Part shown: piece after piece, positions 1 to 64,000 of the stretch | Numbering within the stretch: position 1 is the stretch's first letter | Layout: the number at the start of each line of letters is the position of its first letter | Assembly: GCA_965215015.1 (NCBI GenBank) | Contig: OZ244042.1 | Location: forward strand, 5,280,001-5,344,000 | Direction of reading: 5' to 3' | DNA from: Candidatus Poribacteria bacterium | Lineage (GTDB): Bacteria; Poribacteria; WGA-4E; PCPOR2b | DNA: 64,000 bases | The notes under the pieces: generated by a model | What the model saw: the letters and a program-made list of their open reading frames with translations, nothing else | Told to the model about the DNA's origin: nothing | Database searches by the model: none | Program-made: the position numbers and the translations under genes

Positions 1-735
1 TGGCCCGCGGCGAAACTGCTGATTTATCCCGATGCACAGGATCCTTTGGATATATCATTCTACGGGGCGTGCTACTTTCCCTATCCGGGTCGGGATGAGC
101 TACATGCCATGGTCATTCCGGTTTTCCATCAAGCCACCGATCATGTCGATTTGCAGCTCGCCTTCAGTCGCGATGGTCTGATCTGGACGCGCCCGGAACG
201 CCGGGCGGCTGTTGAGTTGGGACCCGTGGGGAGCGGAGAAGAGGGACAGATCCATGTCTGGCGCAACGGTCTGGTGGAGCTTCCCGATGGCACCTGGGCG
301 GTGCCTTACAATGCACGCTCGACGCTGCACACTGTTCCGGAACAGCATCAAGGGGCAATCTTCCCGGCTGCTCAGCCATCGCAGAATAGGTGGGCCCGTT
401 GGCGTCCGCATCGGCTCTGTGGCGTTGAGGCGGCAGCCGAAGGACGATTCACGATTCCCACCGTATTTCGACAAGGGGATGAATTGCGCCTGAATTACCG
501 CTGTGCGCCCGGTGGATGGATCCGTGTTGAATTGCTGCAAAGGATACCTACTATGATGTGTCTGGATGCTAACCCCCTTGAAGGCTTCACTTTTGAGATG
601 TGTGACCTTCTGACAGGTGATCAGGAAGATCAGGTCGTTACTTGGCAGGGAAGCAGTGATATCACCGGCGTCGGTGAGATGGTTGCCATTCGTGTGAAGA
701 TGTTTCAGGCGAAACTATTCGCTTATAAGGTTTGA
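1..735 (+). CDS. C-terminal part of a hypothetical glycoside-hydrolase-like (beta-propeller) protein, truncated by the window start
   Basis: Frame is open from base 1 (WPAAKLLIYPD...). Contains the Asp-box-like QLAFSRDGLIWTR and a C-terminal beta-rich tail ending KLFAYKV. Confidence 0.55.
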   Translation, partial: WPAAKLLIYPDAQDPLDISFYGACYFPYPGRDELHAMVIPVFHQATDHVDLQLAFSRDGLIWTRPERRAAVELGPVGSGEEGQIHVWRNGLVELPDGTWAVPYNARSTLHTVPEQHQGAIFPAAQPSQNRWARWRPHRLCGVEAAAEGRFTIPTVFRQGDELRLNYRCAPGGWIRVELLQRIPTMMCLDANPLEGFTFEMCDLLTGDQEDQVVTWQGSSDITGVGEMVAIRVKMFQAKLFAYKV

Positions 736-946
736 GGATCTGTTAAAAGAAAGTGCAAAATGCGAAAAACGTGAAACGTGAGAACTATTGGTTCACTAAT
801 GTAGTCGTGTGCCGGGGCAGCCACAAGGTTCGGGTTCTGTGATTTTGGTTTCATAAAATCTCACAGAGCTGTGAATCCACGATGTAAGGATTCATAAAAT
901 CCGGCAACATCGGGCGTTGCCCCTACTTTTAGTTTAGGAGGATTAT

Positions 947-1912
947 GTGAAAGCTGCACAAATTGTTGCCCCGCGTCAGATTGAGATGGTCGATATTGAT
1001 AAACCTGATATTTCATCTGATCCGGAGGGATTTGTACTTATAAAGACTCATATGAACGCTATTTGTGGTACTGATATGCCATCATTTGCGTTTGAGCATC
1101 CAGCCGATGCCTATCCACTATCGCCCGGAATGACCATCCATGAATGTATCGGCGTGGTGGCTGCAAGCAAGTCGGATCGGTTTAAGGAAGGGGACGCGGT
1201 GCTTGCGCTGCCGGGTCGTATCGGTGGACTTGCGGAATACTTCGTTTCCCATGAAGCCGTTACAGTTCCGTTGGTGGAATTTGAACGCAAGGATTGTATC
1301 CTGATGTCTCAGCCGCTCGGCACGGTGATTTGGGCATGTAGCAAGCTAGGGAATCTGCTCAATCAGGATGTAGTTGTGATGGGGCAGGGACCGATGGGAT
1401 TGTTGTTCACGCATTTGTTGAGTAACTTGGGGGCGAAAACGGTCATTACAACGGATCTCGTTGATTTTCGTCTGGAGGTCTCCAAGCAGATGCAGGCGAC
1501 GCATACGATTAACTCCGCTGAAGTGGATACGGTCGCTGCTGTTGAGCAGATTACGGATGGCAGGATGGCAGATCTGGTTGTCGAAGTGGTAGGACATCAG
1601 ACAGAGACAATCAATCAGTGCATGGATCTCGTCAAGCGTGATGGGACGATTCTGGCGTTCGGTGTGCCTGATGATCCGACCTATGCTTTCCGTTTCGGCG
1701 ATTTTTTCAGAAAGAACCTCCGCTTCATCGGATCCGTGGGTCCCGATGCACAGAATAATTTCCCGTTGGCAATGGATATGATTGCACAGGGACGAATTGA
1801 TGTTTCACCCATGATCACCCACCGTCTACCGTTTACTGAGGTGCAGCGCGGGTTTGAGTTATCTTTGCATAAGAAGGATGAGGCTATCAAGATTGTGCTG
1901 GAGTATGATTGA
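947..1912 (+). CDS. Zinc-binding medium-chain dehydrogenase (sorbitol/threonine dehydrogenase-like)
   Basis: ICGTD, IHECIG and GQGPMG Rossmann motifs, ends IKIVL; AGGAGG RBS upstream of the GTG start. Confidence 0.9.
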   Translation: MKAAQIVAPRQIEMVDIDKPDISSDPEGFVLIKTHMNAICGTDMPSFAFEHPADAYPLSPGMTIHECIGVVAASKSDRFKEGDAVLALPGRIGGLAEYFVSHEAVTVPLVEFERKDCILMSQPLGTVIWACSKLGNLLNQDVVVMGQGPMGLLFTHLLSNLGAKTVITTDLVDFRLEVSKQMQATHTINSAEVDTVAAVEQITDGRMADLVVEVVGHQTETINQCMDLVKRDGTILAFGVPDDPTYAFRFGDFFRKNLRFIGSVGPDAQNNFPLAMDMIAQGRIDVSPMITHRLPFTEVQRGFELSLHKKDEAIKIVLEYD

Positions 1913-2016
1913 TAGGGGCTAGCCTTTATAGACTTGTTGCCCTGATGAGGCTTTAGGGGTTTGGGTGCGCGGTGTGCATCCTACAGGAGGGTATCGGTAG
2001 TAGGTTGCGTTAAGGA

Positions 2017-3066
2017 TTAGAGAGGCAATTCTACGAGGCGTCCTTCTTGGCTGGATTTGTAGATGGCGAGGATAATCTCAACGGCTTTGCGGCCTTCACG
2101 TCCATTGACGAGATGTGGCGTCCCGTTTTCGATGGCGTTGATGAAGTTTTGCATTTGCAGCCGGTGATTCTCGTGGGTGATTGCGCGGGGATCTGCGGCG
2201 CCACCCCCGCCCGACCGTGTCTCTGCGAACCTCTCACGAATTTTGGCATCTTCGGGCAGATCCGGATCGAACTCCCACCTGATAATGTCTTCATCTTCGA
2301 GGGTAACAGTGCCTTTACTGCCGGAGATTTCGAGTTTCTTTAGGAGGCCGGGGTAGACGGTTGTGGTGCCTTCAATCACGCCCAACGCCCCGTTCTCAAA
2401 ACGGAGTGCCGCAACGGCGACATCTTCAACCTCAATGCGTTTATGGGTCATTGTGTCGGTAAAGGCTTGCACGGCTTTTACGGGGCCCATGAAGTACTGG
2501 AGAAGATCTATTGCATGAATTGATTGGTTCATCAACGCGCCGCCTCCGTCGAGTGCCCACGTACCCCGCCATCCGCCGCTGTCGTAATACTCCTGTGTAC
2601 GAAACCACTTGATGTAAGCATCACCGAGAGTAAGCACCCCGAAACGGCCGCTATCGATGGTTCGCTTGACTAGCTGGCTGCCTTCGGTAAAGCGCGAGTT
2701 AAAGATTGCACATAGACGTACCCCCGCCTCGTCACACGCTTGAATGATGTCATCGCAGCGGTCTAGGGTAATCTCAAGCGGCTTTTCGACGATGATGTGC
2801 TTCCTCGCTTTGGCTGCGGCAACCGCTGGATCCCGATGCGCTCCGCTGGGTGTACAGATGCAAACGACATCCAAATCGGGACGCTTGAGCATTTCATTGT
2901 AGTCGGGATACGAATCGACATTGTAGCGGTCTGCCACTCGTCTTGCGTTTTCTTCGTTCCTTGAACTGACAGCGACCAGTTTTCCGCCCTCAAGTTCCGC
3001 AATCGCCGCCGAGTGGAAATCGGAGATCATGCCGCAGCCGATAATTCCAAATCCGTAGGTTTTCAT
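2017..3066 (-). CDS. Gfo/Idh/MocA family oxidoreductase
   Basis: GIIGCGMI, CTPSGAH, VEKP and WRGTWALDGGGALMNQSIHAID motifs. Confidence 0.93.
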   Translation of the reverse strand: MKTYGFGIIGCGMISDFHSAAIAELEGGKLVAVSSRNEENARRVADRYNVDSYPDYNEMLKRPDLDVVCICTPSGAHRDPAVAAAKARKHIIVEKPLEITLDRCDDIIQACDEAGVRLCAIFNSRFTEGSQLVKRTIDSGRFGVLTLGDAYIKWFRTQEYYDSGGWRGTWALDGGGALMNQSIHAIDLLQYFMGPVKAVQAFTDTMTHKRIEVEDVAVAALRFENGALGVIEGTTTVYPGLLKKLEISGSKGTVTLEDEDIIRWEFDPDLPEDAKIRERFAETRSGGGGAADPRAITHENHRLQMQNFINAIENGTPHLVNGREGRKAVEIILAIYKSSQEGRLVELPL

Positions 3067-3112
3067 AAGTGAGTAAAGCCTCCATCCGATGAGGTTGAAT
3101 TATGACGTCGCC

Positions 3113-3141
3113 ATTATATATCGGCGTTGGATATGTGTCAA
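3113..3141 (-). promoter_or_regulatory. Sigma70 promoter for the Gfo/Idh/MocA gene
   Basis: Minus strand reads TTGACA-17 bp-TATAAT (perfect consensus), about 47 bp upstream of the ATG. Confidence 0.8.
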
Positions 3142-3236
3142 GTTCAAAGACCGTCATTTTTTGATAGTATTCCTCACCCAATTTGTGCTAACATCCTTTC
3201 CACATATTTGATGTGAGAGGTTGCTGGAGGTTGTGC

Positions 3237-4457
3237 ATGAACGAAACAATCCAACATGCTCGCGAAGTGGCGTTAGATATTTTGAAACCGAGTCCACGCC
3301 AGATAGAGCACGGTATGGAACTCCATCAGAACTCGCTTGTCTGTGATTCATACGGGTTTGCACCGCGTGCGGCTGTTGATGGGGAGGCTGTGGCAGCCGC
3401 TATTGATGACGGTGCGTCGGATGTTGAGGTCCGGGACATGATGGAAGACATGTCGATGACTCGATTTGTCACCGATGAGCGGGAGAAGCGGGAGTTTATG
3501 GCGGCGTGGGAGGCTGCAGGGGTAACTTGTATCGTGCAGAACGCGGGGGAGGAAGGGCAGTCGGCATTGCGTCTCGTCAAGCGTTTGGCACGTTTTACCT
3601 ACACTACAGACATGATGCGTGACTTTATCCAGAAAGCAGTTACACCAGATGATATAGTTGCTGCCAAGGAGCGGAATAGGCACTGTCTATATTTTAGTGG
3701 AAACGGTGTTCCCTTGCCTCAAGACTGGGTTTCGGTTGAGGAGGAATTACGGTATATCCGTATCTTTTTCCAACTCGGTATCCGTATCATGCACCTCACT
3801 TATAATCGGCGTAACATGATCGGTGATGGTTGTGCGGAACCGGCGAACGGGGGGTTAAGCGACTTCGGTAGGGCGGTTGTTGCGGAGATGAATCGCGTGG
3901 GTGTGATTGTGGATGTGGCGCATTCCGGCTGGCAAACGAGTCTTGAAGCGGCGCAAGCGTCCGAGCGTCCGATGGTAGCAAGCCATTCCGGGTGTTGTGC
4001 GGTGAATATACATGATCGCTGCAAACCGGACGAGGTCATCCGTGCGATTGTGGACACCGACGGTTATATCGGGATCTGTGCGATTCCGGCGTTTTTGGGT
4101 GGACGCGGCGACATCAACGCGATGCTAGCGCATGTCGATTATGTCGCCAAGAATTTCGGTGTAGACCATGTTACGATTGGAACGGATGTGGCTTACGCCT
4201 CTTCAGCAACCCAACAAGCGCAGCAGCGGATTCCGAAACGGCGTTCAGGACGGAAACGGTGGGAGTATTTCTGGGACAAGAATGATCCGATGTTTTCGCC
4301 ACAGTGGCAGCAGACGGATCAGAAGTTGAGTTTGGCATGGACCAATTGGCCAGTCTTTACGATCGGTCTTGTTCAGCGTGGGTATTCGGATAGCGAGATC
4401 CAGAAGATTCTTGGCGGCAATATGCTTCGCGTTGCACGTGCTGTTTTGGCGGATTGA
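3237..4457 (+). CDS. Membrane/renal dipeptidase (peptidase M19) family protein
   Basis: HLTYNRRN, GLSDFGRAVVAEMNRVGVIVDVAHS, ASHS, IGTD and KILGGNMLRV motifs; GGAGG RBS before ATG 3237. Confidence 0.9.
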   Translation: MNETIQHAREVALDILKPSPRQIEHGMELHQNSLVCDSYGFAPRAAVDGEAVAAAIDDGASDVEVRDMMEDMSMTRFVTDEREKREFMAAWEAAGVTCIVQNAGEEGQSALRLVKRLARFTYTTDMMRDFIQKAVTPDDIVAAKERNRHCLYFSGNGVPLPQDWVSVEEELRYIRIFFQLGIRIMHLTYNRRNMIGDGCAEPANGGLSDFGRAVVAEMNRVGVIVDVAHSGWQTSLEAAQASERPMVASHSGCCAVNIHDRCKPDEVIRAIVDTDGYIGICAIPAFLGGRGDINAMLAHVDYVAKNFGVDHVTIGTDVAYASSATQQAQQRIPKRRSGRKRWEYFWDKNDPMFSPQWQQTDQKLSLAWTNWPVFTIGLVQRGYSDSEIQKILGGNMLRVARAVLAD

Positions 4458-4636
4458 TTGCGTGGAGGGTATACCTTATCAGAGTCTTCCGCTTTGGGGA
4501 CGCAAGGCGGGTGATTTAGGGTTTGCTGATTTTGTCAAGAGGTGGGTGTATATTGGTAAAGAGAAGGGCGTCAAAATAACATTCCTTTTCTTCTCGCCGT
4601 GATTGTCCTCCTGCGACGGGGAGAAGCAGTCCTAAG

Positions 4637-4885
4637 CCCCCTAACCCCTGCTAGCCGGGGGGAAGACGTGCAATGAATTGCACTACTACAAACTCACGCC
4701 CCGGTCTATACCCGCGCAATCTGGGCGGGATGATTCTACAGATTGTTAGGTGAAACCTAAAAGCCACGCGCAATGAACGCGCTACTACGAACAGGAGGAA
4801 AAGGAGGCGTGCCCCCACCGCTAAGATAAGAACCCCCTAGCCCCCCGCAAGCGGTGGGGAATTTGCAGGTGGGGGGACAATCCGT
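4637..4885. repeat. Mosaic REP-like repeat cluster
   Basis: Contains modules CCCCCTA(A/G)CCCCC.GCAAGC.GGGGG, GACGTGCAATGAATTGCACTACTACAAAC and AGGAGGAAAAGGAGGCGTGCCCC, which recur at 21.4, 28.7, 34.8 and 58.9 kb. Confidence 0.9.
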
Positions 4886-5050
4886 GGCAAGTGGTATCCC
4901 TTTAGTCAGACGGGTTCGGCTTGTGGTTTTGTTAATGAGGTGCTGAATCTGTGTGACGGGACATGGCAGTGTCCCAGCTGCGATACACAGTTAGATAGAG
5001 ATTGCACCGCCGGGGTCAATATCTTTAGGGTGGGGGCGTCCCCTCTCAGG
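4883..5050 (+). pseudogene. tnpB: tnpB 3' remnant (zinc ribbon and RuvC-III region)
   Basis: Translates RGKWYPFSQTGSACGFVNEVLNLCDGTWQCPSCDTQLDRDCTAGVNIFRVGASPL, matching the TnpB consensus wyPSSktCs.CG...L.L.dR.W.Cp.C....DRD.NAa.NI; no N-terminal part. Confidence 0.85.
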
Positions 5051-5183
5051 AGAAGGGGTAAACCCATCTTCGGATGGTCCACTTTGACGGCTGTTAGGCC
5101 ATACCTAACAGACAGGATAGAGCAATTCCACTCCTAAAGGATTAGGTAAGGGCCCCAATTCTTTAGGAGTGGGAGTACGTCAA
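5026..5183 (+). mobile_element. IS200/IS605 right end / omegaRNA region of a decayed tnpB element
   Basis: Directly follows the tnpB remnant; hairpins CTGTTAGG/CCTAACAG and CACTCCTAAAG/CTTTAGGAGTG; ends GGGAGTACGTCAA, a TCAA-type right end. Confidence 0.75.
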
Positions 5184-5216
5184 CAGGGAATTCTTGCATA
5201 TAGGTTGGAGATATGA

Positions 5217-5564
5217 TTGATTATGTTCGGAAGGACGCCTAAGACATTTCGATTTCTACGTTTTCTTTACCACCTACCAAGTTTCGTGAAACTGACGTGG
5301 CGGCTGTTTTGGGATGCGCGTGTTCCAATTTACCGGAAAGCGATTCTCATAATCTTTGAGGTGCTTGCGATCGCATTTGCGGTGTTTTATTTTCTCGTTC
5401 TGCGTTTAGATTTTCTCCCTGATATCTTCCCGATTCTCGGATATACCGACGACCTACTTATCGGTATATTCCTGATTCTCGTCCCCGGTGCGTGGCTATT
5501 CATCAAATTTGCCCCAGAGCATATCGTGCAGGAGCATGTTGATCAGATCTCAAAGGGGCAGTGA
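5217..5564 (+). CDS. DUF1232/YkvA family small membrane protein
   Basis: DARVPIYRK and LDFLPDIFPILGYTDDL motifs. Confidence 0.85.
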   Translation: MIMFGRTPKTFRFLRFLYHLPSFVKLTWRLFWDARVPIYRKAILIIFEVLAIAFAVFYFLVLRLDFLPDIFPILGYTDDLLIGIFLILVPGAWLFIKFAPEHIVQEHVDQISKGQ

Positions 5565-5584
5565 GGGGTATAGGTGATAAATTA

Positions 5585-6271
5585 CTAGCAAATAGCTTGT
5601 GCGTGTTCCATTAGTCGTTCTAGCTTCCGCCGGTCACGAACCCCTTTCGACGCTTCAACCCCCGAACAGAGATCGACGCCGTAAGGACGGACGGTTTCAA
5701 TCGCTGTTCTGACATTGTCAGGCTGGATCCCGCCGGACAGGAATGCTGGCACCTTACAGGCTTGGATAAGCTGTGTGCTTAGATTCCAATCGCTCCGCTT
5801 GCCGGTGCCGCCGAATCGGACTTTTCCGTTATTGAATTCTGCGGTGTCGAACAGCAGAGCGTCTGCGCCTGCGTCGATGTACGCCTCCATCTGCGCGAAG
5901 ATAGCCTTTTCATCTGCTCCCGGCTCGTTTTCGGTGGGTAGAAACAGTGACTTCCAAACCTTGCAGGATACGGTTCCCTTGAGTTTTGTTACTTCAGCGG
6001 GGGGTTCGTGTCCGAGCAGCTGGATTGCGAACGGCTTAATCTTCGCTGCTGCCTCGATGACCCAGTCTGTTGGGCGGTCAAACACAAGGATAACGGTCGG
6101 GATTGGTGTTTGTTGTGCGATTTCTACGGCGGAATTGATGGGAACGGATCGCTCAGAGAAAGGTACTTCGACGACGACGCCCGAATAATCAGCTCCGGCG
6201 TCTGCTGCCATTCGTGCATCGGCGATGCTTGTTGTCCCGCAAATCTTAATCTTGCAGCGGTTGAAAGTCAT
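5585..6271 (-). CDS. trpF: Phosphoribosylanthranilate isomerase
   Basis: KIKICGTT, GADYSG, LLFDT, GGTG, LSGGIQPDNV and GVDLCSGVE motifs. Confidence 0.92.
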   Translation of the reverse strand: MTFNRCKIKICGTTSIADARMAADAGADYSGVVVEVPFSERSVPINSAVEIAQQTPIPTVILVFDRPTDWVIEAAAKIKPFAIQLLGHEPPAEVTKLKGTVSCKVWKSLFLPTENEPGADEKAIFAQMEAYIDAGADALLFDTAEFNNGKVRFGGTGKRSDWNLSTQLIQACKVPAFLSGGIQPDNVRTAIETVRPYGVDLCSGVEASKGVRDRRKLERLMEHAQAIC

Positions 6272-6305
6272 AAGCGTCTGTCCGGAATTGGGGGAAGGGT
6301 CTATG

Positions 6306-6674
6306 CTATTCGTCCTCGACGAAAACGGTTTGCCGGTCGGCGGCGGAATAGCAGATAATCATCATGACGGGTTGCCAGCCGGTGTTGACAGCGTTGTGTT
6401 TCACGCCTTGCGGAATGCGTAACATCGTTCCCTCTTTCAACGGGATCACTTCGTCGCCGAGTTGGTGGTCGCATTGTCCCGAAAGCACGTAAATCAGTTC
6501 CTCGCAGTTCGGGTGGTAGTGGAGTGGGTTGCCCTCGCCGGCATTGAGGTAAACAAGTCCGAAGGTCATTTCCGCTTCTGGATCGATTTGGTCGTTGCAG
6601 AGCCACTTAATGGCACCCCAAGGGAATTGAAGTGCTTTGCCTTCGTTGGCGTTGGTAATTGTTGCCGAGCTCAT
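6306..6674 (-). CDS. Cupin domain protein
   Basis: HYHPNCEELIYVLSG and IPQGVKHNAVNTG cupin motifs; AGGAGG RBS. Confidence 0.9.
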   Translation of the reverse strand: MSSATITNANEGKALQFPWGAIKWLCNDQIDPEAEMTFGLVYLNAGEGNPLHYHPNCEELIYVLSGQCDHQLGDEVIPLKEGTMLRIPQGVKHNAVNTGWQPVMMIICYSAADRQTVFVEDE

Positions 6675-6684
6675 GATGCCTCCT

Positions 6685-7281
6685 TGTCTGAATCAAGATG
6701 CTCAGGATTGAAGGATTTGCAGGATATAAACCGTGAACCGTGATGTGTAATACGTAAGGATAAACGGAACGGAGATTTCTGTTTCCTACGAATATATCTC
6801 TCGCGCTATCAAATGTCAACAGGGGCTAGCAAGTTCTGTCTGAATCAAGATGCTCAGGATTCAAGGATTTGCAGGATATAAACCGTGAACCGTGATGCGT
6901 AATACGTAAGGATAAACGGAACGGAGATTTCTGTTGCCTACGAATATATCTCTCGCGCTATCAAATGTCAACAGGACCTAGCAAGTTCTGTCTGAATCAA
7001 GATGCTCAGGATTCAAGGATTTGCAGGATGTAAACCGTGAACCGTAATACGTAAGGATAAACGGAACGGAGATTTCTGTTTCCTACGAATATATCTCTCG
7101 CGCTGTCAAATGTCAACAGGGGCTAGCAAGTTCTGTCTGAATCAAGATGCTCAGGATTCAAGGATTTGCAGGATATAAACCGTGAACCGTGATGTGTAAT
7201 ACGTAAGGATAAACGGAACGGAGATTTCTGTTTCCTACGAATATATCTCTCGCGCTGTCAAATGTCAACAGGGGCTAGCAA
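6685..7281. repeat. Tandem repeat: 4 copies of a ~152-bp unit (third copy 145 bp)
   Basis: Units begin TGTCTGAATCAAGATGCTCAGGATT at 6685, 6837, 6989 and 7134; copies are near-identical with no unique spacers. Confidence 0.95.
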
Positions 7282-7287
7282 CTTCGG

Positions 7288-8037
7288 TTAGATTCCTAAA
7301 GTTTGGCGCATGTATTGACAGCTCATGGTGACGCTTTCTTTCGTCGTTTTGTCCGTCCGATCCTGTTCGACCGTGAGCCACTCTGCTTCGATTTCGCTGA
7401 CGGCTTCCATGATGCCCTCCCAATCGAGAACCCCGTGTCCAACTTCTCCAAAGGAGCCATCGGGATTCATGTCCTTGAAGTGGAGATAGGCAACCCGATC
7501 GGCATATTGCTTCAGGAAGGCGGCGGGGTCTTCGTCCCCGTGCTTGACCCAATAGGTGTCCACACAGGCGTGAACGAGTTTCGGATCGGTTGACTCATAA
7601 AGCGTGGCGAGTCCTGTCGTTCCGCCGAGATCTTTAAATTCCCAACTGTGATTGTGGTAGCAGAACTTGATTCCTGCGTCATTACAGCGACGTCCAACCT
7701 CGTTGAAGACTTCTGCTGAACGTTGGTAATCTTCAAGCGTATCCTGTCCACCGACGCCGGAGACCATTAGGTAACTGGATCCCATCGTTTCGGTGAATCG
7801 AATCGTTTCATCGAACTGTTCGAGGCTGCCGTAGCCTGTATGGACACCTGCGAGCTCTAAGTTGTGTGATGCTAGTAGTGCCTTTGTTTCTTTAGGGGAG
7901 CGGTCGCCTGCGTGGAGATTTCCGGCTTCTATTCCGTCGTAGCCTGCCGCTGCCAGCTCGGCGAGGACGCCGGGGAGGTCGGTGTCCTGGCGGGAGCCGT
8001 AGATAATTAAGGCACAACCGATTTTGTATTTGCTCAT
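7288..8037 (-). CDS. Sugar phosphate isomerase/epimerase (IolE/xylose-isomerase-like TIM barrel)
   Basis: GYDGIE, CYHNHSWEF, DTYW, HFKD and VEQD motifs; MSKYKIG start chosen. Confidence 0.88.
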   Translation of the reverse strand: MSKYKIGCALIIYGSRQDTDLPGVLAELAAAGYDGIEAGNLHAGDRSPKETKALLASHNLELAGVHTGYGSLEQFDETIRFTETMGSSYLMVSGVGGQDTLEDYQRSAEVFNEVGRRCNDAGIKFCYHNHSWEFKDLGGTTGLATLYESTDPKLVHACVDTYWVKHGDEDPAAFLKQYADRVAYLHFKDMNPDGSFGEVGHGVLDWEGIMEAVSEIEAEWLTVEQDRTDKTTKESVTMSCQYMRQTLGI

Positions 8038-8309
8038 GGTCGATCTCCGGGAGTTATAAGGATTTGGGTGGGGAGATTCTATAGACATACCACCCCGGTG
8101 GGACTCATAATACGCAATGCGTAATAGGGAAGCAGAAACGGAACGTAGATTTGCGTTCCTTACAAATCACACTCATTGTTTGGTTGCGAGTGTTGGATTT
8201 CACTCTTGTTATCTGTACGAACGTGGTGTTAAAAGACAAAAATTCTACTTTCTTTGATAGCAAAGTGCCTTCAGTCGTTCAACCCAACTTACGTCAGGAT
8301 TAACAGGAG

Positions 8310-8585
8310 ATGGGTTCATTGGTTCATAATACGTCAGAAGATAGGTTGCTTGCAAAACTAAAAAGGCTCGTGGATCGAACGAGTGAGCAGCTGCAATGGG
8401 GCAACTTAACCGTTTGGGAAGCTTGTGAACGGATACGACAGACACGCGCGCAAGCAGAAGCACTGATACCGGATCAGATGGAATTGTATCAGCGTATCTA
8501 TGGGGCACGGTTTCAACGCTTGCTTGAACAGTTTGTCCTACCAAGACAATCTCAATCACAATACAATTGGCACAAGCCATACTGA
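8310..8585 (+). CDS. Hypothetical helical protein, 91 aa
   Basis: AGGAG immediately upstream; fills the gap between neighbouring genes; LKRLVD...YQRIYGARFQRLLEQF looks like a real helical protein. Confidence 0.7.
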   Translation: MGSLVHNTSEDRLLAKLKRLVDRTSEQLQWGNLTVWEACERIRQTRAQAEALIPDQMELYQRIYGARFQRLLEQFVLPRQSQSQYNWHKPY

Positions 8586-8620
8586 TTGACTTGACCTTTG
8601 TAGCAGGTGATGTATAGCAG

Positions 8621-10228
8621 CTACGGATTCATCACCGTTACCTCTTCGCCATCCTTAAGGGTGTGCTGCCCGGCGATGACTACCTGCTCGCCCTCAGAGA
8701 GACCGTTAGTAATCTCCACCCGGCTGCTTTCAGCCAACCCTATCTTGACCTGCCGGCGTTTGCTGCGTCCATCGGCAACGACAAAGACGGTTTGGATCTT
8801 TTTGACGTTATCTTCGATTATCGCAGAACGCGGGAGGAGGAGGGCGTTTTCATGAATTTCCACTGGAATCCTAACCTTCGCAAACATGCCCGGCTTCAGG
8901 CGCAGCAGTGCGTTGTCAATCGTAATTTCGACTTTCGCAGATCGACTCGCTTGGTCGAGAACGGGGCTGATCAGGGAGATTTTCCCGGTGACAGGTTGTG
9001 CCAACGCATCCACCTCAATCCACGCCTCCTGATTATCGGGGTCAAGTTTGCTCAGATCTGCTTCGATGACACTGACTGTTGCTTTCACGGTATCGATGTC
9101 CACAATCTCGAAGATTGGTGCGGTTGGGGCTGCTAGCCCCCCCAGATCCAGATAACGCATGGACAAGATTCCAGCGATTGGTGCCGTGATTGTTGCGTCG
9201 TCAAGGTGCTCTTGCGCGAGCTTCTGTGCGATTTTTGCTTGTTCCAGCGCGGTCTCCGCGGCAATAATTTCCGCCTCCCAACTTTTGGCGGCTGCCAACG
9301 CCTCGGCGGCTTCGAGAGTTGCACGCGCCCCCTCTACTTGGGACTGTGCTAATGCCCTATCCTTTTCCCATGTTTTTGTGTCCGCTTGGGCGTAAGCGAG
9401 TTTGAGGGCGGCTTCTGCCTGTGCGACCTGTGCTTCCATTGCTTGGATATCTTCCAAGCGTGCACCATTTTGGATAAGTGCGCGTTGTTCATTAGCGACC
9501 TCGTATTGCGATTTGGCAATATCTAATTGGGTTTTTGCTGATTCAAAGGATTGTTTGCTGATTGCGCCATTCTCAAAGAGTTTTTTCATGCGCTTGTGGT
9601 TATTCCGTGCATTGGTGAGGCTTGCCTTTGCTCCAGCCAAGGCAGCCTCTGCCTGCCTAAGATCCTCATCTCTCGCGCCACGCTTAATCTTGTCTAAATT
9701 TGCCTTGAGGGATTCCAAGCCTGCCTTTGCCTGTTCAACCTGTGAGGTGGTGCGGGTTTGTGACAAATCTTCTACCTGCTGTAGGGCAATGGTAGTGGAT
9801 GCCAGCTGTGCCTTTGCCTGATTGATTTGCGATTGGACACGAACCTTGGCTAACTTCTGTGCTTGATTCAAAGCGGTTTCCGCAGCCCGCATTGCGGCTT
9901 CTGCTTGACGCACTTGGAGCCTCAACTCTGCGTGTTCAATGACCGCGAGCATTTGTCCTTTTGTCACCCTTGCTCCTTCTTCAACGTCCATTTGAATGAT
10001 TTTTCCGGGCACTTCGGGGAAGACGGTGACTCGAGAGTTTGCTTCAATTGTGCCGGACAGCTGCAGCTCGGAGCGGATTTCGCCGCGGGGTGCTTTCATC
10101 ACCTCGACAGCTTTGATTGTTGCAGCGACCGCTTCGGTTTCACTCCTTTGTTGCCTAGTGGCAAATCTGATGAGAATCGCTGCGAGAGCGATTAGGATTA
10201 TTAGTACGATAATCCCCAATTTTTTCAT
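8621..10228 (-). CDS. RND efflux periplasmic adaptor (MFP) with long coiled coil
   Basis: N-terminal TM anchor, VFPEVPGKI lipoyl-like motif, ITAPIAG, LKPGMFAKV and GLSEGEQVV. Confidence 0.92.
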   Translation of the reverse strand: MKKLGIIVLIILIALAAILIRFATRQQRSETEAVAATIKAVEVMKAPRGEIRSELQLSGTIEANSRVTVFPEVPGKIIQMDVEEGARVTKGQMLAVIEHAELRLQVRQAEAAMRAAETALNQAQKLAKVRVQSQINQAKAQLASTTIALQQVEDLSQTRTTSQVEQAKAGLESLKANLDKIKRGARDEDLRQAEAALAGAKASLTNARNNHKRMKKLFENGAISKQSFESAKTQLDIAKSQYEVANEQRALIQNGARLEDIQAMEAQVAQAEAALKLAYAQADTKTWEKDRALAQSQVEGARATLEAAEALAAAKSWEAEIIAAETALEQAKIAQKLAQEHLDDATITAPIAGILSMRYLDLGGLAAPTAPIFEIVDIDTVKATVSVIEADLSKLDPDNQEAWIEVDALAQPVTGKISLISPVLDQASRSAKVEITIDNALLRLKPGMFAKVRIPVEIHENALLLPRSAIIEDNVKKIQTVFVVADGRSKRRQVKIGLAESSRVEITNGLSEGEQVVIAGQHTLKDGEEVTVMNP

Positions 10229-10339
10229 TTTTTATCTCCGTAATGTAATACGTGATTTGTAATTTGCATGAAGGTTACAACATACGGCGTATGCCTACTA
10301 CCTTAAAACCCAACCTACAATACAATACTTTCTATTGAA

Positions 10340-11563
10340 TTAAGTGGGGTGCTGAGACATATCTGAAATGAGGGCTTGGACCTCCGTTTCTAATTCCAGT
10401 GTGATGTCCTGTACTGTCTGTTTTTTTTGCTGTTTGTAGGTTTCGTATAGGTCAAGCAGGTTCTTTGGGGCACCGAAACGCATGAACACGATACGGGGTC
10501 CCCTTGGTTTTGAGACTCCAAAAACCTCTCTTTCCAACCGAGTGATGACTTCCAGAAAACGCTCTGGCGATCGAGTTTCACCGACGTAGCCGTCGTAGAT
10601 GGCTATGAAATTAAACAGGCGGTTTAGATCCGGATAAAATTCTTGAAATTTTTCCAGTCGCTGTTCGTGTATCTGTTTTTCATAAGCGGAGATTTCGTCC
10701 GTTTCCCTGTAGACTTCTGCATCGATTAGATTCTTCAGGGCGCGGACGCGTGTTCTAGGAAGGGTGGTTGTTTGGGGTGTAACGCCCATAAATTCCTCCA
10801 TCTGCAAAAGGATATGTTCGCGCAACGCCTCAATCCGCTCGTTCAGCGATCTATTTTTATCCGCTCTAAGTTTATATTCCCTTTCCAGCGTTGACACTAT
10901 AGCGGCACCAATCTGTCGCAGCCGCCCATACAGATCTTCGGCGGCGGGTGAGCCTTGGGGCAGAATTTTTCGCTCTAATCTGGCGAGTGCGTCCTCGATT
11001 TCGTCCCACATCTCCTGGTCGTAGATGTACTTAATACCGATTGGAACAATGTAAAGTGGTTTGACTGCGTCTGCCTTTTCCATGTCGGCCAACGCCCAGA
11101 AGCAGAGTTGGACAACGCCGCTTTCAAAGGGGAGCACCGTATCGTTCTGACGTGAGATTTCGCCTTCGGCAAAGATGACCAACGGGTGCTTGCCTTCTGC
11201 CAGTAGTCTCCGCGTTGTCCGAAATGCTTCTCTGTCCACGCTAGCGCGCACCACAGAGTATGTCCCCAGCCGCTGCATAAAAAAACTTCTGACTTGACCT
11301 TTGAAGGTTTCCCGCGCACACATATAGCAAAACTGGCCTCCAATTCGTTTCGATAGCGCGAACATGATGGAAGCGTCCGCATAGTCGGCGTGGTTGGGCA
11401 CCAGGACCATCGGGTGGTTTGCAATTTCCCTTAGCTGCTCCAGTGATTCAGGGTCGATAACGAATTTAGAGATTTTCATCGGGCCGCGCAGCACGAAAGG
11501 CACCAGCCATTGGGCTGCCCTGATGAAAAGTGAGTTTGGTTTGGGCGGCTTGAAGTCTAGCAT
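10340..11563 (-). CDS. Lysophospholipid/1-acylglycerol-3-phosphate acyltransferase (PlsC domain)
   Basis: PNHADYAD (HxxxxD) and IFAEGEIS motifs. Confidence 0.88.
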   Translation of the reverse strand: MLDFKPPKPNSLFIRAAQWLVPFVLRGPMKISKFVIDPESLEQLREIANHPMVLVPNHADYADASIMFALSKRIGGQFCYMCARETFKGQVRSFFMQRLGTYSVVRASVDREAFRTTRRLLAEGKHPLVIFAEGEISRQNDTVLPFESGVVQLCFWALADMEKADAVKPLYIVPIGIKYIYDQEMWDEIEDALARLERKILPQGSPAAEDLYGRLRQIGAAIVSTLEREYKLRADKNRSLNERIEALREHILLQMEEFMGVTPQTTTLPRTRVRALKNLIDAEVYRETDEISAYEKQIHEQRLEKFQEFYPDLNRLFNFIAIYDGYVGETRSPERFLEVITRLEREVFGVSKPRGPRIVFMRFGAPKNLLDLYETYKQQKKQTVQDITLELETEVQALISDMSQHPT

Positions 11564-11654
11564 TTTAATTGGTTCATTAGTTCATTAAATATACACCTGT
11601 CGCACCTTTGGAGCTAATGAAGCGTAATACGTGATACGTAAGAAGAGAGGGGGC

Positions 11655-13085
11655 CTAATTGTTTATTGGCATTTTTTGCCCAATTGCTTTTTCCAATCGG
11701 GCGAGTCCCACGGCGTAGTCGTGCAAGGATTGGAGGCGGTTCACCTCCGCTTGTGAGAATGCGAGTTGTGCGTCGGTCAGTTCAACACTGGTGATCATCC
11801 CGTTTTCATAGCGCAAGTTCGCAATTCGCACGCTCTCTTGGGCTTGCTCAACCGTTTCGCGTTGCACATCGATGAGTGTCTTTGCCTCAAGCAGATTGAG
11901 GTAAGCAGATCTCACTTCTAACTCGATGGCGTTGGTCATTTGTTGCTTCCCAAGCTGTGTCTGTTTCAGTCCGGATTCTGCTTGCTTCACGGCAGCCCGC
12001 GTCGCTAAACCGTCGAAGATAGGGACATTAAGGGCGAGACCGAGATTCCAGATTCGGTTCATCTCTTCAAGTCTTTCGTTATGGTCGATCTGATAGTTGG
12101 TAAAAAAGGAGAGGGCGGGACGGCTGCGGGTCTTGGCGACGTCAACCTGTTTTTTGGCGGCACCTTCGCTGAATTGGAACTGATGGAGCTCTGGTCGTTT
12201 CTCCATCGCCAGTTGGATCAGCGGCTCAAGGTCAAATTTGAGGATTGGTCGTTCCAAGCTACCATACACCTCGATTGACTCTCCGAGGCCGATATTCAGC
12301 ACATTTTTATAAACATCCATGGCAACCCGCTCACTATTTTTGGCGCGGATTAGGTTCGATCTGGCATTGGCTAACAGCACTTCCGCCCGCAGGATATCAA
12401 AGTTGGTAGATGCGCCTGCCTCGAAGAGGTTTCGAGCAATTTTCAGCTGTTTTTCGACAAGTTTGACTGTCTGTTCGGAAACTTCGACAAATTCAAGGGA
12501 CAGGAGGACGCGGTAGAAGGCTTCGGAAACGTCAAGCACCAATTGGTTATACGCTGCGTCCAGTTCCTGGCGTGCCGCTTCCAAGCTGAGTTTCGCACTT
12601 TGATAGTTTTTGTAGTAACGTCCCCATGCAAAGATGGGTTGGTTCAGGGTCAGCTCCGCCTGAAAGTTATGGTGTGCTCCAAATTCCAGTTCAATGATGT
12701 TTTGGTTGTCACTGTCCGCGCTGGGAAGGGGTGGTATTTCTCCCCCTACGCCTGCTGGCGGTCCAAATGCGCCACTTGCCTCAAGGACGGATTTTGGGAG
12801 GTCTTTGGCGTATCTATAGCTACTGTTAAGTGAAACATTTGGCAACAATCCTGCATGTGCAGCGCGCACTTGTGCTTCGGCAGATTTCACGCGCTCCTGA
12901 GTTGTTTGGATCGAGAGGTTGGTTTGTCGAGCGATTTGGATGCTATCTTCGAGCGTCAAGGTTTTTAGCCCTTGTGCGGGTACGGTGCCAATCCATAAAA
13001 GTAGTAATATGGCTGTTCCAATTAAGAAATGTTGTTGGGTCGTTTGTGAAGCATGAAACGTGAAACGTGAAGACCGTTTCCCCAT
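11655..13085 (-). CDS. TolC family outer-membrane efflux protein
   Basis: LTLEDSIQIA, LNQPIF, LNVPIFDG and RYENGMITSVELTDAQ: duplicated OEP domain. Confidence 0.92.
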   Translation of the reverse strand: MGKRSSRFTFHASQTTQQHFLIGTAILLLLWIGTVPAQGLKTLTLEDSIQIARQTNLSIQTTQERVKSAEAQVRAAHAGLLPNVSLNSSYRYAKDLPKSVLEASGAFGPPAGVGGEIPPLPSADSDNQNIIELEFGAHHNFQAELTLNQPIFAWGRYYKNYQSAKLSLEAARQELDAAYNQLVLDVSEAFYRVLLSLEFVEVSEQTVKLVEKQLKIARNLFEAGASTNFDILRAEVLLANARSNLIRAKNSERVAMDVYKNVLNIGLGESIEVYGSLERPILKFDLEPLIQLAMEKRPELHQFQFSEGAAKKQVDVAKTRSRPALSFFTNYQIDHNERLEEMNRIWNLGLALNVPIFDGLATRAAVKQAESGLKQTQLGKQQMTNAIELEVRSAYLNLLEAKTLIDVQRETVEQAQESVRIANLRYENGMITSVELTDAQLAFSQAEVNRLQSLHDYAVGLARLEKAIGQKMPINN

Positions 13086-13225
13086 TCTCTTCTCCTCTGT
13101 TCAATTGTTCAATCGTTAGTGTGTTAAATTTCAATCAGGTGTTTCAACTGCATTAGGTGGAACGTGGCTTAGGCGATTTCTTCTTACAAGAATCTTTCCG
13201 TTTTCCTGAACAGGTTGGCCCCCAT

Positions 13226-14542
13226 CTACTCAAGCCTCGCCTCGATCCGTTTGACAATTTCTTCTCTTGTGAAGGTTTGCTCCAGATTCATCACATAGAC
13301 GCCGAGGTTTTCGGAGCTGTCCTCCTGTCCGACAAAGACAATTCGTGTGCCATCGGGGGTAAAGATTGGGTCGGTATTGATGACCTCGTTGTTGGTGAGT
13401 TGTCTCTGATTTTTACCGTCTGCGTCCATCATAATAATTTCGGTGTCGCCATCTCTATAGGAATCAAAAACGATTTGCGTGCCATCGGGTGAAAAAGCGG
13501 GGTGCGCGTTAATCGCTGGATCATCTGTCAATTTTATGAAATTGCTTCCATCGCTACTAACGACGCAAATTTGGCTAGAAACGCCAAGGGGCCCACCTAC
13601 AGCGTAAGCGGCGAAGGCGATACGTGCTCCGTCGGGGGAGAATGCCGGTCCGTGGTTATTGGTTTGGGTTTGGGTTAATTGTTTCTGATTCGCGCCATCT
13701 GCGTCCATGATATAAATTTCACTGTTTATGCCGGCTCTGTTCGATTCAAAAGCAATTTTGCCACCGTCGGGGGAAAAGGTCGGATTGCTATCCGTGGCAG
13801 TATTGGCGGTCAGGCGTTGGTTCGCTTTTGTATTGATATCTGTGACGAAAATTTCGTCGTTTGGGTTGTGCCATCGAATAAAAGAGACGTAGGCGACTTT
13901 TTTGGCATCGGGAGATAGAGCGGGGTTGTAGTCACTGGTATCGTTGAAGGTCAGCCGCTGCCTGTTTTCTCCGTTGATATCCGCGATGTTCATGACATAA
14001 ATCTCGTTATTGTCGTCAACGAAAGCGGTGAAAGCGACCGTATCAACGGCGGTTGAAACGTCATGAATTTGGACAAAGTTGGGGGTCAAACGGGTGCTTG
14101 GATAGGTGTCGCCGGTGAGTTTGCCAATCTTTTGAACCCAATCTTCTCGCTGCGAATTCTGCAGAATCTTCAAAAATGAACTCAGTGCAAACCTGTCGTG
14201 TCCAGCCGCCATGTACGCTTCTCCCAACGCAAGTTGTACCTCAATGCGTTGCGGTGCGGCCCTGGCAGCAGTTCTCAGGGATTCAATCGCCTCAGTATGG
14301 TGGTCTAGCTTCAGATATGCCAGTCCCAGTTGATAATGGGCTTCTGGGTTCTCCGGTGCTCCCTCTAGCAACTGCTGAAAATATGCGACCGCCCCCTGAT
14401 AATTACCGGCTGCAAGTAACCCTTTGCCTCTTTTTATAGATGTGTCTTCTCCGCAGCCGGACAGCGACACCAGCAGGATCAGGTATACTAAAACCGTGAA
14501 ACGTGATAGATAAGTTACACTGATGGGATTATATTTGTTCAT
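13226..14542 (-). CDS. Lipoprotein with TPR repeats and TolB-like PD40 beta-propeller
   Basis: Lipobox LSGC; TPR motif PEAHYQLGLAY; repeated P.FSPDG..I.F.S motifs. Confidence 0.88.
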   Translation of the reverse strand: MNKYNPISVTYLSRFTVLVYLILLVSLSGCGEDTSIKRGKGLLAAGNYQGAVAYFQQLLEGAPENPEAHYQLGLAYLKLDHHTEAIESLRTAARAAPQRIEVQLALGEAYMAAGHDRFALSSFLKILQNSQREDWVQKIGKLTGDTYPSTRLTPNFVQIHDVSTAVDTVAFTAFVDDNNEIYVMNIADINGENRQRLTFNDTSDYNPALSPDAKKVAYVSFIRWHNPNDEIFVTDINTKANQRLTANTATDSNPTFSPDGGKIAFESNRAGINSEIYIMDADGANQKQLTQTQTNNHGPAFSPDGARIAFAAYAVGGPLGVSSQICVVSSDGSNFIKLTDDPAINAHPAFSPDGTQIVFDSYRDGDTEIIMMDADGKNQRQLTNNEVINTDPIFTPDGTRIVFVGQEDSSENLGVYVMNLEQTFTREEIVKRIEARLE

Positions 14543-14600
14543 TGGCTCATTAGTTTAGCAATAGTCTCCTTTAGGGGTAACACACTTCACTTTAACAGGT

Positions 14601-14635
14601 TTGTATTGATTTTGTCTGTGAAATTATGATACATT
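14601..14635 (+). promoter_or_regulatory. Putative sigma70 promoter upstream of the structured RNA candidate
   Basis: TTGTAT-18-TATGAT or TTGATT-18-TACATT (TG-extended) in an AT-rich stretch. Confidence 0.4.
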
Positions 14636-14640
14636 TTCCT

Positions 14641-14841
14641 AGCTTTCGTGGGAGTGTCTCACCCCTATCGCACGATAGGGACTCGTACCTCCCGTGAGAC
14701 GGAATGAGAGAACGCCTGTTAGGCAAAGCCTAACCGAGAGGCTACAAGCCATCTGACAGCGGCTAACAGACAGGATAGAGCCATTCCACTCCTAAAGGAA
14801 CAAGTAAGAATCCCAAGCCTTTAGGGGTGGGGGTACGTCAA
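14641..14841 (+). ncRNA. Candidate stand-alone IS200/IS605 omegaRNA-like structured RNA, or non-autonomous IS end
   Basis: 3' ~80 nt is homologous to 5105-5183 and ends GTACGTCAA; multiple stems; no tnpB ORF upstream. Confidence 0.55.
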
Positions 14842-15100
14842 AAGTTCATCGCTATACGTCTATCGCCCCGCCCCGATAGGTCGGGATTCAAAAGCAAGGT
14901 GCTTACTACTGTTTCCCGCTTCAATTGGGATTGGGTGTTGGGTTTCACGGTTCCCGTTTAACCCCACTCCGTTCGGAGGGTCTTCGACCTACGCGATGTC
15001 AAATGTCAACACGCCCTAGCAAAGCCATTTTTAGGTCATTTGAGGGATTTGCCCCAAAATGGACCTTCTCAAAGACGGATTGGAAATGTTTGACGGATTC

Positions 15101-15835
15101 TTAACCCTCATGATTTTGCCAATCGATTTCATCAAGTGTCTCTGCGGTCAGCACTTTCTCAAAAAGTGAATCCAAACGGGACAGACTCCGTATCAAGCTA
15201 ATCTGACTGGTTACAGATTCAGGAACGGAATCAAATCGGAACCGCAGCAGCTTGAGGAGTACCGCCTGTGTCGCTTGGGTTTTGCCCTGTTCAATGCTCT
15301 GTTCAATGCCTTGTTTAATGCCCTGTTCAATGCCTTGTTCAATACCTTGTTTAATGCCCTGTTCAATACCTTGTTCAATACCTTGTGCTTTGCCCTGTTC
15401 AATGAGATGCTCTGCCATTGTCTGCACCATGAATCCTACCTCCTCTCTATCTGAAGACTCTTGAATATGTTGGGCTACAAGTCTGCTTAACTCTTCTTTG
15501 AAATGTTTGACGGATTCTTGGCCATCATGATTTTGCCAATCGATTTCATCAAGTGTTTCTGCGGTCAGCACTTTCTCAAAGAGCGAATCCAAACGGGACA
15601 GATTCCGTATCAAGCTAATCTGATTGACTACAGATTCAGGAACGGAATCAAATCGGAACCGCAGCAGCTTGAGGAGTACCGCCTGTGTCGCTTGGGTTTT
15701 GCCCTGTTCAATGCCTTGGGCTTTGCCCCGTTCAATGCTCTGTTCAATGCCTTGTTTAATGCCCTGTTTAATGCCTTGTTTAATGCCTTGGGCTTTGCCC
15801 TGTTCAATGAGATGCTCTGCCATTGTCTGCGCCAT
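15101..15835 (-). CDS. Two fused Rpn C-terminal (RpnS/DUF4351-like) cassettes; second internal start at 15430
   Basis: Two copies of M(A/V)QTMAEHLI-(xQGx)n-...LDEIDWQNH, each preceded by GAGGAGG; CAA at 15518-15520 where other copies have TAA. Confidence 0.75.
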   Translation of the reverse strand: MAQTMAEHLIEQGKAQGIKQGIKQGIKQGIEQSIERGKAQGIEQGKTQATQAVLLKLLRFRFDSVPESVVNQISLIRNLSRLDSLFEKVLTAETLDEIDWQNHDGQESVKHFKEELSRLVAQHIQESSDREEVGFMVQTMAEHLIEQGKAQGIEQGIEQGIKQGIEQGIEQGIKQGIEQSIEQGKTQATQAVLLKLLRFRFDSVPESVTSQISLIRSLSRLDSLFEKVLTAETLDEIDWQNHEG

Positions 15836-15922
15836 GAATCCTACCTCCTCTCTATCTGAAGACTCTTGAATATGTTGGGCTACAAGTCTGCTTAACTCTT
15901 CTTTGAAATGTTTGACAGATTC

Positions 15923-16447
15923 TTAACCATCATGATTTTGCCAATCAATTTCATCAAGTGTCTCTGCAGTCAGCACTTTCTCAAAAAGTGAGTCCAAACG
16001 CGACAGACTCCGTATCAAGCTAATCTGATTGACTACAGATTCAGGAACGGAATCAAATCGGAGCCGCAGCAGCTTGAGGAGTGCCGCCTGTTTCGCTTGG
16101 GCCTCACCCTGTTCAATGAGATGCTCTGCCATTGTCTGCGCCATGAATCCTACCTCCTCTCTATCTGAAGATTCTTGAATATGTTGGGCTACAAGTCTGC
16201 TTAACTCTTCGTGCTCCGCCACAGGACGACGATGTAATATCAGCAAAAGCAGATAGGATATCGCCCGACGACGCTGCCGCGCTTGCGCTTCACCAAGAGT
16301 ATTGATGTGCAACATCGCTTCGATTAACGCACCCCTTATCACTGCCTTGGACCCATCTTCCTTTTGCAAAACCGTTAACAACCACCCAAGCGGATGGTCA
16401 GTCCGCGTCAACTTCGCTTCATCTGTCTCCTTCATACTGAGAAACAG
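15923..16447 (-). pseudogene. 5'-truncated duplicate of the rpn gene containing an intact RpnS-like ORF (15923-16144, 73 aa)
   Basis: Near-identical to the 3' half of 16521-17807; lacks the nuclease N-terminus; GAGGAGG-N7-ATG at 16144. Confidence 0.8.
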
Positions 16448-16520
16448 TTTTTAGGTCATTTGAGGGATTTGCCCCAAAATGGACCTTCTCAAAGGCAGAT
16501 TGGAAATGTTTGACGGATTC

Positions 16521-17807
16521 TTAGCCATCATGATTTTGCCAATCGATTTCATCAAGCGTCTCTGCGGTCAGCACTTTCTCAAAAAGTGAGTCCAAACGCG
16601 ACAGACTCCGTATCAAGCTAATCTGATTGACTACAGATTCAGGAACGGAATCAAATCGGAGCCGCAGCAGCTTGAGGAGTGCCGCCTGTGTCGCTCGGGC
16701 CTCACCCTGTTCAATGCCTTGTTCAATGCCTTGGGCTTTGCCTTGTTCAATACCTTGTTCAATGCCCTGTTCAATGCCTTGTTCAATGCCTTGTGCTTTG
16801 CCCTGTTCAATGCCTTGGGCTTTGCCCTGTTCAATACCTTGGGCTTTGCCCTGTTCGATACCTTCGGCTTTGCCTTGTTCGATACCTTCGGCTTTGCCTT
16901 GTTCAATGCCTTGTGCTTTGCCTTGTTCAATGCCTTGGGCTTTGCCCCGTTCAATGAGATGCTCTGCCATTGTCTGCGCCATGAGTCCTACCTCCTCTCT
17001 ATCTGAAGACTCTTGAATATGTTGGTCTACAAGTCTACTTAACTCTTCGTGCTCCACCACAGGACGACGATGTAATATCAGCAAAAGTAGATAGGATATC
17101 GCCCGACGCCGCTGCCGCGCTTCCGCTTCACCAAGAGTATTAATGTGCAACAGCGCTTCGATTAACGCACCCCTTATCACTTCCTTGGACCCATCTTCCT
17201 TTTGCAAAACCGTTAACAACCACCCAAGCGGATGATCAGTCCGCGTCAACTTCGCTTCATCTGTCTCCTTCACACTGAGAAACAGGGTGTCGAACTTCGG
17301 GACAAACCGAGAAAACACATCGGAAGTGTCCATGACTGCATCGAGGGTCAACGGGGTGCCCCATCTCTGTTCGCCGGTGTAGAATACAATCGGGAGAATC
17401 GGACGGAAACGCCACTGACTTTTGGGAACATTGTTGGATTCCCACTCCCGGCGTTGGGCATCCCAAATCTGGGTCATGTAGAACAGCACCCGAAATCCCA
17501 TTATCACATCGACGGTGGATTGGTGTTCGATGAGGATATAGATTAGCAGCTGGTCGGTTTCTGATTCGCTATGGAGTGGCACGCTAAATACGAGGTCCGA
17601 TTCCTGCTGTCGGAGGTTGTCGGTTATAAAACTCCTGTTAATCTGTGCGAGTTGGGTAAAATCGATGAGTTCTACCAGTTCGGTTGCGAGGATTTCTAAC
17701 AATCCTCGGACATTGTGTTTATCTTGAAACAACCATCGGGCACTCCGGTCGGGGAAGTGTTCAATGTGTATGTCGAAAAAATTGAGGATTTCTGTTGCTT
17801 CTACCAT
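16521..17807 (-). CDS. Rpn family recombination-promoting nuclease/putative transposase (YhgA-like PD-(D/E)xK)
   Basis: SFITDNLRQQESDLVFSV, YILIEHQSTVD, RVLFYMTQIW and PILPIVFYTG motifs; C-terminal (EQGI/K) tetrapeptide repeats; AAGGAG RBS; internal GAGGAGG-N7-ATG at 16982. Confidence 0.92.
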   Translation of the reverse strand: MVEATEILNFFDIHIEHFPDRSARWLFQDKHNVRGLLEILATELVELIDFTQLAQINRSFITDNLRQQESDLVFSVPLHSESETDQLLIYILIEHQSTVDVIMGFRVLFYMTQIWDAQRREWESNNVPKSQWRFRPILPIVFYTGEQRWGTPLTLDAVMDTSDVFSRFVPKFDTLFLSVKETDEAKLTRTDHPLGWLLTVLQKEDGSKEVIRGALIEALLHINTLGEAEARQRRRAISYLLLLILHRRPVVEHEELSRLVDQHIQESSDREEVGLMAQTMAEHLIERGKAQGIEQGKAQGIEQGKAEGIEQGKAEGIEQGKAQGIEQGKAQGIEQGKAQGIEQGIEQGIEQGIEQGKAQGIEQGIEQGEARATQAALLKLLRLRFDSVPESVVNQISLIRSLSRLDSLFEKVLTAETLDEIDWQNHDG

Positions 17808-18050
17808 AGCTCCTTAGATTTTCAAACAGGTTCTGAGACAAACCTAGAATGTCGAGATATGAATCTTGACCTACGAGTATTAGATTGGGCTAGCAGATCA
17901 GGCGAGGCCGCCCAGCTTACAAATTATGGATAAGGTTGGGGGGAGCTGTAAACCTGCCCTATCAACTCTTATAGTTTAGTATAGTTTAGTGATTCATTGT
18001 TGCACAACATGACGCACAACGCTCGATCCCAATTCCGTCAGTCCTACTTC

Positions 18051-19067
18051 TTACTGTTCGGCTGCGACTTCATCCTGTCCAATAGCGCAGCGGAATCCTG
18101 CTACATAAGAGATATGATCTTCTGTACCTCTATCGCGCGAAGGCGTTCGGGCACCGATGGGTCCGAGGCTGTCATAATGATACCAAGAGCCGCCGCGCAG
18201 GACGCGGAATTTTTGCCCAAATTCTGTGGTTGTGAAGGTATTCCCCGGATACGCATCATACCAGCTATCTGTCCATTCCCATACATTTCCCGCCATATCG
18301 AAAACACCATAAGGACTAATACCTTGCGGATAGCTTCCCACAGGCTTTGGACCCGAACCCTCCCAGGATTCCACGTTGCATTTCGTTATATCGAACTCGT
18401 TGCCCCAGGGCCAGATTCTGGCGTCAGTCCCTCTGGCAGCTTTTTCCCACTCAATCTCTGTCGGGAGCCGCTTACCCACCCATCGACAATACGCGTTGGC
18501 ATCCTTCCAACTGACGTACACAACAGGAAAATGATCTTCTCCTTCAGGATGTTTTCGATTTTCCCAATGTCTGGGCGCGGCATGTCCGGTGGCATCGATA
18601 AATTTTTGGTAGTCGGCATTGGTCACCTCAAACTTGTCGATATAAAAGGGTTCTACATAAACCTCCTGCTGCGGTTTTTCAGACAAGAACCACTTGGGGT
18701 GTTCTACCAGTTCGCCTCCCCCCAGTTGGCGGATGACGAGTTGCTCTTCTTCATCACTGGTTCCCATGATAAATTTACCCGCGGGGATTAAAATCATATC
18801 CGACAGGCTAATTTTTTTGAGTTGGAAGGACCGGGCGAGTTTTCCGCCTTCGTGCTTCAGTTTTGCTGTCCCGGCATGATAGCCCCGCTTGCTAACAAGC
18901 ACTTGGTACATTGCTTCTGAGGTCGCTTCCGCCTGGTAGGGTGTAGTACCGACTTCCTCACCGTTTATAAAAACCGTCGCCCCAGACGGTGTTGAAGTGA
19001 TTTCAATCTTTTCACAACCTACGGTCGCAAGGAGGGCGATGCACAGAAAAATAGTAAAGAAACGCAT
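18051..19067 (-). CDS. Lipoprotein with PEGA domain and FGE-sulfatase (SUMF1) domain
   Basis: TVGC lipobox; ITSTPSGATVFING...GTTP (PEGA); RLPTEIEWEKAARG, DMAGNVWEW, RGGSW and GFRC. Confidence 0.92.
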   Translation of the reverse strand: MRFFTIFLCIALLATVGCEKIEITSTPSGATVFINGEEVGTTPYQAEATSEAMYQVLVSKRGYHAGTAKLKHEGGKLARSFQLKKISLSDMILIPAGKFIMGTSDEEEQLVIRQLGGGELVEHPKWFLSEKPQQEVYVEPFYIDKFEVTNADYQKFIDATGHAAPRHWENRKHPEGEDHFPVVYVSWKDANAYCRWVGKRLPTEIEWEKAARGTDARIWPWGNEFDITKCNVESWEGSGPKPVGSYPQGISPYGVFDMAGNVWEWTDSWYDAYPGNTFTTTEFGQKFRVLRGGSWYHYDSLGPIGARTPSRDRGTEDHISYVAGFRCAIGQDEVAAEQ

Positions 19068-19259
19068 GGGTATTGGTTATCTCCTTGAGGGTGGAGGGTT
19101 TATAATCGTTCCGCCACATAATTCTTTCGCACTATCCCTACTGCTACGATTGAAGTGGGAAGGGGTTTGGGCGAGAAAATTGAGAGTGGAGTTTTGGGGT
19201 GTAAGCCGCCACCCAGAAAAACGGATGGGGGCGGACGGACTTACAACCCGAATTGTGGT

Positions 19260-21164
19260 TTAGTATTTCAGGATAGAACCCCATTCCCCAACCGCCCAGA
19301 GGGTGCCATCTGCAGATTGGGTGATGTCGCTCAGAGTATTACGGGTGGGGCTCTGTTGGGCAAGCCATGTAACACCTCCGTCAGCGGTGTGCAGGATAGT
19401 TCCTTTTTCACCGACTGCCCATCCCTCGTTAGCATTGAGGAAGCATATTCCCTGCAAAGTGTCGTCGGTTGGTGTAACCTGTTGATTCCAGGTCGCCCCA
19501 CCATCGGTGGTTACATAAATCGCGCCGCCGGATCCAACGGTCCAAGCGGTTTGAGCGTCTATGGCGTAAATCGATCGTAGCTCATCGGGTCCGGCGATTA
19601 TAGCGGTCCACGTTTGTCCGGCGTCCTCGGTTTTTATAACGGTCCCGCTCGCCCCGACTGCCCAACCGATATTGGCGTCAACAAAGTAGACACCATACAG
19701 GTTGTTGAAAGCAACCATCATGTCTCCAGAGTCCTGACCATTCCATGTCTGCCCGCCATCATTCGTATGTGCGATTTTCCCGACTTCACCGACTCCCCAA
19801 CCGTGTTGCGGCGTTGAGAAGTGGAGGTCATAGTAGCCAAGGGCACTCTTCCAACTAGTTGCCGGATCGGAAAAGACGATTCGTTGTGCCGTGCCGTGTC
19901 CTTCGTCTGATGGGTCGCTGACGCTGTGCCATTCCAATCCACTGTCTAGTGCCTCAAGTAGGGTTGCATTGCTGCCAACGATGTAACCTCTCTTTGGATC
20001 AACGAAATGGATGCCGAACAGTTCAAACACATTTCCGCTGTATTGGGGTTGCCATGTGTGCCCGCCGTCGTTGGTGTGTAGGACGGTTCCCGATAAGCCG
20101 ACTGCCCATCCCAATTTATCATCAAAGAAATGGACTTTGGTTAAATGGTTACTCATTGAGATATTTTCCCACGAGGCACCACCATCGGCACTATGCAGGA
20201 CCGTCGCATAGTCGCCGACTGCCCAGACCTCTTGAGTGGTGACAAATTGAAGGGCGTAAAGTCGATTCGGCGCAGGTCTGGGTTCAAGCGGTGCCCACGT
20301 TTTGCCGCCATCGGCGGTTTTCAGAATAACGCCAAACTCTGCTGCGGCCAGTCCGTTGTTGGCGTCAATGAAATGGATACCCCAGATCGGTTCAGGCATA
20401 CCGTTGGAGTGAGGCACATTGCTCTCTTGGGTTTCCCAAGTCTCGCCGGCGTCGGTTGTATGGATTAATGCACCGTTACCGCCGACCGCCCACGCCCAAC
20501 CCATCTGATCGTTGAGTATACAGAGCCCATCAAGGCTGGCAGCGACACCCCCCTGTTGGGCTATCCAGTTTTGTCCGCCATCCGTGGTATGAATCACGGT
20601 GCCGGCGTCGCCGACCGCCCACCCCATTTGAGGGCTAGCGAATTGAACGCTCCGGATGGCGTTATTGGTTCCGGTTTCCTGCCGGGTCCATGTGGTGCCG
20701 CCGTCTGCGCTATGAATGAGAAGCCCTCCATCGCCGCCTGCCCAACCGTGTCGGTCATCAACGAAAAAGATGGTTGACAGCGCGGCACGGGTCCCGGTGG
20801 AAAGCTTCATCCACGTTGCCCCCCCATCGACCGTTTTTAACACGGTGCCCTCTTCGCCTGCAATCCAGCCGATTTGTGGGTTGATAAACCGGACTTTGTG
20901 AAATTCGTTTTTGAATGGAAGGGGTTGACTCGGTTGGGGAGTCCAAGTATTGCCACCATCCTTGGTATGTAGAATTGTGGACTGCGCGCCGACAATCCAA
21001 CCGTGCTGCTCATCTACGAAGAAAATATCTATCAACGCCGCCTGCCACTTTGATTCGCGCACAGCGGTCCATGCGCGGTCTGACGAGAAGGTGTTTGCCA
21101 CAGAGATGAGTAACAACCCTATAGCCATCAGCGTCGTGATATGCCATCGCTTGTTCATTTTCAT
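19260..21164 (-). CDS. Secreted YCF48-like BNR/Asp-box repeat beta-propeller protein
   Basis: Signal peptide followed by more than a dozen F.D...GWAVG..GT.L.T.DGG.TW repeats. Confidence 0.9.
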   Translation of the reverse strand: MKMNKRWHITTLMAIGLLLISVANTFSSDRAWTAVRESKWQAALIDIFFVDEQHGWIVGAQSTILHTKDGGNTWTPQPSQPLPFKNEFHKVRFINPQIGWIAGEEGTVLKTVDGGATWMKLSTGTRAALSTIFFVDDRHGWAGGDGGLLIHSADGGTTWTRQETGTNNAIRSVQFASPQMGWAVGDAGTVIHTTDGGQNWIAQQGGVAASLDGLCILNDQMGWAWAVGGNGALIHTTDAGETWETQESNVPHSNGMPEPIWGIHFIDANNGLAAAEFGVILKTADGGKTWAPLEPRPAPNRLYALQFVTTQEVWAVGDYATVLHSADGGASWENISMSNHLTKVHFFDDKLGWAVGLSGTVLHTNDGGHTWQPQYSGNVFELFGIHFVDPKRGYIVGSNATLLEALDSGLEWHSVSDPSDEGHGTAQRIVFSDPATSWKSALGYYDLHFSTPQHGWGVGEVGKIAHTNDGGQTWNGQDSGDMMVAFNNLYGVYFVDANIGWAVGASGTVIKTEDAGQTWTAIIAGPDELRSIYAIDAQTAWTVGSGGAIYVTTDGGATWNQQVTPTDDTLQGICFLNANEGWAVGEKGTILHTADGGVTWLAQQSPTRNTLSDITQSADGTLWAVGEWGSILKY

Positions 21165-21227
21165 TGTTGGTTCCTCCTCCTATAAATTTGTTGTCTGTTA
21201 TGCGTTGTCTGTTATGGAAACAGATAT

Positions 21228-21256
21228 ATTATACAACGATGGGTTGATACCGTCAA
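21228..21256 (-). promoter_or_regulatory. Sigma70 promoter for the YCF48-like gene
   Basis: Minus strand reads TTGACG-17 bp-TATAAT; GGAGGAGG RBS downstream. Confidence 0.75.
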
Positions 21257-21292
21257 GCAGTTCTTTGATGTTTAGGAGTTTCTAATCTGTTC

Positions 21293-21321
21293 TTGACAGT
21301 TGGTTAGACTGATGATATGAT
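21293..21321 (+). promoter_or_regulatory. Sigma70 promoter pointing into the repeat array
   Basis: TTGACA-17 bp-TATGAT with extended -10 TG. Confidence 0.65.
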
Positions 21322-21357
21322 AACGCAAATGGGTTGATTGGGACATGGGTTCAGAAG

Positions 21358-22760
21358 TCCCCTAACCCCCCTAGCCCCCCCGCAAGCAGGGGGGAATTTG
21401 TAGGCCGGGGGGCAGACGTGCAATGAATTGCACTACTACAAACTCACGCCCCGTCTATACCCCTGCAAGCAGGGGGGAATTTGCATGGGGGGAGAGGAAG
21501 AGCTCCCACCAAGCCGGGGGGCAGACGTGCAATGAATTGCACTACTACAAACTCACGTCCGGTCTATACCCCCACAAGGAGGGAGGGGTCATTCTACAGA
21601 TTGTTAGGTGAAACTTAACAAGCCACGCGCAATGAATTGCACGACTTCTAACTGAATTGCATAACTTCTAATAAATAGCAAACAAGACCTAATGCTCTCT
21701 GACCAGGGCAACTCTTAGGTTTGTAGTAGGGCGATTCATCGCCCGTCCAAACGCCGGGGGACAGACGTGCAATGAATTGCACTACTACAAACTCACGCCC
21801 CCCCTAACCCCCCCGCAAGCAGGGGGGAATTTGCATGGGGGGAGAGGAAGAGCTCCCACCAAGCTGGGAGGGGACATGCCACGCGCAATGAATGGCGCGA
21901 CTACGAACTGAATTGTATAACTTATAATTGATAACAAAACAAGACCTAATGCACTCTGACCAGGGCAACTCTTAGGTTTGTAGTAGGGCGATTCATCGCC
22001 CGTCCAAACGCGCAATGGGCGCGGTACTACGAACTGAATTAAGGGCGTTTCCAAGCCGGGGGAGCAGACGTGCAATGAATTGCACTACTACAAGCCCACC
22101 CCCCCCTAACCCCCCCGCAAGCAGGGGGGAATTTGCATGGGGGGAGAGGAAGAGCTCCCACCAAGCTGGGAGGGGACATGCCACGCGCAATGAATGGCGC
22201 GACTACGAACTGAATTGTATAACTTATAATTGATAACAAAACAAGACCTAATGCCCGCTGACGAGGAAACCTCTTAGGTTTGTAGTAGGGCGATTCATCG
22301 CCCGTCCAAACGCGCCATGGGCGCGGTACTATGAACTGAATTAAGGGCGTTTCCAAGCCGGGGGGTAGACGTGCAATGAATTGCACTACTACAAGCCCAC
22401 CCCCCCCCCTAACCCCCCCGCAAGCGGGGGGGAATTTGCATGGGGGGAGAGGAAGAGCTCCCACCAAGCTGGGAGGGGACATGCCACGCGCAATGAATGG
22501 CGCGACTACGAACTGAATTGTATAACTTATAATTGATAACAAAACAAGACCTAATGCACTCTGACGAGGAAACCTCTTAGGTTTGTAGTAGGGCGATTCA
22601 TCGCCCGTCCAAACGCGCCATGGGCGCGGTACTATGAACTGAATTAAGGGCGTTTCCAAGCCGGGGGACAGACGTGCAATGAATTGCACTACTACAAACT
22701 CACCCCCCCTAACCCCCCCGCAAGCAGGGGGGAATTTGCAAGGGGGGAATTTGTTGGTGG
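21358..22760. repeat. BIME-like REP array: three ~302-bp units plus degenerate 5' units
   Basis: GACGTGCAATGAATTGCACTACTAC at 21415, 21524, 21764, 22067, 22368 and 22671; units contain GTAGTAGGGCGATTCATCGCCC and the CCCCCC-GCAAGC-GGGGGG hairpin. Confidence 0.95.
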
Positions 22761-22872
22761 GGGGGCGTTTACCCTCACTTTCACTCGGAATGGCTCTCTT
22801 TGTGGATAGGGTGATTCTACTCCTAAAGGGACAGCGAAGAATCCCAAGCCTTTAGGTTTGGGAGTATGTCGA
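22755..22872 (+). mobile_element. Degenerate IS200/IS605 right-end remnant
   Basis: CTACTCCTAAAGGG...AAGAATCCCAAGCCTTTAGGTTTGGGAGTATGTCGA is homologous to 14786-14841. Confidence 0.7.
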
Positions 22873-22977
22873 AAACTTGGGGCATTGTTAATAATCATTA
22901 CTGTTTTTGTGTGCGAAATCCTGCCTTGACCGGCAGAAAGCCACAGGAACTATCAATCTTTCGCAAGGAGATTGGAT

Positions 22978-25900
22978 ATGCCAGAAACATCACAATTTTA
23001 CCTAGGTTTGGAGGTGGGAAGTGGGGAAATAGGAACCGGACTCCAAGGGATCCTAAATCACATCCGCGAGACTGCTACTTCCGAATACCTCATCGGTAAT
23101 GAATTTGAACGACTCATGAAACAGTATTTCTGTGTAGACCCGCTTTACAAAGAGCGGTTTACCGATGTCTATCTGTGGAAAGAGTGGGCTGCGCTCCGTA
23201 CAGAATACGACGGTGGCGATATCGGAATTGACCTCGTTGCACGAGAGAGCAACGGCGAGTACTGTGCGATTCAGTGCAAATGTTTTGCGGAGAATACACG
23301 GGTTACGAAGCCACAGATTGATTCGTTTATCTCCGCTTCAGCGGCCGAGGTGTTCACAAAGCGAATTCTTGTCCATACGGGGGCTGAGTTAGGCCCAAAC
23401 GTACGCAAAACCATCGAGCCGCTGGGGCCCGATTTCCAAGTGATTGGCTATGGCCATCTTGCCAGTCGACCGATCGACTGGCCCGATCTGCGCCATGAAG
23501 CACCGGAAAAACTGGACTATCGGGTAGAGCGGTTCGATCTGAGAGATCATCAACAGGAAGCGTTTAATGATGTTATCAACGGGTTCAAAGGTGCCGATCG
23601 GGGCAAACTCATCATGGCCTGCGGGACCGGCAAGACCTTTACCGCCCTGAAAATCGCTGAGAGGATGGCGGGTATAGGCGGTAGAGTGCTCTATCTCGTT
23701 CCATCCATTGGTTTATTTTCGCAGGCGATGCGAGAATGGGCAGAGCAGCAGGGGGTACAGCATCGTTATATAGGAATCTGTTCCGATACAAGTGCCGGTA
23801 AAAAGAGTGAGGATGTGCCCATTCAAGAATTGGAGATACCGGTCACCACAAATCCGTCCAAGATTGCTGGAGCACTGCAGAAGACAGATGCGGACGCGAT
23901 GACAGTGGTATTCTGCACCTATCATTCGCTCCCCATCGTCGAGAGTGCACAGGAACAAGGCGCGCCGGCGTTTGACCTGGTTCTTTGTGACGAGGCACAT
24001 AGAACCACCGGCATTGAGGATATTGAAAACACAACCTCTCCATTCGTGCTTGTACACAATGCTGAGCGCATTCGTGCAAAAAAGCGGCTCTACATGACCG
24101 CGACGCCACGGCTTTACACCGAAGGCGCGAAAGCAAAAGCCGCCCGCCATGACATCGAGGTGTTCTCAATGGACGACCCCGACACCTATGGCCTCGAGTT
24201 TCACCGTCTCCCCTTCTCCAGAGCCGTTGAGCAAGATCTACTCTCCGACTACAAGGTGGCAATCTTTACCATGTATGAGCCGGATGCGGCCGCGACGCTA
24301 GAAAAATATATCGGGACGGACGGGAGCGAGATTAATATTACCGATGCGACCAAGTTTGTCGGCTGCTGGCGGGCACTCCAAGACCCGGAGGGCAGGTCCG
24401 GTGACGACGCAACGAACCAGTCCCTGACACGCGCGATCGCATTCAACAACACCATCCGCAATTCAAAGCGTCTAGCCGAGCATTGGAACGGGGTGATTGA
24501 GAGTGCCATCGAACAGATGCCGGAGGACCTGCGCCCCCTCAATTTTGAATGCGAAACGCAGCATGTTGATGGGCAGCACAACGCGTTCGATCGGAAAACT
24601 CGAATCGAATGGCTGAAAGGCAGCACCGGTGCTTGTCGCATCCTCTCAAATGCGCGCTGTCTCTCCGAGGGCATTGATGTGCCCGCACTCGACGCAGTAA
24701 TCTTTATGACCCCTAAGAACTCGCATATTGACATTGTGCAAGCGGTGGGGCGTGTCATGCGGAAAGCACCGGGCAAGGAATACGGCTACATCATACTGCC
24801 GGTTGCAATTCCCCCCGGCACAGATCCCGCCGCTGCCCTCGACAACAATGAACGCTTCGCCGTTGTGTGGAATGTCCTACGCGCCTTGCGGTCCCACGAC
24901 GACAGACTCAACGCCGAAATCAACAAAATTGACCTCAGCACGGCACCCACCGATCGGATTCTCTTCCCTAACGGGGGCGGCGATGGAGACGGGGACGAGG
25001 AGGCCCTACAACAGTTAATTTCATTCGGCCTGGCAGAAATTCCGCCCCAAGATATTTACGCTAAAATTGTGGAGCGATGTGGCGACCGGAAATACTGGGA
25101 GAGCTGGGCGAAGGATGTCGCAGATATTTTTCAGCGAGTCGTCGTCCGAATCAAAAACCTACTGGACAATCCGGACAACGATGTGCTGCACGAATGGTTC
25201 AATAACTTCCATAAGGAGTTAAGAGAAACGATAAATGCCTCGATTACTCGGGACGCTGCGATTGAGATGATGGCGCAGCATCTCCTGACCCGTCCTGTCT
25301 TTGAGGCACTGTTCGAGAATTACAACTTTGCATCTGGCAACCCTGTGGCAATTGCGCTGGACAGTCTACGGAACGATTTTGGAGAATTTGGGTTTGAGGA
25401 CGAAACGCGGGATTTAGAGGGATTTTACGAAAGCGTCCGGCTGCGCGCCCGCGGCATTGACAACAGCGAAGGGCGGCAACGCGTCCTATTGGAGCTCTAC
25501 GAGAAGTTTTTCGCCACTGCCTTGAAAAAGGAAGCTGAACGGCTCGGCATCGTCTACACACCTGTTGAGGTTGTGGACTTCATCTTACACAGTGCCGCTG
25601 AAGTGTTGCGGCAGGAGTTCGGCAGAAGTCTGAGCGATGAGGGTGTTCATGTGCTCGATCCGTTCACCGGTACTGGCGTTTTTCTCGCCCGTTTGCTTCA
25701 ATCTGACCTTATCCAAGCGTCCGATCTTGAACGGAAATATCGTGAGGAGCTACATGCCAATGAGCTTGTCTTGCTGGCCTACTATATCGCGGCGGTTAAT
25801 ATAGAAGAAGCGTTCCGTGGACGACGTGGAGAAGATAGCGGCTACGAGCCGTTCAAGGGCATCGTCTTAACCGATACATTCAACCTGAACAGAGAGGGGG

Positions 25901-27786
25901 ACCCAACCCTCTTCCCGAAAGAGTGGCTGCCGGACAACAACGCCCGCGCCGAACGTCAACAGAAACTCCCTATCCAAATCATCGTTGGGAACCCACCTTG
26001 GTCAGCAGGGCAGAAGAGTTCAGCGGACGACAACCCCAACGTAGACTATCCTGCACTTGAAAAACGCATTGCAGAAACCTACGCCGCCCGGTCCATAACT
26101 ACGAATAAAAACAGTCTCTATGACACATACAAGATGGCAATCCGCTGGGCATCGGACAGAGTTCAGGAACAGGGAATCATCGCCTTTGTTACCAACGGTT
26201 CGTGGATTGATGGAAACGTTGATACAGGTATTCGGGCATGTTTTGCCGAGGAGTTTAGTTCAATCTATGTCCTGAACTTGCGCGGAAATCAACGTACTCA
26301 GGGAGAACGTTCACGTTGTGAGGGAGGCAAAGTATTTGGTTCAGGCTCAAGGGCACCCGTTGCTATCACAATACTGGTCAAAAATCCGAACGCTGCACAC
26401 AACGGTTGTCTCATCCGCTATTGTGATATCGGTAGCTATCTTAGCCGCGAGCAGAAGCTGGAAGCACTTCACGACGCACAGTCAATCTCGGGGTTCAGCG
26501 ATTGGCAAAAGATCACGCCCGATAAGCATTACGATTGGATTGGACAGCGCAGCGAAGCGTTTGCTCGGTTCTATCCGATGGGATCGAAGGAGACTAAGGC
26601 GGGTAAGGCGGACAATGCAATATTCAGGTTGTATTCGCAGGGATTGAAGACAGGCAGAGACTCATATCTCTACAATTTCTCTCGTGATGCCTGTGCCGAG
26701 AATGCGCTGCGAATGACGCAGGATTACCTTGCTGCGTTCTCCGATAGGGAACAGAACCCTAAACTCACGGAAGAGGCGGCTGCGCGACGTCACTCATCAA
26801 ATCTTAAGTGGGATCGGGAGCTCAAGAACAATCTGAAGCGAAAGAAAAAGCCCCAATTTGAGGATGGCTACATTCGGAAGGTTGTGTATCGACCCTTCGT
26901 TGCCACGAATTGTTACGCGGACTACACCTTCGTACAGATGAAGTACCAGATGGATCGAATTTTCCCAGACAGTGCGATCGAAAATCGCGCGATATGTGTT
27001 CCCGGCATCGGCTCGAAAAAGGCATTTTCCGCGCTTATAACCGATACAGTGCCGGATCTTGGTTTTAATAATGCCTCACAGTGCTTCCCGCGGTACCGAT
27101 ATCGGAAGCCGACGGATGCGACGGATACGGCAAAAGTGCAGGACGAGTTTCCGGGGATTCAACCGAAGCCGGATTGCATTGACAACATCTCAGATCTGGC
27201 GTTCCGCTCCTTCCGTGAGCATTATCGCGATGATACAATCACAAAAGATGCAATATTTGATTATGTTTACGGGATTCTACATTCTCCGAGTTATCGAGAA
27301 GAATTCGCAAACGATTTGTCGAAGGAGATACCTCGTATCCCATTCGCCCCCGATTTCCACGCCTTCGCAGAAGCTGGGAAAACACTTGCAGCACTCCACC
27401 TCGGTTATGAGACGTGCGAACAGTACCCGCTCTCCCTCGTGTTTGCTCATAACGGGGAGCCGCAACCGCATCATTTTCGGTTGACTGAGAAGGCGATGTG
27501 TTTCGCTACGCCTGCAAAAACGACGCTCATTATCAACGAGCACCTACGCTTATCGGGTATCCCGCAGGCGGCGCATCAGTACGTCGTCAACGGCAGAACG
27601 CCGCTGGAGTGGTTCATTGACCGCTACAAGATAAAACGGGACAGGGACAGCGGTATTCGCAACGATCCGAACGGTTGGTTTGCAGACCCCCGTGATCTGG
27701 TCACAGCCATCGAACGCATCGTTTATGTCAGTGTGGAATCAACTCGGGTTATTGAAGAGTTGCCTTCTCTTTTGTCTGAATCATGA
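22978..27786 (+). CDS. Type ISP restriction-modification enzyme (LlaGI/LlaBIII-like: Mrr nuclease, SF2 helicase, N6-adenine MTase, TRD)
   Basis: DIGIDLVA...QCK; MACGTGKT, DEAH, TATP and QAVGRVMR; DPFTGTG and GNPPW; C-terminal DLSKEIPRIP and YVVNGRTPLEW; AAGGAG RBS. Confidence 0.95.
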   Translation: MPETSQFYLGLEVGSGEIGTGLQGILNHIRETATSEYLIGNEFERLMKQYFCVDPLYKERFTDVYLWKEWAALRTEYDGGDIGIDLVARESNGEYCAIQCKCFAENTRVTKPQIDSFISASAAEVFTKRILVHTGAELGPNVRKTIEPLGPDFQVIGYGHLASRPIDWPDLRHEAPEKLDYRVERFDLRDHQQEAFNDVINGFKGADRGKLIMACGTGKTFTALKIAERMAGIGGRVLYLVPSIGLFSQAMREWAEQQGVQHRYIGICSDTSAGKKSEDVPIQELEIPVTTNPSKIAGALQKTDADAMTVVFCTYHSLPIVESAQEQGAPAFDLVLCDEAHRTTGIEDIENTTSPFVLVHNAERIRAKKRLYMTATPRLYTEGAKAKAARHDIEVFSMDDPDTYGLEFHRLPFSRAVEQDLLSDYKVAIFTMYEPDAAATLEKYIGTDGSEINITDATKFVGCWRALQDPEGRSGDDATNQSLTRAIAFNNTIRNSKRLAEHWNGVIESAIEQMPEDLRPLNFECETQHVDGQHNAFDRKTRIEWLKGSTGACRILSNARCLSEGIDVPALDAVIFMTPKNSHIDIVQAVGRVMRKAPGKEYGYIILPVAIPPGTDPAAALDNNERFAVVWNVLRALRSHDDRLNAEINKIDLSTAPTDRILFPNGGGDGDGDEEALQQLISFGLAEIPPQDIYAKIVERCGDRKYWESWAKDVADIFQRVVVRIKNLLDNPDNDVLHEWFNNFHKELRETINASITRDAAIEMMAQHLLTRPVFEALFENYNFASGNPVAIALDSLRNDFGEFGFEDETRDLEGFYESVRLRARGIDNSEGRQRVLLELYEKFFATALKKEAERLGIVYTPVEVVDFILHSAAEVLRQEFGRSLSDEGVHVLDPFTGTGVFLARLLQSDLIQASDLERKYREELHANELVLLAYYIAAVNIEEAFRGRRGEDSGYEPFKGIVLTDTFNLNREGDPTLFPKEWLPDNNARAERQQKLPIQIIVGNPPWSAGQKSSADDNPNVDYPALEKRIAETYAARSITTNKNSLYDTYKMAIRWASDRVQEQGIIAFVTNGSWIDGNVDTGIRACFAEEFSSIYVLNLRGNQRTQGERSRCEGGKVFGSGSRAPVAITILVKNPNAAHNGCLIRYCDIGSYLSREQKLEALHDAQSISGFSDWQKITPDKHYDWIGQRSEAFARFYPMGSKETKAGKADNAIFRLYSQGLKTGRDSYLYNFSRDACAENALRMTQDYLAAFSDREQNPKLTEEAAARRHSSNLKWDRELKNNLKRKKKPQFEDGYIRKVVYRPFVATNCYADYTFVQMKYQMDRIFPDSAIENRAICVPGIGSKKAFSALITDTVPDLGFNNASQCFPRYRYRKPTDATDTAKVQDEFPGIQPKPDCIDNISDLAFRSFREHYRDDTITKDAIFDYVYGILHSPSYREEFANDLSKEIPRIPFAPDFHAFAEAGKTLAALHLGYETCEQYPLSLVFAHNGEPQPHHFRLTEKAMCFATPAKTTLIINEHLRLSGIPQAAHQYVVNGRTPLEWFIDRYKIKRDRDSGIRNDPNGWFADPRDLVTAIERIVYVSVESTRVIEELPSLLSES

Positions 27787-27795
27787 TTTTCAGGA

Positions 27796-28593
27796 TTGAA
27801 GGATTTTCAGGAACGGTTGTGGGGTTCGGGAGGGGATTGGAAGGGGGTTCAAAGCTTGGTCAGTGAGGATAATAAATTGTTGCTAGAGCTATACAAAGAG
27901 GTGGGACTTGCGGTTCGCCAGTTTACTTCGGAGGTCTATGCAACCAACCGCCTGATGCTACCCCCTCTTGTTATTGGCTTATTGGTGTTATATGGCGATG
28001 TTACGAAGTTTTTGGGGGTGGAATTTCAAAACGCCGAGGCTGTACATTGCTTAGTCTGGTTTGGTTGTGTGATAATATCTCTGATATGGATATGCAACGT
28101 GAGTCGTCTCGCACAAGTCATCCACTGGCATTTTGAAACAATGAGACAGTGTGAGTGCGAATTGGGGTTAATAGGACACAGGAAGATAGCCCAACTGGAT
28201 GAGAAATTAGGTGTTTCAAAAATCCTAAGACACAATGTGCTCCGATTCATCGGTTTTTGGATATATTTCTCTCTCCTTTTAAATGTCCTGCCAACATCTA
28301 TCTTTTTCTATGAAACCTTAATTCCGTGGTTTTCGATTGTAGCTAGCGGGGTATTATCACCTGGACAAATTCTTTTAGCGGGAGGAACGAACATTATTTC
28401 GATTGGAGTTAGCGCGGTATTATCATTCGGGATTTGGTGCCTGTATTTTTTTATATTATCAAGTGAAACTTCCAGCAAAACGAGATGTATTGCTTCTATG
28501 GTACTCCTGATTCTTTCTTCTATCGTACTCTTGCCTCTTTTTTATTTTGTTATGGTGTGTTTTCTCGTATATCTATGGACACAGTCCTGCTAA
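27796..28593 (+). CDS. Hypothetical multi-pass membrane protein (AT-rich, start uncertain)
   Basis: Five or six hydrophobic segments; directly downstream of the Type ISP gene. Confidence 0.7.
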   Translation: MKDFQERLWGSGGDWKGVQSLVSEDNKLLLELYKEVGLAVRQFTSEVYATNRLMLPPLVIGLLVLYGDVTKFLGVEFQNAEAVHCLVWFGCVIISLIWICNVSRLAQVIHWHFETMRQCECELGLIGHRKIAQLDEKLGVSKILRHNVLRFIGFWIYFSLLLNVLPTSIFFYETLIPWFSIVASGVLSPGQILLAGGTNIISIGVSAVLSFGIWCLYFFILSSETSSKTRCIASMVLLILSSIVLLPLFYFVMVCFLVYLWTQSC

Positions 28594-28623
28594 TGCCCAT
28601 CTTATGCAAGGATTAAGATATGC

Positions 28624-29236
28624 TGCAACATGGACGCGGTACTATGAACTGAATGAAGGGCATTTCCAAGCCGGGGGGTAGACGTGCAATGAATTGCACT
28701 ACTACCAACTCACGTCCCCTAGCCCCCCCGCAAGCAGGGGGGAATTTGTTGGTGGGGGCGTCTATCAATACTTCTACATCGTAGTGGTCCAAGTCTTGAG
28801 CCCCTTACGAGTTTCTGGTATAGGAGTTACGCATTTCGGTTTGTAGTAGGGCGATTCATCGCCCGTCCAAACGCAACATGGACGCGGTACTATGAACTGA
28901 ATGAAGGGCATTTCCAAGCCGGGGGGTAGACGTGCAATGAATTGCACTACTACCAACTCACCCCCCCTAGCCCCCCCGCAAGCAGGGGGGAATTTGTTGG
29001 TGGGGGCGTCTACCAACACTTCTACATCGTAGTGGTCCAAGTCTTGAGCCCCTTACGAGTTTCTGATATAGGAGTTACGCATTTCGGTTTGTAGTAGGGC
29101 GATTCATCGCCCGTCCAAACGTGCCATGGACGCGGTACTATGAACTGAATGAAGGGCATTTCCAAGCCGGGGGGTAGACGTGCAATGAATTGCACTACTA
29201 CCAACTCACCCCCCCTAGCCCCCCCGCAAGCGGGGA
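28624..29236. repeat. REP array: about 2.5 copies of a 248-bp unit
   Basis: CATGGACGCGGTACTATGAACTG at 28629, 28877 and 29125; ~160-bp core shared with the 21.4-22.7 kb array. Confidence 0.93.
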
Positions 29237-29357
29237 AGGTGATTATGGCAATACGATAAAAGCGTACACCAAAGCGATAGAAATCAAGCCACAGGTTATG
29301 TCCCTACTTTAACGAATGCGCTATACATCGCGCTGCTCTGGAGCGCGGGAAAATGAT

Positions 29358-31571
29358 ATGGAAAAACTTGTAGGTATCCTCGAACGCATTGTTTTTGAAA
29401 ATACGGAATCGGGCTATACCATCGCCCGATTGACCTCGCGTGATTACCCGAATGAACTGATCACCGTTGTAGGGAATCTTGCCGCCGCGAATGCCGGTGA
29501 GAGCCTCGCTCTCAAAGGGGAGTGGGTCAACAACCCGCAGTACGGTAGGCAGTTCAAGATCGAGGGGTATGAGACGGTGCTACCCGCAACAGTCGTTGGG
29601 TTGCGGAAGTACCTCGGTTCGGGGATGATCAAAGGCATCGGGCCGGTGATGGCGTCGCGAATCGTCAATAAGTTCGGGATGGACACGATGGAGGTGATTG
29701 AACAGACTCCCGAAAAGCTGAAGAGGGTTTCGGGAATCGGCAGCAAGCGTGTGGATACGATTAAGGTGGCGTGGGCAGCGCAACGCGAGATCAAAAACGT
29801 GATGCTCTTTCTGCAATCCAACAACGTCAGCACCGCCCATGCGGTCAAAATCTATAAAACCTACGAAAGCGAATCGATCGCGATTGTCCGTGAGAACCCC
29901 TATCGTCTGGCTGATGATATTTATGGAATAGGCTTCAAAACTGCGGATACCATTTCGCAAAATCTGGGTATCGCGCCTGAATCTCCGCATCGGGTGATGG
30001 CGGGCATAAAGTATGTCTTGAGCCATAAGGCGGATGACGGTCACGTTTTCCTGTATCGAGATGAATTGCTCACCGCGTGTGAGGAAATTTTAGAGCTCCC
30101 GCCCGATACAATTGAAGCCGGGATGGCAGAATTGAGTGCGAAAGAGGAAATTATTTCCGAAAATACGCCGACGGGAGAGGGGGTCTACCTCGCGCCATTT
30201 TATTATGCGGAGATTGGCGTCACCAATGCAATTTCAAAGTTATTGCAAATCCCTGCCCATCCTGTCCAACTCGGTTTTGTTGACGCGTCAATTGACCGGC
30301 TTGAAAAGCAGATGGGGATTCGTTTTGCTGCCAATCAGCGCGAGGCAGTTAAGACTGCGTTGACCGCTAAGGTGATGCTCTTGACAGGTGGGCCGGGGAC
30401 CGGAAAAACAACGACAACAATCGGCATGATCCGCCTCTTTGAAGTGCTTGAAAAAAGCGTTCTGCTGGCGGCACCCACCGGACGGGCAGCGAAACGCCTC
30501 AACGAGACGACTGGACGCGAAGCCAAGACCATCCACCGCCTGTTGGAGTTTTCGCCGCAGGAGAACGGTTTCAAACGGAATCGGGAGAACCCGTTGGATG
30601 CGGACGTGGTCATCGTTGATGAGATGTCAATGGTTGATCTGGTGTTGATGAACAACCTGATGAAAGCGGTGCCGCAGCGTGCAACCCTCATCATGATTGG
30701 CGATGTGGACCAACTTCCATCGGTGGGAGCGGGGAATGTCCTGACAGACCTGATCGCTTCTGGGCAGGTTACGGTTGTCACATTGACGGAGATTTTTCGT
30801 CAAGCGCAGCAGAGCTACATCGTCACCAACGCGCATCGCATCAATCGTGGCGAATTTCCGCAGACCACCGGCCCCGCCGACCGCAATTTCTTTTTTATAG
30901 AGGAGGAAGATCCGGATCGCGCGGTTGACCTGATATGTGACCTTGTGGGAAAACGTTTGCCGAAGCACTACGGTTACCACTCAATGGACGATATTCAGGT
31001 GCTCTGCCCGATGCGGCGTGGCACGGTTGGGTCTGAAAATTTCAACAAACGTTTGCAGGCAATCCTCAACGCTTCCTCGGAAGATGCGATTCGCGGGGGG
31101 CGAAATTTTCGCGTCGGAGATAAGGTGATGCAGATTCGGAACAACTACGACTATGAGGTTTTTAACGGTGACATTGGGCGCATCACCGATGTGGACTTCA
31201 TCGAGAAAGAGGTCACGATCCAATTCCCTGAAAAGCGTGTTGCTTTTGACATGGCGGATCTGAACGAATTGGTGCTAGCTTATGGTATCACGGTCCATAA
31301 GGCGCAGGGCAGCGAGTATCCTGCTGTCATTGTGCCGCTGATGACGCAGCACTATCTGATGCTGCAACGAAATCTCCTCTATACCGGCATTACGCGGGCG
31401 AAGGAGTTGGTCATCCTTGTTGGGACTAAGAAGGCACTCGGTATAGCGATCCGGAATAACAAGGTTGTTGAGCGGAATAGCTTTCTCGCTGAGCGACTTC
31501 GGGGTGCTTTGGGTGGAGATGCGGCGCACCTTCAGGATTGGATGGGGGAAGGTAGAGAGCGGATCGCGTAG
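29358..31571 (+). CDS. recD2: ATP-dependent RecD2-like DNA helicase
   Basis: N-terminal HhH (IKGIGPVMA), TGGPGTGKT, AAPTGRAAKR, VDEMSM, GDVDQLPSVG, TVHKAQGSE and LYTGITRAK. Confidence 0.95.
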   Translation: MEKLVGILERIVFENTESGYTIARLTSRDYPNELITVVGNLAAANAGESLALKGEWVNNPQYGRQFKIEGYETVLPATVVGLRKYLGSGMIKGIGPVMASRIVNKFGMDTMEVIEQTPEKLKRVSGIGSKRVDTIKVAWAAQREIKNVMLFLQSNNVSTAHAVKIYKTYESESIAIVRENPYRLADDIYGIGFKTADTISQNLGIAPESPHRVMAGIKYVLSHKADDGHVFLYRDELLTACEEILELPPDTIEAGMAELSAKEEIISENTPTGEGVYLAPFYYAEIGVTNAISKLLQIPAHPVQLGFVDASIDRLEKQMGIRFAANQREAVKTALTAKVMLLTGGPGTGKTTTTIGMIRLFEVLEKSVLLAAPTGRAAKRLNETTGREAKTIHRLLEFSPQENGFKRNRENPLDADVVIVDEMSMVDLVLMNNLMKAVPQRATLIMIGDVDQLPSVGAGNVLTDLIASGQVTVVTLTEIFRQAQQSYIVTNAHRINRGEFPQTTGPADRNFFFIEEEDPDRAVDLICDLVGKRLPKHYGYHSMDDIQVLCPMRRGTVGSENFNKRLQAILNASSEDAIRGGRNFRVGDKVMQIRNNYDYEVFNGDIGRITDVDFIEKEVTIQFPEKRVAFDMADLNELVLAYGITVHKAQGSEYPAVIVPLMTQHYLMLQRNLLYTGITRAKELVILVGTKKALGIAIRNNKVVERNSFLAERLRGALGGDAAHLQDWMGEGRERIA

Positions 31572-31602
31572 TTAGTAGGCACGCTCCGCATGCCTACTCC
31601 TA

Positions 31603-34600
31603 TTATGAAGGGTCTATCTCCTTTGCTTCGATGCGGACGCCTCGCCATGGCCGAATATCATCGCTTATTGCGTAGAACGCCGGAATTACGAACAGCGTCA
31701 GGAGGGTTGCCACCGACAGCCCCCAAACAACGGTGCTCGCCATTGGCATCCATATCGCGGATTTTCCACCAACTCCCAACGCCATCGGTAGCAGACCGCT
31801 CACGGTTGTAATTGAGGTGAGTAGGATGGGGCGTAGGCGGGTGCGGCCTGCATTGATAATCGCTTGCCATTTGCTAATCCCCTCTGTCCGTTGACGATTG
31901 ATAAACTCAACCAACACAATCGAATCATTCACGACGATGCCAGCCAGCGCGACGAGCCCGTATGTTGAAGCGGTGCTCAGTGGGTTGCCAGAGGTAAGCA
32001 GCCCTACCATCGCCCCGATAAATGCAAAGGGTACGGTCGTCAGAATAATCACCGGTTGGAGGAAGGACTTGAACTGGGTCCCTAATATGAAATAGACCAG
32101 CATAACCCCAAAGGCGAAGAAGACAGGGATGCTTGAGAAAGCCTTCTGATATTCGGCAAATTGACCGCCGGATTCGAGTGTGTAACCCGGGTAGCGCGAG
32201 CTGATTTGATCAAAATGGGCGCGGAGCCTCTGGTTTACTCTGACTGTGGAGGTCACTTTCTGATCGACATTGGCGGTGATTGTGATGGCTCTTTCCTGTT
32301 TGAAGCGGTGAATTATGGAATGACCTTGCTCGACATTCATTTGGGCGACATCTCGGAGGGGGACTGGTACACCCGTTGTCCCCATCAATTTCAGGTCCGC
32401 GACATCCTTAAGCCCCGTGCGTGCGGATTCGCTGAATTTGACAACGACATCAATCTCCTCATCGCCATCGCGGAATACAGTTGCCTTCGTGCCTTCAAAG
32501 GCATTGCGCGCGGTGAAGGCGATTTGTTGGAGCGTCAGTCCGTATTCGTTCGCTTTGTCCTCATCAATATGTAGTTTGATCTCCTCTTTGCCTAGGGCGT
32601 AGTTGTCCTGAATATCAGTGACTCCGGGGATTTTTGCAAGTTCGGCTTTCAGTTCGTCGGTGAGCCCTTCCAGTTCGTCGAAATATTTTCCTTTTACGAT
32701 TGCTTCAACATCTGTGCCGGCGGGGGGGCCTTCTTCCCTTGTCTGAAATTCGATCTGCTCAGGTCCCGCGATACGGCTGGCTTTCTGGCGGACATCTGCG
32801 ATAATTTCCGCAAGTTCACGCTTCCGATGCTTGGCTTCGACAACCTCAACATGGAGCGTTCCCAAGTGGCTATTGAGGACACTTCCGGTATCCGTGATGC
32901 GAATGCCCGTTTTGGTGATGATTGCCTTGATTTCAGATTTTGGCAACGCAAGCGTAACTGCCTCCAGCTGCCGCATCACCTCATCCGTCGTTTCCAGGCG
33001 GGCTCCCACCGGCAGCGTGACGTAGACAAAAAACATTGGATACTCATCGCCGTGGAACATGTCGACCTCAACCAGTCCGAAGGGGATTGGGAGGAAACTC
33101 AAGAATAGACAAACGACAATACCTCCCAGCACCCAATAGCGATAGCGTAATGTGAATGTCAAGAGTTTGGTATAGGGCTTTAATAAGTAGCGCATCAGTC
33201 TATCCCGAAATCTGGAACGTCCGATTTTTCCCCAATCCGCGATATGGGATGGCAAAATGAAGAAACATTCAAACAGCGATGCGGCAAGCGTCAAGGCAAC
33301 GATGATTGGGATAATCTTCATGAATTTGCCAACAATCCCCGGTAAGAGTGCAAGCGGGAGGAAGATGGAGGCGGTTGTTAAGGAAGCGGTTATCACTGGC
33401 CAAACGACCTCATGTGCACCGTTGACTACGGCTTGGATCAGCGGGTCCCCTTCCTGCATCCGACGGAAGATATTTTCCATCACAATAATCGCATCGTCCA
33501 CGATGATACCAAGCACCAACACCAATCCAAACAGCGACATACTGTTGATCGATTCGTCGGCGAGCCCCATGAGCCCAAAAGTAATCAGGAGGGTCAGCGG
33601 GATGCCGATGGCGACAAAGATGGCGTTCCTCGGTCCCATGAAAAGGTATAAGACAAGGAGAACGAGCACTACCCCGAAAAGTGCGTTATTTTGCAGCTTG
33701 CCGAGCGAATCACGAATATAGATTGAAGTATCATTCACTAATGTAATTTCCACGCCGTCCGGCAGTCGATTTGTCCGGTATTTCTCCACTAGGGTTCGTA
33801 CTGTATCGACAATCCGGATGGTGCTGCCTTCGCCCCGTTTTGCCACCGAGAGCGTAAGTGCCGGCTCACCATTCAAACGGGAAATCACGGTCGGCTCTTC
33901 GTAGGTATCTCGGACCTGCGCGATATTGCCGACGCGGATTTTACCGCCGCCGGGAATCTGTCGCACAATCACATTTTGGATTTGGCGGATCGAATCAAAC
34001 TCGCCGACAGTGCGCAGCAGGTATTCCGCGCGTCCGATTTTCAGCTCCCCCGCGGGGACATTCATATTCTTGGCTGCCAACGCGCCCACAACCTGCGCCA
34101 AGGTCAGTGAATACCGCTCAAGGCGATTGGGATCCACCTCGACCCAGACCTCACGGTCACGAATCCCGGTGATTGAGACCTCTAAAACACCTTCAACGGC
34201 TTCGAGTTCATCCTGGAGTTCTTCCGCCAGATCTCGCATCGTTTTTTCAGGGAGGCTCCCTGCCATAACGACATCAATCACAGGCGTCAGTGTGTTAGAC
34301 TCCAACTTAAACATGGATGGGGCCTCTGCATCTTCAGGTAGATCTTGGACTTTGTCCAACTCTGTGCGGAGATCTTGATACAGTTTGTCAAACTCATCGC
34401 GTGCGATATTCTGATCGAATTTAACGCTGATATTGGCGTATCCTTCAGCGGAGGTTGAGGTGATAGACTCAATTTTATCCACATCAGCGATTTCGTCCTC
34501 AATTGGCTTGGTAATCAGTTTTTCAATCTCCTCGGGTGAAACACCGGGGTACGCCACCCAAATAATTGCCCAGTTGAAAGACATATCGCGTTCCAATTCC

Positions 34601-34704
34601 CGTGGCATATTGATGAGCATATACGAACCCCAAACAATTACCGCAATGGTAATCATGTGAACCAATACGGGATTTCTGATGAACAGTCTGAATACGGACT
34701 TCAT
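31603..34704 (-). CDS. AcrB/AcrD/AcrF family RND efflux permease
   Basis: YPGVSPEEIE, LGIIVDDAIIVMENI, AGIVVNDSIVLV and RLRPILLTS; 1033 aa. Confidence 0.95.
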   Translation of the reverse strand: MKSVFRLFIRNPVLVHMITIAVIVWGSYMLINMPRELERDMSFNWAIIWVAYPGVSPEEIEKLITKPIEDEIADVDKIESITSTSAEGYANISVKFDQNIARDEFDKLYQDLRTELDKVQDLPEDAEAPSMFKLESNTLTPVIDVVMAGSLPEKTMRDLAEELQDELEAVEGVLEVSITGIRDREVWVEVDPNRLERYSLTLAQVVGALAAKNMNVPAGELKIGRAEYLLRTVGEFDSIRQIQNVIVRQIPGGGKIRVGNIAQVRDTYEEPTVISRLNGEPALTLSVAKRGEGSTIRIVDTVRTLVEKYRTNRLPDGVEITLVNDTSIYIRDSLGKLQNNALFGVVLVLLVLYLFMGPRNAIFVAIGIPLTLLITFGLMGLADESINSMSLFGLVLVLGIIVDDAIIVMENIFRRMQEGDPLIQAVVNGAHEVVWPVITASLTTASIFLPLALLPGIVGKFMKIIPIIVALTLAASLFECFFILPSHIADWGKIGRSRFRDRLMRYLLKPYTKLLTFTLRYRYWVLGGIVVCLFLSFLPIPFGLVEVDMFHGDEYPMFFVYVTLPVGARLETTDEVMRQLEAVTLALPKSEIKAIITKTGIRITDTGSVLNSHLGTLHVEVVEAKHRKRELAEIIADVRQKASRIAGPEQIEFQTREEGPPAGTDVEAIVKGKYFDELEGLTDELKAELAKIPGVTDIQDNYALGKEEIKLHIDEDKANEYGLTLQQIAFTARNAFEGTKATVFRDGDEEIDVVVKFSESARTGLKDVADLKLMGTTGVPVPLRDVAQMNVEQGHSIIHRFKQERAITITANVDQKVTSTVRVNQRLRAHFDQISSRYPGYTLESGGQFAEYQKAFSSIPVFFAFGVMLVYFILGTQFKSFLQPVIILTTVPFAFIGAMVGLLTSGNPLSTASTYGLVALAGIVVNDSIVLVEFINRQRTEGISKWQAIINAGRTRLRPILLTSITTVSGLLPMALGVGGKSAIWMPMASTVVWGLSVATLLTLFVIPAFYAISDDIRPWRGVRIEAKEIDPS

Positions 34705-34794
34705 TGTGGGTTTTCCTTTCTAGCCATTTAATTGACGGAAAAATTTGGGGATGGGTTTATTGTTACGGATGGGGCTATGGATTGGGCAAGATGC

Positions 34795-35835
34795 GCGACC
34801 TACCGCTAAGATTAAGAACCTACCCCCCCTAACCCCCCCGCAAGCAGGGGGGAATACGTGCAATGAATTGCACTACTACAAACAGCAGGAAAAGGAGGCG
34901 TGCCCACACCCCTAAGATAAGAACCTACCCCCCCTAGCCCCCCCGCAAGCAGGGGGGAAGACGTGCAATGAATTGCACTACTACAAACAGCAGGAAAAGG
35001 AGGCGTGCCCACACCCCTAAGATAAGAACCTACCCCCCTAGCCCCCCCGCAAGCAGGGGGGAAGACGTGCAATGAATTGCACTACTACGAACAGGAGGAA
35101 AAGGAGGCGTGCCCCCACCCCTAAGATAAGAACCCCCCTAGCCCCCCCGCAAGCAGGGGGGAATTTGTTGGTGGAGGGCAATCCGTGGAGGGTGGTATCG
35201 CTCTAGTCAGATGGGTTTGGCTTGGGGTTTTGTGAATACGGTATCTCCTCCCCCTGCTTGCGGGGGGATTGAGGGGGGTAGCCTCTTTGTTGGTGGGGGG
35301 CAATCCGTGGGAGGTGGTATCGCTGCTGAGGGTAAGAAGTGCGGTCGTGCCCCACTGCTAAGATAAGCCCCCCTAGCCCCCCCCGCAAGCAGGGGGGCAG
35401 ACGTGCAATGAATTGCACTACTACGAACAGGAGGAAAAGGAGGCGTGCCCCCACCCCTAAGATAAGAACCCCCCTAGCCCCCCCGCAAGCAGGGGGGAAT
35501 TTGTTGGTGGGGGGCAATCCATGGTAGGTGGTATCGCTCTAGTCAGATGGGTTTGGCTTGGGGTTTTGTGAATACGGTATCTCCTCCCCCTGCTCGCGGG
35601 GGGATTGAGGGGGGTAGCCGCAATGTTAGATAGAGAGGGCACCGCCGGGGGAAAGCCTCCCTAACCCCAAATACCCATACGGACTCTCTTCCCCCTGCTA
35701 AATACCCTGTGGGTTGTCCGTTAATTCTAGGCTCATTGAGCCTAGAACGGTCTGATACCGTGTGGGTATTCGGGATTGAGGGGGGTAGCCTCTTTGTTGG
35801 TGGGGCGTCCACCCTTACTTCCGCATCGTAGTGAT
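34795..35835. repeat. Mosaic REP cluster with ~105-bp tandem units, a ~336-bp duplication and tnpB-derived modules
   Basis: AGAACC-anchored units at 34815, 34920, 35025 and 35129; GTGGTATCGCTCTAGTCAGATGGGTTTGGCTTG twice; TTAGATAGAGAGGGCACCGCCGGGG near 35626. Confidence 0.92.
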
Positions 35836-35963
35836 CCAATAGGCTTGACGTTATTGATGTTTTCAGGTATTCTTTGGTTGGAACTAGTAGAAAGGGGCAC
35901 AGCAATTTAATTAAACGATAGTAAGCGTTAGTAGCGTTGATGGCTAGGGGGCAAATCTGAATC

Positions 35964-36389
35964 ATGGGTTGGATTAAATATGCAGCGGTTACCGCATGTG
36001 CATTGGCGGCTGCAGATCTTTTTGTGAAATTGGCAGCGGGCAGGCTTTCTAACAGTTTGGCGGTATTAATATACGGGACCTGTACCTTCTCGACTGGCCT
36101 GGCTTGGGTGCTGTGGAAATGGGCGCGTGGCATACCGCAAGAAGCTCAACCTTTAGGGGTTTTAGCGAGTATGGGTGTGGGATTTGCGTTCAGCGGCGTG
36201 ACTTTAGGATTGTATGTAACCTTTGGTGCAGGGGCCCCAATTTCTCTCGGTTCACCCGTTATCCGGTTTGGCGGGATATTACTGACCAGCATAGCGGGCA
36301 TGGTATTATTACGGGAGCCTCTCACGTTACGATATGTTATCGGCCTGCTTCTCGTTTGTGGTGGTATGTATCTGATTATTACAAGATAA
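35964..36389 (+). CDS. EamA/DMT family small transporter
   Basis: Five TM segments; GAPISLGSPV and LLREPLT...IGLLLV.GG motifs. Confidence 0.8.
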   Translation: MGWIKYAAVTACALAAADLFVKLAAGRLSNSLAVLIYGTCTFSTGLAWVLWKWARGIPQEAQPLGVLASMGVGFAFSGVTLGLYVTFGAGAPISLGSPVIRFGGILLTSIAGMVLLREPLTLRYVIGLLLVCGGMYLIITR

Positions 36390-36394
36390 ACCAA

Positions 36395-37231
36395 TCATAC
36401 GGACAACATAATCCCGGCTCCGAATCTGCCCGTCCTACCCCTTTGGTGCCGCTCGGAAAAAAACAGATGTGCATTACAATAGGTGCATATCTGGGGTACC
36501 TCTATGTTTTGTGCGGGGATACCCGTTTCTATGATTTGCCGCTTGTTGGCTTCCCAGAGGTTAAAATACCCTTTGCCATCGGAGGTCTTGTTGTCGATAT
36601 AGCCCTCCGTGCTGCCAAAGGTATCCTCAACTTGTGCGATGACTTCGGGACCGACTTCGTAATGACAGGGACCGATGGAGGGGCCTATCCCTACCAGAAC
36701 ATCGGTCAGCTTGCAGTTAAACTTTTCCTTTAAGGTATTTGCCGTGTTCTGAGCAGCCAGTTTGACAGTCCCCCGCCAGCCGGCATGTACGGCGGCTATC
36801 ACTCGCTTTTGGGGATCGAAGAAGAGAATCGGCACACAATCCGCCATAAGAACCATCAGACATAAGTGGGGAACGTCTGTTACTATTGCATCTGTCGCTT
36901 TAACTGCCGTATCGAGGTCAGCTGCACCGTAGCCCCTCATTTTTTCTGTCACGATTGTCACCGTACCGCTATGAACCTGTCTCGCGATTGTAAAATCGGA
37001 GAGTGAAATTCCGATATTGGCTGCCAAACGTTTACGATTTTTCAGGACAGTTTTAGCGGTGTCTTCAACGTGGAGGCCTAAATTAAGGGATTCGTAAGGC
37101 GGGGGACTCAGCCCGCCGATTCGGGTCGAAACAAAGTGGTCAGCCCCGCTCTGTTTCGACAGGTTCTTGAATCGGAATGTGGACAATGATTGAAGGCGTG
37201 TTTCTAACATGATCTTAGGAATTGCTTTCAA
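36395..37231 (-). CDS. pgeF: YfiH/PgeF (laccase-domain) peptidoglycan editing factor / purine nucleoside phosphorylase
   Basis: STRIGGLS...SLNLG, QVHS, ADCVP, HAGWRG, GPSIGPCHYEVG and FFSER; true start may be ATG 37210. Confidence 0.92.
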   Translation of the reverse strand: MKAIPKIMLETRLQSLSTFRFKNLSKQSGADHFVSTRIGGLSPPPYESLNLGLHVEDTAKTVLKNRKRLAANIGISLSDFTIARQVHSGTVTIVTEKMRGYGAADLDTAVKATDAIVTDVPHLCLMVLMADCVPILFFDPQKRVIAAVHAGWRGTVKLAAQNTANTLKEKFNCKLTDVLVGIGPSIGPCHYEVGPEVIAQVEDTFGSTEGYIDNKTSDGKGYFNLWEANKRQIIETGIPAQNIEVPQICTYCNAHLFFSERHQRGRTGRFGAGIMLSV

Positions 37232-38210
37232 GGGCTTGGATCAATCCACGCATGTGCCCGACGCAGTAAGCAATGTACTCCCTGCCTTCTGGCCCATCTG
37301 TGGTGAGTCGCATGATGTGGTCGTAGTCGATGACAGCGTCGTAGCCCACATCGTGCAAGGCTTTAGCCACGCGGTACATGTCCATGTCGCCGGCGTCGGG
37401 GATTACCTCCTCGTACCCCTTCTTTTCGGGAATTTTTCCGCGTACGTTGCGGAAATGGACGTGGAAAATTTTGCCCTGTTCCCCAAAGTGCCGAATGCCC
37501 TCAAAAACATCTTCGCCTGATTCGTAACGGGTGCCCACGCAAAAGGTCATGCCGTTGTTCGGAGAGGGGACTTCGGAAAAGAGGCGGTCAAAAGCGGCGA
37601 AGTTATAGAGAATCTGTGGTACGCCATAGAGGTTGGGAACCGGTGGATCGTTGCCGTGCATGGCAACCTTGACGCCGGCCCTTTCGGCCACAGGCACAAC
37701 GTTTCTGAAGATTTCCAGGGTACGCTCCCAGATTTCATCGTGGGTTGGTGCCCCTTCTGGTGGGGATTGGTCGAGGGCTTCGCTCAAATCGACTTTCAGG
37801 TGTTGGTATCCGCCCCGTCCCTCAATGAAGCTGTGCATAGCCTCCGGGAAATGACCGAATTGGCCCGCCTGGAAACATTGGATACCCATCACCGGCAGAT
37901 TAAACTCGCCGCAGAGTTCGGCGTTGACAATCAGGTTGTCGATTTCTGCTTCGGAGCCGGGTTGACCGAGAAAGGTCTTGATACAGTCGCCGTTAGAGGT
38001 GTTGGCGCGCTCGATCTTGAGCCCAGCTCTGTCAATGGCTGCTACTACTTTTTCGAGTCCTTCGCGATTTGCGCGCCCGCCGGCTTCTGAGTAACCGGGA
38101 CAGATGTCTAAGGTGATGTCTACGCAATCAACGCCGATCTGTTTGAGAAAGCGGAGATCGTTTGGACGGTTTAACCAGTCGGGACTGATGCGGGTGCCAA
38201 TTTTCATCAT
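37215..38210 (-). CDS. Mannonate dehydratase (UxuA)-like protein
   Basis: LKQIGVD, PVAERAGVKVAMHGNDPP, NGMTFCVG, HVHFRNVRG, GDMDMY and DYDH; AAGGAG RBS before MMKIG. Confidence 0.82.
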   Translation of the reverse strand: MMKIGTRISPDWLNRPNDLRFLKQIGVDCVDITLDICPGYSEAGGRANREGLEKVVAAIDRAGLKIERANTSNGDCIKTFLGQPGSEAEIDNLIVNAELCGEFNLPVMGIQCFQAGQFGHFPEAMHSFIEGRGGYQHLKVDLSEALDQSPPEGAPTHDEIWERTLEIFRNVVPVAERAGVKVAMHGNDPPVPNLYGVPQILYNFAAFDRLFSEVPSPNNGMTFCVGTRYESGEDVFEGIRHFGEQGKIFHVHFRNVRGKIPEKKGYEEVIPDAGDMDMYRVAKALHDVGYDAVIDYDHIMRLTTDGPEGREYIAYCVGHMRGLIQALESNS

Positions 38211-38367
38211 TTTTTGTTCTCCTTGTAGATAAGAGTAGATAAGATCGGGATTCAAAGCCGCCGAGGCTAATGAAGCATAATACGTAATGCGTAATATGTA
38301 AAGAGAAACGGAACGGAGATTCCCGTTCCCTCCAAAATAAACCGATAGTGCCAGATGTAAGGCGGAA

Positions 38368-39508
38368 CTAATGGACTTGGCCGCGGGCGGCGATGTCCCA
38401 TTGTTGGGTGATTTGTCCATCCTTTAGCACTGTGTAGGTGTCTAATAGGTTCGCAACAACACATGAGTGATTTGGTACTAATCGAACCTTAGTACCTGTT
38501 TCCAGATCAAAATCTTTGCGTATGACAAACCCATGTTCTTCCGAAAGTCTGGTGACAATCATCTCATGATTTGCATCCTCGAACCGATTAGCGGGGTACG
38601 CAAGCCCGAATCCTTCCATACCCGGCATCCCGTGCGCGCCTTGATCGGAGCTCAAGGTTTTGGATCCGGCGTCGATAATAAAGTATTCCGAGTTTTGACT
38701 TACCACCGTCGCTAACACGGAGAGCGCGATCTGGTTTAGCGCAATCACCTTGAGACGCAGCGGCATTCTATCCATAAAGATGTAATTGCCCGGTCGGATT
38801 TCCGTGATGCCATCGTAGCTATCGCTCACAAGGGTGCCGGGTGTGGATCCAACAGACACCTCCGCAACCTCGATGCCGTTGCTTTCGAGTTTTTTCCGCA
38901 CGCGCATCATAATTTCGCACTCCTCTTGGGCGACTTTTCGCGCTGCATCGGCGTCCGCTGCGCCATAAGTATGCCCGGCGTGGGATAAAAGCCCCACAAA
39001 ATTTAGAGCGGGTTCTTGGATGATTTTTTGGACTAGCCCAACCAAGCCGGGATCGTCTTCCGTGAGTCCACAGCGGTGTAACCCCACATCTATCTTCAAG
39101 AAGATACTAATCTGTTTCTGGTGTTTCTCCGCTACCTGAGCAATCGCATTTACCCCCACAGGGCTATCGACAATGAGTCGGAGGTCAACGTCATGTGTCT
39201 TTGCAGCAGCTCAGGCGGTCGAGCTTTGACGCAACGACCAAGGGATACGCCACAGTAACGGAGCGAATCCCGTTGTTGATAAAAACGAGTGCCTCGTCTA
39301 CCTTTGAGGAGGTAATTCCGACTGCGCCTGCGTCTATCTGTTGCCGGGCGAGCTCAAGACACTTGTGGGTTTTGATATGTGGGCGGACATTGACACCACG
39401 CGTATTGGCGATGTTCTGAATCAGTTGGATGTTGGCTTGTAACCTGTCCTGATCTAACAAGATGTGAGGGGTTTCTAGTTCTAAAAGCGATGTGTTTATC
39501 TGTCCCAT
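38368..39508 (-). pseudogene. Frameshifted PLP-dependent D-threonine aldolase/D-serine dehydratase (alanine racemase fold) gene
   Basis: 5' part has LETP and RPHIKTHK; 3' part has IDVGLHRCG, HAGH, EIRPGNY, DAGSKTLS, SEEHG and PNHSC; the frames join near 39211 (CTG A GCT GCT GCA). Confidence 0.85.
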
Positions 39509-39750
39509 GCGTTTGCCTCCAAATGTAAGGCGTGGATCATGTTAAAAGAAAGTGCAAATTATTAAAGCATCCGCGAATTAACGCAAATCTTTGTAAAAAA
39601 AAGAAAGATTAAAGACGGACAACTACAAGGGTTACGCCTACAGTCCGCCCAAAACTCGAAATGTTCGGGGAGGAAACCTCGCCCCTACGAGTTGAAGTGC
39701 GTCGTTTTTATTGAGAGTAGTCATCCGTTGTCCTTACTTTGTTAAATACA

Positions 39751-41931
39751 TCATATTGTCACATAAATGGGGCTTGCCCATGCCTTTGCCCCATCTGTTT
39801 GTAACACTCGGACCCAATACGGATGGCAGCCGATGGGCAACGCTGCTTCTCGAAACGTAAACGCTACTTCTCTGCCAATGCCGAGCGGCAACCGTTCAAA
39901 CACAACCTTCATATCAATCCCACCGGCCTCAACGATAATAGGCGAATCGCCAATCTCCTGAAGCGGGACACGCTGATTCAGCACCGGCGTCTTAAAATCG
40001 AGGGTTGCCTCAGAGGGGGTGTCAAGCCTTAGGATTACGCCGTCAGCGTCTCCGGTTGTCACAGATTTCCAAGACACCGTTCGATCCGTTACCCCCTCGA
40101 TACCTTCAGCCGGGGAATCGAAGGCGTAACCTTTCGCCCCCAGAATCCGCCCCCTATCTATCTCAAGGCTTCCGTCCCATCGCACCAGCCGGTTTCGTGC
40201 CCGGATGCGCTGCCCTGACCACGCAACTCGAATCTGATCTCCTGCCCGCTCGGTTGTTACGGGGACAGTGTGAATGCGCTCCAAGCCTCTGAAGATGTCT
40301 ATCCGCTCGATGGGGGCGGTGCCAACTACGTTCACAGAGATTTCCGGCGGTTGGCTCCCCTGATACGCCCCTCCCATCGGTGTGCCATCTGCGGTCACAT
40401 CAAGCAGGATACGCTGACCGGTCGTTCCGTAACATCGACGGGCTTTCAGGGCTTCCCACAGTCCCTCCCGCGTCAACTCCGCTGCATAGATGCAGGTCAA
40501 TCCACCGTACACACCGAACGAACCGCTGCCCGGAGGCGCAGCACCGGGGCGTCCCTTGTGGTCATCACTACCGGCGGTGAAACCGATTCGATAGCCTTTC
40601 TCCAATGCTTCCCGCAGAAACCACTCGAACTCTCCCCACTCGGAATAGACCTCAATGAGCGGTTCCAGTTCCGGGTCGTGCCAATTGAGGTTGGCGTAGC
40701 GTCCTCCGACATGGGGCAGCAGCAGGACATCTCCGTTCCGGGAGTCTTTGACCTGCCCTCGCAGTGTGGTGTAGAGTTCTGTGACATGTCTGCAGTCGGT
40801 ATCGATATCCGATTTGTCAGGGATTAGCACATGGCTGGAGCGGTGCAGGGGCCCATCGTCCCCCGGATAGTATACGTTGTGGTCGCCTCCTAGCGGTGTG
40901 TTCGCTGACCACTCATACCCGACAAAGGTGACAAAGCGACCGGGGTCGTATTGGGTATTCGCCTGTGCCTTAATCTCCCCCCAGATTGCCTCGGTGATTT
41001 GGAAGTCGTTTCCCTGATGTCCGGCGAAGTCAATTAGTGCTGCCTCCCGTGCAAACCGAAAATAGGAGGAGACCGGATTGGTGCCAACGGTTTCTTCGCT
41101 CTGTCCGTGGAGATCGCCCCAGAAGGGTTGATGTATGTCTCGACTTTCCACACAGCGGAGTGGATTTCCTTTCGCCGCCAAGCTGTTTTCTGTGTCTGTT
41201 GCTCCCACCCGATAAATTCCTGTCGTGGATGCTCTTACACCTTCAAAACGGCGCACACCGTGGTCTGTGGGTTGAAACTGATATGTCTCCGGCAAGCCCG
41301 TCAATCCCTCAGCGTTGATTTGGACTGTCCCCATATATCCGGTGCTCGGATTGCCCCAGAGATCTTCTACCTTAACCCCGATCCATGTTTCCGCATCGGG
41401 TGTGGTTTCCGACGGGCCTAATACCACCAACCGATGGGGGGAACCGCTGATAATTGGGATCTTTGGAGACAGCACCTCTGTGTAAACCCACGTTCCGCAC
41501 CAATCGACAGCAACGCGAAATTCAAACGCCGCTTTGCAAAAGGTCTGCGCTCGACTCCCCGGACTGCCCCCTGAGGTATCTCCGAGTGTTAAGGTGATGC
41601 TATCCCCCTCGGAGAGGGAATCGTCGAATACATCAACAGTCACGCAAAGTCTCCAAGGGCGGATATAACGTTGCTTTTCAAACTTCGCTCGCAGCGATGC
41701 TGTACCTGTCGTAGAGACGGAGGCATATTCGGGGGCGGACGGATTTTCAAATTGGGGGGCCGCCCAATCGCTGACATCGCGCCAAGCAAATTTAATAACC
41801 CCACCGTCATCGACGCCGTATTGACCGACATGGTAGGTGATGCGCCATGTGCCGACCGATCCCGCCACGATAGGAGCGTCCGGATCAATCTCTGCCCAAC
41901 CGTATAACGCACGAATTTCTGATTCCGTCAT
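39751..41931 (-). CDS. DUF3604 domain (PHP-like metallohydrolase) protein
   Basis: FWGDLHGQS, GYEWS, GDHNV, PHVGG, GSDDHKGRPG, ARRCYGTTG and AWASPI. Confidence 0.85.
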   Translation of the reverse strand: MTESEIRALYGWAEIDPDAPIVAGSVGTWRITYHVGQYGVDDGGVIKFAWRDVSDWAAPQFENPSAPEYASVSTTGTASLRAKFEKQRYIRPWRLCVTVDVFDDSLSEGDSITLTLGDTSGGSPGSRAQTFCKAAFEFRVAVDWCGTWVYTEVLSPKIPIISGSPHRLVVLGPSETTPDAETWIGVKVEDLWGNPSTGYMGTVQINAEGLTGLPETYQFQPTDHGVRRFEGVRASTTGIYRVGATDTENSLAAKGNPLRCVESRDIHQPFWGDLHGQSEETVGTNPVSSYFRFAREAALIDFAGHQGNDFQITEAIWGEIKAQANTQYDPGRFVTFVGYEWSANTPLGGDHNVYYPGDDGPLHRSSHVLIPDKSDIDTDCRHVTELYTTLRGQVKDSRNGDVLLLPHVGGRYANLNWHDPELEPLIEVYSEWGEFEWFLREALEKGYRIGFTAGSDDHKGRPGAAPPGSGSFGVYGGLTCIYAAELTREGLWEALKARRCYGTTGQRILLDVTADGTPMGGAYQGSQPPEISVNVVGTAPIERIDIFRGLERIHTVPVTTERAGDQIRVAWSGQRIRARNRLVRWDGSLEIDRGRILGAKGYAFDSPAEGIEGVTDRTVSWKSVTTGDADGVILRLDTPSEATLDFKTPVLNQRVPLQEIGDSPIIVEAGGIDMKVVFERLPLGIGREVAFTFREAALPIGCHPYWVRVLQTDGAKAWASPIYVTI

Positions 41932-42028
41932 AGATTATTTCTCCACGAAATGCCAGCACAGGCGCGCTACCGATCCTGGTGGATTGGGCCGAGAACTATG
42001 GCGCAACGTTGTTGGTATTTTCGAGACT

Positions 42029-42994
42029 TTAGTACCACGCCGCTTTGTTGACCACGTTGCGTAACGGTTCACCGGCAGCAAACCGACGGACGTTTTCGAG
42101 GATGATTTCAAATCGGCGTTCAGGGATATTCTCGGCATCCTTCACGGCGATGTGGGGTGTGAGCAGAACGTTGGGTAGATTCCATAAACGGTGATCCGCC
42201 GGCAGCGGTTCTATCTCGAATACGTCAAGCCCACACCCAGCAATTTCGCCTCGCTCAACAGCGTCTGCGAGGTCGTTGATTTTCATCGTTTTGCCGCGAC
42301 CGATGTTGATAAAGTAGGCGGTGTCCCTCATCAGGCGGAAACGTTGAGCATTCCATATCCCCTCAGTTTCGGGTGTGTGCGGCGTTGTCGCTATTATGAA
42401 ATCGGCGCGTGGCAGCAGGGCATCCAAATCCGTCGGTGGGTGCATCTCGACGTATGGGAGGTCATATTCGGGTCTCGGCTCTACACCGATTACTGTCATG
42501 CCAAATTCTGCACATAGTCTCGCTGTCTCATGACCGATGCCTCCCACACCGAAGATTAGGGCGGTGGATTCAGCGAGATCGACATACCCATTTTTACGGG
42601 CGTCCGGGTCCCATCTTCGCTCCCGTTGTGCCTCGACGTAGTAAGGCAATCCCCGGGAGAGCGCGAGCAAGAACATCATAATATGGTGGCTGATGTGATC
42701 ATAGTAGATACCGCGTGGGTTACAGATCACCACGGGGTGCTCAATCAGTTCCTTATAATAGTAGCCCGGGAAGGGGCCTGCATCTGGATTTTGCAGCCAC
42801 CGCAATTTTGTCGCGCCCTTCAGCGCATCGGGCGGCACCCAACCGAATGCCGCATCAGCATCGGCGATTTCACGGCGTGCTTCTTCGTCTGTTTTGGGGA
42901 GCTCGACCCGATACTCCGGGAGGTTTGCCTCCAGACGCGGGGCAAACTCGCGCTTGAGGTCGTCTAACGGTGGCATCATTACAAATTTAATCAT
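42029..42994 (-). CDS. D-2-hydroxyacid dehydrogenase
   Basis: GVGGIG, PHTPET, INIGRG, LDVFEIEPLP and TPHIA. Confidence 0.92.
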   Translation of the reverse strand: MIKFVMMPPLDDLKREFAPRLEANLPEYRVELPKTDEEARREIADADAAFGWVPPDALKGATKLRWLQNPDAGPFPGYYYKELIEHPVVICNPRGIYYDHISHHIMMFLLALSRGLPYYVEAQRERRWDPDARKNGYVDLAESTALIFGVGGIGHETARLCAEFGMTVIGVEPRPEYDLPYVEMHPPTDLDALLPRADFIIATTPHTPETEGIWNAQRFRLMRDTAYFINIGRGKTMKINDLADAVERGEIAGCGLDVFEIEPLPADHRLWNLPNVLLTPHIAVKDAENIPERRFEIILENVRRFAAGEPLRNVVNKAAWY

Positions 42995-43040
42995 GGTGTG
43001 TTCCTCTATAATTGCTAGGATATATGTAAAATACCTTTAA

Positions 43041-43330
43041 GACCCCCCTCGGTCCCCCCGCAAGCGGGGGGATGGGTGCAGGCGTGGTTCATTCACAGTC
43101 CCTGCCGTAAGAACCCCCCTCGGTCCCCCCGCAAGCGGGGGGATGGGTGCAAGTGGGGTTCATTCACAGTCTCTACTACACTTTCATTGCCATAAGACCC
43201 CCCCTCGGTTCCCCCGCAAGCGGGGGGAGGGTGCAAGTGGGGTTCATTCAGACCCCCCCTCAGTCCCCCCCGCAAGCAGGGGGGATGGGTGCAGGCGGAG
43301 GGGAAACCGTGTGGGTATTCGGGATTAGGG
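43041..43330. repeat. Four copies of a CCCCCTC(G/A)GTCCCCCCGCAAGC(G/A)GGGGG hairpin unit with variable linkers
   Basis: Copies near 43043, 43114, 43198 and 43253, each followed by GGGTGCA. Confidence 0.9.
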
Positions 43331-43456
43331 GGAGGTGCCTGCCTACAGCACAGACAATCCCCAGGCCACAGGGGAACCACAAGGGTTCCCCCTACACAAG
43401 CCCCAATCGTTTCAGAGGCCTTAGGATTGGTTCAATTTGTCGAATATCAACAGGGT

Positions 43457-45097
43457 TTAGCCGAAGCGGGATCGGCGAGCCTCCATATTGGTGTGCACAT
43501 CGAGCAGTACCGTGCGACCGTCCGCGTTCAGTTGCTGCGCCTGCTCAAGTGCGGGAACCATTTCACTCGGTTTAACCACGGTGATGCCGACTGCCCCCAT
43601 GCCTTCAGCAATCTTGGCGTAATCGCCTGTCATTTCCGTTGTGCCAAATTGGTCGCGGGCCGTCGGATAGCCGCCTGGGTAGGTTGCCATTCCACCGTTA
43701 TTGAGGACAACGGTAGTGATGGGCGCATCAGCGCGAACAGAGGTTTCGATGTCTAAGCCGGACATACCAAAAGCGCCATCGCCCATGAAGTTCAAGCAGA
43801 ACTTATCGGGCTTTGCGATCTTCGCCCCAATCATCACCGGTATTCCGAAACCGAGGTGGGTGGTTTTGCCCCAACCGATGTAGCTGTGCGGCACCGTTCC
43901 GGGGTAGAAGGGCATGATTGAATCGCGCGGGGCACCGGCATCGTGGGTAACGATGCTGTTCTCCAAATCCATTGCCTTGACCATATCCCCAATCACACGG
44001 TATGTGTTAATGGGCTCTTCGTCGGAGGTGAGCAGGGAGTCCCACTCTGCCAGCCACGTTTTTTTGAGTTTGGCAATATCTGTGGCGACGTGCGTTTTGC
44101 CTTTTCTCCCGTTTTCGCCGAGTTGGGCTTTGGCTTCCTCAATCATAGCCTGCAACGTCAGCTTAGCATCACCGGGCAGTCCGATGTCAACGGAGAAGTC
44201 TTTGTTGATATCCTCAATACTTTCGGCGTTGTGGATGATGACCTTACCCTCCGGGATGGGTTGACCGTAATGGGTGCGGGTCATACTTGAGCCGATGGCG
44301 AATAGCACGTCCGATTCCTGTAACCACGTCCGTGCAGGGAGGGTGGTCGCGCCGCTCCCGGAGCCAACGGAGAGGGGATGACGCTCGTCGAAGGAGGATT
44401 TACCGGGCATCGTGCAGTACACCGGTATCTCGGTCAACTCAGCAAATTCTGTGAGTGCCTCGGTTGCCCCGGAGAGCAGCACCCCCATACCGGACCAGAT
44501 GACCGGTTTCTTCGCGTTTAGCAGTTCCTTAACGGCGTCTTTGATATCGCCGGGAGCTGGGATTTGAAGTGCTCGTTTCGGTGGCTTGTAGTTGAGCCCA
44601 TCGTCTGGGACTTCTTGCAGCCCAATGTCGCCCGGTGTCTCAACGATTACGGGCCCGGGGCGTCCATTCCGAAGCTGGTGGAAAGCCCGCCGCATGACGC
44701 TAGCAACTTGACTCGGTTTTGTAATGACTTCGCCATACTTTGATACTGTCTGATATGTGCGAACCGGTGAGAAGGAGGGACGGACCGCATACTCGTCAAT
44801 TGCGGGGCCGCCCGGCAGGTACAGAATTGGAACGTTGTCCGCAAAAGCCTGTGCGATACCGCCCATAGAGTTTTCCGCGCCGGGGCCGCCTTGTGTGATG
44901 ATGACGCCGAATTTATTACGGTTGTTGACACGGCTGTATCCATCAGCTGCCATAACGGCACCGCGTTCGTGCCGAAACATGACGGTCCGAATGCCTTCTT
45001 GAGCAGTCGCTTCGATGAGTTGATTGGAGGGGAAACAGGATATCCACTCAACGCCTTCGATTTTCAAGATTCGCGCTACGGCTTGTGTTGTGTCCAT
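43457..45097 (-). CDS. Thiamine-pyrophosphate-requiring enzyme (acetolactate synthase-like)
   Basis: RHERGAVMAADGY, GPGAEN, GRPGPV and the TPP motif GDGAFGM...NNG. Confidence 0.92.
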   Translation of the reverse strand: MDTTQAVARILKIEGVEWISCFPSNQLIEATAQEGIRTVMFRHERGAVMAADGYSRVNNRNKFGVIITQGGPGAENSMGGIAQAFADNVPILYLPGGPAIDEYAVRPSFSPVRTYQTVSKYGEVITKPSQVASVMRRAFHQLRNGRPGPVIVETPGDIGLQEVPDDGLNYKPPKRALQIPAPGDIKDAVKELLNAKKPVIWSGMGVLLSGATEALTEFAELTEIPVYCTMPGKSSFDERHPLSVGSGSGATTLPARTWLQESDVLFAIGSSMTRTHYGQPIPEGKVIIHNAESIEDINKDFSVDIGLPGDAKLTLQAMIEEAKAQLGENGRKGKTHVATDIAKLKKTWLAEWDSLLTSDEEPINTYRVIGDMVKAMDLENSIVTHDAGAPRDSIMPFYPGTVPHSYIGWGKTTHLGFGIPVMIGAKIAKPDKFCLNFMGDGAFGMSGLDIETSVRADAPITTVVLNNGGMATYPGGYPTARDQFGTTEMTGDYAKIAEGMGAVGITVVKPSEMVPALEQAQQLNADGRTVLLDVHTNMEARRSRFG

Positions 45098-45272
45098 CTA
45101 TAGGATTCTCCTTTGGTTGTTGGTTCATTGGTTTACGAGTTCATAGGTTCATTACACTCACTGGGTATTTCGTCGAGATATGAATCGTGATCTACAGGAA
45201 TAGGGGGTAGCTTGGGTTATTATAACGGATTCGCTATAGTTTCGCAAGCATTATGATTTCCGTTACGCATGC

Positions 45273-45301
45273 TTGACAACCCACGAGAAACTGGATAAAA
45301 T
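45273..45301 (+). promoter_or_regulatory. Sigma70 promoter upstream of the ECF sigma gene
   Basis: TTGACA-17 bp-TAAAAT. Confidence 0.65.
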
Positions 45302-45383
45302 AGACTTTGTATGCAGTTGTTCGGTTATGTATACAATCTGGTAATAGGTAACTACTGACTTTCCTGTATTTTCCCAAGGAATA

Positions 45384-46052
45384 ATGCGTAATATTAGCAA
45401 TTTCTTTCTTACGCATTATTGCGTATTATTCTTTTGCGTCCCAACCTCTATATGGCTGAGAAAATTGAACGACCAACACGTCTCTAGCGAAGCGCGATCC
45501 CATGACCTCAGTGACCATGCGCTTGTCCGCCGGTGTCAAGACGGTGACAAGCAAGCCATGGAAACCCTTATGCGCCAGTATCAGCAGTGGGTGTATAATG
45601 TCGCTTACGGGATACTCGCGAATCCTGAGGATGCCAGCGATGTGGCGCAGGATGTTTTTCTGTGGCTTTGGGAAAATATTGGACAGTTTCGATTCAAATC
45701 TCAGTTTTCGACGTGGCTCTACCGGATTGTTACTAACAGGTGTCTCAATTTGAAAGATCAGCGGCAGAGGCGTAAGACCGATCCGATGGAGATTGATGAC
45801 TCGCAGCCGTGGGTGCCGCTCGACACGACCACCCCGGAAAGTACGGTCTTGTTGGCGGAACAACGGGAGCTTTTGCAAAAGGCACTTGCTGCCCTCAAAG
45901 ATGATTACCGAAAGATACTGATTCTTCGCGAAATGCAGGATTTGTCCTATGAGGAGTTGGCAGAGGTGCTCGGTTGCTCTGTCGGGCGTGTTAGATCACG
46001 GTTGCATGAAGCGCGTCAGGCGTTGCGAAAGGCGATACAACGGCTTGAGTGA
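45384..46052 (+). CDS. ECF (sigma-70 group 4) sigma factor; true start probably downstream
   Basis: DASDVAQDVF, FSTWLYRI..N and LSYEELAEVLGCSVGRVRSRLHEAR. Confidence 0.92.
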   Translation: MRNISNFFLTHYCVLFFCVPTSIWLRKLNDQHVSSEARSHDLSDHALVRRCQDGDKQAMETLMRQYQQWVYNVAYGILANPEDASDVAQDVFLWLWENIGQFRFKSQFSTWLYRIVTNRCLNLKDQRQRRKTDPMEIDDSQPWVPLDTTTPESTVLLAEQRELLQKALAALKDDYRKILILREMQDLSYEELAEVLGCSVGRVRSRLHEARQALRKAIQRLE

Positions 46053-46315
46053 TGTGTAAGCGTGAAACGTGAGAAGAAACCGTTCGCCGCGCTGGGGCTG
46101 TGTTGGTTCATTGGACCGATGCTTCATCAAGGATTCAGGGATTTAACCGGATAGAAGTTGTGAAGTGCTGTTATAGATTTATTATTTCGACGAGGCTTTG
46201 CAGGTGGTGCTAGGAGCCCAACCTGCAAATTATGGAGAAGGTTGGGGCGGGCGAGGAAGCCCGACCTACCAGCTGGCGAAATATGCCGTTACATCAACCT
46301 GAAAGGATTTCTGTC

Positions 46316-47071
46316 ATGTCATTTCCACTTGCCTACAGTGCCCTCCGTTGGGAAACACCTAATTTGGAACAGACGTTGGTACAGCTCCGAGAGGCTGGCT
46401 GGGACGGTTGGGAAGCCCGTCAGTCGCTCGATTGGCTCGGTTCTGCGCGTCGCGTTACTCAGATTTGCGACGCCGTTGGTATACGGGTCGCTGCGATTTG
46501 TGGTCCGAATGTTACGCTCGACGTGGCGCATCCAACCCATGAAATTAACAAGCGGCGGATTGAGTTCGCCTCGGACCTTGAGGTGCCTACCTTTATGACC
46601 AAGGGACCGGGACGGCTCGACAGCGAGACTACAGACCTCGATCTAGATCGGATGGCGGCTGTCTATGAGGATCTCGCTGCTTATGGCGAACCGCTCGGTG
46701 TTACTGTTACCTTCCACCCACATACGGGCCATCTGGTGGACAGTGCCGATGAGTGGAAGCGATTTATGATGCGTCTCGAGCGGTGCCGTCTCTGTCTCGA
46801 TATGTCTCATGCTGTTCACTGGGGCTATGACCCCATTGCGGCGGTTTACGACTATCGGAATCGTATCTCCTATGTCCATCTCCACGACTATAAGGATGGT
46901 GGCAACGTCGAGCTCGGTGAAGGGCTCATGTGCGACTATCCCGCTTTTCTGAGGGCACTGGAAGATGTTGGCTACAACGATTGGATAACCGCCTGCCCGG
47001 GAGCGACGGAGCGTACTGACGAAGCGAAGATGCGAATTAATCGTGCTTACCTGAAAAGCATAGGCTATTGA
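46316..47071 (+). CDS. Sugar phosphate isomerase/epimerase (IolE-like)
   Basis: GWDGWE, FHPHTGH, CLDMSH, HLHD and ELGEG. Confidence 0.85.
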   Translation: MSFPLAYSALRWETPNLEQTLVQLREAGWDGWEARQSLDWLGSARRVTQICDAVGIRVAAICGPNVTLDVAHPTHEINKRRIEFASDLEVPTFMTKGPGRLDSETTDLDLDRMAAVYEDLAAYGEPLGVTVTFHPHTGHLVDSADEWKRFMMRLERCRLCLDMSHAVHWGYDPIAAVYDYRNRISYVHLHDYKDGGNVELGEGLMCDYPAFLRALEDVGYNDWITACPGATERTDEAKMRINRAYLKSIGY

Positions 47072-47220
47072 TGTTGGTTCGTTGATGTGATTGGAGTCGT
47101 ACGATTCGACGTGCAGTGATTGGCGCAATGGTTACGGCATACGGCGTATGCCTACAACTTTTACTGGATTAGTTCACCTGTCTCTATTTCTCTTTTGACA
47201 TAAGGAAGGAACGAAGTCAC

Positions 47221-49692
47221 GTGCCCCGACCGGCTCTCCGCACCCTCGTTCCCTATGCGCTCGGCGTTTTTATTGGGGGGTTCTTGCCAATTCCACTCTT
47301 TTGGATTTGGTTGATTGGACTCACCTGCCTCATCGGCGGCGTTGGGTTATTCTATCTGCGGAAAGCGGAGGCTCATACAGCGAGAATAGGTTGGGTGCTC
47401 CTATTGGGGGCACTCTGTGCTTGTGGCATGTTCCGTCTGAAGGTTGTGCTGACTTCACCCATCCCTCTAGATTTCTATGATCAGCGGGTACATTTTTCCG
47501 GGGCAATGGCGTATCAGCCGGAGCGGGGAGAGCAGTGGGAGGCAGGGTATGCGCGTGGGACTATCCGCCCGGTCGGAAATTCAGATTTAGCGGTGAAGGC
47601 TAAACTCCTGATCCGATTCCGCGAACCGATCCCTTTGCGCTATGGTGATCGGATTGAAGTTGGAGGGGTGTTGCGGCGTCCAAATGGGCAACGCAATCCG
47701 GGGGGCTTCGATTACCGTTTCTATCTCGCCCGTCGGCAGGTGTTCGGGATTCTGCAGCTGCATCGAGGTCAGGAGATTGTCCCGACGGGTCGATCCGGTT
47801 TTCCGCTATTACACTGGACGGAAGGGTTGCGCCGGCGGGTGGAGGCCGTTATTGATGCGGCGTATCGCGAACATCGGATTCACTCTCAAGTGCTCAAGGG
47901 GATGTTCCTTGGACAGCGAAGCGGATTATCACCCGATATTCTTGACGCATTCCGCAATAGTGGGAGCATACATATTCTTGCGGTGTCGGGGTTGCACGTT
48001 GGACTGATTGCGACTGTCTGCTTTTTCGGTTTTTCGCTTCTGCACCTCCCTCGAAAAACCACTGACCTGCTGACGATTGCTGCTGTGATTCTCTATGCCT
48101 GCCTTGTCGGTTTTCGCCCGTCCGTTTTCCGTGCCTCGCTGATGGCGGTTATCTTTCTAATATCACGGATTATAGAGCGAGATCGGGATCTATTCAATCT
48201 GCTTGCGTTTGCTGCGTTCGTTTTGTTGCTGATCAATCCGGCGCAGCTGTGGGACGTCGGCTTCCAACTCTCTTTCGGCGCGGTGGCAGCTATCCTTTAT
48301 CTGGCCCCTAAGTGGGAGCATTTTATTGGACATATCGTTGGTCTCGGTCGAATTGCCCCAAAGGTAGATTTCGATAGCACGATGCCCTCTCGCGCTGCAT
48401 GGGGCCGAGCGGTGTGGTGGTTGGTGATGGGGTTTGGGGTGACGTTATCCGCACAGGTGGGTACAACTTTAATCATCGCATGGCACTTTCATCGGATTTA
48501 CCCGATGGGTCTCGTTGTAGGACCCTTTACTGTCGGCCTCGCCGCGGTTCTGGTCAACATTACGTTGGTCTCGGTCCTGCTCGGCTTAATCTGGTTGCCA
48601 CTTGCGATGCCGTTTGTTTATGCCAACCACTTTATCCTCCTGATCTTTCTGAGTCTGATCAAATTTTTCGGTCAATCGTGGACAGTGTTGAAGACGCCAA
48701 CGCCAAGTTTCGGTTTTATTATTCTTTACATCGCGGGTTGTCTCGCAGTTGTGCACTGGGTTTGGGTGTGGATACACCGAAAGAAGGCTATGGTGATTGG
48801 GTTGATAGTCCTGTCAATCTGGATCTGGGACACCGCTTGGCGTGAGCGGGGCAGGTTGTTAGATATTACGTTCCTTGATGTTGGGCAGGGGGACGCGGCA
48901 TTTGTCCGGTTTCCTGACGGAAAGACCATGCTGGTCGATGGGGGCCGCAATTCATCGAGGATTGAAGTGACTGAAGAGGGAATCACGATCCGGGTGGGTT
49001 ATGACCATGGGGAGCGGACACTTGACCCGTTTTTATGCCACGAAGGGGTTTTTAGGCTAGACCTGCTCCTTTTAAGCCATCCCGACAATGACCATGGGGG
49101 TGGGTTTGCGCACATTTTGCGCGGGTTTGGTGTCGAGCGGGTGTTGGGAGTGCCCCATCAGGATTTGCACCGTTCAACGCACCGCATCCTACATGAAATT
49201 GTTGATGCGAAGGGTATTCCCCATGAGCTTGGTTATGCTGGATCAATTAACCTGACTCCTACGGCGCGATTGGAGTTGCTGCACCCATTTGACGCAGCCT
49301 CGACAAATCTGCACGATAGGGATGTCAACAACGATTCACTTGTTCTGAAGGTGACTTATGGTGACGTGCGAATTTTGTTCACAGGAGACATCAGACGAAA
49401 GGTGGAATTGAGATTGGTTGAATTGGGAGAAGATTTAGCTGCAGAGATTATTAAGGTGCCCCATCACGGGAGTAAAACCTCGAGCAGCGCGGAATTCCTC
49501 GATGCTGTGCGTCCTCAATACGCGATTTTCTCGGTGGGGCAACGGAATCGATACCGTTTTCCGTCTGAGATGGTCCTCGAACGTTATCGAGAGCGGGGGA
49601 GCCGTATAATGCGGACGGATCAGCTGGGGGCTATCCGGTTGCGAACCGATGGACGGCGGTGTTGGATTACGCATCATGTGGAAGAGCCGTGA
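47221..49692 (+). CDS. comEC: DNA internalization competence protein ComEC/Rec2
   Basis: RNPGGFDY, HILAVSGLHVG, GFQLSF, DVGQGDA, SHPDNDHGGG, NNDSLV and PHHGS. Confidence 0.95.
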   Translation: MPRPALRTLVPYALGVFIGGFLPIPLFWIWLIGLTCLIGGVGLFYLRKAEAHTARIGWVLLLGALCACGMFRLKVVLTSPIPLDFYDQRVHFSGAMAYQPERGEQWEAGYARGTIRPVGNSDLAVKAKLLIRFREPIPLRYGDRIEVGGVLRRPNGQRNPGGFDYRFYLARRQVFGILQLHRGQEIVPTGRSGFPLLHWTEGLRRRVEAVIDAAYREHRIHSQVLKGMFLGQRSGLSPDILDAFRNSGSIHILAVSGLHVGLIATVCFFGFSLLHLPRKTTDLLTIAAVILYACLVGFRPSVFRASLMAVIFLISRIIERDRDLFNLLAFAAFVLLLINPAQLWDVGFQLSFGAVAAILYLAPKWEHFIGHIVGLGRIAPKVDFDSTMPSRAAWGRAVWWLVMGFGVTLSAQVGTTLIIAWHFHRIYPMGLVVGPFTVGLAAVLVNITLVSVLLGLIWLPLAMPFVYANHFILLIFLSLIKFFGQSWTVLKTPTPSFGFIILYIAGCLAVVHWVWVWIHRKKAMVIGLIVLSIWIWDTAWRERGRLLDITFLDVGQGDAAFVRFPDGKTMLVDGGRNSSRIEVTEEGITIRVGYDHGERTLDPFLCHEGVFRLDLLLLSHPDNDHGGGFAHILRGFGVERVLGVPHQDLHRSTHRILHEIVDAKGIPHELGYAGSINLTPTARLELLHPFDAASTNLHDRDVNNDSLVLKVTYGDVRILFTGDIRRKVELRLVELGEDLAAEIIKVPHHGSKTSSSAEFLDAVRPQYAIFSVGQRNRYRFPSEMVLERYRERGSRIMRTDQLGAIRLRTDGRRCWITHHVEEP

Positions 49693-49917
49693 GATAGGGG
49701 TCGCAGAAACCCCTTGCAATGCTGTGGGTTTGTGTGATACTATCGCAGCGTACCCCCCCTAACCCCCCCGCAAGCAGGGGGGAATTTGCAAGCCGAGGGA
49801 GGAGGCAACCTGTAAGGAGGGGAGGGGGTAAGTGTGAGGTAGAAAACTCACCAGGGGAAATCAAAAAACAACGCTCCCGCAAGTAAATGATACGATGACA
49901 ATTGTGGAGGTAACCGT

Positions 49918-51318
49918 ATGAGCCTGAAAATAGAGTTAAAAAATCTTGGTATCTTGAAGCAGGCGGAATTTTCGCTGGGGGATTTGACCCTTATCTGCGG
50001 GAAAAATAACACCGGCAAAACCTATGCAGCCTATGCACTGTACGGTTTCTTGGATTCTTGGCGTGGACTGATTGATTTCGGGGTAAGTAATGATCAAATC
50101 CAACACCTGCTTACAGATGGTGGCATCGAAATTGAATTGGGAGGATATGCCGAAAGGGCGGATCGGCTGCTTGCAGAGGCGTGTCAACGATATACCGATC
50201 AACTGGATAGAATGGTTTTTGCGGCAACTGAAGGCCGGTTCCGTAACAGCGAATTCCACATCCAGATAGGAGCAATTGACATACGCGATAAAGAATTCAA
50301 ACGCGAAATGGGAATTGCTCAAGAGCAGCTTCTTAGCTATTCAAAGGAAAAGTATAGTGAACAACTCGCGGTAAGTTTGGTGGTAAAAAGAGACGAGGAG
50401 AGAGAAATTAATCCTTCTTTTATAGGAGAAACTATTAACTTTATTATCGGTTACGCTATTTTTTCCGATTTTTTGCCCCTTCCTTTTATTTCGTCAGTTG
50501 AGCGCACCGGAGTCGCTATTTTTCGACGGAAACTCGAATTTGCTCGGAACCGCCTGCATGAGGAAATAGGAAGAGTGAACCCAAAGATTAATCTTCAGGA
50601 GCTATTCTTCAAGGCATACCAAAGTTACCCTGTGCCGATAGAAAACGGTGTGGATTTTATGCACAACCTTGAAGATATTTCACAAAGACAAAGTTTTATC
50701 GGCAAAGAACACCCCGAAGTATTGAACGATTTCGCTGACATTATTGGTGGTGAGTACAACATAACACAAAATGACCAACTTTACTATATCCCCAAAGGAA
50801 CGCGGATCAAATTGACGATGGTTGAAAGTTCAAGTGCTGTGCGTTCACTTGTCGATATCGGTTTTTATTTGCATCATGTCGCCCAAAAGGGGGACCTGCT
50901 TATGGTAGATAAGCCGGAGCTAAACCTACATCCGGAAAATCAGCGCCGCATTGCCCGACTGTTTGCGCGTTTGGTGAATTTGGGCGTTAAGGTCTTTATC
51001 ACCACCCATAGCGATTACATCGTCAAAGAATTGAACACTCTCATCATGCTCAATCACGATAAGTCACACCTGAAAAAAATTGCCAAAGATAACGGTTATG
51101 ATATAGATGTTGAGGGGATCAACGCTACCCAGGTCAAGGTCTATACAGCCGAAGAAGCGTTGATGCCGTTACAGGAAGGACAAAAGAGGCGTAGAAGGGG
51201 ACACACGCTCGAGCCTGCGGATATCCATCCAGAGCTCGGCATTAAAGCCCCCAGTTTTGACGATACCATCAATGAGATGAATAGGATTCAGAGAGATATT
51301 GTATGGGGTGCGGAGTAA
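49918..51318 (+). CDS. ABC-type/AAA_15-21 ATPase (AbiEii/OLD-like), candidate defence protein
   Basis: Walker A CGKNNTGKT, signature-like ESSSAVRSL, Walker B LLMVDKPELNLHP and H-loop ITTHSDY; AT-richer than its flanks. Confidence 0.88.
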   Translation: MSLKIELKNLGILKQAEFSLGDLTLICGKNNTGKTYAAYALYGFLDSWRGLIDFGVSNDQIQHLLTDGGIEIELGGYAERADRLLAEACQRYTDQLDRMVFAATEGRFRNSEFHIQIGAIDIRDKEFKREMGIAQEQLLSYSKEKYSEQLAVSLVVKRDEEREINPSFIGETINFIIGYAIFSDFLPLPFISSVERTGVAIFRRKLEFARNRLHEEIGRVNPKINLQELFFKAYQSYPVPIENGVDFMHNLEDISQRQSFIGKEHPEVLNDFADIIGGEYNITQNDQLYYIPKGTRIKLTMVESSSAVRSLVDIGFYLHHVAQKGDLLMVDKPELNLHPENQRRIARLFARLVNLGVKVFITTHSDYIVKELNTLIMLNHDKSHLKKIAKDNGYDIDVEGINATQVKVYTAEEALMPLQEGQKRRRRGHTLEPADIHPELGIKAPSFDDTINEMNRIQRDIVWGAE

Positions 51319-51322
51319 GACC

Positions 51323-51880
51323 GTGAACGATATTGAAATATTGAAAGAAATGCTTAGCTGTAAGGTCCGGGTTGAGTTACAACAGGGGGCTAGCAAACGC
51401 CCCTCTGTCAAACTAAGAGACGAGCAATCCAAGGTGATTGTAGAAATAGAAAACCTTCCTCAAAACTCAATTGTGATCAGACCGGAGGCCTTTCTATTTA
51501 GATATGCTGTCTTTGCGGGTTTAAAGGGCGAGCGCAAACGGGCTGATTTCGTGATTGTATCCAACGAAGGCACAAGAAAATGGATCGTTTTTATCGAGAT
51601 TAAAAAGGGTGGGATAGGCGGGGAAAGGAGAGAGAGAGTTATTGCACAATTACGAGGCGCCCAGTGTATTATGGATTACTGCAAATCTATAGGAAGGGAG
51701 TTCTGGGCAGCAAAAGGGTTTCTCGGAGGCTATAACTACCGATTTGTAGGCATCGTAGATATTAACAACATTAACAAGGAACCAACACACCCCTTTCAGT
51801 CCCAAGGAAAGCATAACCGCCCTGATGTCTTTCTGCCAATTTCAGGAAGGCAGAATCTTTATTTCTACGAGCTGACCTGA
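51323..51880 (+). CDS. Putative PD-(D/E)xK-like nuclease partner of the ATPase
   Basis: KRADFVIV...VFIEIKKG...VIAQL; starts a few bp after the ATPase stop. Confidence 0.65.
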   Translation: MNDIEILKEMLSCKVRVELQQGASKRPSVKLRDEQSKVIVEIENLPQNSIVIRPEAFLFRYAVFAGLKGERKRADFVIVSNEGTRKWIVFIEIKKGGIGGERRERVIAQLRGAQCIMDYCKSIGREFWAAKGFLGGYNYRFVGIVDINNINKEPTHPFQSQGKHNRPDVFLPISGRQNLYFYELT

Positions 51881-52091
51881 TGAGGTATCTTGATGGCACT
51901 ACATCCCAGTATTTGATGAGGCATCGAAAGATGCTATGACTCTTGCGCTATAGTCGTGGCTCAACCTACCAGGACAGTTACACAGCAGGATTTGGTGTTT
52001 CCTTCAAACGTTCAACTGCGTAAATCTTAAAGTGTTAAACTTTGTTAAATGACATTGCAGATATAAAAATATACATAGAACGGAGAAATTC

Positions 52092-53375
52092 ATGGGTCAG
52101 TCGAGTTCAAAACTTATTTTGGCAGGGTGGTTAGCAGACGGTCTTGGTGGCGAAGCCAAGGCCGATCAGGCGATTCTAGTGACGGGTGATTGCATCACTG
52201 CTGTGGGACCGCGGGAGGCGATTCAGCGGCAAACGCCGCCGGACGCCGATCAGATTGACCTGAGTCGTTTTTGTGTGACGCCAGGGTTGATTGATGGGCA
52301 CACGCATCTGAGTCTGGCGGGTGATGGGCGTAGCTATGTTGAGATGTTCACCGAGACTGATGAGATGATGGTGCTCACGGGGGCAATGAATTTGCGGCGT
52401 CATTTGGCTGCCGGTATCACTACCATCCGCGAACACGGTGCGCGCAATCGGGTGGGATTTACGCTCAAGGAGGGGCTTGGTCGCGGCTACATTTCGGGCC
52501 CTCGTATGCTTGTGAGCGGGCGACCTATCACCTGTACCGGCGGGCATTTCCACATGTGCAATGAGGTCGCGGATGGCGAGGCAGAGATGCGCCGTTCTGT
52601 CCGCCGCTTGGTGCACGAAGGCGCGGATTACATCAAAATTATGGCTTCTGGGGGTGGCACCGCAGGCACGATTCCCGGTCGTGCGAGTTATACCGTTGCG
52701 GAACTCCATGCCGCCGCCCACGAGGCGCATCACTTTCACCGTTTAACGGCGGCGCATTGTCGCGCGAAAGAGTCAATGGTGCGAGCGGTTGAGGCGGGTA
52801 TTGATTTGATGGAGCACGCGGAATTTCTGGATCCGGATGACCAACTGCGTTTCGATCCGAAGATTGCTGAGATGATGGCAGAATCAGGTATCTGGATCAG
52901 CCCAACGCTTCAGGCGTGGACGGGTTATCCTGCGATTGTCAGGCTCACGGCCCAGCGGGATGCGGGTACAATTTCGCCCGAAGGCGAAGCGGATTTGAGA
53001 CGACTTGAGGAGCGGGCGGAGGTGCGCTTGGATGTGATGCGGCGTATGTTGGACTACGGTATGCGGGATCGGATTGTACCGGGTACGGACTCCGGCGTCG
53101 GCGACCTTGCCTTTGGACATATAGATTACGATTTGCAGTTACTGGTTCGTGTTGGCTTTACGCCTGCCGAGGCCCTTGTTTCTGCCACCAGTATCTCCGC
53201 TGCAGCAATCGGTATGGGGGGCGAGATTGGTGTGATCGCGCCGGGCAGGGTTGCGGATCTTGCTGCCTTCGACGGTGATCCAACTGTCGATGTTTCGGCT
53301 TTCAGTCGTGTGGTAGCGGTGTTTCAGAGGGGTCAGTGTGTCCGAATGGACCCAGAAGGTTCATCGGTTCATTGA
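52092..53375 (+). CDS. Metal-dependent amidohydrolase (prolidase/imidazolonepropionase-like)
   Basis: PGLIDGHTH, GADYIKIMASGG, AAHC, MEHA, PGTDSG and GRVADL. Confidence 0.9.
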   Translation: MGQSSSKLILAGWLADGLGGEAKADQAILVTGDCITAVGPREAIQRQTPPDADQIDLSRFCVTPGLIDGHTHLSLAGDGRSYVEMFTETDEMMVLTGAMNLRRHLAAGITTIREHGARNRVGFTLKEGLGRGYISGPRMLVSGRPITCTGGHFHMCNEVADGEAEMRRSVRRLVHEGADYIKIMASGGGTAGTIPGRASYTVAELHAAAHEAHHFHRLTAAHCRAKESMVRAVEAGIDLMEHAEFLDPDDQLRFDPKIAEMMAESGIWISPTLQAWTGYPAIVRLTAQRDAGTISPEGEADLRRLEERAEVRLDVMRRMLDYGMRDRIVPGTDSGVGDLAFGHIDYDLQLLVRVGFTPAEALVSATSISAAAIGMGGEIGVIAPGRVADLAAFDGDPTVDVSAFSRVVAVFQRGQCVRMDPEGSSVH

Positions 53376-53623
53376 ATTGACGAACATTAATACCAGGTTC
53401 CTGATAGATTGGGATTTTCAACTTGTCGGTCGAGATTCGTATCTCGACATTAAAATGTCAATTTTGGAAAATCGACCTACTTAACGGGCGGCCCCTCCGA
53501 CAGAAAAACTAATGGTTGATGGAAGGATTTGGCTGACGGATTGGAAAAATGGCGAATATCTTGCAATCTGATTCCATTGTCAAATTGGGCTTTGATCTCG
53601 GGCGCGTAAAACGATAGGAGAAA

Positions 53624-54790
53624 TTGGAGATGGCAAATCAACCCACCGTCACGATTGAACAATGGTTTACCGAGGGCTGGAAGCTGTACAAACGGCATCC
53701 GGTCACTTTTTTCTTTGCAAGTTTGCTTGGATCGTTAATTTGTATCCCACCGGCTTTTCTGTTTTTCGCTGCCCCGCTTTATGCGGGTTTGTATTATATG
53801 GCGTTGAAAGTGATGCGTGGAGAAAAGCCACGGATTCGCGATATTTTCAAGGGATTTCGCCGGTATTGGGGCGCGTTATTTCTATGGTGGTTATCTCTGA
53901 TTGCATTTATCGTGCTGTGTACAACGGGGATTGGCATCTTGGTAACACCACTGGTCTGGGCGATTTCGATGTTGGCGTTTCCATTGCTAATTGATGAACG
54001 GAAAGGCGTTGGTTCCGCCTTTGATACTGCGTTTAAGACTGTGTTTACATGGAAGAATTGTGCACGATTGTGGCTGTATGGATTGGCGGTGCCCCTTGTC
54101 TCATGTCTTGGCGTGTTGGGTTTTTTCTTCGGTCTTTTTATCACCGTTCCGCTTGCCGTTTGTGTTCAAGTGATTGCCTATCGGGACCTCTTCAAGCCTG
54201 AGGAAGCCATTCAACAGGAGGTGCTTGAGCCGTGGCAGGAATATCCCTTCAAACTCAAAGCCAAATATATTGGACCTGTTTCGCGAATTCGTGACATCCG
54301 CAACCAAATTTTTGAGCAGATTCATTCTGCTAACGATGGTGTCAAATCGCTGCTGGAAGGTTCGATTGAGCATATTGATAATGTTTTCGCGAAAGCTGCC
54401 CACCTCATTCATCGTCAACAACAGCTTGATGACTACCTAGAAACAACGAACATGCAAACGCTGCACAATGAAAAGATAGAAATCACGAGAAAATTGGCAG
54501 AGTCACCCAACGCTGCGGTGTATGCTCAATATGAGGAGGCATTACAAACCCTTGAGGAACGTATTGAAAATCATGGGCGGCTTGAAGAATTAAGGCAACA
54601 GATTGATGCGCGGTTAATGACAATTCGTGTGTCGCTTGACAACACACATGCCAAAATCATCCGGATCCGGACGACCGAGATAAGTAACGCTCATCTTGAA
54701 AGTGATGATGTTTCTAAAGCCTTGCGCGATTTACAGATTGAGATGGATGCGTTGTTGAAGAGTCTAGATGAAATGTCGGAGGCAGCTTGA
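53624..54790 (+). CDS. Hypothetical membrane protein with C-terminal coiled coil
   Basis: About five N-terminal TM segments followed by a long helical region; GGAG upstream of MANQP. Confidence 0.75.
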   Translation: MEMANQPTVTIEQWFTEGWKLYKRHPVTFFFASLLGSLICIPPAFLFFAAPLYAGLYYMALKVMRGEKPRIRDIFKGFRRYWGALFLWWLSLIAFIVLCTTGIGILVTPLVWAISMLAFPLLIDERKGVGSAFDTAFKTVFTWKNCARLWLYGLAVPLVSCLGVLGFFFGLFITVPLAVCVQVIAYRDLFKPEEAIQQEVLEPWQEYPFKLKAKYIGPVSRIRDIRNQIFEQIHSANDGVKSLLEGSIEHIDNVFAKAAHLIHRQQQLDDYLETTNMQTLHNEKIEITRKLAESPNAAVYAQYEEALQTLEERIENHGRLEELRQQIDARLMTIRVSLDNTHAKIIRIRTTEISNAHLESDDVSKALRDLQIEMDALLKSLDEMSEAA

Positions 54791-54831
54791 CAGGATAGCC
54801 GTTGGTTCATTAGTTCATGCTCATTTTTTCA

Positions 54832-55527
54832 GTTTGTAGTAGCGCGATTGATTGTGCGTCCCAACGGGTGATGAATCGCCCTACTCCATACATGAGGAAA
54901 CGATGATGCGGTTTGTAGTAGCACAATTCATGGCGCGTCCCAACGGGCGATGAATCGCCCTACTCCATACATGAGGAAACGATGATGCGGTTTGTAGTAG
55001 CGCAATTCATGGCGCGTCCCAACGGGTGATGAATCACCCTACTACATACGTGAGGAAACGATGATGCGGTTTGTAGTAGCACAATTCATGGCGCGTCCCA
55101 ACGGGCGATGAATCGCCCTACTCCATACATGAGGAAACGATGATGCGGTTTGTAGTAGCACAATTCATGGCGCGTCCCAACGGGTGATGAATCACCCTAC
55201 TACATACGTGAGGAAACGATGATGCGGTTTGTAGTAGCACAATTCATGGCGCGTCCCAACGGGTGATGAATCACCCTACTACATACATGAGGAAACGATG
55301 ATGCGGTTTGTAGTAGCGCAATTCATTGCGCGTCTCAACGGGCGATAAATCCCCCTACTCCATACATGAGGAAACGATGATGCGGTTTGTAGTAGCGCAA
55401 TTCATTGCGCGTCCTAACGGGCGATCAATCCCCCTACTCCATACGTGAGGAAACGATGATGCGGTTTGTAGTAGCGCAATTCATTGCGCGTCCCAACGGG
55501 CGATCAATCCCCCTACTACATACATGG
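54832..55527. repeat. Tandem array of nine 79-bp REP doublets (REPIN/BIME-like)
   Basis: GTTTGTAGTAGC at 54832, 54911, 54990, 55069, 55148, 55227, 55306, 55385 and 55464; each unit has two inverted GTAG-type palindromes. Confidence 0.97.
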
Positions 55528-55548
55528 GGTGATAGTGGAGGAGGAAGT

Positions 55549-56997
55549 GTGGAAAGGGAGAGCGACTGTCGGACTTCAGATTTTCATGTTGTATTATTGA
55601 GCAACTCTCAGATTAGAAGGGTTTTTCTGCCCTGTTTTTTTTATTTCGCGTTCTTTTGTTGGATAGCTACCGCGGCTGAATCCGCGCCACACCCAAGATT
55701 TGGAGGCATCTTACAGGGGGCAATTTTTCAGCCAGTTACAACGCTTGATGCGGTCAACTATCTCAGTTTTGCGGAGTTACAGGTCGCATCAAATCTGTAC
55801 GAGGGGTTGGTAAAACGAGATCGGTTCGGACGAATGGGTGCTGCCGTTGCCCAGGGGTGGACGCATTCCGATGATCACCGAATTTGGACATTTGTAATCG
55901 CACAGGGGATAGCATTTCACAACGGCAAACCGGTGACAGCGGTTGATGTGAAACTGGCTTGGGAGCGATTTGTGCGAGATGGGGTATGGCTGGTTTCTCC
56001 ACAACCCTTATTGCTGATTCGAGGTGCCGAGGCGTATCGAAACAACACGGTGACACAGATTGAAGGGATTCAGGTGCTTGATGATTCCCGCCTCCAAGTT
56101 ACATTGGAAGCGGGTGATCCGGAATTTCTGGGGAAACTGACCTCGCCGGCGGCGTGGGTAGTAACACCGGGGGATTCGCAACCCATTGGTACGGGGCAAT
56201 TTCGCTTGGAGTCCTTTGGTCGGACAGAGGTGCGATTGATGGCGAACTCGGATTACGTTTGGGGCAGCCCTTATTTGGAGCAGCTGACTTTCCGTTATTA
56301 TGCAAATTTAGATGAAGCTCTGTTTGATTTTGAATCGGGCGTTTTAGACGCCTTGCCGCTTCCCGTTACAGAGGTGGAGAGACGCCAACGTGAGCGGCTT
56401 GATGACATTTTGATCCAGACAGATGCGGCAACGCTTGTATATCTTCGTCTACCCGATGAGGTTGAGCTTGTCAGGGTGCCGCAAACCTCACCTGGACCGA
56501 CTTGGCACAATGTGCTGAAATATGCCGTTGATCCACGCGCACTCTTACATTTACAGTACGGGGAAAATCCCTCCAAAATGGTATTGGTTCCCTTTCCGTT
56601 ACCCCACAATCGTGTAAAGGCGCGCAGACGGTTGAGGCATGCAGGGTGGAATGAGCCGCTCAATCTGGTCTATGCACAGCTGCCGGACAACACGGGCAAT
56701 GCGATTGCAACGTGGCTAGCGCGTAATTCTCTTTCGCAGATTGGGTTGCAGGTAGAGGTCAAAGCGGCGGATCCCGATAGTTTACAGGGCGGATTCAAGG
56801 GAGATACGACGTTGGCTTTGCTATCCATGCCAGTTGCGCTAGAAAACGGTGCTGCATCTTTAAACATCGGTCCGCCCAATTCTTTGATTCCGCTTTATCT
56901 CCTACCTGCTAGCTTTCTATGTCAGTCGAAGGTCCGGGGAGTGAAGGTTGTATCGGGGGGCGTCCTTGCATTTGAGGGCGCGTGGCTAGCGCAGTGA
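55549..56997 (+). CDS. ABC transporter substrate-binding protein, family 5 (OppA/DppA-like)
   Basis: LYEGLV, FHNGKPVTAVDVK, PIGTGQFRL and PYLEQL; the ORF-track start (55405) lies inside the repeat, so GTG 55549 after GGAGGAGG is preferred. Confidence 0.8.
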   Translation: MERESDCRTSDFHVVLLSNSQIRRVFLPCFFYFAFFCWIATAAESAPHPRFGGILQGAIFQPVTTLDAVNYLSFAELQVASNLYEGLVKRDRFGRMGAAVAQGWTHSDDHRIWTFVIAQGIAFHNGKPVTAVDVKLAWERFVRDGVWLVSPQPLLLIRGAEAYRNNTVTQIEGIQVLDDSRLQVTLEAGDPEFLGKLTSPAAWVVTPGDSQPIGTGQFRLESFGRTEVRLMANSDYVWGSPYLEQLTFRYYANLDEALFDFESGVLDALPLPVTEVERRQRERLDDILIQTDAATLVYLRLPDEVELVRVPQTSPGPTWHNVLKYAVDPRALLHLQYGENPSKMVLVPFPLPHNRVKARRRLRHAGWNEPLNLVYAQLPDNTGNAIATWLARNSLSQIGLQVEVKAADPDSLQGGFKGDTTLALLSMPVALENGAASLNIGPPNSLIPLYLLPASFLCQSKVRGVKVVSGGVLAFEGAWLAQ

Positions 56998-57240
56998 TGC
57001 GTGATTTTAGGAACGAGTTGACATCTGCTCACCCCGAGTGACTAATGCGGAATAATACATAATGCGTAAGGGAGGGTGCAAAGATACCCGGAACATCGCG
57101 CAACAGTTTTGGCTCAATTTACCAAACACCAGAGTCCCACACGATTGGTATTTGATCCCGAAGTTTTTTGGTGAAAACTCGGGGGCTGTTGCACGATTTC
57201 TTAACATGAGCCACTTTATTTTTCGTGGAGGATATATTCT

Positions 57241-58101
57241 ATGCGTGGATTAGATTCTGAACAGATTGCGTTTTACAAAGATCGAGGCTACCTCTTAGTG
57301 GAGGATGTGATCCCTGTCGAGGCCTTGCAACTGCTGATTTCGGAGTTAAACGAAACCGTGGACCGGAACGCTCGAAAAGCGCGAGCAAAGGGAGAGTTAT
57401 CTGAGCTTTTTGAGGATGAGCCTTTCGAGCGGCGGTTGGCTCGGATTGTGGAATCTGTTACCCATCCGTCTGATACCTCATTTACTGATACCCTCTTCGA
57501 GGGATTGCACGGTAAGTTAAAGACAGAGGGTATGTTTGCCCTGCTGACGCACCCGGCTATCTTGGACATTGTTGAATCGTTGATTGGGCCAGAAATCCTG
57601 GCGCATCCCCAGTTCAATATCCGTCCGAAATTGCCCAATCAGGATACTTCTGTGGTTCCCTGGCATCAAGACTTAGGGTATTTACAACCGGACGCTTCAA
57701 AGACTTTTATGGTCAACTTCTGGATTCCGCTTGTGGATGCAACGGTGGAGAACGGTTGCATGGAGGTGATTGCAGGAAGCCATAAGGCACCGCTGATTAA
57801 CCATGTTACAGGGTTGGGACCGGGGCGCAATTTTAAGGGCATTGTCGATGCGGCGTTGCCCGATGGTGAGCAGGTCCAGTGTCCGGTCCGATTAGGCAGC
57901 GTGTTGCTCATCCAGCATAAAACCATTCACCGCTCGGTGCCGAACGGCTCCGACCACGTCCGCTGGAGTTTAGACCTACGCTATAGCGATTCTCGGATGC
58001 CTACCGGGCGGGATGGGGTGCCGGGGTTTATCGCGAGAAGCAAGGCACAGCCAGCGTCTGTGGCAAATAACCTTGAGGATTGGCTAAAATTGTTTGAGTA
58101 G
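57241..58101 (+). CDS. Phytanoyl-CoA dioxygenase (PhyH) family protein
   Basis: PWHQD, WIPLVDATVENGCM...GSH, IHRS and RWSLDLRY. Confidence 0.92.
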   Translation: MRGLDSEQIAFYKDRGYLLVEDVIPVEALQLLISELNETVDRNARKARAKGELSELFEDEPFERRLARIVESVTHPSDTSFTDTLFEGLHGKLKTEGMFALLTHPAILDIVESLIGPEILAHPQFNIRPKLPNQDTSVVPWHQDLGYLQPDASKTFMVNFWIPLVDATVENGCMEVIAGSHKAPLINHVTGLGPGRNFKGIVDAALPDGEQVQCPVRLGSVLLIQHKTIHRSVPNGSDHVRWSLDLRYSDSRMPTGRDGVPGFIARSKAQPASVANNLEDWLKLFE

Positions 58102-58104
58102 ATA

Positions 58105-58683
58105 ATGATTAGAAAAGTAAGCATGGCATTTTGCCTCATCGTGACCGTTCTGTTTATTTGGGTCTGGCACCATCAGAGTCAGTTTAATGACCATTCGCGC
58201 AAGGGCTTTTTTCATTTGAGGAATGGCGAATTGGATGAAGCGGCTGAGGCGTATACCAAAGCGATCAAGAACAAAGAGCGGACAATCTTTTTCACTCAAG
58301 AACCTTCGGCGTATAATAATCTCGGTCAAGCGTATCTGCGTAAAGGGGAGTACGCTTCGGCGATCGCTGCGTTCCAAAAAACACTGGCAATGCGGCCCGA
58401 TGCGGTTGGGGCTTATATCAATCTGGCAACCGCCTATCTGAAACAGAACTTACCAGATTCGGCGATTGAATCTTGTGAATCCGCAATTGAGATAGCCCCA
58501 GATGTTGCACACCTCCACTTTAACCTCGCTTGTGCCTATGCGCTTAAAAACGAGGACCAGAAATCAATTGATTCCCTCCAGAGAGCGGTTGCGCTTGATG
58601 GACGGATGCGGATACTTGCAAGAGAAGACAGCGTATTCGATCGCCTCCGCTCACACCCCATTTTTTCTGCTTCGTCTAAGTGA
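58105..58683 (+). CDS. Membrane-anchored TPR protein
   Basis: AYNNLGQAY, AYINLATAY and HFNLACAYA. Confidence 0.9.
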   Translation: MIRKVSMAFCLIVTVLFIWVWHHQSQFNDHSRKGFFHLRNGELDEAAEAYTKAIKNKERTIFFTQEPSAYNNLGQAYLRKGEYASAIAAFQKTLAMRPDAVGAYINLATAYLKQNLPDSAIESCESAIEIAPDVAHLHFNLACAYALKNEDQKSIDSLQRAVALDGRMRILAREDSVFDRLRSHPIFSASSK

Positions 58684-58689
58684 GTAACC

Positions 58690-59450
58690 TACCCCCCTCA
58701 GTCCCCCCGCAAGCAGGGGGAGCTACCCCCCTCAGTCCCGAATACTCACACGGTATCTCTTCCCCCTGCTTGAGGGGGGTAGGCTCAATGAGGCAGGAAC
58801 TGACGGACAACCCACCGGGTATTTAGCAGGGGGGAATTTGTTGGTGGGGGCCAATCCGTGGAGGGTGGTATCGCTGCTGAGGGTAAGAACGCGCAATGAA
58901 TTGCGCTACTACAAACAGGAGAAAAAGGAGGTGTGCCCTACCGCTAAGATAAGAACCCACCCCCCTAGCCCCCCCGCAAGCAGGGGGGGATTTGTTGGTA
59001 GGGGCCAATCCGTGGAGGGTGGTATTGCTGCTGAGGGTAAGAAGTGCGGTCGTTCCCTACTGCTAAGATAAGAACCCACCCCCCTAGCCCCCCGCAAGCA
59101 GGAGGGAAGACGTGCAATGAATTGCACTACTACAAACTCACGCCCCCTCTATACCCCCGCAAGCCGGGGGGGATTTGTTGGTGAGGGACAATCGGTGGAG
59201 GGTAGTATCGCTCTAGTAAGATGGGTTCGGCTTGTGGTTTTGTGAATGAAGTGCTGAATCTTCGGGACAGGATATGGCAGTGTCCGAACGGCGATACAGA
59301 GTTAGATAGAGATTGCACCGCTGGGGGAAAGCCCCCCTAGCCCCAAATACCCATACGGTATCTCTTCCCCCTGCTTGCGGGGGGATTGAGGGGGGTAGGG
59401 TCAATGAGGCAGGAACTGACGGACAACCCACCGGGTATTTAGCAGGGGGA
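58690..59450. repeat. Mosaic REP cluster including a tnpB-derived block (about 59191-59325)
   Basis: Same modules as the 4.6 and 34.8 kb clusters; the block translates *YRSSKMGSACGFVNEVLNLRDRIWQCPNGDTELDRDCTAG. Confidence 0.9.
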
Positions 59451-59609
59451 GGGAGAGGGCCGCAGGTTCCGCTTCCCTCTAAAGGGAATGCTTATGGCCT
59501 CGTGGATTCATCGGGAGAAGAACGCAGAGAATACGGTTCTCCCGCTTTATGAGTCTCTCAATGAGTTTCTTAGGTCAATAGGTGTCGCTGCGGTTGTGAA
59601 AATTTCTGC

Positions 59610-59638
59610 TTGACAATTTGTGGGTTGGTATGTATAAT
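59610..59638 (+). promoter_or_regulatory. Sigma70 promoter of the tRNA operon
   Basis: Perfect TTGACA-17 bp-TATAAT, 14 bp upstream of tRNA-Thr. Confidence 0.9.
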
Positions 59639-59652
59639 TAACAGTTGCGTTT

Positions 59653-59725
59653 GCTGGCGTAGCTCAGTTGGTAGAGCGAGTGATTTGTAATCACTTAGTC
59701 GGGGGTTCAAGTCCTCTCGCCAGCT
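59653..59725 (+). tRNA. tRNA-Thr(TGT)
   Basis: GCTGGCG/CGCCAGC acceptor stem; AGTGA-TTTGTAA-TCACT anticodon arm; GTTCAAG T-loop. Confidence 0.95.
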
Positions 59726-59743
59726 TTCACTCTATCTTAAAGT

Positions 59744-59825
59744 GGGGGGATACCCAAGTGGTCAACGGGAGCAGACTGTAAATCTGTTGGCACTGCCTGC
59801 GGAGGTTCAAATCCTTCTCCCCCCA
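59744..59825 (+). tRNA. tRNA-Tyr(GTA)
   Basis: GGGGGGA/TCCCCCC acceptor stem; GCAGA-CTGTAAA-TCTGT anticodon arm; long variable arm. Confidence 0.95.
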
Positions 59826-59873
59826 TCATTCCTAAGCGTCGGAGACGCGGCCCTGTGGCGTCCCAAGCAAAAC

Positions 59874-59946
59874 GCGGGAGTAGCTCAGTTGGTAGAGCAT
59901 TGGCCTTCCAAGCCAATTGTCGCGGGTTCAAGTCCCGTCTCCCGCT
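59874..59946 (+). tRNA. tRNA-Gly(TCC)
   Basis: GCGGGAG/CTCCCGC acceptor stem; TTGGC-CTTCCAA-GCCAA anticodon arm. Confidence 0.95.
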
Positions 59947-59983
59947 TTTAGGTTTTGCTTCCAGGCGTGTGTTTCCTAGTTAT

Positions 59984-60059
<76 letters not shown>

Positions 60060-60104
60060 TCCCGTTTTTTGACTCGCTGCAGTCAAAGGAAATTGGGGGG
60101 TATT

Positions 60105-60257
60105 ATGCCAAGAGATATTGTCACGTTGGCGTGTGATGATTGCAAACAGCGAAATTATGCCACAACAAGAAACAAAAGAACGCAGCAAGCGCGTTATGAG
60201 TTGAAGAAATATTGTCGCTATTGTCGTAAGCACACACCGCACAAAGAGGTTCGATAG
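60105..60257 (+). CDS. rpmG: 50S ribosomal protein L33 (Zn-binding form)
   Basis: MPRDIVTLACDDCKQRNY...ELKKYCRYCRKHTPHKE. Confidence 0.96.
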   Translation: MPRDIVTLACDDCKQRNYATTRNKRTQQARYELKKYCRYCRKHTPHKEVR

Positions 60258-60280
60258 CGTTTTAATTAATTTTGTCTTGC

Positions 60281-60354
60281 AGGCCAGTAGCTCGAACGGC
60301 TAGAGCGTCGGTCTCCAAAACCGAATGTTGGGGGTTCGAATCCCTCCTGGCCTG
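60281..60354 (+). tRNA. tRNA-Trp(CCA)
   Basis: AGGCCAG/CTGGCCT acceptor stem; TCGGT-CTCCAAA-ACCGA anticodon arm. Confidence 0.95.
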
Positions 60355-60376
60355 CCTTTTTTGTTTTTGGTGACCT

Positions 60377-60754
60377 ATGATAACACGTATAAAGACGTTT
60401 ATTCGAAACATTCGGGCTGAATGGGATAAGGTATCCAAGCCGGACCGGAAGGAAGTGCAAGGCAATACCCTTGTGGTGATTGTGGCTTGTGTAATTTTGG
60501 GAATTTTCCTCTGGATCGTTGACGGAAATACAGAGTATCCCGGGTGGGTTTCTATACACGGTATCATTTTACTGGTAGGAATTATCGTGTGTGTAACCGT
60601 GGTTGCAAAACGCTATACACCGAGATGGCCAATTGCGTTTTTAATTTCCCTCATTCCATTGATAGTTGTGGCTGCTTCCTATTTCGCTCTCAACTATTCC
60701 ATTGAAGGTTTCGGGCTGGCTTTGTTACGTAGCCTGTTCATTCGGACAGGTTAA
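60377..60754 (+). CDS. secE: Preprotein translocase subunit SecE with extra TM segments
   Basis: FIRNIRAEWDKVSKPDRKEVQGNTLVVIV...LWIVD; lies between tRNA-Trp and nusG. Confidence 0.88.
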   Translation: MITRIKTFIRNIRAEWDKVSKPDRKEVQGNTLVVIVACVILGIFLWIVDGNTEYPGWVSIHGIILLVGIIVCVTVVAKRYTPRWPIAFLISLIPLIVVAASYFALNYSIEGFGLALLRSLFIRTG

Positions 60755-60794
60755 TCCGCGGGCAAGTCTAACTGATTTCAGATGTAGGTGCGTT

Positions 60795-61340
60795 ATGGAC
60801 GGTTTTTGGTATATTCTTCATATCTATTCTGGGCATGAAAAAAAGGTAAAACTAAACCTTGAGCAACGGGCGCGAGCGTTGGGGTTAGAGGAAGAAGTTT
60901 GCCAAGTAATTGTTCCAACCAAAGAGGTTGTAGAAATTAAAAACGGCAAAAAACGGACATTTGAACGTCCATCTTACCCCGGCTATCTCCTCGTCCAGAC
61001 AGCACACGAACTTCGCGCAGATGCTTCAAACGAGGCAAGTCAGCGGAGTTGGCACCTCATCCAAGATACGCCGAGTGTTATGGATGTTATTGCCCCACTT
61101 ACTGAAGAAGAGGTTCAGCATGTTCTCAATCTGTCAACAGATGAGGAGAAAAAGCCGGCACCTCCAATGGTAGAGCACGCGATTGGCGATAAAGTCCGAG
61201 TGATTGATGGCCCGTTTAAGGAGTTTCCCGCAGAGATTAATGGGATTGACGCAGATAGACAACGCCTACATTTGACGATTTCTATCCTAGGCAGATCTAC
61301 GCCGATTGAACTGGATCATTTCCAGGTAGAAAAGATATAG
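60795..61340 (+). CDS. nusG: Transcription termination/antitermination factor NusG
   Basis: WYILHIYSGHEKKVK, YPGYLLV, KOW motif GDKVRVIDGPF and ILGRSTPIEL. Confidence 0.96.
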   Translation: MDGFWYILHIYSGHEKKVKLNLEQRARALGLEEEVCQVIVPTKEVVEIKNGKKRTFERPSYPGYLLVQTAHELRADASNEASQRSWHLIQDTPSVMDVIAPLTEEEVQHVLNLSTDEEKKPAPPMVEHAIGDKVRVIDGPFKEFPAEINGIDADRQRLHLTISILGRSTPIELDHFQVEKI

Positions 61341-61347
61341 GTTCCAT

Positions 61348-61734
61348 TTGCAAGAGGAATTAGCGGAGTTGCCGATTGGTGAATTGGGACGCCGGATTGA
61401 GCAAGCAATTCAGAAGTTAATCGGTGAGAGACAGGAGCAGCACCCTGAAGGTCCAGAGAAACCGAGGGATTAGGAGGGGAACGCCATGTTCAGGCTATCC
61501 TATGACAAAAGGCTGTTCCGTTTGGCCCTTTCAATTTTCTTATTATTGATAGCGAAAACCCCAGTCCCCGCCGTTGGTGCTGACGGTAAACTTATCTTCA
61601 GCCATAGGGTTGAATTGTGGACGATGAACCCCGACGGCACCAATCCGCAAGCTCTAGGCATTGAAGGGAGGCAACCGAGTTGGTCGCCAGATGGCAGCCA
61701 AATTGTGTTTATAGTTTACCACCGTGGCGATAAA
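61348..61734 (+). repeat. Direct duplication of 63614-64000 (offset 2266 bp)
   Basis: TTGCAAGAGGAATTAGCGGAG... through ...CACCGTGGCGATAAA is highly similar in both copies. Confidence 0.92.
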
Positions 61735-62469
61735 ATGGGAGGCAAAAACCGGTTTACCGAAACGTTCATCATCAATGCCGACGGGAGTGACCGGCGTTTG
61801 CTGATGAGTACCCAACATTTAGAGTGGAGATTGGATAGCCTTCCGGTCTGGTCTCCAGATGGCAGCCGCATCGCTTTTTTTTCTAATCGTCCCGGGCGAG
61901 ATGACATTTTCGTCATTGATGTTGCGGGGGAGAATCTGACCAATTTGACGAATTCACCAGAGATTCATGAACGCGTCCCATCGTGGTCTCCGGATGGGAC
62001 GCATATCCTGTATAAATCATGGGATGACCATTTTCACACGCTGCGTTTAGCCGATGGGCATAAAACACAGGTGACTCAGGCCCAAGGAGATCGCCGCTTC
62101 CCCGTCTGGTCGCCGGATGGGAAACAGATTGCCTTCGCCGGCGATGTACGGGGTGAGGTAGATAATTTGGATATCTATATCATGGACATCGAAACCGGCG
62201 TCGAAGAACGACTGACAGTCCACCCTGACGATGATTTTCGCCCTGCATGGTCTCCGGATGGGAAGCATATCGTGTTTGAATCCAAGGGGGATGGGGGGTA
62301 CGATCTCTATCGTATCACGGTCGCTTCAGGAGAAGTGGTCCGGTTAACCCAGCTCCATGAAGTCAATGGATTTTTCTCAGATTGGTGTTGCATCGGGGCG
62401 TGGCCGGCAAACGTCAATCCGCGCCATCGCGAACTAATTCGGTGGGGACAGTTGAAAGTCAATCGCTGA
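61486..62469 (+). CDS. Secreted TolB-like PD40 repeat protein
   Basis: Signal peptide; five PxWSPDG repeats; C-terminus VNPRHRELIRWGQLKVNR. Confidence 0.9.
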   Translation: MFRLSYDKRLFRLALSIFLLLIAKTPVPAVGADGKLIFSHRVELWTMNPDGTNPQALGIEGRQPSWSPDGSQIVFIVYHRGDKMGGKNRFTETFIINADGSDRRLLMSTQHLEWRLDSLPVWSPDGSRIAFFSNRPGRDDIFVIDVAGENLTNLTNSPEIHERVPSWSPDGTHILYKSWDDHFHTLRLADGHKTQVTQAQGDRRFPVWSPDGKQIAFAGDVRGEVDNLDIYIMDIETGVEERLTVHPDDDFRPAWSPDGKHIVFESKGDGGYDLYRITVASGEVVRLTQLHEVNGFFSDWCCIGAWPANVNPRHRELIRWGQLKVNR

Positions 62470-63079
62470 TTAAACGGATTAAAGGATGCCACAGATTAAA
62501 TCCGCGAAGTCAATAGGAGACGATAGTAGTTGACCCGAGCGAAATTCACGCTGCTATTTGCGATTTTACTGAATCCGTATAGCGTCTCCTGACATTGAGA
62601 TAGGATCGGCAGAAGCACCGGGGACAACTGTAGTTACACCCACTACACCAAACGCTTCTTGAGAAATGCGAGCCCAACTCAACATCAACCTCATGTTTCC
62701 CCTCACGCTCGGGGGTACCTCGATGGCAGGATGCGGCATAAATCTGCCAGCAGGTAAAGGAGATATATGGTAGGACTCACGCATTTCCACAGGGAACACC
62801 GCTCGTTGTTCCCTACGAACCCCTTATCGCACCTTTACTGTATATAGTTGCCCGATTCATCGGGCGTTGGTAACGGTGTCCAGCGGCGATAAATCGCCGA
62901 GGATACCGTGACTCTTGTGCTAGAGTCATGGCTCAACCCACCCTGAACATTGCGCGACCTTTTCTGGTGTTGGCTTTGAGCGTTCAATCGCGTAATTCCT
63001 AGTATGATATAATGCAACTGTCTTCGAGAAAACCTGATGCGATATTTTATTTCAATCCTAATTTAACAAGGAATTCAAG

Positions 63080-63739
63080 ATGAAACAGAGAAGCTTTACC
63101 CATCAATTGACTGTGTGGGCCGTGGCCGTTGCCATTCTAATCATCGTCTATCCAGCACAAGCGTCAATCGTCGGTGCGTTGACATTAGACGATTTGCTAC
63201 GCGGTTCAACACTGATTGTCCAAGGCGAGGTCTCGCGAATCCACAGCCAGTTCGACCCAAACCACAGAACAATCTATACGGAACTTGATATTAGATACCG
63301 CGCTAACGATGGCATCCTCTTTGAGGACCGTGAAAAGAATGACAGCGTCAGAAGGCGCTCTCCCAATACTGTGACACTTAAATTGCTCGGTGGCAGTGCC
63401 AATGTGCCTACGCCCCAAGGCGTCAAGAGACGGGTCTTAGTGGTTGTGGGCAACCCCGGATTTCAAGTCGGTGAAAGGGTGCTGCTGTTTGCGTCTCCGG
63501 GAAAAAATGAGTTTTTGGGTTTCTTTCGGTTGTCTGGTATGGCACAAGGGAAGTGGCGTATCGAAAACGGCGTAGCGAAACGGAGCAGCGGCGGGGCTCA
63601 AATTATTGGTCAGTTGCAAGAGGAATTAGCGGAGTTACCGATTGGTGAATTGGGACGCCGGATTGAGCAAGCGATTCAGAAGTTAATCGGTGAGAGACAG
63701 GAGCAGAACCCTGAAGGTCCAGAGAAACCGAGGGATTAG
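63080..63739 (+). CDS. Secreted hypothetical protein
   Basis: Signal peptide (AQA cleavage); LTLDDLLRGSTLIVQGEV...IYT...GG...PGFQVGERVLLF pattern; AAGGA RBS. Confidence 0.75.
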   Translation: MKQRSFTHQLTVWAVAVAILIIVYPAQASIVGALTLDDLLRGSTLIVQGEVSRIHSQFDPNHRTIYTELDIRYRANDGILFEDREKNDSVRRRSPNTVTLKLLGGSANVPTPQGVKRRVLVVVGNPGFQVGERVLLFASPGKNEFLGFFRLSGMAQGKWRIENGVAKRSSGGAQIIGQLQEELAELPIGELGRRIEQAIQKLIGERQEQNPEGPEKPRD

Positions 63740-63751
63740 GAGGGGGACGCC

Positions 63752-64000
63752 ATGTTCAGGCTATCCTATGACAAAAGACTGTTCCGTTTGGCCATTTCAA
63801 TTTTCTTATTATTGATAGCGAAAATCCCGGACTTCGCTGCTGCTGCGGAGGGTAAACTTGTCTTCAGCCATAGGGGTGAATTGTGGACGATGAACCCCGA
63901 CGGCACCAATCGGCAAGCTCTAGGCATTGAAGGGGGGCAACCGAGTTGGTCGCCAGATGGCAGCCAAATTGTGTTTATAGTTTACCACCGTGGCGATAAA
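63752..64000 (+). CDS. Second TolB-like PD40 protein paralog, truncated by the window end
   Basis: MFRLSYDKRLFRLAISIFLL...PSWSPDG, near-identical to the 61486 gene; AGGAGG RBS. Confidence 0.85.
   Translation, partial: MFRLSYDKRLFRLAISIFLLLIAKIPDFAAAAEGKLVFSHRGELWTMNPDGTNRQALGIEGGQPSWSPDGSQIVFIVYHRGDK

Follow-up and report, generated by a model that had tools for sequence, protein, structure and literature searches.

Positions 14559-14841 (+) of the window, the whole 64,000-nucleotide stretch of DNA that was analysed, were identified from sequence as an internally deleted, gene-less IS200/IS605-family tnpB element of 283 nt. In all likelihood the element is a PATE/MITE-like fossil whose tnpB was lost by internal deletion, and it is probably inert. 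Its 5' half (14606-14713) is a tnpB left end with the promoter of tnpB and a pseudoknotted leader that covaries, and its 3' portion is a tnpB right end in which the upstream half of the omegaRNA scaffold is missing. The original prediction had placed here a single omegaRNA-like fold serving as an orphan guide RNA, or else a non-autonomous element. The listed stems, taken together, are a chimera of left-end leader and right-end scaffold and not one RNA fold; the second option stands, as a gene-less element with an empty site in a congener. Coordinates are collected in Table 1.

Table 1. Features of the element, its surroundings and related loci. Positions are those of the window unless a locus (L) is named.
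Feature	Position	Strand	Details
TPR + PD40 (TolB-like beta-propeller) gene	13226-14542	-	start codon 16 nt from the left end of the element
TTAG target and expected TAM	14555-14558	+	host side of the left end
Left-end terminus, CAATAGTCTCCTTTAGGGGTAAC...	14559-14599	+	subterminal hairpin deleted relative to siblings
tnpB promoter remnant	14606-14635	+	TTGATT, 18 nt, TACATT; TG at 14627-14628; aligned with sibling promoters
tnpB leader RNA motif	14642-14713	+	P1 14648-14655/14681-14688; P2 14663-14669/14674-14680; pseudoknot 14656-14662/14694-14700; purine-rich tail
Stem GTCTCAC/GTGAGAC	14656-14662/14694-14700		present
Stem CCCTATC/GATAGGG	14663-14669/14674-14680		present
Pair GGGAG/CTCCC	14650-14654/14689-14693		present; crosses the GTCTCAC/GTGAGAC stem
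Stem GGAATG/CATTCC	14701-14706/14782-14787		present
Stem CTGTTAG/CTAACAG	14716-14722/14763-14769		present
Stem CCACTCCTAAAGG/CCTTTAGGGGTGG	14786-14798/14818-14830		present
Deletion junction, leader to right-end sequence	14713-14716	+	homology limits and unique junction query
3' portion, right end and omegaRNA scaffold	14716-14841	+	optional hairpin GTTAGGC/GCCTAAC, GATAGAGCCATTC, terminal hairpin region, GTACGTCAA
Flank, would-be guide AAGTTCATCGCTATACGTCT	14842-14861	+	directly after the right end
Target form expected for the 14842-14861 guide			TTAG + AAGTTCATCGCTATAC
DUF4351 gene	15101-15835	-	downstream of the element
Leader copies	window 14642-14700; L012, L013, L017, L018, L022-L024, L026, L028, L032, L033, L035, L038-L042, L048, L049		
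~420-nt gene-less element, congener G018	L054:1335-2000; L056:1335-2000; L057:1020-1690	-; -; +	three copies read

Ends, insertion site and deletion junction

The ends of the element were set at 14559 and 14841 because congener G003 has the two flanks joined and the length of flank plus flank equals that of its empty site, with no target-site duplication. The left flank (to 14554) and the right flank (from 14844) lie 6 nt apart in G003. Its aligned empty site reads ...CATTAGTCCAG|AAGTTCATTGC, with TCCAG at the position of TTAG and then directly AAGTTCAT; the occupied site here reads ...CATTAGTTTAG[CAATAG...GTACGTCAA]AAGTTCATCGC, and the right end ...GTACGTCAA stops at 14841. In the comparison of empty sites in relatives, proposed in the original prediction, a clean empty site was obtained at one of the nine congener loci examined (G003). 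IS200/IS605 elements insert 3' of a specific short target without duplicating it. TTAG preceded 6/6 inspected left ends of the subfamily (the present element, L042, L043, L044, L045 and L035), and the empty-site joint expected here is TTAG + AAGTTCAT.... In four DNA-contig runs of one study, probably from the source sample, the element was in place with 0 differences across both ends, and no empty-site joint was found at the locus. Apparent joints in these runs from 14576/14581 to 14762 were considered as an empty-site form and rejected; the letters at their loose ends are those of the L044/L045 flanks, i.e., of paralogous 177-nt mini-elements.

The stretch is free of ORFs, as predicted: no ORF of at least 60 aa was found in 14543-15100 (frames of 44-59 aa only). 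A single frame, of 44 aa on the minus strand, overlaps the element, and no tnpB codons are kept (no HSP here in tblastn with the L035 TnpB).

Positions 14601-14865 were searched by blastn against the complete 5.94-Mb genome and gave 51 HSPs, 42 of which reach the right-end terminus. Both halves of the element are members of multi-copy families: the last 60-80 nt of the query recur about 40 times, and the first ~85 nt occur at a handful of loci, several of which have the 3' part 240-600 nt downstream. In sibling loci the left end runs in the order TTAG|C(A/G)ATAGTCTCCTTTAGG..., hairpin, sigma-70-type promoter, ~65-nt leader, purine-rich stretch and ATGAAAACCTACAAGTTCAAG (tnpB start), and continues straight into the tnpB start ATGAAAACCTACAAG.... 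The terminus ...AAGAATCC-hairpin-GGGAGTATGTCAA of the right end is also found on intact tnpB elements and on the tnpA+tnpB elements L060 and L061. An intact element of congener G017 (L035) encodes a 372-aa TnpB, and its left and right ends are 78% and 84% identical to those of 14559-14841; because both ends flank TnpB in L035, the present element was read as left and right end fused upon deletion of the gene. Homology to the leader of L024 stops at ~14712, and right-end homology begins at CTGTTAGG, 14716. A query over the junction (14685-14775) matched in full at its own locus only among 20 genus genomes, and its other matches were pieces of 22-33 nt, mostly the small hairpin.

A subterminal left-end hairpin of the CCCAA.../...TTGGG type is present in L042, L044, L045 and L035 and is deleted here. 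In L042, L044 and L045 it reads AACCCCCAAAGG-TTTA-CCTTTGGGGGTT, of which the present copy retains only CCTTTAGGGGTAAC.

Right-end scaffold and fold of the locus

For the omegaRNA model R2, 14 right ends from congeners and from the same genome were aligned and folded with RNAalifold. Compensatory changes occur at 16 of the 29 consensus pairs. These pairs form a first stem, another stem around a variable hairpin, a long-range helix (AGGA/UCCU) and a guide-proximal hairpin (CCCAA.../...TTGGG). Columns 35-38 and 95-98 of alignment A2 form the long-range helix, in which the 5' arm of the right-end hairpin at DNA level takes part; the modelled folds suggest that the right end folds differently as RNA and as ssDNA.

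R2 matched the window at exactly three places (5021-5183, 14747-14841 and 22732-22872), the same three copies from which the original prediction had proposed to build a covariance model, and the whole genome at 71 omegaRNA-like right ends. The right-end/omegaRNA origin assigned to the 3' part is upheld by this family model and by the terminus common to tnpB elements. The match at 14747-14841 scored 58.6 bits and ranked 43rd of the 71 (best in the genome, 137.9 bits). Of the 138 model positions, 39 are deleted here (the S-b/S-c domain), and the first stem, S-a, is mis-paired. With the upstream half of the scaffold, this copy lacks the first stem, the hairpin domain together with its enclosing stem, and the AGGA strand on the 5' side of the AGGA/UCCU helix; unrelated left-end sequence stands in place of this half. 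Homology of the 3' part to the sequence after the tnpB remnant was confirmed at 85% over 82 nt (window 5105-5186). A cluster of repeat modules interrupts this tnpB remnant upstream of 5021-5183. The near-intact leader and the well-preserved guide-proximal scaffold could reflect either youth or constraint.

Every stem listed in the original prediction is present (Table 1). Folded as a 220-nt RNA (14642-14861), the locus gave an MFE of -74.8 kcal/mol, compared with -61.3 +/- 4.5 kcal/mol in dinucleotide shuffles (z = -2.98; 0/200 shuffles as good). GGAATG/CATTCC is not a conserved pair, because it bridges the deletion junction that is unique to this copy. The CTGTTAG stem, which encloses about 40 nt here, had been taken as a structure kept despite an indel. 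In the MFE fold this region forms a local hairpin, GTTAGGC-AAA-GCCTAAC at 14718-14734, after which the 3' arm is repeated, and the same arrangement is found in sibling L047. One subfamily (L041, L044-L047, L036/L037) has an optional hairpin in this region, and the CTGTTAG pairing is more simply explained by the local hairpin and its duplicated arm, which make up the enclosed 40 nt, than by conservation.

The match to Rfam suggested as a check gave no family. Rfam 15 was searched with the window at gathering score (tRNAs only), with 14400-15100 (0 matches at E up to 10) and with eight sibling/congener loci including complete elements at E up to 1 (two chance-level matches to unrelated families).

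Promoter and pseudoknotted leader of tnpB

Sibling promoters read TTGAAA/TTGATT-17-TATACT/TATAAT, and the copy here aligns with them. The putative promoter of the original prediction is thus homologous to stronger sibling promoters, but it matches the consensus at only 8/12 positions and remained uncalled in the promoter scan. Residual transcription may arise from this weakened promoter. No terminators were found in 14450-15150 by the promoter/terminator scan.

The pseudoknot suspected in the original prediction is real, but it belongs to the covarying left-end tnpB leader and not to an omegaRNA. In siblings the leader lies directly upstream of the tnpB ATG. It starts about 7 nt past the -10 box, and its G-U pairs are found on the sense strand; because of this strand and this start position, it was taken to be an RNA element with which the tnpB mRNA begins. 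The P2 hairpin and the 5' strand of the pseudoknot both lie inside P1, and the 3' strand of the pseudoknot comes after P1. Twenty copies from the same genome and from congeners were aligned (truncated copies L047 and L050 left out); they precede two tnpB N-terminal types, MKTYKF... and MKKTFEY.... Pairing was seen in 95% of cells for P1 (8 bp) and in 90% for P2 (7 bp), and compensatory changes occur at 5/8 and 6/7 pairs, respectively. The covariation score of the whole structure was 0.362, compared with 0.184 when shuffled (0/500 reached it) and 0.10-0.17 when partners were slid. The crossing helix was mis-registered in the MAFFT alignment (52% of cells paired) and was therefore scored sequence by sequence. 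A contiguous helix of at least 6 bp that links the sequence enclosed by P1 to the tail downstream of P1 was found in 15/20 copies, compared with 62/370 cross-pairings between different copies, and the 20 copies carry 16 distinct 5' strands.

A covariance model of P1 and P2 (R1) scored 64.5 bits at this locus, where 7/8 P1 pairs, all of P2 and all of the pseudoknot are kept. R1 found 19 leader copies in the same genome and matches in 15/16 other genomes of the genus, with up to 82 scored per genome. Across the order, 20/61 genomes in 4/11 genera were matched in all, with few matches beyond the genus. Leader counts roughly track tnpB counts, from one tnpB match and no leaders (G010) to 101 tnpB matches and 82 leaders (G002).

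No Rfam family matched the leader, and no description of the pseudoknot was found in the literature searched (TnpB left end/UTR pseudoknot; IS605-orfB). The strand order of the leader (P1/PK-5'/hairpin/P1'/PK-3') recalls that of a nested double pseudoknot (HDV-like). An HDV-like or other small ribozyme was considered and rejected: no ribozyme family matched, and the hairpin has 7 bp and a 4-nt loop, not a short P3 with a long loop. An upstream ORF at a conserved ATGAAAG after the leader was rejected because its ATG is not conserved among copies.

Neighbouring genes and surrounding repeats

The element lies between two minus-strand genes (Table 1), and the 5' UTR of the TPR/PD40 gene must now cross it in antisense (spacer 14543-14558). 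The TPR/PD40 gene may be affected by it. Co-option of the insertion as a regulatory element would go further: the UTR would run antisense through the element, the retained promoter homologue would be convergent with it and antisense also to the downstream DUF4351 gene, and expression of the neighbours would be modulated. The position relative to both genes and the different UTR architecture of G003, which is without the insertion, fit such a role. However, 14450-15150 contains no minus-strand promoter-like site in the scan, the element's own promoter is a weak match, and nothing sets the insertion apart from a neutral one. Co-option was therefore judged improbable.

Repeats are abundant in the window. 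The genes clustered on the minus strand at 15028-17233 are paralogues whose C-termini are of DUF4351 type and which contain repeats with a 12-nt period (28 copies in register); blocks of 200-300 nt recur there at 79-95% identity. Very abundant short interspersed or tandem repeat modules are found at 4654-4885, 21350-22760, 28625-29370, 34800-35630, 43027-43310, 49737-49808 and 58676-59450, and include a C-rich palindrome CCCCCCCGCAAGCAGGGGGG (18-22 copies) and GCAATGAATTGCACTACTACAAAC (12 copies). At 54674-55605 a 79-nt unit is repeated in tandem about 9-12 times at 92-96% identity, in an array that contains the GGGCGATGAATCGCCC palindrome module, and five tRNA genes are clustered at 59653-60354 (+).

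Partner proteins and guide targets

The original prediction proposed that this locus supplies a guide in trans to a TnpB or TnpB derivative elsewhere in the genome. The genome was searched with Pfam models, by tblastn and with an HMM, and no intact tnpB was found; the longest open frame is 173 aa, compared with 369-408 aa in congeners. PF07282 gave 19 genome matches and PF01385 four, all in open frames of at most 109 aa, and PF12323 gave one of 35 aa. The L035 TnpB gave 58 tblastn HSPs, fragments only; the longest of them span residues 1-169 at one locus and 197-370 at another. With an HMM made from 12 intact TnpBs of congeners, 39 of 35,711 frames of at least 60 aa were matched, the longest again 173 aa. 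Nor was an intact Y1 tnpA found in the genome: PF01797 matched twice, in a copy interrupted by a TAA and in a 91-aa frame. PF07282 matched 611 times in 20 genomes of the genus, and among the 150 matches listed most congeners have open frames that reach 340-485 aa; intact Y1 genes of 142-165 aa adjoin tnpB in congener elements that share the right-end terminus. Within the reach of these searches the tnpB/tnpA family appears extinct in this lineage, although a very divergent effector might have escaped Pfam, tblastn and the HMM alike. An intact tnpB with the same end, sought as a further check, is thus absent from the genome itself but present in congeners (L035, 372 aa). The genome retains 71 omegaRNA-model matches and 19 leaders; most congeners have tens of intact tnpB.

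The guide begins immediately after ...TCAA, where the original prediction had placed it. It matches its own flank alone: one genome match was found with at most 2 mismatches in 16 nt, and over 20 nt three 4-mismatch genome matches were found, all without TTAG. The proposed search for targets of the 3' flank therefore yielded no second genome match with at most 2 mismatches in 16 nt.

A working locus would require that the promoter drives an omegaRNA-like RNA and that a TnpB or TnpB-derived repressor elsewhere targets TTAG-flanked AAGTTCATCG... sites. In favour of this, the terminus and the guide-proximal hairpin of the right end are as they should be and the guide is in the right position, a family promoter homologue lies upstream, and gene-less elements of congener G018 combine a complete scaffold with a promoter of their own (L054, L056, L057). 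PATEs are also described as often encoding omegaRNAs that are used in trans (PMC10055086). Set against these points are the tnpB-like sequences of the genome, all of which are fragments, the missing 39-position internal scaffold domain with its unpaired first stem, the guide that matches only its own flank, and a junction that is a one-off. A functioning guide locus was accordingly considered very unlikely.

Two cautions follow for genome annotation and for screens. What looks like a structured orphan omegaRNA can be a chimera of left and right ends that arose by deletion, and a complete genome can carry 71 omegaRNA-like right ends without an effector, which matters where standalone guide RNAs are counted as functional.

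Related gene-less elements and proposed history

A 177-nt mini-element was found at genome positions 2887652-2887828 (L044) and 5187715-5187888 (L045), and consists of the left-end hairpin and, immediately after it, the final ~100 nt of the right end. Between this mini-element and 14559-14841, the right ends are 96% identical. Because the two loci share the same junction at 92.6% identity, mini-elements of this family are taken to have transposed. That 14559-14841 is itself a true PATE, still moved in trans by a Y1 TnpA, is scarcely credible: the lack of genes, the left and right termini that can still be recognised, the TTAG target and the mini-element of the same lineage at two loci would fit such a PATE, but the left-end subterminal hairpin is deleted, the genome has no intact Y1 tnpA, the copy is single with a unique junction, and the element was in place in all four DNA-contig runs of one study with no empty-site joint.

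The fossil reading comes with the following history. The ancestral element inserted 3' of TTAG, 16 nt upstream of the minus-strand TPR/PD40 start codon. An internal deletion, either before or after insertion, joined the left end to the final ~126 nt of the right end. The break falls ~15 nt ahead of the tnpB ATG, for which reason the left end retains the promoter and the pseudoknotted leader. A second small deletion took out the left-end hairpin needed by the Y1 transposase. With neither this hairpin nor a TnpA, the element would now be immobile, and it would also be without an effector. The weakened promoter, if still firing, would produce a chimeric transcript of leader, partial omegaRNA and flank, with no partner protein and no function.

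In the ~420-nt gene-less element of congener G018, left-end hairpins and an extended -10 promoter of its own (TGGTATAAT) are combined with a non-coding stretch of ~190 nt and an omegaRNA scaffold that is complete; ten G018 matches were found for its 22-24-nt hairpin. As G018 has many intact tnpB, this element appears the better candidate for a standalone guide-RNA cassette than 14559-14841. Taken together with the leader, a broader reading is conceivable, at somewhat less than even odds: the leader, with tens of copies per genome in this genus and a start at the predicted transcription start of tnpB, would be an undescribed class of structured RNA that controls translation or stability of the tnpB mRNA, and gene-less derivatives made of promoter, leader and right end could be expression cassettes for guide RNAs used in trans in TnpB-bearing congeners. 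If the leader does regulate tnpB, it would add a layer of control to a transposon family now used in genome editing. The leader pseudoknot is in this respect a more interesting by-product than the element itself.

Comparison with known systems

ISDra2 provides an example of the TnpB omegaRNA (reRNA) of IS200/IS605 elements. The PATEs, gene-less derivatives of such elements, are reportedly also the subject of a Haloquadratum paper (PMC3119063).

Rfam holds the transposon-associated RNA families IS605-orfB-I (RF03065) and HEARO (RF02033), as listed in PMC11701678. Like them, the present RNA elements are structured and tied to IS605-family accessory genes; unlike them, the locus has no Rfam 15 match at E up to 10. 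TldR is described as a TnpB-like, nuclease-dead repressor with guide RNA loci (bioRxiv 10.64898/2026.09.22.753285). The likeness is one of concept, a TnpB-type guide RNA in host regulation, whereas here no TldR- or TnpB-like frame longer than 173 aa is present in the genome, and the guide has no promoter-overlapping target elsewhere.

Sense-overlapping ncRNAs have been described at the 3' end of IS1341-type tnpB (PMC4615843). The 3' 95 nt of the present element resemble a TnpB omegaRNA in matching the right-end model and in having as guide the flank after the ...TCAA end; they differ in that left-end sequence stands in place of the upstream half of the scaffold.

A close likeness is to the PATEs, which are described as gene-less IS200/IS605 derivatives in Geobacillus stearothermophilus (Meers et al. 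2023, PMC10055086) and, in the same source, as often encoding omegaRNAs that TnpB of other elements must use in trans. The 14559-14841 element likewise has no protein gene, IS605-family termini and a short specific target without duplication, and keeps a right-end/omegaRNA portion, any use of which would need TnpB in trans. It differs in lacking the left-end hairpin, so that it does not have both palindromes, in keeping the tnpB promoter and leader alongside a truncated omegaRNA scaffold, and in residing in a host genome without intact TnpB or TnpA. Gene-less, omegaRNA-bearing PATE elements have already been published, and 14559-14841 is one more, decayed member of that group.

Follow-up and report, generated by a model that had tools for sequence, protein, structure and literature searches.

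The locus described here consists of one intact Rpn toxin-antitoxin gene, encoding RpnL with a predicted RpnS nested within it, followed by three 5′-truncated tandem copies of the gene's own 3′ end. It lies on the minus strand of a Candidatus Poribacteria chromosome, within a 64,000-nt stretch that we refer to as the window. We hold the identity of the locus and the origin of the array, as read below, with high confidence. The copies, which we call cassettes, are probably coding genes under selection. Taken together, the sequences would be best explained if the cassettes were spare antitoxin modules that arose by recombination and that also supply the toxin gene with alternative tails, and we consider this overall reading likely. 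That tail supply is the role for which they have been selected is a more tentative proposal, and one that we would not yet favor. The array is an extended example of the published biology of free-standing downstream RpnS genes (RpnSs) and not a new system. What sequence comparison adds is that such arrays are common in relatives, that extra cassettes are under purifying selection and almost never carry the repeat number of the resident gene, that the six cassettes of this genome are heavily mosaic, and that in one relative a gene tail has been exchanged for a cassette type. The features of the locus are as follows.

15101-17807, minus strand: the array, consisting of rpn and three copies of its 3′ end.
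17923..17952, minus strand: promoter-like site upstream of rpn (TTTACA, 18-nt spacer, CATAAT).
16521..17807, minus strand: intact rpn (RpnL, 428 aa), with a PF04754 match and an AAGGAG ribosome-binding site ahead of the ATG.
17205..17750, minus strand: PD-(D/E)XK nuclease domain, residues 20 to 201 of RpnL.
16980..16999, minus strand: internal ribosome-binding site and ATG within rpn.
16521..16982, minus strand: nested RpnS ORF, 153 aa, with 21 four-residue repeats (repeat tract 16698-16949).
16436..16520, minus strand: copy of the 3′ flank of the locus, between rpn and copy 2 (15028-15100 is 97% identical to 16448-16520).
15923..16447, minus strand: copy 2, rpn truncated at the 5′ end from about codon 174, lacking every nuclease catalytic residue.
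15923..16144, minus strand: free-standing RpnS-type ORF of copy 2, 73 aa, with 1 repeat (ribosome-binding site and ATG at 16142-16161).
15902-15922, minus strand: junction J2 before cassette 3, an 18-nt flank remnant plus AAA.
15518..15901, minus strand: cassette 3, a 105-aa module with 9 repeats, preceded by 22 upstream codons (EELSR...) (ribosome-binding site and ATG at 15833-15852).
15101..15835, minus strand: 244-aa double-module ORF, with the cassette 3 module, a 30-residue linker, and the cassette 4 module in frame.
15101..15496, minus strand: cassette 4, with junction J2 and a 109-aa ORF (15430..15101) with 10 repeats (ribosome-binding site and ATG at 15428-15447).
15019..15100, minus strand: 3′ flank common to the second rpn locus of the genome (91% identity to 2411783-2411863 of the same genome, G000); the common unit ends here.
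14899..15022, no strand assigned: interspersed genome-wide repeat that adjoins the array and lies outside the rpn unit.

RpnL matched PF04754 (Transposase_31/YhgA-like PD-(D/E)XK) over residues 20 to 201 with an E value of 7.4e-28 and a score of 98 bits against a cutoff of 21. It also matched TIGR01784 and the RpnA NCBIfam models, with scores below their cutoffs. Five of its residues, D20, D71, E94, Q96, and R106, show near-identical spacing to the catalytic-type residues D11, D63, E82, Q84, and R94 of RpnA (PMC5350276), the mapping being by spacing and not by alignment to RpnA, and all five were invariant in 31 N-domains. A DUF4351-like tail (PF14261) occupies residues 366 to 420. Single tails scored 18 to 22 bits against the DUF4351 profile (E values of 0.003 and 0.0002), below its 25-bit cutoff, and the 244-aa ORF scored 41.7 bits; of the window's four tails, one reached the cutoff when the whole genome was searched. 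An earlier sequence-only reading of this DNA had named the gene as an Rpn nuclease, and the PF04754 and DUF4351 matches and the catalytic-type residues bear this out for a system that was itself already known.

The same reading had proposed that all four copies share an internal start, and we found GAGGAGG 7 nt before an ATG in each of them. The signal is part of a 20-nt motif, GAGAGGAGGTAGGAYTCATG, that occurs six times in the 5.94-Mb genome: four times at the array, where it sets ATGs at 16982, 16144, 15835, and 15430, and twice at the second rpn locus. This putative start signal, GAGGAGG plus ATG, is also kept in relatives. The repeat tracts of the four copies measure 252, 12, 108, and 120 nt, in agreement with the 21, 1, 9, and 10 repeats counted earlier, and the counts in the genome as a whole are 21, 1, 9, 10, 7, and 4. 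In the small ORF the first repeat starts at residue 12, which is inside the range of 8 to 20 residues after the methionine given for the small proteins by Zhong et al. 2023 (PMC10400941).

An AlphaFold2 model of the 73-aa ORF (mean pLDDT of 84) placed helices at residues 5 to 29, 35 to 42, and 47 to 59, the first of them long, and the four-residue repeats are predicted to lengthen this first helix. The modeled fold agrees with the text description of the RpnS three-helix bundle, for which the solved structure is that of RpnA-S (PDB 7TH0). The 7TH0 entry itself was not recovered by phmmer, profile search, Foldseek, or a wide VIA-align search, in which the best Z score was 6.7, to generic bundles.

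The complete rpn gene and the three further copies of its C terminus described earlier were all present on the minus strand at the positions listed above, but copy 2 proved to be a 5′-truncated rpn gene and cassettes 3 and 4 proved to be a single ORF. Neither of these features, nor the second rpn locus, formed part of the earlier description, and all three were found here. Copy 2 is 91% identical to rpn over residues 173 to 291, and a GTG-to-ATG change opens a 170-aa ORF in it (16435..15923, minus strand). In cassette 3 the stop codon, which is TAA in the other copies, is replaced by CAA (15518-15520), so that cassettes 3 and 4 form one 244-aa ORF; despite this in-frame fusion, cassette 4 retains its own ribosome-binding site and ATG. 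The predicted free RpnS-type products are thus proteins of 73 aa, 244 aa (the double module), and 109 aa. A model of the 244-aa ORF showed two helical modules joined by a linker in which pLDDT fell below 50 (residues 104 to 110), its output being uninformative on whether the two modules pair.

The array contains two distinct types of illegitimate junction. J1, at 16448/16447, joins the 3′ flank to about codon 174 of rpn, and in J2, ahead of cassettes 3 and 4, the stop codon and the 18 nt after it run directly into the EELSR codons. The common EELSR junction point noted previously was confirmed, being identical at 15901 and 15496, and J2 was seen again at the second rpn locus. Tandem Repeats Finder reported a period of 405 nt for the array, with 2.5 copies and 91% matches, and in the nonrepeat part the copies were unlike one another at 29 of 294 sites.

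The promoter-like site upstream of rpn was the sole one on the minus strand between 14900 and 18100; it is a consensus match only, two such sites having been found against 3.5 expected from shuffles. No terminator-like site was found between the copies, the only two flagged being weak hairpins within coding sequence, which suggests that the cassettes are probably cotranscribed with rpn.

The second rpn locus consists of a gene with 7 repeats and one extra cassette with 4 repeats. A tree placed all six cassettes of the genome, the two within genes among them, in one clade. A four-gamete test on these six found 56 of 91 pairs of informative sites to be incompatible, so that at least 5 recombination events are needed within the 294 nt. 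At the level of sequence, these patterns show that the six cassettes, including the two inside the genes, have exchanged patches by gene conversion. J2 would have arisen once; the J2 unit may then have been amplified by unequal homologous recombination and afterwards copied to, or shared with, the second locus.

The earlier reading had suggested looking for similar arrays at related rpn loci. At least one extra cassette was present at 14 of the 33 rpn genes of the subfamily and at least two at 4 of the 33, and similar arrays were present in 10 or more independent assemblies. Of 20 extra cassettes, 17 retained an open frame together with an ATG and a ribosome-binding site, the other three having decayed (one by an internal stop, one by loss of the ribosome-binding site, and one by truncation). 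Gene tails and extra cassettes of relatives both have the head MAQTMAEHLIE after the ribosome-binding site. The open frame upstream of the cassette ATG varied in length between 5 and 102 codons, a spread that suggests junctions of independent origin. In a search for arrays beyond Poribacteria, the tail profile gave only five single hits across loci L048 to L103; other distant matches probably fell on the low-complexity repeat part.

One relative has, on sequence comparison, swapped its gene tail for a cassette type. Over 177 aligned nucleotides, the gene tail of this locus, L021, shares 97% identity with the extra cassette at L019, its sister locus, and 89% with the L019 gene tail; the N-domains of L021 and L019 are sisters (94%).

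We then considered what the cassettes might do. The sequence-only reading had raised the idea of a bank of antitoxins serving dosage or cross-neutralization. Extra RpnS proteins would then inhibit RpnL in trans despite the difference in helix length, either buffering the dosage of the resident toxin or protecting against length-matched Rpn toxins, whether paralogous or incoming. The retained ribosome-binding sites, ATGs, and open frames of the 17 cassettes fit this idea, as does the purifying selection described below, which is expected of working proteins, and the E. coli protein RpnE-Ss has been detected (PMC10400941). The lengths argue against it. The resident toxins of the subfamily have 21 and 7 repeats and the cassettes have 1, 9, 10, and 4, so that no pair in the genome is equal, and among the intact extra cassettes of relatives only 1 of 17 has the length of its own upstream gene tail. 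Cassettes equal to a nearby toxin in both type and length were found at L021 (85/85 aa) and at L022 (73/73 aa, a neighboring gene), and these two cases speak for the antitoxin bank; in five further genomes, a gene tail of the same type and length was found only for L022 among the places parsed, in a scan that was not exhaustive. Length is expected to matter because RpnC-S lengthened by one repeat no longer inhibited RpnC-L in the one pair for which Zhong et al. report this test (PMC10400941), and, according to the PNAS commentary on that work, variation in the repeats keeps the small proteins from inhibiting in trans. We therefore regard the antitoxin bank as unlikely, the case against it being drawn from one published test, RpnC-S with one extra repeat, in a distant organism.

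A different possibility is that the cassettes are functionless debris, recent by-products of duplication promoted by Rpn or driven by slippage, and now decaying. Zhong et al. suggest that RpnL itself may generate such copies (PMC10400941), and features of the present array are compatible with debris: its cassettes belong to one recent clade, copy 2 is a truncated gene, cassette 3 has no stop codon, and the few differences within the array give noisy dN/dS values, from 0 to 0.64. The three decayed cassettes of relatives point the same way. Against this, extra cassettes at corresponding positions in different species gave a dN/dS of 0.11 (16 synonymous and 7 nonsynonymous differences; dS of 0.50), and a second corresponding pair gave 0.12 (7 synonymous and 3 nonsynonymous); a third pair, with 9 differences, gave 0.46. 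In a single array, L029, two extra cassettes had open frames and a dN/dS of 0.26 at a dS of 0.85. Corresponding gene tails gave values of 0.02 to 0.34, and pooled pN/pS was the same for cassette-cassette comparisons (0.33) as for tail-tail comparisons (0.35). Ribosome-binding sites and ATGs have also been kept behind the upstream frames of 5 to 102 codons, with their suggestion of independent junctions. Extra cassettes are thus under purifying selection as judged from dN/dS, which is about 0.1 for two corresponding pairs, and that they are neutral debris seems quite improbable. Part of the low dN/dS could stem from an earlier history of these sequences as gene tails, or from gene conversion that renewed them.

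The genome assembly is a single contig of 5.94 Mb, and short contigs from four public runs, belonging to four studies, reproduced copy-specific array sequence, with one contig of run X8 crossing the junction between cassettes 3 and 4. These contigs measure about 90 to 550 nt over the array, none spans it, and at that length they do not establish the order of the copies, for which the support is the single-contig assembly together with the one junction-spanning short contig. Three of the four runs left a 104-nt bin (16564-16667) uncovered, an observation that carries no weight either way. It is very hard to believe that one rpn tail was misassembled into several copies through the 12-nt repeat region, repetitive as the region is and short as the contigs are, with that one bin uncovered, because the copies differ at 29 of 294 nonrepeat sites and have two junction types, the genome is one contig, copy-specific contigs came from four studies (one of them crossing the cassette 3/4 junction), and at least 10 other assemblies have a like architecture.

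Several joints in the short contigs were set aside. A joint from 17871 to 15001, with 32 intervening letters (runs X1, X5, and X6), looked at first like a sign that the entire unit forms a circle or is repeated in tandem. This was rejected because these 32 letters sit inside intact copies of an interspersed repeat, six in the genome (one exact and five with 2 to 4 mismatches), and both flanks of the array locus are genome-wide repeats. A joint from 14964 to 17851 (X5; shorter side of only 21 letters), considered as an empty site, probably involves the same interspersed repeat. Joints from 16728 to 16897 (X6) and from 16109 to 16756 (X5), considered as local variation, are expected from contigs of the second, 7-repeat locus placed here.

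We return to the reading that we prefer, in which the cassettes would be spare antitoxin modules that also supply alternative tails. If the published mismatch rule is general, and it comes from a single test in a distant organism, in which RpnC carried one added repeat, proteins with 1, 9, or 10 repeats would fail to neutralize an RpnL with 21 or 7, and the cassettes would act mainly as displaced or spare antitoxin modules. One crossover or conversion event between a gene tail and a cassette would give RpnL a new helix length, and since RpnS is nested in the same DNA, the swap would yield a matched antitoxin in the same step. The idea of a reservoir of tails, put forward in the earlier reading, gains comparative support from the 56 incompatible site pairs of 91 and from the tail type of L021, but there was no sign of a programmed switch.

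That the extra cassettes are under purifying selection speaks for a direct function of their proteins and is left unexplained by a pure spare-part role. A bolder form of the proposal, which we offer as speculation, is that arrays of length-mismatched free-standing RpnS genes are a selected library of tails whose proteins also function directly. Recombination between the gene tail and a cassette would then switch the helix length of the toxin and its antitoxin together, so that a defense toxin could change specificity without a lethal intermediate, in analogy to CDI/Rhs orphan modules. The cassette proteins, single-chain double modules included, might provide immunity to Rpn variants of matching length or tune the release of RpnL, and a direct function of this kind would explain the purifying selection.

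Free-standing RpnS genes downstream of rpn, such as ypaA after rpnE, were described by Zhong et al. 2023, who report that these genes arose independently as duplicates of the upstream gene, that they have been lost when fused to the N-terminal domain, and that their four-residue repeats vary (PMC10400941). The present array likewise has separate downstream ORFs that duplicate the RpnS part and cluster with the tail of the upstream gene, the criterion for an RpnSs. Among the titles listed in literature searches, those relevant to the locus were that paper, its PNAS commentary, and Kingston et al. 2017, and none dealt with RpnS arrays in Poribacteria; the supplement to PMC10400941 may show multicopy arrays. 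The paper names as open questions how repeat number changes, how the downstream small-protein copies originate, and what drives the variation (PMC10400941). The Poribacteria loci offer a natural series in which one toxin is accompanied by several free-standing antitoxin copies, almost always of the "wrong" length, and these copies are conserved as coding sequence and recombine with the toxin tail, which poses the paradox of why ill-fitting antitoxins are kept. The natural contrast of 21 repeats with 1, 9, and 10, and the fusion of the 9- and 10-repeat modules, provide material on how strict length matching is. Should the cassettes prove inert, the locus would be no more than an extended case of what is already published.

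The closest known systems are rpnE-ypaA (RpnE-Ss) and rpnC/RpnC-Ss of E. coli. Like the present locus, each has an rpn gene with a nested RpnS and a separate downstream RpnS (DUF4351) duplicate, with four-residue repeats in the first helix and an origin by duplication of the upstream gene. The E. coli genes have one downstream copy, whereas there are three here. Unlike in E. coli, the repeat number of every copy differs from that of the gene and from those of the others, one copy is a larger truncation of the gene, and two copies are fused in frame. The host here belongs to the phylum Poribacteria and is not an enterobacterium.

At cdiA and rhs loci, the orphan toxin-immunity modules found downstream are tandem 5′-truncated copies of the variable 3′ end of a polymorphic toxin; they keep upstream homology, and recombination with the main gene changes its tip. 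The present cassettes resemble them as tandem 5′-truncated 3′-end copies with retained upstream homology. A cdiA or rhs orphan, however, is a toxin tip with a separate immunity gene, whereas the variable part here is an antitoxin/oligomerization tail nested in the toxin gene, and specificity would lie in the length of a helix and not in its sequence. In Neisseria, the expressed full-length pilE gene exchanges sequence by gene conversion with promoterless partial pilS copies. One full-length gene and partial copies that exchange sequence in this way are found here too, but pilS copies are not known to be translated and the cassettes keep their own ribosome-binding sites and ATGs. The HsdS subunits of EcoR124I and EcoR124II, cited in PMC10400941, also have four-residue helical repeats (TAEL) whose changing number alters specificity. 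In HsdS the repeats set the spacing of DNA recognition within one subunit, without a cassette array, whereas the repeats of the Poribacteria locus concern the pairing of a toxin with its antitoxin.

The array lies wholly on the minus strand and begins with an intact rpn gene. Residues 20 to 201 of its 428-aa product match PF04754 (the YhgA-like/Transposase_31 nuclease family; E value, 7e-28), and the last 55 residues resemble DUF4351. Residues D20, D71, E94, Q96, and R106 of this full nuclease toxin (RpnL), mapped by spacing, lie at distances near those of D11, D63, E82, Q84, and R94 of RpnA, which the available part of PMC5350276 describes as mutationally defined, and all five are invariant across 31 related N-domains. 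Within the gene, GAGAGGAGG sits 8 nt upstream of an in-frame ATG (16982). This 20-nt internal-start motif occurs just six times in the 5.94-Mb genome: four times in the window (ATGs at 16982, 16144, 15835, and 15430) and twice at a second rpn locus. Each internal ATG opens an 11-residue head (MAQTMAEHLIE), followed by four-residue units (QGIE/QGKA type) and a 58-residue tail. The repeat runs measure 252, 12, 108, and 120 nt in the gene, copy 2, cassette 3, and cassette 4, respectively, and so the 21, 1, 9, and 10 units and the four shared starts reported in a sequence-only reading, which had described an rpn gene trailed by three cassettes resembling the nested antitoxin RpnS, proved correct. 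The main features are as follows.

17807 to 16521, minus strand: intact rpn ORF, 428 aa.
16448/16447, minus strand: junction J1, 3′ flank joined to codon ~174 of a second, 5′-truncated rpn copy (copy 2).
After the copy 2 stop and 18 nt of flank, minus strand: junction J2, joining that flank to the EELSR codons, 22 codons upstream of the internal ATG.
G000 (same genome) 2413327 to 2412209, minus strand: second rpn gene of the same subfamily, 372 aa, N-domain 97% identical, 7 repeats.

We read the anatomy of the copies and their junctions directly from the sequence. Downstream of the rpn stop codon lie 73 nt of 3′ flank belonging to this locus, and the same flank returns after the last cassette (97% identity over 73 nt). 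Copy 2 carries no catalytic residue; a GTG-to-ATG change opens a 170-aa ORF without a ribosome-binding site, and its internal start would yield a predicted 73-aa product. N-terminally truncated Rpn ORFs of 170 to 242 aa, with a complete tail and no nuclease-domain match, are frequent among metagenome proteins (P0003, P0009, P0015, P0016, P0019, P0027 to P0029, P0031, and P0033), and P0019 shares its starting residue (MKETDEA...) with the 170-aa ORF. Between cassettes 3 and 4 there is a second, identical J2. Because cassette 3 has CAA at 15520 to 15518 in place of the TAA found in the other copies, the ORF from 15835 reads on across a 30-residue linker into cassette 4 and encodes 244 aa, with both modules complete; no alternative letter at 15520 was reported in the short contigs of any public run covering the region. 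The model of the 73-aa protein has a long helix (residues 5 to 29) and two short ones (mean pLDDT, 84). In that of the 244-aa protein the first helices span 60 and 71 residues, which fits the published account of RpnS repeats as extending the first helix (PMC10400941, available part). Sequence, profile, and structure searches did not recover the solved RpnA-S entry, 7TH0.

The sole promoter-like site on the minus strand, a consensus match, lies upstream of rpn, and no terminator-like site was found between the copies; we infer that the cassettes are cotranscribed with rpn. The two sites flagged, 15990 to 16010 and 16588 to 16608 (minus strand), are the same weak hairpin (7 pairs followed by a T-rich stretch) in the tail coding sequence of copy 2 and the gene; its stem is changed in cassettes 3 and 4.

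The copies differ in sequence and are joined by two junction types in a single-contig genome. Their copy-specific stretches are reproduced by contigs of four public runs from four studies, contigs too short to fix copy order. In run X8, one 137-nt contig crosses the cassette 3/4 junction, and a 242-nt contig links the cassette 3 head side with the cassette 4 tail side (15292/15782), leaving ~3 repeats, from which it appears that another, related population either has a shorter cassette or is one cassette short.

The neighboring genes, which encode efflux components, a TolB-like protein, an FGE-sulfatase-type protein, and a BNR-repeat protein, are unremarkable, and on both sides the locus is flanked by repeats interspersed throughout the genome.

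22972 to 27786, plus strand: Type ISP restriction-modification enzyme, 1,604 aa, located 5 kb away from the rpn locus and comprising Mrr-like nuclease, helicase, methylase, and specificity domains; the only other defense-type gene among ten neighboring ORFs scanned.
14762 to 14843, 14899 to 15022, and 17835 to 17927: interspersed repeats, ~20 to 30 partial copies across the genome.

Intact copies of this repeat consist of terminus, 32-nt core, and terminus, and both rpn loci stop exactly at one terminus. The rpn unit lies between copies of a 13-nt near-repeat, CGTAGGTC(G)AAGA.

The genome holds eight PF04754 genes. At the second locus (G000:C1:2411846-2413327) the gene is followed by the identical EELSR/J2 junction, a single 4-repeat cassette, and the 82-nt 3′ flank also present in the window; J2 must therefore be older than the split of the two loci or have spread from one to the other by copying. 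Among the six cassettes of the genome, 29 of 294 nonrepeat sites vary (15 at third codon positions). All four allele combinations occur at 56 of 91 informative site pairs, with a minimum of five recombination events, indicating that sequence is exchanged among the cassettes, the two gene tails included, and between the two loci, which lie 2.9 Mb apart. Five paralogues of another subfamily (G000:C1:1505630-1506388, 1516650-1517384, 1623468-1624550, 3834997-3835950, and 5220936-5221994, outside the window) have EGKQEGLL/EGKREGRV-type repeats, likewise varying in number from copy to copy, and a different, helix-turn-helix-like tail; a genome-wide profile search found no extra DUF4351 matches at these loci.

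We looked across 33 rpn genes of the subfamily, 32 at loci from Poribacteria genomes (the window locus included) plus the second locus of this genome, after dropping two duplicate loci; L017 to L027 were covered with 1.5 kb of flank. In this sample of best matches to the window protein, in which kin are not independent, 14 of 33 genes had at least one extra downstream tail cassette and 4 had at least two (the window locus and L023, three each; L027 and L029, two each). An open frame, ATG, and ribosome-binding site were kept in 17 of the 20 extra cassettes; of the other three, one had an internal stop, one had lost the ribosome-binding site, and one was truncated. The open frame 5′ of the cassette ATG ranged from 5 to 102 codons across lineages, a spread that suggests independent junctions, all with start signals retained. 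Cassette length equaled that of the cassette's own upstream gene tail in a single intact case (L021, 85/85 aa). At L022 (G015:C1:3582605-3586504, in a relative), the cassette after gene 2 equals the gene 1 tail (73/73 aa). The two tandem genes there have a crossed arrangement: tail type X (73 aa) on gene 1 precedes cassette type Y (77 aa), and tail type Y (81 aa) on gene 2 precedes cassette type X (73 aa). In-frame double modules recur as a 191-aa ORF in L023 and the 204-aa protein P0022 (40% identity); double modules account for 2 of the 120 proteins listed as matching the 244-aa query over at least 98% of its length.

A tree of tails places this genome's six cassettes in a single clade and the four of L023 in another; in the rest of the tree, cassettes cluster with tails of other loci. 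L019 and L021 have sister N-domains (94% identical), and the L021 gene tail is 97% identical to the extra cassette of L019 versus 89% to the L019 gene tail, which clusters with L018 and L020. The simplest reading, resting on 177 nt, is that the L021 gene acquired a cassette-type tail.

Nei-Gojobori estimates over 59 codons (head plus tail core) gave dN/dS values of 0.11 for corresponding L026/L047 cassettes from different species (16 synonymous and 7 nonsynonymous differences; dS, 0.50), 0.12 for L019/L021 (7 and 3), 0.46 for L035/L017 (9 differences), and 0.26 for the two cassettes inside L029 (dS, 0.85). Corresponding gene tails gave 0.02 to 0.34, and pooled pN/pS was 0.33 for cassette pairs versus 0.35 for gene tail pairs. 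The cassettes thus behave as coding genes. Counts in the window array itself are small (dN/dS, 0 to 0.64). Gene conversion, or a past as gene tails, could account for part of the low-dN/dS signal, and neutral debris is a less likely alternative.

Most likely, the cassettes are spare RpnS modules made by recombination, expressed and conserved, which would supply alternative tails over evolutionary time. The sequence-only reading, whose rpn-plus-cassette array was confirmed, had proposed either an antitoxin bank or a reservoir of tails, and this interpretation is partly supported. The architecture also resembles that of the orphan modules found after cdiA and rhs genes, as well as that of pilS cassettes. 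A trans-acting antitoxin bank is a less likely alternative; a commentary argues that repeat variation should prevent in-trans inhibition (PMC10400984). As far as the available part of Zhong et al. 2023 (PMC10400941) goes, RpnL is toxic and nested RpnS blocks toxicity in E. coli and other bacteria, the variable four-residue repeats begin 8 to 20 residues past the Met, and one repeat added to only one partner abolishes inhibition; by this one-repeat test, the cassettes should not fit the resident toxins. The same source describes tandem duplication that makes rpn arrays, and free-standing downstream RpnS genes, RpnSs (DUF4351; ypaA), derived from the upstream gene and able to fuse back to an N-domain. 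These published features place the window locus among systems of that kind, and the difference is one of degree: here the downstream copies number three and come in three other lengths, a double module occurs naturally, and comparisons provide evidence of selection and of exchange with the gene tail.
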